In this document: positions 1 to 29,180 of the stretch, piece after piece
Layout of the letters: each line of letters starts with the position of its first letter
How positions within the stretch are numbered: the first letter of the stretch is position 1
NCBI GenBank assembly: GCA_010356995.1
Contig: ML996699.1
Location: forward strand, 124,001 to 153,180
Direction of reading: 5' to 3'
DNA from: Trichodelitschia bisporula
Lineage: Eukaryota
DNA length: 29,180 nucleotides
Translations under genes and position numbers: made by a program
Notes under the pieces: model-generated
What the model was told of the DNA's origin: nothing
The model's database searches: none
The model's input: only the letters and a program-made list of their open reading frames with translations

Positions 1-3000
1 ATAAAAAAGGTGGGAGACAATTTGGCCCCCGGCCCAACGGATGGGGATCGACGGGCGCTGGTCGCCTGTTGTTGGTGTTCCGGCAATCGGCTACCCACTT
101 CGGCCTCAGAATCGAGCAGAATACGCGATCTACCAAAATGGGCAGCTTCCGTCATTTTTCTCTCCGCAGCCTCAATTCGACGGACGTTGGATTGCAATTT
201 AATCCGCATACGGTGGCTGGCGCCCGCGTCCAGATCCTTATCCTAGGGCTGCAGTTGACCCTGGCAGGCTGCGGTACCCTTGTTGACGCCTTACGAGCGA
301 GGAGAAAAAATGGTGCATCCGGATTCGGCCAATATGTTCGACCCTCAAATCGAGCAAACACAAACACGCCGTGCAGTTCAACTCAAAGAAGGGGGGGCAT
401 TGGTGGGCCACACTTTGGCTTTGAGCTACGTTTCCGGGGAGGCGAGATATTAAGGACTTGAAGCAGAAGGCTCCACAACGCGGGCCACGACTGACATGGA
501 TGGAACATAGCGTTGTGTGTCTCTACCGGAGCCGGCACTGCGTTCCTGCGTCACCGGCCTGCAAGCTGGTGCAAGCCGTCGGCAGCAGTTGCGGTCACGG
601 CGAACGGCGGGGCAGGTCGAGTCGTGGGTTTGTGGTCCGAAGCCGTAACGGCCATGCCGTATCAGGCTCTCGTGCGTGCGCAAGTTCAGTCTTGGGGCTT
701 GACTCTTGACAGGTCCTCTTTTTTTGACTCCCTTGCGTGCGATGAGTCGGGTTATTTGACAAGCCAAAAAAGCATCTTGACTAGACGGCTAATATGTAGC
801 GTGGAGCGATATTATGCCGTCGTCGGGGAAAGCGGAACCGCATCCCAAATCCCTGGGGGTGTTCGAAATCTGAAAGTTTGACTCTTGCGTCAGCCCCAGA
901 CCCGGCCCGATGCGAAGTAAGGCTGGGTTTCCATAACCTAACCGTATTGAGCTCATCAGAAGCGCAGAAGCGGGCGGAAAACATTGCAGGCGGGCTGATG
1001 GGGACGACATCCCGGGCAAGACGTTGGAGCGGGGTGGAGCCGGCGACGCAAGCAAACAGCGGGGTCCTTACCCTTTGGCAAGGGCCGACATAATCCACAC
1101 ACGATCCGTTTCTCTCCGACAGATTTCAGGAAGCGAAGAAGAAAGAGACGATGCACAACAGAACGCCACGGTCGAAGTAGACTTGTGGAATTGAGGCGTC
1201 GACGGGAACGGGAGAGATTGGCGCAGGAGCAGGCGTCTGGAAGTCTGAAACGGCCAGGACGAAGCTTCAGCAACACGTGTGCGACGGGCAATATGCCTTG
1301 GGACAGATCGCAGAGGGGCTGTGCTGCGACGCTGTGTTCAAGCCTTGAAGCCTTGGGGCTTGTTAGGGCCAGCTCTCACCCCATCTTTTGGAGATGCCGC
1401 GGTGCTGTTGTGACTTGCTGCGTTGTTTCGAGAGAGTGTTCTATCGTGCAATGGTGGCTAGAACTAGTCGAAGGAGAGTAATTGCTAGCTTTAGAGCATT
1501 ACGGAACTCTGCATTAGCTTTGTCCTTTGCGGTTTGTACTTAGATCATGCTTTCCAGCTCCCACCGACCCACGGTTCAGTCTGCGCTCCACGCCCATGGC
1601 CCATGGTTCATGGCACCATGGCGGACGCGCTAGAAGCCTTCTTTGAGTGCCGCGAATTGCCCTAGCGGAGAATTGCTAGACGTCGACGGATCAACGTAGT
1701 GCGTAGACTAGAAGCTGGTCGCAGCAGAAGTCGTACATTGAGCCTGAGGAGGGGAAGAGCGATCTGCGACGAGGGTTCCGCCTTGCTTGAGCCTCTCGCA
1801 TGCACGTCGCAAAGTTTCCAGTCGCTGCGCAGACATGACAGGCGCCCGCGTGCTCGCTTGGCCCCTTGGGGCGTCACGGATGCAGCCTGGGTGCTGCCGT
1901 CGGTGGTAGGAGGGCGGAGCGGAGGGTGTCACGGGAGGAGGCCTAGACGCAGAGACCTGAGAGGTCGAATTCGAGACGATGAGAAACCACGGGAGGGAAA
2001 GGAAGGAGGAAGAGACGCAGAAGCAGAAGCAAGCAGGAAGCAAGCAAGCAAGCAGTTGCATGAAGCAAGTCAGCACGACGCCGCTCACTCTTTTGTCATT
2101 GGTAGCGCGTCGGGTCGCAATTGGCCACCGAGGGGCCGTAGAGAGAAGACGCACCCATTCGTTGGTGGAGGCAGTGAACGGTGCATGTTGGAAATGCATT
2201 GCAATTGGTAGAGAGCCCATTCCTGTCTCTCTTCGGAACCGCATCAACTCGGCTCGCAAGTCGACAGCGTGTCGTCAAAGGGGCAGCAGAAGATTAGAGG
2301 GACTTGTGTTGCGAGACCCTTCAATATCGAATTTGAAGGGGTGAAGTGGGTAAGGGAAGTTGAGAGGGAATGGGAGTCATTAAGGGACTGGTGAAAGGGA
2401 CATGATGGGTACCACGAGGGTGGACCGGTGCGGAGAATGAGGGTATTGAGGGGTCCATATGCTTTTTCTTCCCTTTTACCTTCCCTCTTCTCCATGCCCG
2501 TTTCCCTGGCTAACGGAACCCAGAGACGAGCTATACGATGTGATGCTGTCGATGTGATATTGAATATGCATGCCACGCAGCGGCAGTGGCAGTAGCAGCG
2601 GCTTTTGGCTTCCCAATCGGCCGGCCAGCTACCAGTAGGAAGGAAGGTAGAGGTGGTCGATGGGATAGGTCAGGATAGGGATTGATAGGCAATATCCTGT
2701 TCGCAGTCCTATCCGACTGGACCTCGCTGGACGCCTTCTCCGAGAGAGAGAGAGAGAACATCAAACAACCCAAACCTTCCATCGCTTTTGCCATCGTGAT
2801 ACTTGGTACACCTTTCCATCTCCATCTTCATCTTCATCCCCATCTCTTCCCAACCTCTCCCATTGCTATCGTCATCACCCACCACCCCACTCCTCAACCC
2901 CACCTCAAGCCTATCCAACAGCGCCTTCAAGCATCTCCATCAGCCCAGCTCGCACCACAGATCCGCCCGCTCTCCCGGTGTCCCGCGGCCCTCCCTAGCG

Positions 3001-3258
3001 TACCGCTCGCATTCTCTCCTCCCCTCTGTTGTCCTCTTTCACGTTTTGCGCCCCTCCGCTGTTGTCGCCGTCACCTTTCGGGGCATAGGATAGGAATACA
3101 GTACCGGCCACCCCACTCTTGTGCCTTCTTCTTTGCCTGGCTTTTCATCATCCCAACCTTACCCCCAGTCAAGGCGGGCCGCCGTGCTGGAAAGTGGCTT
3201 TTCTGGTATCCTCCTTAGTAAAGGTTAGCACCGGCACCAGCGAGCACCAGAGCACTCC

Positions 3259-3313
3259 CAAGCAAGCAAGCAAGCAGCAAGCAAAGCGGCGGCGGCAGCA
3301 GCAGCAGCAGCAA
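3259..3313 (+). repeat. (CAAG)n and (CGG/CAG)n microsatellites in the STE20 upstream region
   Basis: caagcaagcaagcaagcagcaagcaaag then cggcggcggcagcagcagcagcagcaa; a similar (AAGC)n tract lies at about 2020-2070. Confidence 0.8.
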
Positions 3314-3535
3314 CGCGCTTCAAGGCCTCAAAGCACAACCGGTCGCAGAACCCGCAGCAAAACGAGCAGCGCAAAGTAAAGCAAACGCAAAAGTCGAAAG
3401 TCAAGGGAAGGAAAGGAAAATTAACGCCTTTTGCTTGCTTGCGCGTCAAAGCAATCAGCAAGAACTTCAGCGTTGAGCATCTTTAGTTACGCCATTTACC
3501 ACCATACCCCTCCTAGGCTCCCCTCCTCCCCCCCC

Positions 3536-3536
<1 letters not shown>

Positions 3537-3592
<56 letters not shown>
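3537..3592. repeat. Poly-C homopolymer (56 C) upstream of the STE20 ATG
   Basis: Uninterrupted C run 3537-3592, preceded by further C runs from about 3520. Confidence 0.95.
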
Positions 3593-3594
<2 letters not shown>

Positions 3595-3724
3595 ATCCCA
3601 TCCCATTACAGTACCGCCTACAACCCCCCCCCTCCCATCTCACTATCCCTCCGCTCAGCGCGCAGGCTGGCGCAAACGCACCAAAAAAACGCCCCACAAG
3701 AAGTCCAACCCAGCTCAGACCTCG

Positions 3725-6397
<2,673 letters not shown>

Positions 6398-7275
6398 GCG
6401 CCTCGCACACCAACATCTCCGCAACGGCGCCATACATTCACATCGCGGAATCTCACGTCCAACGGTTTGCATCACTTCACCTCTTCCACCCTTTGCAACG
6501 GGAGCACCATCAATGTAACCCGTCGCAAGGATCCAACCACCCCCCTGATCCCAGTCGTCCTTCCACAACCCTCTCTGACGACGGGTTCCTAACCACCTTT
6601 TTTTTCATTTGTCATTTGTGTGATACCCGCACACCGGCACCCCATCCCTTTCCAGCACCCGGCAACGCCAACACCCGAGCACGAACCGGATATCTGCAGC
6701 AAGCTAGCGATACGCCGAAACTGGATTTCCTGAAATGATGTCGTTGCCGGTGTTGCTGCGCTGGTGCTCGGTTTCTGCCGCTTGTCTGTCGTCCTGGCGT
6801 ATACCCATTGCTTTGCCCTTTGCTGCAGGCTGTTACTTGTGCCGGTGTGCGCAGTTCGGGATGCCTGCTTGCATGACGGAAGGATTTGGCTATGCGTATT
6901 GTGTCTCTCTCTTCCCACTTCTTCCCCCCTAGGGCAATACTGGCGCGTGGGTCTCTATGTTACGGCGTTCTACTCGGCGGGTTTCCCCTTTTTTCTCAAT
7001 TCCCTTTTGATATGTGGTGTCGGGGTTCTTTCTCTTTTGCTGTATGCCCCGGGGGAATTGTGTGTGTGGGAGGATTTATGCGGATGACGGATATATGGAA
7101 CTGCGGGCGAGGACACGGGAAACGGCTAAACAAACTCATCAAAAGTTTCTTCTTACTCGGTCGTAGGAGAATAGACTTGTCACGCACAAATCCATGATTC
7201 GATGATATGTAGCGGTGCATGTGCGATCTACACTAATCTGCCACTAGAATAACCGCTCCAGACAAGCCCGTCACG

Positions 7276-8918
7276 TCACGTCCCGTACTCATCCTCATCC
7301 ATCTGCCCAGCAATATACCCCCGCGCCCCATCCCGCCTCGTCTTCTCCTTCGCCACCAAACTCCTCGCCGTCGCGCAAACCCACACATCAGGCCCGAGGA
7401 CCTCCACCTGCGGGCCCTCCTCATCCCTCCTCCGCCTTTCCTCTTCCTCAAACACCCGCTCCATCGCCTTAACCGCCACACGATTCGCAGTCAGCGTCGT
7501 CAACCCACTAACCCACCCAAACCCAAACACGCTAATATTCATCGCGCTCAGCGCATCGGTCAGACACCCCGCGAGCCGGCTCCGCGGCAACTCGGCTTCT
7601 TCAACCACATACACGGGGAGAAGCCAGGAGTCTGGCAATTTGTGGGACGAGAGCGGCTGCAGCACCGCGCGCACTGCGGCGCTGCGCTCTGCGGCTTCTG
7701 CGGCGTCCACGGGGAGGGAGTGAGAGGAGAGTAGCAGCGCGGCACGCGCGCGCTCGCTCTCCGTGCCTATTTCTTCGACTATTGCGCGCATGCGCGTCGC
7801 GGCGGTGTTGGTGGTGAGGAGGGTGCGGTGCGCCATGGCGGGCCAGAGGGTGGAGGGGAGGAGCTTCTCTGTGGCTTCGATGGCGATTTGCCGGGCTATT
7901 ACTGGGTTTGGGGTTGCGGTGGGGGGGACGCGGGCGTGGGATATGTCGCTGGTGAGTGCGAGGAGGAGGGTGCAGTCTATGTTTACGGTAAGGGTGAAGG
8001 AGGCGTATGGGTTGGAGAGGAGCCGCGGTAGGAGGGTCTTGATAGGGGGGGGAGGGGGAGGGAGGTCCCGCGCGGTGGTGAGGTGGATGCCTTTCTGGGT
8101 GAGGACGGAGAGGACGTGGTCTATTTGGTGGTGGATGCCGTGGGCAAGGCGGGGGAGGACGAAGTGGACTTTTGGGTGGCGATTGCGGATGCGGGTGTTC
8201 GATGCGGTGGATAGGATGGAGTGGGCGAGTTTGAAGAGCGGGAGGGAGGGGACGGAGGCGTCGCGGCCGGGATAGACGAACTGCGCTTCGTTGTTTTGCG
8301 CCCATGAGGGGACGTCTTCCGAGTCGGAGGAGTCCTCGCCGGGCCAGTAGTAGCCTTCTTTGGCGATGTCCATCATTAGGCGGTTGGGGGTGATGGTGGA
8401 GAGCTTGATCCATTGCAGACCGAAGGAGGCGACTACGTCTACGGGCGAGCTGTGCCGCTTAAGGGAGACGAGGCCGGTGGTGTGTTTGGCGGTTTGCCAT
8501 GTCGCCTCGAGGAAGGGAAGGTTTGAAGTAGTGATGAGTTCGTGGACGCGGGCTGGGGACGTGGTGGAGGCGCCGCGGAGCTGAGGGTCAGTATATGCGC
8601 CGTGATATTGGGGCCAGCACCCACATTCTCCATCGCCTTGAGCTCTTTGACTGCATCGTTGCGGAAATGGCGGCATTCCAGCTTGTCCGTCTGTCGCTTT
8701 TCGGCACAGGCGTTGTAGAAGATGTCAAGTTCGTCGATTAGCTCATGGCAGCGCCGTACCATGTTGTCTGCGGTCTGGGATTTGACGTCTAGAAAGGCCA
8801 TAGGGTGGCCGGGAGTATTAACCTCCCACGGCTCGACGTCGTCCTCGTCCGATGATGCATCCATCATGATAAAATCCTCTTCCTCATACTTGGAGGTGGT
8901 CTTCATTGCGTTCGACAT
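7276..8918 (-). CDS. DUF1308 / C7orf25 (UPF0415)-like protein (about 532 aa, 2 exons)
   Basis: Exon 1 8918-8625 (MSNAMK...KAMEN), 44-nt intron 8624-8581 (GTGGGT..ACTGAC..CAG), exon 2 8580-7276. Motifs SNLPFLEATW, VDVVASFGLQWIKLST, TVNIDCTLLLALTSDISH, IGTESERARA, TTLTANR recalled as typical of DUF1308-family proteins. Confidence 0.85.
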
Positions 8919-9241
8919 CCTGGAGGCGTTTGGATGTCGTCAGGGCAAATGATCCAGACAAAATCGTAAAATTTAAACCAGACGAGACGAGACTACTCCG
9001 TAGGTGGTATTCTCTCGGCGACTCCAAGTCCACGATGCTCTTTTCATTAGTTCTAGGAAGTAGCAAGTTGCACAACTCAGTAAGGATGTAATAATTCCTT
9101 CCGCGCCCTTCAACAACCCAGCCGAGTCACAGCCACGTCCAGTTGCTCCAGCCCTGCCCCTCAAGCCACCCTTGCACGGCGGAATTTCGCCGGTCAAACT
9201 CGCGACGACCACCCATCTGCTCCTCCACAACCACACCCAAC

Positions 9242-9808
9242 ATGCCAACTCTAAGCTACAACGTGTGGCTAGAAAAGTCCGCAGAGCTACTCAAAGCCCG
9301 GCCTTCCACGGTACGAGTTTTCCTCCCGCATACGACGCCGCTAACCGCTGACAGACCCGCATCACGACCAAGTACAAAGTCCTCGACCCGAGTGCCGTGT
9401 CTAAAAAGTCTCTCAAGCGCAAGGCTGCCGGCGAAGATGGCGAGACGGCTGATCCCGCCGTTCCCAAGGGCGAGCTCACGCTGAAGGCCTTCGATCCGGA
9501 GTCGGGCGTCTGTCTTAAGTACAAGACTATCAAGGCCGCGGAGGTGGGGCGGTTGATTGCGGGGCTGGGGAGCTTGGGGAGGGACATGGCGGCGTTGCCG
9601 GCGATTGCTAAAGGTAAGAGCGGCGTGTTCTTGGTGGCGGATCTGGCTTATTCTTTTCATAGACGCGGCTGCGGAGGTCGTGGCCGACCAGGAGACCGGG
9701 GTCAACACGCCTGTCACGGAGGCTCCGCCGAAAGACAAGGAGAGCAAGCCTGCGGCGGCGGAGGGCAAGGCTGGGGGTAATAAGAAGAAGAAGAAGGGCA
9801 AGAAATGA
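9242..9808 (+). CDS. SRP21: Signal recognition particle SRP9/SRP21 subunit (about 157 aa, 3 exons)
   Basis: Exons 9242-9310, 9355-9613, 9663-9808 (474 nt, in frame). WLEKSAELLKARPST-TRITTKY, LTLKAFDPESGVCLKYKTIKAAEVGRL and Lys-rich end KKKKKGKK match the fungal SRP9-21 pattern. Confidence 0.88.
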
Positions 9809-10586
9809 ACGACGTGCATCGCATTGGGCACGGCGTGTTGGGGTTGTAGGTTTACGAAGACATCCGTTTTTGCATGGATGACGAGATACCCGGTTGGTGG
9901 TCTGCGGATGAAAGACACTTAGAAGCGGTTTCTGTATCTGCTGTTTTGAGGGTATGGACTGCGACGTTGCCGAGCGATGGGCAGTGCAGCGAGGTAATTC
10001 TTGCGAGGTTCCTTTCTGCGGCCTTGCTAATACCCATTGCAGTCCAGAGCATCTAGGGGTTGCCTGGGTCCTTGTTCAAGTTTCTGGGACTGTGGAAATC
10101 TGCGGTAGTTATCACAGTTCATGAATCAAATCGGGACCATTGAGCCTTCTCCCGCTCTCAACGAAACTTTGAATGCGCTCACTGTTATCGTCTGAAGGCT
10201 GAAGGTGCCATCGTGGTTGTTCGGGATTTTTGAAGGCCCCCTACGGTGACAAGACGTAATCCTTCTAGCATCCTATTTCACCACACCCTCAAGCTTGTCG
10301 GGCTGCTCATACATAGCAGGGACTTCCTTCGAAGCAGCTGTGCGTTTCCATTTCCTGTCAGGGAACCCATGCGGACGACTCAAAATAGGCTTGACGCTTG
10401 CAGTGCTGAAGAATCCGATAATATTGTCATCATATAATCGCGTGAGCAGTCAGAAAGTGTGAGTGCTCTGAAACTTGGACGCCGAGCGTTCAAGCTAATC
10501 GACTATGACAGCACTGCAGGATGTCTCGGTCTCGCGCTGGAACACTCTCAATTATTTCCATCCATTTCTTGCTATCACAAATCGGT

Positions 10587-10670
10587 GTCTGAATGGTCTA
10601 GTGGTATGATTCTTGCTTAGGGTCGACTAGAATATGCAAGAGGTCCCGCGTTCGACTCGCGGTTCAGACC
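10587..10670 (+). tRNA. tRNA-Pro (anticodon AGG) with 12-nt intron
   Basis: Acceptor GTCTGAA/TTCAGAC, A-box TGGTCTAGTGG, anticodon arm CTTGC-TT-AGG-G, intron 10623-10634 after position 37, T-GCAAG, T-arm CCGCG-TTCGACT-CGCGG, discriminator C; T5 run at 10678-10682 as Pol III terminator. Confidence 0.95.
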
Positions 10671-13600
10671 GAGTTCCTTTTTGCTTCCTGCAGCTTCGGC
10701 AGCGCTGTCTATCATTTTCGAGTCACGTATGGAGTACCGCCACATCTTGCCCTGCCCAAGAGAACTCACGAAAGGCCTCGCAGACACCTTCTCAGGTCCT
10801 CGTTGGCTTGAGGAGCTTCGAAGCTGCCCAACTGGTGTTGTACTCGCACTCGGATCGGACCTCTCCCCTCGTTTCGTGCTTAAGATCTACCAGGCATCAC
10901 TGCATCGAAATTCTTCCTCCCGAGTTGCGTGTGTTTGCTGAATATTGGAATCGTCATTTCCAGTACCGCTTGTCGAATCCACATCTCGCGACACGCCGTT
11001 TTGTCAGCTGCCGGTTGATATCATGGCTTAGGTAATTGGTCCTTGCTGGAGCGGAATCCCATACTGCAGCGATATCATACTCCTTCTGTCTTTGCGCATG
11101 GGTGTCAGTAGATCCTTTGGATAGTCTGCTTGAGCCTTTCGCCTGTGAGTCCGTCAAAGCAGCATTGAGGCTCGACATCAACGACTAGACTAGACCCAAA
11201 TAGGCAATCATGATTAAAACTTTGAACATTGGCAGCCCCGACGGCATCTTTGCTTCCTTTTTGCTTCGTTCTGCGGTCATGCACAATGATGAGCTCTCGC
11301 CGTCAGCAATTGTGCCAGCGCTAATGTCCATTTGAGGCCGATGCTTCCGTACTTCGGCAGGGCGTTTGGTTACGGGCCTCTCGGTTCACTTAATGGGAAC
11401 GGCGACAACTTGCACTCGGATAGGTGGCAATTTCACCAAGCGATCTTCCATAGAGAGGTAGTACTCTGACTCGACCTTTGAGTCTAGAAACGTCTCAATT
11501 GCACCAGATTTCACCTTCCCATCCCGTCAATGACGCAGGCATTCTGCTCCAAGCCCCCCGCCCATCCCTGCCCTCGCCTTCCCGTCTGAGCCGCCACCTC
11601 CAGGCCTCACCATCATCAGCCTTGGCAGGGCTCGACCTGCATACTGTGGAATAGCTCGAGTAAGCGCAGACGCCTCTCTCTCAAACCACTCGCGCACGTG
11701 GACTCGGCGTCTTACTCGATAATTACTCGATAGGAACCAGGTACCGCGCGCAAGCGTCAAGTCACGTCAGACTTTGCCAACAACCGCACAAACTACGGTA
11801 TTCGCCCTACCTCCATCCGGCAAATATTTGCGATAGGCCGATGTATTCGACGCCACGCTACATTCGCGACCCGCCGCCGCGATCGCAGCTACGGTACGAA
11901 ATACTAGTGCGAAATTCACGAACACCGCGAACCGTCCACCGAGCGCAACCCCGACCTCAAATCCGACTGCAAATCCGACCGCGCTACTCTCAACGGCACC
12001 CCTCTCTCTGAGAAGCCCCAGTTGCGGGGCCGGGGAGTAATAAGCATACCGTCCTAAACCTCAACAACCTCATCGCTAGCGGGACCCAGACCCGGCCCGA
12101 GGTGGCCCGCATGGATCTGGGTCCACGGTCCCGGCGGGGCAGGGCCCGATATGCGGACCAGCGGCTAGCCGTGCGCGGTTCGGGTCTCGCCTGTTAAGGG
12201 CTGCGGGTGACGGAGCCGGCCGATGTGGGGCGGGTGGGTGGGGAGGGGTGGTAGGTATGGGGCGGGGATCGGGATCGTGCCGGGCGTCAATTCTTCGCTA
12301 TTCTTCGTACTACTTACGCTAGTACGGTACGTAGTACTTTGTGTGGCGCAGGCGGGCGAGTTTCGAAGCGAGAAGGACTGGTGATCTGATCTGATGTTGT
12401 GCGCGTGTGCGTTGACGATGGCGTTGGCGTTGGTGTTTCATTGCCAATGCCTGACGCATGTGGGCGGGTTGTTACGTCATAGTGGCGGGGGATTGTTGTT
12501 CCCGGCCGATGGCGGCGATGACGGCAACGCCACTGGACAATATCGTGCTGCTGATGCGGAGTGTTCTCCGGTTTTGAGGGGCTTGATTTCGGAAGAGATT
12601 CCATCTCTTTGATCGGCGACTTGCCGCAATGAGCAGCGTTGGGGTATTAGAAACTTCACAGCTAATGTGCTCACGATGCGCTCACGATGGCCTCGGCTGC
12701 GGCCTGAGCTGTAGATCCTGCAGGCAAGATTCGCTGCTGCGAAGGCGTCAATGGAGCTTAATGGCGCTTTTGTCCTTTTCCTGGAGAGGCTCTCGGCACT
12801 GGAAAATGCACACCGAGTTAACTTTGCCTTCAATGGGTATGACCATGGCAGGAGTCAAAAACTTGTGCATGCCGGCAGTATTGAGCCAAGTACCTGCATC
12901 TCACGCTATTTACGCCGCATTGGACTAGCGAGTTGAAGCATCCAAAATTTTGCGCTGACGTTGCATCGAGGCCAAAGACAACAAACAGATCGCCATGGAA
13001 TGCTGCGATGATGGTAAATAGCAAAAATCTCGAGCCTGACCCCGGATCCAACTGCATTCAATAGGGTCCAGGGATCCACGAGGTGAACAGATTTTTGATG
13101 CCTGTGGCACTTGTCTCTGTTGTCCCACATCGCGCAATATTCGGCCATCATCAAGCTACACCGATCAGCCGCCTTGTTTGTCCGTCGTGACGATCCAGAC
13201 CGCACTCTCCAACCACAGCGGAGCCCACATTGCGGGGAAGGCACCGGCTAGCATCAGACTGACGCGAAGAAAAAATGTGCGAAACCTCCAAGGCGGGGCC
13301 TGCGCTAGGATTTACCCCTCGCACAGTAGTTAGATGACACTCTGACACCACGGAACACGGCTCGCGATCGATGATCCAAGGCCGCGAGTTAATTGCGCAG
13401 TTGCAGCATGGCTCGATGCCATTAGTCACGGCTTACCGGTTACGGATGCTGGCTAGATGGCAGAATGAGGTTTGTGTGCGACGGGCCCGGGGTGAGGTGG
13501 GCACGCAAGGTGCGGGCACGAATGCGCAACCTTGATCATCGCTTCGTGAATCTCCGCGGGCCATGGTATCCGTGGCTGGGGGTGAGGGGTACGGGGCGTA

Positions 13601-15292
13601 CGGTGAGAATTGCTTGAGGCGCTTTGTACCGACTGTTTGAGCACTTTTTACCCTCCTCCAGGCAGAGGCGCTGCGCTGTTTTAGCCCGGCTTGTCAGTTA
13701 CCTGTCGTTGTTGCCCGTGGCTGTCGTCGTTGTCGCTTGTGCTCGTCAAACATTCCACCGAGGGCTGTACAGTACCAAGAGAACTGCATAGCAAGCGAGC
13801 GAAGTCACACAATCATGTGCAGGACGTCGGAGAGAGGACCGGGCTGGCCGGAATATTTTGGAATCGGGCCTTTCGGTCACAGCGAGGCTGAGGTTTAAAT
13901 TTACTGCGCTGGCACCGCGCGTTGGCAGAGGTCGAAGCTGGAGCCCAAAGGCAGCCGGACACTGGGCGCTGGGGCTTTATCTACAACAGCTGAACTGATA
14001 ACGTGCAGCGTCTGGCCCTCTGGGTACTGGAGGCGCTGCTGAGGCTCTCTGCGACGAGCCTGTAGGAAGCCGTGATGATGAGCAGGGCTCCTCGATCGGG
14101 GTGCTTCAAGCCACGCGTGTCACGCCCAGGGCTGACGTTTCCGGACATCAGCGAGCGCAAGCCTAAATCGACACAATCTGGGAAACGCGTCGACGCAGGT
14201 CAACACTGTCACCGCCTGTTTGAAGCTCATTACCTCTCTTCTTGTCATGGGCAGGGCTTGTGGGTATACCGTCATCGGGAAAGGAGAGGGAAGCCGCGTC
14301 CTCACCTTGCGGTGTGCTTTCCCCTCTTCCATCGTGAAAGTGTCGTCACGAGTTCGTCGTTGGGCCCCAGACCTCATGACCGGCAAAGGCCGTTTGCGCC
14401 GCGTTGGCGGCACGCCATCTAGTCCTCTTCTAGCGCCGCGACGAATTTTCCGCGGCTCCACCTCTGGCGACTGTGGAGCAAGGGTTCTGGCATCCAGTTG
14501 GTTTGATCAGTGAATAGCGGAGGGGCCGGTGGATGGGCTGGGATGGAGGCTTTGCGGGGTGGGTCTAGCGCTAAATGGGGAGCAGACCCAGCTCGACGTG
14601 CGTTTGCGCCTCGTTGTCAGCCCTCGTTTCCTGGCTTGCTTCGTTGGAAATCCGGGGCAAACAAAGCCTCCAAGGGATTGTTCCGGCGACAAGAGTCTCT
14701 CACAGCGTTCAAGGGCTGACCAGGGGCATGGAGGCGTGGTTTGTAGTCATTGCTCTGGGGCTCCACAAATGGAAAGCTTTGCTGTTACCTCACGCTCACG
14801 TCGTGCCTCTGCCAACGCCATATATGGAGGGAAGGGGCGCCCCTCATATTGGACCTACAGTTAGGAATTTGCCTCTTAGACCTTTTTTGATATCTTCGTT
14901 TGGCGCATTTGGTGATATTCGCAACCGGTGGTCAGAAACCAATTCACATCTCGACCATTTTATGACTTCACCTCACCTGCCAAGCGTCGATTCCTTTTGC
15001 TGGCATTGCATCTCCGGCAAACAAACAATTCGATCAACCCGATCTCGGTGCCGCCACACTTGATCACTTCCCTGCCAAAAAAAATAAACACGAGCAGTGA
15101 CGAGACGAGGCACCATCTCACGAGGGAGCGCTCTCGCCTCCCCAATCCCCATCCAGAGCTTGCATGACAAGCGTCGCCTCACGCCAACAAGACCTCGCAG
15201 CCGACCAGGTCAAGCGGTCCCCCTGTCACCGCCTTCTGCGCGCGTACTTTCCGCTCAAGGTGCCAACCGCCCGCCTTCCCGCCTGTTCCATT

Positions 15293-16896
15293 ATGCCCGG
15301 ACGGCTCCTGGCGTTGGTCACGGGCACCAGCCGAACCGGCAGCAGCGCGTCATCGACCAACAAGGACAAGGTCGATGCACATGGCCCCATCTCCAAGCTA
15401 CAAAATGTCATCTCAAAGAGCGCCAGTGCCCGTGGATGGTCGCCCAAAGACGACGATTCTTTTACCATGGATCATATCAAGCGCCACAATTTAGGCTCAA
15501 TTCTGCACATCGACAGCAAGAAGAGCGCCAGTCCTACACTCAGTGCAAATCGCCCTGCGAAGCTGAATATTGTTGTAGAGTCGCCGCCATTGGTGAGTGA
15601 TTTTCTTTTAGCTTTCTCTGCTCGTCATGCTGACATTTGCAGGTGTCCTTCAACCCCCCTGAACAATCCTCTGGAGCCCTCTTCTCCGCACAGGTTCAAG
15701 TGACAGTCACGCATCCCAATGTCGAAATCACCTCCTTCGAGCTGCAACTCGTCCAAGTCACCACGATCAAGAAACCCGTGCACGTGCACTGCCCAGACTG
15801 CAGCACAAAAACCACCGAACTGAAAAAATGGACCTTTGCAAGCGAATCCGAGCCTCTGCGCCTGGCCCGCGGCGAGCACCCCTTCCCCTTCAGCTACCTC
15901 TTCCCGGGGAACCTCCCCGCATCCACCCAAGCCGGCCTCGCAACCCTCGGCTACGTCCTCCTCGCAACCGCCAAAACCACCACCGGCGAAATCCTCACCT
16001 ACTCGCGTCCCGTGCAGCTCTCCCGCGCCGTCATTCCGGGACCAGAGAAGCACTCCGTGCGCGTCTTCCCGCCCACCAACCTCACCGCCAGCGTCACCAT
16101 GGCGCCCGTCGTGCACCTCTTCGGTGACATCCCGATTAGCATGCGGCTCAGCGGCATCTCCACGCGGAGCACACACCACACGCTCTACTGGCGCCTGCGC
16201 AAGCTAAGCTGGCGCATCGAAGAGCACCAGAAGATGACATCACCTGCCTGCCCGAAACACGCGCCTAAACTGGGCGCCAAGAGTCTGGTGCACGACGACG
16301 TGCGCACCGTCGGCGAGCGCGAAGTCAAGTTCGACAAGAACCCGTGGAAGAGCGACTTCGCCGCCGGCGAGATCGACGCCGAATTCGTCGCCGCGCTGAA
16401 TCCGGCCAAGAAGCCTGTCTGCGACGTCGATGCTCCGAACGGGCTCTCCGTGAGCCACAACCTGGTCATCGAGATGGTGGTAGCGGAGGAGTGCTCCTCG
16501 GTCCGCCGGCCCGGCCCACCGGTAGCCACGGGCGGTGCACGCATCCTGCGCATGCAGTTCCGCGTCATCGTCACCGAGCGTGCCGGGCTGGGCGTGAGCT
16601 GGGACGAGGAGACGCCCCCGACGTACCAGGATGTGCCCGAGAGCCCGCCGAGCTACAACACGGGCCATGCGATTGAGTACGATATCGCGGAGCTGGACGG
16701 CCATGTTGAGGACTTCCATCTCGGGGAGCCGATTGCGGGGGCTGCGCTGCCGCGGTATGTGCGCGAGGCGAGCGATAGTGGGTCGGCGAGGTCGGCGTCG
16801 AGCGCGAGTGCGGAGCGACCCGTTATACGCCTTGAAGTGGAGGATTTGATGCTCGGGCCGGAGGGGCCGGGGAGGGATGAGGCGGTGGAGGGATGA
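15293..16896 (+). CDS. LDB19: Arrestin-related Rsp5 adaptor, Ldb19/Art1 family (about 517 aa, 2 exons)
   Basis: Exons 15293-15592 and 15643-16896, 50-nt intron GTGAGT..GCTGAC..CAG. VESPPL|VSFNPPEQSSGALFS, HCPDC, FPFSYLFPGNLPAS, RVFPPTNL, WRLRKLSWRIEE, GGARILRMQF, GLGVSWDEETPPTY and PPSY (two PPxY motifs). An upstream in-frame ATG at 15164 is an alternative start. Confidence 0.9.
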
Positions 16897-17372
16897 GTTC
16901 GATGTGGGCCTTTCGTTTTCTGATCATCTTCGAGAGCATCTTCGAAAGCGTGGCGTTTTGGAATGGATCCGGGATTCGGGATACCATGGCTGGATTTGGC
17001 GTTGGTTTTTTTTCGTCGCCCGTGGAGGGTGATGGGCGTTTATGAGCGCGGCTGCGTGGTATAGCGGCTTTTTAGATCTGCCTGATGCGCACTGCGATGT
17101 ACAGTAGGAAAAGGCGCTGGGCCATGTCAAACAGAGCTTGAATTTACCTACCGACAAGTGGAGGCCTGGAGCACTCCGTGCTCGGGAGTGGGGTCTCGCT
17201 CTTCACCTCGGTCAATGAATCACCTTACCAAAGCGACTGTGCATCCTTGAAGTTGTGTTGAACTGTGTCCCATTCAAAGGCCATTGCTATACAGCTCTCT
17301 CTACAACTTAGCACATCGGGAAAGGTTGGCGCAGTGGATGGTAAAGTTCGCAGTAATCTCGTGACTTCGAGC

Positions 17373-18637
17373 CTACGATGAATATTGGACTTCGAGACCG
17401 AGTCCTCGGAAGATTTGCTCACGCCTCTTCAGATCAAGGCTCGTGCCCACAGAAAACAGCAGATCCTTGAATCTCCCCTCCCAGAGGAGACCGATCTTCC
17501 AGTCCTGGTTCACCCGCACCTTGAGCACGCCCGTAACATCGTCATCGTTCGTGGAGGCTTTGGCTCCGGAAACGGTATCCAAGCCCGCAGCTGACACGGC
17601 CCGGTCCACGGTTTCCCACCCCTCCCGAATCATCTTTTTCGCCCACTCCTCACTCTTGATCTCGCGGTTCCTCCTTAACCGCCACAGCTCGCAGCCCACA
17701 AGCACACCGCTCTCATAACTGTAAAAGTTGAAGTCGAACCGCGAGCAGAGCGCCAGGTTTCCACCAGCTTTGACTGCGTACGTACTGCTCAAGTTCCCCA
17801 TGAGCGGATTGAGCGTTAGCGTCATGGTATAAGGGAAACTGGCATGGGACGGGAGCGTCGTGAAACGGATTCCCGTCGAAATTCCCCCAGACTTGTTCAA
17901 TACGCCATAATACGCCTCCGCGCCAGCCGAAAATATGGCCGGGAGTGGGGGTTGGCTGGCCGCGGCGGCGTCTCGCGGATCTGGCCCAAAGTTGTACAGC
18001 CCCCGAACGCCGAGAAGCGCACTGTCGGAGCTATACAGATACTCGGTGCTGTACTTGCCGTAGTCGTTCTGGAAAAGGGCGAGGATGGTCCCGCCGTTGG
18101 GCAGCGCTGCATCGCTGACGGCCGAGACTTTCAACAGCCGAGTGGGTGTCAGGCGCTTCATGTACAGCACCTCGAGCGCGTTCTGCGGCAAAAAGAGCCG
18201 CCCGTAGAGCAGAGTGTCCCTTGTATCAACCCGCTTGCCGCGATGCCATGTCTCCCTCCACCATGGCGGATCCGGAGCACGGAGTGGGAGGATCTGGCGG
18301 TAGCCACGTACTACGCTGTGCAAGTCTAGCTTGGAAGACTTGGATGGTACTAGGAGCGGAAGGGATGAGTAGAGGTAGGAGAAAGAGCCGTCCACGAGGC
18401 CGACATTGTTTAGCGAGTAGGACGTGGCAAGGTTGGGAGTCGGGAGCGACGATATGTGGAGGTGGAGCCCTCGAGGAGTCTGAAAGTCAAGGAGTGCTGG
18501 GTCTATCAGCACAGTTTCACACCGGAAGGTTTTAGCGCACCTTGAGCAGTAGCTGTTAGTGTCGAGTACGAGTTGTCACGGTTCCAGTGAGAGGCAGAGT
18601 AGAAGGCATTTTGGATGTAATCCATAAATGTGAACAT
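17373..18637 (-). CDS. MDM10: Mitochondrial distribution and morphology protein 10 (ERMES/SAM beta-barrel; about 406 aa, 2 exons)
   Basis: Exon 1 18637-18541 ([32 protein letters not shown]), 44-nt intron 18540-18497, exon 2 18496-17373 ([61 protein letters not shown]). Confidence 0.95.
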
Positions 18638-18976
18638 GGTTGAAGCTTGAGAACATGTCGCGGGATGTGAACGAGTGTGCTTGTCTTCCTGTGCTGAGCG
18701 AGCAGCAAGAGGCCTTCAAGACACTACCTCCAGAACTTCGCTGCCTTGGTCTGATGTCGTAACTTGCAGTCTGAGAGCTTCGCGCCGCGGTCGCCGGCGC
18801 GGACACTAAACGCGGCAAGACCTTCCGCTTGGCGGGATTGATCGCGAAAAACTGCCTCGCGCGCAAATTTTGGATCTCACAGCAGCGCTCCCCTCCAAAA
18901 ACTTCCCGCGAAATTCGCTTCCACTGCACACCATCCACCCCTCACAAAAGTCCATTCTCCGTATCACTTTTCCAAA

Positions 18977-19721
18977 ATGCCTAAGTCCAAGCGTGCTAAG
19001 GTTGTCCACCTCTCCAAGACGGACAAGAAGGGCAAGGAATTGTCGGAGAGGCTTTTCGCCAAAGTACAATCCTGCGCCAACGAGTACCCGTACATTTTCG
19101 TCTTCTCGGTTGACAATATGCGCAACAACTACCTGAAGGCGGTGCGCAGTGAGTTCTCTGACGGCCGGTATGTTGTTCCACGTTGCTTCGAACCTCTTGA
19201 GTCTCGTTAACTCGCGCAGCTTGTGCTTTGGCAAGACCAAAGTCATGGCAAAGGCCCTTGGAGCGACCGAAGAGTCGGAACATCTGCCAGGCCTGTCAAA
19301 ACTCGCACCTTACATGAAGGGTGACGTGGGCCTGCTCTTCACGAGCCGCGAGCCCGCCGCGGTGCTCGAGTACTTTGAGAACTTCGCCCAGACCGACTTT
19401 GCTCGCGCTGGCGTGCAAGCGACGCACACCTTCACCATCCCCGCCGGTCCGGTCTACTCGCGTGGAGGAGAGATCCCGGCTGAGGAGGATGTCCTCTTGC
19501 CGCACAGCGTGGAGGTCACTCTGCGCAAGTGGGGGATGCCGACCCGGCTGGACAAGGGCAAGATCATGCTGGAGTCAGAGTATACGGTGTGCCGCGAGGG
19601 CGAGACCCTAAACAGCCACCAGACGGCGCTGCTGAAGTCTTTTGGCGTCGCCATGGCGGAGTTCAAAATCAATGTGCATGCGTACTGGTCAGCGAGCAGC
19701 AACGAGGTCACTGTTGTTTAG
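18977..19721 (+). CDS. MRT4: Ribosome assembly factor Mrt4 (uL10/P0 paralogue; about 230 aa, 2 exons)
   Basis: Exons 18977-19167 and 19220-19721, 52-nt intron GTATGT..TTAAC..CAG. MPKSKRAKVVHLSKTDKKG, NMRNNYLK, R|LCFGKTKVMAKALG, GDVGLLFT, DFARAG, LRKWGMPTRL. Confidence 0.95.
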
Positions 19722-20101
19722 GCGATTGGCTGTGAGTAACTGGAGGGCGGACGGAGTTGCGGCGCAGGATCTAGGCATTCACGACTTTGTACAGTCACGA
19801 CTGGGATGGGACGGGATCGCTTTCAGATTTTCGATATCAATCGCGGACAGACCGCAGCATTCCCTTCTACCTGCTTCACTCCTTCATGACCACTGTGACT
19901 GTGAAAGTGTCTACTGCTCGATGATATTCAGCCTTTGGCCCTCAACCTCAACCTCCATTCGTCCACAAAGACAAAGGCAGGGCCTGAGCCCAGTGCTTGA
20001 GGTATCCCAAAGAACTGGCAGCTGTAAGACTAACGCCTTGAACCGCTGTAAAGCGTGTCGATCGAAGAGGATAACCATCCCATTGTGCGCACAAAGGGGG
20101 A

Positions 20102-20692
20102 TCAAAGCTCCTCTTCCTCATCCTCTTCCGCAGCCTTAGCGACATGAGGCTCCACAGTGTCCGTTTGAAGAGACAGTCCAGCCAAATCGTCGAGCCTAAG
20201 GACGACTTCGGGAGGGGCGATGGCCTTTTCCACCAATGCGTCCAAGGCTTCGTAATGGGCCACTTCGACAGGCGTTGCATCGGGCTTGGGCGCAAGCTTC
20301 TTATTCAGATCTTCCCAGTCCTTGCTTCGGCCCTTGACAGTCTTGAACCTCCCTATGCTTTTCTGAACTTTTGCCACAAGCTGCTCGTTGACGATATCCG
20401 CACGCTCCATAAGCTTCTGCTGGCGCACCTTTTGCTGCCGTTTCAGCGCTTTGGCTTTCTTCTTCTTGATGCCAGAGTCATTGTTAAACACTGGTGCACG
20501 TGGCTTCGATGACGGAGGGGTCACCGTCTTCAGCGACTTGTCGGTGTTGAGAGACGGGGATTCTGCACGGCGGGCAGCGCGAGAATGCACAGAAGGTGGA
20601 GCAGGCCCTATGAGGTGAATTTAGCAGCAGCAAGCAAACTGCAAGGCAAACAAACCCTTCTTCTTAGAATTTGACTTCATCGCCTTGGCCAT
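20102..20692 (-). CDS. ALB1: Pre-60S shuttling factor Alb1-like protein (about 180 aa, 2 exons)
   Basis: Exon 1 20692-20656 (MAKAMKSNSKKK), 48-nt intron 20655-20608 (GTTTGT..TAG), exon 2 20607-20102. SVHSRAARRAESPSLNTDKSL, MERADIVNEQLVAKVQKS, VKGRSKDWEDLN match the Alb1 pattern. Confidence 0.82.
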
Positions 20693-21112
20693 GACGAGGT
20701 GTTGTGTGTGTGCAGATCTCCCTCAGCGGTTGCGCTGGGTCGCGAACGAAATTCGAGATGGACGTGGGGAGTGTGAAGTGTGCTAGCCAATCGCCTTCAA
20801 AAGCTGCGGCGGGCGGCGGGCGGCGGCGTGAAAAGCGGAGGAGCGCACAGGCCACGATGGGTGGCTTGGTGCGGCTTGCCATCGCCTCGCGTCGTGGCGC
20901 ATTGGCTACCACGACCTCAGATCTGAACCTCGACACCATCACTCTCCTTATTCACACTTCTTGGCCTTGCTTCCACCGCCTTCTCCACCGGCCGCAAGCT
21001 TTCCTGGAGCCACTACCTTACAGCCTTTGTCTTACCGCCGCCATATATCAATGACACGCGCCTCCCACTTGCTGTTGTCGACGCGCGGAATCGCATTCTG
21101 CCAAGATATACA

Positions 21113-22678
21113 ATGGAGCCATACAGTCCAAGCTCGCTCCTATTGTCCTCTGCGGAGGACGATAGTGACTGGGAGTCATTCAAGTCCTCTTCGCTAGGGC
21201 TCGTGCTCATGACGCTTTTCTATACCACTCTTCTCACAATATACTGGAACATGAGTTCACAAACATCACTACCAAAACAAGTCCTCTCACAAACCATGGA
21301 AGTCCTCTCACAAACTATGAATCTTCTCTCAAAAACTATGAATCTCCTCTGCATAAAGCTACCGAATCCTCTCATCCAAACTCTCGTCGACATCGCTGCA
21401 ATGACTCGCCGTTTGACCTACATGGCCGCCAACGCCACCAACCGTCGCGCTCCCGCTCACCATCCGCCTGGCCTGGGCAACTCGGACAACTCCTGCTACC
21501 AGAATTCCATCATCCAGGCATTGGCGTCCCTCAATATTCTCCCACAGCATCTACCCTGTGTTTTCGCCAGTGCTGCCTCCGTCCCTACCAGCTGGGCCCT
21601 CCTGGAGACCCTGCAGATCCTCAGGGGTTACCACGGACAGGGGCTCTGGCTCCCCAATGAGCTCAAGTCCATGAACACCTTTGAGCAGCAAGACGCACAA
21701 GAGTATTACTCCAAGATCATCGACCAGCTCCACCAGGAGGCTGTGTCCGTGGCTAAGGAGTGGTCGATGACCTTCGAGGTCAGGACGATTATGGACCACA
21801 GGGGCTGCCTCAAATACACTCCGGATCTGTCGCTCGCGCTCCGCAATCCTCTGGAGGGCCTCATGGCCACTCGTGTCTGCTGCGTCGGCTGTGGTCAGTC
21901 CGACGGCCTGAACATGCAACCCTTCAATGCGATCACGGTCAACCTTGGCGACAGGAACGCATATGACATTAGCGATTGCCTCGATAATTTCACCAAGGTC
22001 GATAGTATCGATGACGTCGAGTGCAGCAGATGCACTCTTGAGGTCGCTCTCACGAAACTGTGGCGCGAGAGGGCCCGCCAAGTTCCTCGCTCTCCCTCCA
22101 ACCAGCTGGTGCGGCGCATTGCCACTATCGAATATGCGCTTCGCAATGACGATTTCTCCGAGGAAGCCATGACGGCCTGTAAAATCTCTAAGGCGGAGCG
22201 TATTCGCCAGCCCAAGACCCGGCAAGAGGTTGTTGCTCGGCCCCCCAAGTGTCTCGCCCTGCATATCAACCGCAGCACCTTCGACTATCACAGCGGGACC
22301 ATGAAGAAGAACACTGCGCAAGTGGAGTTCCCGGATGAGCTGGACCTGGGCCCGTGGTCACTTCCGAGTGCCCAGCACGTGGATGGCAGCGACATGATCG
22401 GGGGCTGGTCCATGGTGCCCAACCAGTCCATGCTCGGCAATTATGACACTTCGTACAAATATGCGCTTCGCGCCGTCGTCTCCCACCACGGAGGCCACCA
22501 GAGCGGTCACTACACCGTTTACCGTCAGCACACAGACCCCTGGGGGAAGATGAATTGGTTCTATATTAGCGACAGGTATGTGCAACAGGTCACCGAAGCC
22601 TACGTGCACGGGAACAATGAAGCCTTCATGCTCTTCTACGAGCGGATCGGTGAGCCCTTTATGGTCGAATCCCCATAA
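21113..22678 (+). CDS. Ubiquitin-specific protease (peptidase C19), USP30/Ubp16/Ubp1-like with N-terminal hydrophobic segment (521 aa)
   Basis: Intronless ORF. Cys box GLGNSDNSCYQNSIIQALAS, QQDAQEY, CxxC pairs CVGC and CSRC, LALHINRS, His box YALRAVVSHHGGHQSGHY, WFYISD, AFMLFYER; hydrophobic LGLVLMTLFYTTLLTIYW near the N-terminus. Confidence 0.9.
   Translation: MEPYSPSSLLLSSAEDDSDWESFKSSSLGLVLMTLFYTTLLTIYWNMSSQTSLPKQVLSQTMEVLSQTMNLLSKTMNLLCIKLPNPLIQTLVDIAAMTRRLTYMAANATNRRAPAHHPPGLGNSDNSCYQNSIIQALASLNILPQHLPCVFASAASVPTSWALLETLQILRGYHGQGLWLPNELKSMNTFEQQDAQEYYSKIIDQLHQEAVSVAKEWSMTFEVRTIMDHRGCLKYTPDLSLALRNPLEGLMATRVCCVGCGQSDGLNMQPFNAITVNLGDRNAYDISDCLDNFTKVDSIDDVECSRCTLEVALTKLWRERARQVPRSPSNQLVRRIATIEYALRNDDFSEEAMTACKISKAERIRQPKTRQEVVARPPKCLALHINRSTFDYHSGTMKKNTAQVEFPDELDLGPWSLPSAQHVDGSDMIGGWSMVPNQSMLGNYDTSYKYALRAVVSHHGGHQSGHYTVYRQHTDPWGKMNWFYISDRYVQQVTEAYVHGNNEAFMLFYERIGEPFMVESP
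21279..21350 (+). repeat. 21-bp tandem repeat (about 3.4 copies) inside the USP coding region
   Basis: aagtcctctcacaaaccatgg / aagtcctctcacaaactatga / atcttctctcaaaaactatga / atctcctct, encoding QVLSQTMEVLSQTMNLLSKTMNLL. Confidence 0.9.
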
Positions 22679-23708
22679 ATCGAGATGAGCGAGCCAGAGG
22701 AAACCTTCTTTGCCCCTGAACCCCTCTCCTAGTCGCCCTCATCGGCAACGCCGCCGATATTGCTCTGACTCCATCTCCCGAGAACGCGCCTCAGGAATTG
22801 AGCGGCAACGAGTGCGGGAGCATCCACGAATTCGTCCTCGACCAGCCTGTCTCCCCCAAAATTTCCGATGAAGCGTTAAGGCCTCTCGCCGCCAATCGCC
22901 TCGCCGCTCGCCCTACCACATCCCTCCGCGCAAAGCTGAGCACAGCCGCGACGAAGAGGGCGCTTCGCACCGGTGTCCTTCCCCCGCCGCTCCTCGCCTC
23001 CGCGCACGCCAACTCGGGCTGCGGATGACAAGACCGGACACCGTGAAGACAAGGGGGTTGTCCCCCCACATTCAACGACTTTTCCGCAAGAAGACTTCTT
23101 GTCGAGCCAAGAAGTCACGCAGCTCGACACCTCTGCGGTCTCCCAATACTGGGGGGCTCAGAACCTATTCACCTGTATATTATACCATCTGGCACTGGAA
23201 GCATTGCTGGGCGTTGGTTAACGCATACATGAGGAAGCGCTGGATTTATGATACCAAGAGCGCGTATGGGCACTGGTGCCCTTGTATTTTATAATTTGAG
23301 TGTGCCGGCTGCAGAGCTGGCAATGTGTACCACTGTAACATGTTGCAAACTATTGAGTTCGTGATGTCCTGAAGTCCTACCTAAGCAGTAAACGATAGGT
23401 GCATGTCTAAATTCAATCTTTGTATACGAGTAGATGATGAGACAACCTAGCTAGTTCGTACAAGTATCTTGCGTTCTTACGAGTTAGTGTCTTTTCATGA
23501 AGCTGATGTGTGGGCCACTTTTGTGTGTTCATGTCCCCATCTGTGATCTGACGTTGATGCCAGCTCGGGCCGGTCTTGGCACCTCGCCTGGTTTGCCGTT
23601 TTGGCACTAGCGCCAACCCGCCCACTGCTGCCCGCTGTCGCAAAATCCCTCCCACGCACCTCCCTCGAACATTTCGACAACTAACCTGCAGCACCACCTA
23701 CCGTCAAA

Positions 23709-24256
23709 ATGGTCGCCGCAAAGAAGCATGTTCCTATTGTGAAGAAGCGTACGCCTGCTCACCCTCGCTGCGAATTAGACTCCGGATGGCGCTGACAGCT
23801 CGTAAACAGACAAGGCCCGCTTCAACCGGCATCAGTCCGACCGCTTCAAATGCGTCGACCCCAGCTGGCGGAAACCGAAGGGTATTGACAACCGCGTTCG
23901 TCGGCGGTTCAAGGGCCAGGCTGCTATGCCCAAGGTATGACAATTTGGGAGGAGCGACGGCCAGCGCTGACAGCACCAGATCGGATACGGCTCCAACCGC
24001 AAGACCCGCCACTTGACTCCCTCCGGCCACAAGGCTTTCCTCGTCAACAACGTCAACGATGTCGACTTGCTGCTGATGCACAACCGCACCTACGCGGCCG
24101 AGTATGTCCTGGTACACACTTCACCTGACGGCCACTAACAGACACAGGATCGCTCATGCCGTGTCCGCGCGGAAGCGCATCGACATCATCACCCGGGCGA
24201 AGCAGCTGGGTGTCAAGGTCACGAACGGCAAGGCGAAGGTCACGACGGAGTCTTAG
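23709..24256 (+). CDS. RPL32: 60S ribosomal protein eL32 (131 aa, 4 exons)
   Basis: Exons 23709-23748, 23810-23934, 23980-24101, 24148-24256 (396 nt). [66 protein letters not shown]...[27 protein letters not shown]. Confidence 0.97.
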
Positions 24257-26051
24257 GCGGAATGTTGAACTGGGTTGTTGGGTCATGGGTCGGCGTCTGC
24301 TTTCCTCGAAACAGGTTATGAACTGCGTTATGGCCATAGCCGTGGGCGGCGTACATGCTAGGCAATTTAGGGCGGGTTAGAGCCACTGATGGTAGTCGCT
24401 TCGAGATACCCAGTCCTCCCACCCCGGCAAATCCATAAGGCGTTCAAGTTCAACCTCCATGTGCATGTGGTGATGTTATCATGGTTAATGGCATGTGAAT
24501 CGTAGCAACGGTGGCTTCGAACTTCCCATCAGCATGCAAGATGGTGACATCGCTCTCAGTCAAGTTTTCAATGAACTATTTTTATGCCAAGAACGGCTAT
24601 CATGGGGCTTATTGATGAAATTCATGTTGGTAACACTTTGGCTGCCAGAGATGGGTGGGTGTCCAGCCGCTGCAAGATGCATGAGTGGGCAAGCCACGGC
24701 GAGCCTCCGCACGCAGCCGGCGACCAACCGGGACGGCGGACATTGCTTCCGAATATTCTTCGAACTCAACGTCAGGCTTAGGCTCGAAGGAACAAGATGC
24801 TGTCAACGCTCATAAGCACCCCCCTTTCGCCAGATTCAATCCTTTTGATCTATTAGATTCGTATTCTTCCCGCTGACTGGGCACGTCTTCTGTTAACCCC
24901 CACGTTCTAGCCCCCTCGACTTGCCTGTCCTTGGATTCGACGGATTAAGTCTTGATGCCATGTGGAAGCTGAGCAATCTGGGGCAGCGGACCAAGGAGCA
25001 CATGCAACTAAAACGGGTACAACCGCATTGCATGGGTGGCACACATCAACTGCTGTGATAGATGAACGAGCGGTATCTACCCTGAGTACTCTGAGCACAT
25101 TGTAGCAACGTATCCAGCCTATCTACCAACCACAGTAGCTCCATGCACTTCGGAAAGTCCCTCTCTTGGCCCGCAGCAGGAAGGACCGCGCTGGTGGAAC
25201 TCCCGAGCCCTCAACCGCACACCCCAACAGCACATGCTCCCACACCGACTGATCGTCCCGCACTGCGGCGATTCACAGGATTTCGCCTCTTCGGCTATTA
25301 CCGCGAGGCCAGTCACTTTGCGATAATGTCCACGTTGGTGTGCTGATAGGCTGGCGGCAATCCGATCCTCCAAAAGTAGACACCATGGCCAGTCTGGACA
25401 GCTGGCTTGTCCGACTTGCTTGATATTGCGGACGGTTCTGCTGAGTTTCGCTGAGCACACGACGTCTTGCCCTTGTCTCCTACGCCCTTTTTTGCGATGC
25501 TTTGTGATAGCGTAGTTTCGATTATGGCGACACCTTCTGCTTTGCTCATGGCTTCCCCACAATGCACGCCTTGCTGACGTATCAACGAGTATACCAAAGG
25601 GGTTCAACAGCGTCCAAGCGTTCTTTTTTGGTTCTTGCGCTCGTCTTTCCATTGGGTCGTTGACGCCATCGTGTGGTCCCCTGGAGCCGCCATCAGCCTT
25701 ATGATCAGCCCTACGGCGTGGTGGCCTGGTTGTGTGCTCAGCCCTATGGGATATCCTTCTGGAAGCGTAACGGTCGCGTAACCATCGATCGCATCGGGTC
25801 CTCCACCGGACAAGACACCAAGATATAAACACAGGGCACCTCCGACCTATCCTCCAGCCAAGCACTCCACTTTCCACCACGAGCATTTCCTCCAGCATCT
25901 CCTATACATCCATTGCTTTTCTCTATCGCTCCTACAACACTTCCTCTAGCGCTTCCCCAACAGCGCTTTTCCCGGCACTTTCTCCAGCACATCCCGTATA
26001 CTCCTCCAGCATCTTTAGCATAATACCCTCACCGCTCCCAAAGCCACCAAA

Positions 26052-26804
26052 ATGTCACCGAATCCCCTCCTCGCCCTCAAGTTCATGGTCTCCCCACACC
26101 GCTGGGTCAAGAGCCGCCGCCGCTCCTCCGCCACCTCCCAGCGCAAATTCGAGCGCTGGGAAGCCCCCATCAAAGGCATCTACGAATTCACCCCCGGCCG
26201 TGGCTGGGCCCTCGTCTACGCCGAAGAGCCCACCGCCCTCTCCCTCCCCCACCCCGTCACGTACTCGCGCATCATGGGCAAGCACATGCTCAAATCCGAC
26301 TACCAATCGCGCAAATGCCACGGCAAAATCCAGAGCACAAACACGAACAAAGACCACCACGTCGGCTTCTTCCGCGTCGACATTGACGCCTACGTCCTCG
26401 CCTGGGACAAGTGGGGCAATTTCATCCCCGGGCCGTGGGAGCTGTGGACTGTGAATCCGGATACGGGGCTGTTTCGCAAGGCGACGCGCCGGGCGAGCGC
26501 GGGCAATATGGTCTTCGATCTGCCGGGGGATAAGGACAAGACTGAGAGTCCGATGGAGATGTGCAGTGTGGTTAGCTCGCGGCCGGTGAGCATCCGGGAG
26601 AGTGTGCGCGATTCGAAGGCGGATATCAAGGAGTCTGTTGTGCGCGTTGAGAGCATTGTCAGTCAGCTTGCGGTCCAAACGCCCAGTGCTCCGCAGTCGC
26701 TGCGGAGGGCGTCGACGGGCGGTTCACATGACGTCAGTCCGGCTGAGCTGCGTACACGGCTGGCTGCGCTGGAGAATGGGACTGCTATCGTTGGTGGGGT
26801 TTGA
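26052..26804 (+). CDS. Hypothetical protein (250 aa)
   Basis: ATG in good context (ccaccaaaATG), strong C/G third-position codon bias like the other genes here, aromatic-rich N-terminal half and low-complexity C-terminal half. Family not recognised. Confidence 0.8.
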   Translation: MSPNPLLALKFMVSPHRWVKSRRRSSATSQRKFERWEAPIKGIYEFTPGRGWALVYAEEPTALSLPHPVTYSRIMGKHMLKSDYQSRKCHGKIQSTNTNKDHHVGFFRVDIDAYVLAWDKWGNFIPGPWELWTVNPDTGLFRKATRRASAGNMVFDLPGDKDKTESPMEMCSVVSSRPVSIRESVRDSKADIKESVVRVESIVSQLAVQTPSAPQSLRRASTGGSHDVSPAELRTRLAALENGTAIVGGV

Positions 26805-27426
26805 CCAGTTGTTGTTGGAGGACATTGTTTCGATTGTACGGATGGCGGTCAGCTTTTGAGGGCTTTGTTAAATGGGTATTTGCGATGGGCGGCTCGCTCA
26901 AAAGCCCTTCTCAGATATGCTCGTTCAGCGTGGGTGGTTGTCTCAAAATCGTTTTTTAGATATCCTCTTGCAGCATCGGACATGGAATTCAATCGGTCCT
27001 GATTATTCGAAGACGCTGCATCGCGTGCCTCCTATCTACATGCATGTGCGGCCAGCGTATACTGTTCGTCCATCCTCCTACTTCTTTGCCTACTTCTCTC
27101 CTCATCTGCATTTCCCTATCCGCTCCCCTGGCCTTCGCCGGCCCGTTCCCCTTCTCTTCCTCATTCCGCTTTCCATCACGGCCCTCCCGCTCCTCTCTTT
27201 TCGCTTCTCCATAAGTTTCCAGCCTACGCGTGGATTCAGCCTCCCTGAGCATACCGCAGACTCGCGACAGCTTCATAAAATCCCAGACGCGGTACTCGTA
27301 CATGCTGAGTGGGCATAAAAAAGTGATCCAAGCCCGCGTCTTACCATGAACTGGGAACCCAAACCAAGACCGCAGTGATTATGACCTTAATCAAGAGCTC
27401 CTGGAGCAAAATTGAAGGAGGCAAAA

Positions 27427-27544
27427 ACATACAGCAGTTGGGATTCGCTGCTGGTCACCCACGCAACTACTAGTCAACCGGTTCGAAGCTTAACTTCAGT
27501 GAGCAGACGGGGACTGGTGCACTCCTCGACCTATGGCCGTATGT
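27427..27544 (-). rRNA. 5S rRNA gene (dispersed, apparently intact, 118 nt)
   Basis: Minus strand reads ACATACGGCCATAGGTCGAGGAGTGCACCAGTCCCCGTCTGCTCACTGAAGTTAAGCTTCGAACCGGTTGACTAGTAGTTGCGTGGGTGACCAGCAGCGAATCCCAACTGCTGTATGT; ends pair as helix I, conserved GTTAAGC, TAGTA, GGTGAC, GCGAATCC; T-run terminator follows (A run 27423-27427 on +). Confidence 0.95.
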
Positions 27545-27881
27545 GGTAGACAGTGTTGTCGGTTAACAAATAGCTGGCGAAAAAGATGGAAGCATTGTCA
27601 AAAGAAGTGTTCGTTCTCCAAGCGAGAGCGTTCTTGGGTTGGAATAGGGGACGTGCGTTAAGCTGCGGAGCATCTTCCCTCGATCAGCCGGCTGAGCAGA
27701 AAGCTTCACGGGCCACCTGAAAAATTATCATGGCCACCTCGCCTGGCTGATTTTGCGGACGGGACAGTTATGACTTTTTCGGCTGGTCCTTCGGCCAGAG
27801 TGTCGGCTTACATTACGCTTCGGAGCTCCTCCCGCTGAACAAGCCGATCAGCAAGCTTCCGGGGTGTAAAAAAGACAAAAA

Positions 27882-28270
27882 ACATACGGCAGTTGGGATT
27901 CGCTGCTGGTCACCTACGCAACTACTATTTGTCTGAGGGTTCTCTTCGTGGAAACTAGCAGTGGCTGCTGCTCGAGCCAAAACCAATGTATCAATTGATC
28001 TCTGACTGACTAGCTCGACCTCTGAATGAGGTCGGGAATGAGTGGCTATATACACAACGTCTGACTTTCAGTATCTTCCATCGATCTGACCAATTGTCAG
28101 GAAGAATACTCCAGATACTCAATTTGTCATGATAGAAGATTCTAGATCTTCATCCCGCAGTGGCTAGGTGTATACCGTCATTGCTCAGTTTGACACTATT
28201 CAACCAGTTCAAAGCTTAACTTCAGTGAGCAGACCGGGGCTGGTGTTCTCTTTGACCTGTGTCCATGTCG
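27882..28270 (-). pseudogene. Second 5S rRNA copy interrupted by a 266-bp insertion
   Basis: 27882-27929 aligns to the 3' part of the intact 5S copy and 28196-28270 to its 5' part; removing 27930-28195 and one CTATT restores a colinear 5S. The 5' end is degenerate (CGACATGGACAC vs ACATACGGCCAT). Confidence 0.92.
27930..28195. mobile_element. Solo LTR (TG...CA termini, 5-bp target-site duplication CTATT)
   Basis: Begins TGTC, ends GACA (4-bp terminal inverted repeat); CTATT at 27925-27929 and 28196-28200; TATA-like CTATATAC at about 28046; no coding capacity. Confidence 0.85.
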
Positions 28271-28766
28271 GTCTCGATCGGGTAACACCTGCGACCACCA
28301 CCTTCGGGCAGAATCCCAATATCGATTAGCTCATCACTTTGTTCCCAGCTTCACGTCAGTTTTATCAATGGAGGCTAATTAGAGGACTTGCGTATATGTG
28401 ACCGTCTCCCTTTCCGGCTTGGACCAGGTTGAGCTAGGGCCTGGTCCCGTCTTCATCAACGCTCTGCACGACAAAAGAGCTGGGAGTGGCAAACATTGAA
28501 CAAACCCACCACATTCCATCATATCTTCCCTGTATAGTGAAGGAATGGTTAATTCCAGATGTTTCCTGATCCCCAATGCATTGAAGCTATTACATAGCTG
28601 ATTTGGCGACATTTTCATACGCCACCGTTACTATTTGTTATTGGAGTGTTTGACTTCAAAGCCGTACCATTTTTATTTGTAATTCATTTGCCACTTTCGC
28701 TCCCAAAAAGGTATAGAAAGACAATGCCCGCAACCGAGGTGGGTGGGGAGGAGGTCCAGGTACACT

Positions 28767-29180
28767 TCAACAAATAAATTCTATACACAGCACTCGACCA
28801 GATCCATACCCCAGGCCAATCTTATCCCCGTGAATGGCGACGACACTCGGACTGCGATATTCGACTGGAAGCCAAAGAAGCTTTTCTGCGCCTTTGGTTA
28901 CCCATTCCCTGATAATCCTGAAACGTGGAGGATCCGATCCGAAACCTAGCAACTGCTTGCCGTCCGGCAAGAGGGCCACGGCGCTGACCGGACTCGAATG
29001 GCCCTCGAGCGTCTGCAGCGCCATTCCCGAGCCGGCGTCCCACAGCCTGACCGCCCCGTCATAAGATGCCGACGCCAGCTGCTTGCCGTTCGGCGAGAAG
29101 GCCACGGTGCTGACCCCTTCCGAATGGCCCTCGAGCGTCTGCAGCGCCTTTCCCGAGCCGGCGTCCCACAGCCTGACCGT
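28767..29180 (-). CDS. 3' end of an HNWD/HET-E-like WD40-repeat protein (probable NACHT-WD40 fungal NLR), truncated by the window edge
   Basis: Open from 29180 to the stop at 28767. Near-identical 42-aa (126-bp) repeats TVRLWDAGSGKALQTLEGHSEGVSTVAFSPNGKQLASASYDG, then the tail EWVTKGAEKLLWLPVEYR...IGLGYGSGRV typical of fungal NWD proteins. The NACHT domain is not in the window. Confidence 0.88.
   Translation of the reverse strand, partial: TVRLWDAGSGKALQTLEGHSEGVSTVAFSPNGKQLASASYDGAVRLWDAGSGMALQTLEGHSSPVSAVALLPDGKQLLGFGSDPPRFRIIREWVTKGAEKLLWLPVEYRSPSVVAIHGDKIGLGYGSGRVLCIEFIC
28950..29180 (-). repeat. 126-bp tandem WD40 coding repeat (about 1.8 copies visible)
   Basis: 29180-29055 and 29054-28950 align at offset 126 with long identical stretches. 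Confidence 0.93.

Follow-up and report, generated by a model that had tools for sequence, protein, structure and literature searches.

A 5S rRNA-like sequence in the genome of the dothideomycete Trichodelitschia bisporula is split in two by a 266-bp element, and the locus as a whole is probably best explained by a copia-type LTR element that hit a 5S pseudogene by chance and was later reduced to a solo LTR. The split, the duplication that borders the element, the multi-copy family to which the element belongs, and the left terminus common to copies of that family were all observed directly, either in the window (the whole stretch of DNA that was analyzed, 29,180 nucleotides long) or in contigs assembled from sequencing runs. 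The features on which the argument turns are as follows, in window coordinates.

27426..27544, minus strand: intact 5S rRNA gene with a T5 run after it (matches Rfam RF00001 across the full model, 1-120, with 87.9 bits and E 8.7e-18)
27881..27929, minus strand: 3' part of the split 5S sequence (5S positions 71-119, one copy of the duplication included), with a T6 run after it at 27877-27882 (BLAST, 96% identity across 50 nt)
27925..27929, no strand assigned: left target-site duplication, CTATT (read from the sequence)
27930..28195, minus strand (probable sense strand): probable solo LTR of 266 bp, TGTC...GACA, GC content 44.7% (recognized by its ends, the duplication, its multi-copy depth, and the left ends of copies in runs X3 and X4)
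28047..28052, no strand assigned: TATATA hexamer within the LTR (read from the sequence; it lies inside the 21-nt internal direct repeat D1)
28196..28200, no strand assigned: right target-site duplication, CTATT (read from the sequence)
28196..28268, minus strand: 5' part of the split 5S sequence (5S positions 1-75), in which the 5' strand of helix I lacks 2 nt (BLAST, 85.9% identity over 64 nt; Rfam, 27.2 bits)

The two 5S parts fit together with a precision that identifies the event that separated them. On the minus strand, positions 28196-28268 correspond to 5S positions 1-75 and positions 27881-27929 to 5S positions 71-119, and the overlap between the parts is exactly the 5 duplicated bases, which read AATAG in the 5S sense, versus ACTAG at positions 71-75 of the intact copy. 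Such an overlap, made up of the duplicated 5 bases themselves, is the signature of a staggered-cut insertion. CTATT has no third occurrence within 27880-28280, and the odds that a given 5-mer is repeated by chance are ~1 in 1000. The BLAST identities listed above are to the intact 5S copy (27423-27472 in the case of the 3' part), and Rfam matches the 5' part to the beginning of RF00001 (E 0.004, against a gathering score of 38). Because the left CTATT is preceded by an A, the base with which the element also ends, a 6-bp duplication (ACTATT) around a 265-bp element is equally possible from the letters alone; the TG...CA convention favors the 5-bp reading. An earlier note on this DNA had described a 266-bp TGTC...GACA element with a perfect CTATT duplication that splits a 5S copy at about positions 71-75, and the sequence, BLAST, and Rfam bore out its coordinates exactly, the position of the insertion within the 5S sequence included. 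In Xenopus numbering, we take positions 71-75 to fall between the intermediate element and box C.

The earlier note had also called the host of the insertion a 5S gene, and this part of its description requires amendment: the host is a 5S-like sequence, as claimed, but it is best called a 5S pseudogene rather than a gene because of its substitutions, a deletion in helix I, a weaker fold, and the lack of a TATA-like motif upstream. When its two parts are joined colinearly, the split copy differs from the intact gene by 13 substitutions (9 of them transitions and 6 of them G:C-to-A:T changes) and by the single 2-nt deletion in the 5' strand of helix I. The joined sequence is predicted to fold at -21.9 kcal/mol, versus -37.4 kcal/mol for the intact copy, with helix I lost. 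Membership of the 5S family calls for a score at or above the gathering score together with an intact helix I, a combination found in the intact neighbor at 87.9 bits and lacking in the split copy. A TATA-like sequence, CTATTTGTTAAC, lies ~17-30 bases upstream of the intact 5S gene, whereas no such motif is present in the 60 bases upstream of the split copy; Neurospora 5S genes are said, on the strength of work attributed to Tyler in 1987, to require an upstream TATA box. A T run is found 3' of both copies. We infer that the host copy was already a pseudogene when the element arrived, with the proviso that a single locus cannot date decay relative to insertion.

RIP was considered as the source of the differences between the two 5S copies and was rejected on the grounds that the indices are normal and that only 6 of the 13 substitutions run from G:C to A:T. 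RIP-mutated sequence is recognized by a TpA/ApT ratio of at least ~0.89 and a (CpA+TpG)/(ApC+GpT) ratio of at most ~1.03. The first index was 0.64 for the element, 0.72-0.77 for its flanks, and 0.62 for the whole window, and the second was 1.37, 1.24-1.25, and 1.26, respectively, so that neither the element nor the flanks nor the window has the character of a RIP-mutated repeat.

The element itself starts TGTCTGAGGG and finishes CAGTTTGACA, and it is unique within the window, where the next best BLAST match extends over 26 nt (E 0.2). Its anatomy is that of an LTR, with TG...CA termini that carry a short inverted repeat and with a target-site duplication in the 4- to 6-bp range. Complementarity between the termini is confined to 4 bp, and no terminal pair emerged from a repeat search; the terminal inverted repeats of ~10 bp or more that mark a MITE or another DNA transposon are thus lacking. 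The TATATA hexamer at 28047-28052 is a possible promoter element, judged by its letters. The LTR also contains internal repetition: a motif, (G)CAGTGGCT or GAGTGGCT, occurs three times (27958-27966, 28040-28048, and 28157-28165), and a 21-nt imperfect direct repeat occupies 28041-28061 and 28159-28179 with 71% identity. These internal repeats may be repeated U3 promoter or enhancer elements.

Other copies of the element were sought in sequencing runs. Nine of the 11 indexed runs hold part of it, and the best shares of 26 sampled words were 0.39 and 0.31 (both from one sample), 0.23, and 0.23, so that no indexed run reaches half of the sampled words; the other seven runs, X5 to X11, have shares that are small or zero. 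Four runs, X1 to X4, were aligned on 25000-28940 at 80% likeness; X1 and X2 derive from a single sample, X3 is an air metagenome, and X4 is a run of another organism. X1 and X2 contain contigs that are identical to the window from 25000 to 27413 (X1, depth 208) and from 25000 to 27448 (X2, depth 431), and these runs therefore represent the same strain, possibly the very source of the window, and are not independent of it. Rightwards from 27413, the long contigs give way to hundreds of short ones, and the 849 X1 records that aligned fell into 313 at 99% identity or more, 227 at 95-99%, 197 at 90-95%, and 112 below 90%.

Within the element, the summed depth at 28045, 28131, and 28166 was 16643, 24488, and 15099, respectively, in X1, spread over 7-15 contigs, and 9985, 28728, and 14784 in X2. 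These values place the element at ~23-118 times the single-copy depth, a rough range in that the X1 and X2 ratios differ about two-fold and summed contig depth does not equal copy number. They support a multi-copy family with tens of copies in the same organism. The 5S parts, in contrast with the tens-fold deeper element, are on near single-copy contigs, outside the repeat: 28209-28378 is covered by identical contigs at depths of 319 (X1) and 485 (X2), and on the other side a contig that reaches 27873 has a depth of 211. At 28045 and 28131, every X1 and X2 contig carries a letter other than that of the window. The LTR copy of the window is a minority variant that the contigs dropped, which is why the shares of sampled words in X1 and X2 are low.

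That the X1 and X2 contigs contain neither the LTR variant of the window nor its junctions makes them neutral on the insertion studied here, and no contig of the four runs, among which no second strain is represented, joins across 27929 and 28196, a gap in coverage rather than evidence (13 of 30 bins are covered in X4 and 3 of 30 in X3). The same absence from X1 and X2 is what could be said for an assembly artefact, or for a chance resemblance with no real insertion behind it. We consider this very unlikely: a perfect 5-bp duplication, combined with 5S parts that overlap by the same bases, is not expected from a misjoin, and the tendency of contigs to drop rare variants accounts for the missing words.

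A different possibility is that the element carries the 5S-like pieces as its own, in the manner of the TRIMs Cassandra and Ajax, in which LTR sequence derived from 5S is combined with 5-bp duplications, as reported in PMC10886601. At this locus, however, both 5S parts are external to the duplication and join into one colinear 5S sequence, their contigs are near single copy next to an element that is tens-fold deeper, and the copies in X3 and X4 have flanks other than 5S. A Cassandra- or Ajax-type TRIM is exceedingly improbable, being excluded by the position of the 5S sequence outside the duplication and on near single-copy contigs. The pieces are thus the two halves of the host sequence, and the element is what entered it.

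Among the 21 loose ends listed (131 more exist), two extend past the left end of the element. One, in X3, matches window positions 27929-28021 apart from 1 differing letter and 2 gaps and is preceded by ...CTGTTCTCAGCTTC; the other, a 2011-letter contig of X4, reads AACCCGGGCTCATAAC, then TGTCTGAGGGTTCG, and then matches 27946-28083. The left end TGTC is common to the X3 and X4 copies, and their flanks are unrelated to those of the window. At the right end, one X4 contig finishes at 28195, which is also the end of the contig, and another departs from the window at 28189 and continues for 29 unlike letters. Two exact-pattern scans of metagenome contigs, one with the left-terminus pattern and one with a 20-base internal word, gave 0 matches each. 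The X4 copies of the LTR (window 27942-28195) are ~94-96% identical to the window (5 differences in 138 letters and 6 in 102), whereas the only well-covered single-copy piece of X4 (26230-26379) is ~85% identical, and the LTR is thus better conserved than the neighboring reading frame. The higher identity of the LTR in X4 could reflect a recent spread between relatives or the presence of a close relative as a minor component of the sample.

The flank of the X4 copy bears on the class of the element. Read as its reverse complement, this flank presents GTTATGAGCCC directly after the LTR end ...CAGACA, and a yeast study used a probe specific for initiator Met-tRNA that includes these 11 bases, which makes GTTATGAGCCC a complement of the anticodon arm of the tRNA. 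A match of 11 bases abutting a terminus is expected by chance at ~4^-11 per site. An LTR beside its own primer site is a common arrangement, and we judged insertion of the element into a genuine tRNA(iMet) gene much less likely as the source of the flank, given that the match is confined to the anticodon arm; the five bases that precede it (AACCC) presumably differ from the D-arm side of an initiator tRNA. Use of the anticodon stem-loop half of tRNA(iMet) as the primer is a hallmark of Drosophila copia and yeast Ty5 and occurs in some Candida families as well (PMC5371799; bioRxiv 10.1101/2025.04.25.647736; PMC4139406). In the present family, the sequence expected of half-tRNA(iMet) priming was found in a copy from another organism, in 16 letters of one X4 contig. 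No full-length element, gag-pol region, or polypurine tract appeared in the aligned contigs.

On these grounds we are confident that the 266-bp element is an LTR, as the earlier note had proposed in naming it a solo LTR, an identity now supported by a multi-copy family with a sharp common left end, by the half-tRNA(iMet) primer site in X4, and by terminal repeats of only 4 bp. The primer-site-like flank directly after the LTR end in X4 is also the reason for reading the LTR as one of the Ty1/copia type, and the element would accordingly be the solo LTR of a Ty1/copia-like family, a class assignment that draws on one such flank in another organism. The sense strand of the LTR would then be the minus strand of the window, as it is for the 5S genes.

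The main competitor of this identification is a short non-autonomous repeat, MITE-like or unclassified, whose TG...CA ends and 5-bp duplication would be coincidental. Its appeal lies in the small size of the element (266 bp) combined with a high copy depth, in the lack of any visible parent in the contigs of the same organism, in the X4 copy that diverges 6 bases before the right end, and in a neighborhood that is a mosaic of other short repeats. We nevertheless regard it as improbable. The combination of TG...CA ends and a 5-bp duplication is the usual signature of an LTR and is uncommon among fungal DNA transposons; moreover, the terminal inverted repeats of the element are no longer than 4 bp, and an 11-base complement of the initiator-tRNA anticodon arm directly abuts it in X4, for which chance offers ~4^-11 per site.

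If the element is a solo LTR of this kind, its history may be reconstructed as follows. A Ty1/copia-type LTR retrotransposon that used half of the initiator tRNA-Met as its primer would have entered a dispersed, already degenerate 5S pseudogene. Its integrase would have made a 5-bp staggered cut at 5S positions 71-75, the repair of which would have duplicated CTATT. Presumed recombination between the two LTRs would later have deleted the interior of the element, with the 266-bp solo LTR as its remnant. The 5S hit itself was most likely a tolerated chance event in the dispensable DNA of a repeat-rich intergenic stretch, and not the result of targeting.

The intact 5S gene lies 337 bp from the split sequence, and by BLAST the likeness between the two copies ends at the 5S borders. 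Since the likeness is confined to 5S, the two are separate dispersed copies and not the products of a tandem duplication of a larger unit. The LTR is 386-651 bp upstream of the start of the intact 5S gene (27544). Part of the spacer between the copies (27638-27787) has at least one other near copy, represented by a 150-letter X2 contig with 8 differences at single-copy depth, and the summed depth over the same interval is 10-23 times that of a single copy.

On the far side of the split 5S sequence, the interval from ~28375 to 28766 has a summed depth of up to 50318, against 208 for single-copy sequence in the same organism, and the loose ends of its other copies remain window-like well past each break. 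An 8-bp GC-rich palindrome, GGACCAGG...CCTGGTCC, is present at 28421-28447. From 28767 to 29180 on the minus strand, and running off the end of the window, is the C-terminal end of a WD40-repeat protein gene (tail ...GRVLCIEFIC), which includes two 126-bp (42-amino-acid) repeats with 89% DNA identity at 28950-29053 and 29076-29179. We take this tail to resemble the fungal NACHT/WD40 (HET-E/NWD-like) family. Its k-mers occur at 130-150 times the single-copy depth in X1, and the WD40 gene tail and the DNA downstream of it may form one large multi-copy unit. Elsewhere in the window, a tRNA-Ser (GCT) gene at 10587-10670 is the only other Pol III gene and has no LTR copy nearby, and the MDM10 reading frame is 100% identical to an NCBI protein named from T. 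bisporula, with the best of the remaining matches, at 65-68% identity, in other Dothideomycetes, so that the window is nuclear DNA of this fungus or of a very close relative.

The arrangement of the LTR within one 5S sequence and upstream of another raises the question of targeting. The same copia-type LTR could belong to a family that prefers Pol III loci, either inside 5S sequences or within a Ty1-like window extending up to ~1 kb upstream, and precedents for such preferences exist: Ty1 insertions fall within ~1 kb upstream of Pol III genes, those for 5S included, and insertions of Ty3 and Tj1 fall at the start sites of such genes, again including those for 5S, according to PMC5911963. Furthermore, many repeated pieces occur in the intergenic DNA that lies upstream of the two 5S copies. 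The preference would nonetheless rest on one event. Neither of the other two readable left flanks (X3 and X4) is 5S, although both are too short to bear on the upstream-window version; that of X4 is the primer site, and that of X3, which by eye seemed half-similar to 5S and was considered as a hidden 5S piece, was rejected as such when it scored at best 8 in local alignment with the two 5S copies and the tRNA-Ser of the window, a value that 1041 of 2000 shuffles reached. In addition, the host copy is without the upstream motif of the intact gene, so that assembly of a Pol III complex on it may fail. Lastly, if 5S sequences account for perhaps 0.02-0.2% of a ~30-Mb genome, a rough estimate from the contig depths is that a family with tens of copies would not rarely hit one of them by chance. 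A preference of the family for Pol III loci is therefore unlikely.

The suggestion of the earlier note that the element might mark a family that targets 5S genes is thus unsupported, resting as it does on one event when both other readable left flanks are not 5S and when a lone hit among tens of copies falls within the range of chance; the note had itself cautioned that one insertion cannot show targeting. There is only a slim prospect that a copia-type family of a filamentous ascomycete is drawn to the bodies of 5S sequences or, like Ty1 in yeast, to an ~1-kb window upstream of active 5S genes, with the pile-up of repeats upstream of the 5S copies as its footprint. If true, no Pol III-directed LTR element would have been described in Pezizomycotina before it, as far as the literature searched shows.

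In its TG...CA ends, its 5-bp duplication, and an LTR length of a few hundred base pairs, the element is like the solo LTRs of Ty1/copia (Pseudoviridae) elements such as Ty5 of Saccharomyces cerevisiae and the Tca5/zeta-type elements of Candida albicans, and like Drosophila copia, and the related X4 copy, which directly abuts the complement of the tRNA(iMet) anticodon arm, adds a likeness to elements primed by half of the initiator tRNA-Met. Unlike the Ty1-like elements of yeasts, the LTRs of which are given as TGTTG...CAACA in PMC4139406, it has the ends TGTC...GACA. Ty5 is directed to silent chromatin via Sir4, and Ty3 and Tj1 of Schizosaccharomyces japonicus insert 1-10 bp upstream of the start site, including that of 5S genes, as summarized in PMC5911963. 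Our case is like Ty1, Ty3, and Tj1 in placing an LTR element at a 5S locus and unlike them in that those elements insert upstream and spare the internal promoter, whereas this single insertion is inside the 5S sequence at 71-75.

Punt is a DNA transposon and is heavily RIP-mutated, whereas the element studied here is an LTR and its RIP indices are normal. The two cases are nonetheless similar, in that a Neurospora crassa 5S pseudogene carries Punt (Margolin et al. 1998, cited in PMC6714961), and both therefore involve a filamentous ascomycete, dispersed 5S genes, and a transposable element within a 5S pseudogene. Mutsu elements, the sequence-specific non-LTR retrotransposons (LINEs) of zebrafish 5S genes described in PMC5340908, likewise interrupt the body of the 5S gene, but they do so by many insertions at the same endonuclease-defined site, ~20 nt from the 5' end of 5S, rather than by one LTR at 71-75. 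Cassandra and Ajax resemble our locus in having 5S sequence beside LTR sequence along with 5-bp duplications (PMC10886601) and differ from it in that their 5S sequence is inside the LTR and mobile with it, whereas here it is single copy and outside the duplication. The authors of a 2024 review state that they are aware of no transposable element insertion within a 5S gene (PMC10946416). A transposable element within 5S is seldom documented, yet Mutsu and the Punt insertion of Neurospora show that it is not new in kind. A literature search on the transposable elements of Trichodelitschia bisporula returned nothing relevant.

The insertion would be of wider interest only if the family showed a genome-wide bias towards Pol III genes. 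For annotation, it accounts for a "half" 5S match and for a short AT-richer island in the window. For the biology of the family, the locus sets the left terminus and the probable right terminus of a multi-copy LTR family from a dothideomycete that has received little study, and the X4 copy suggests half-tRNA(iMet) priming within that family.
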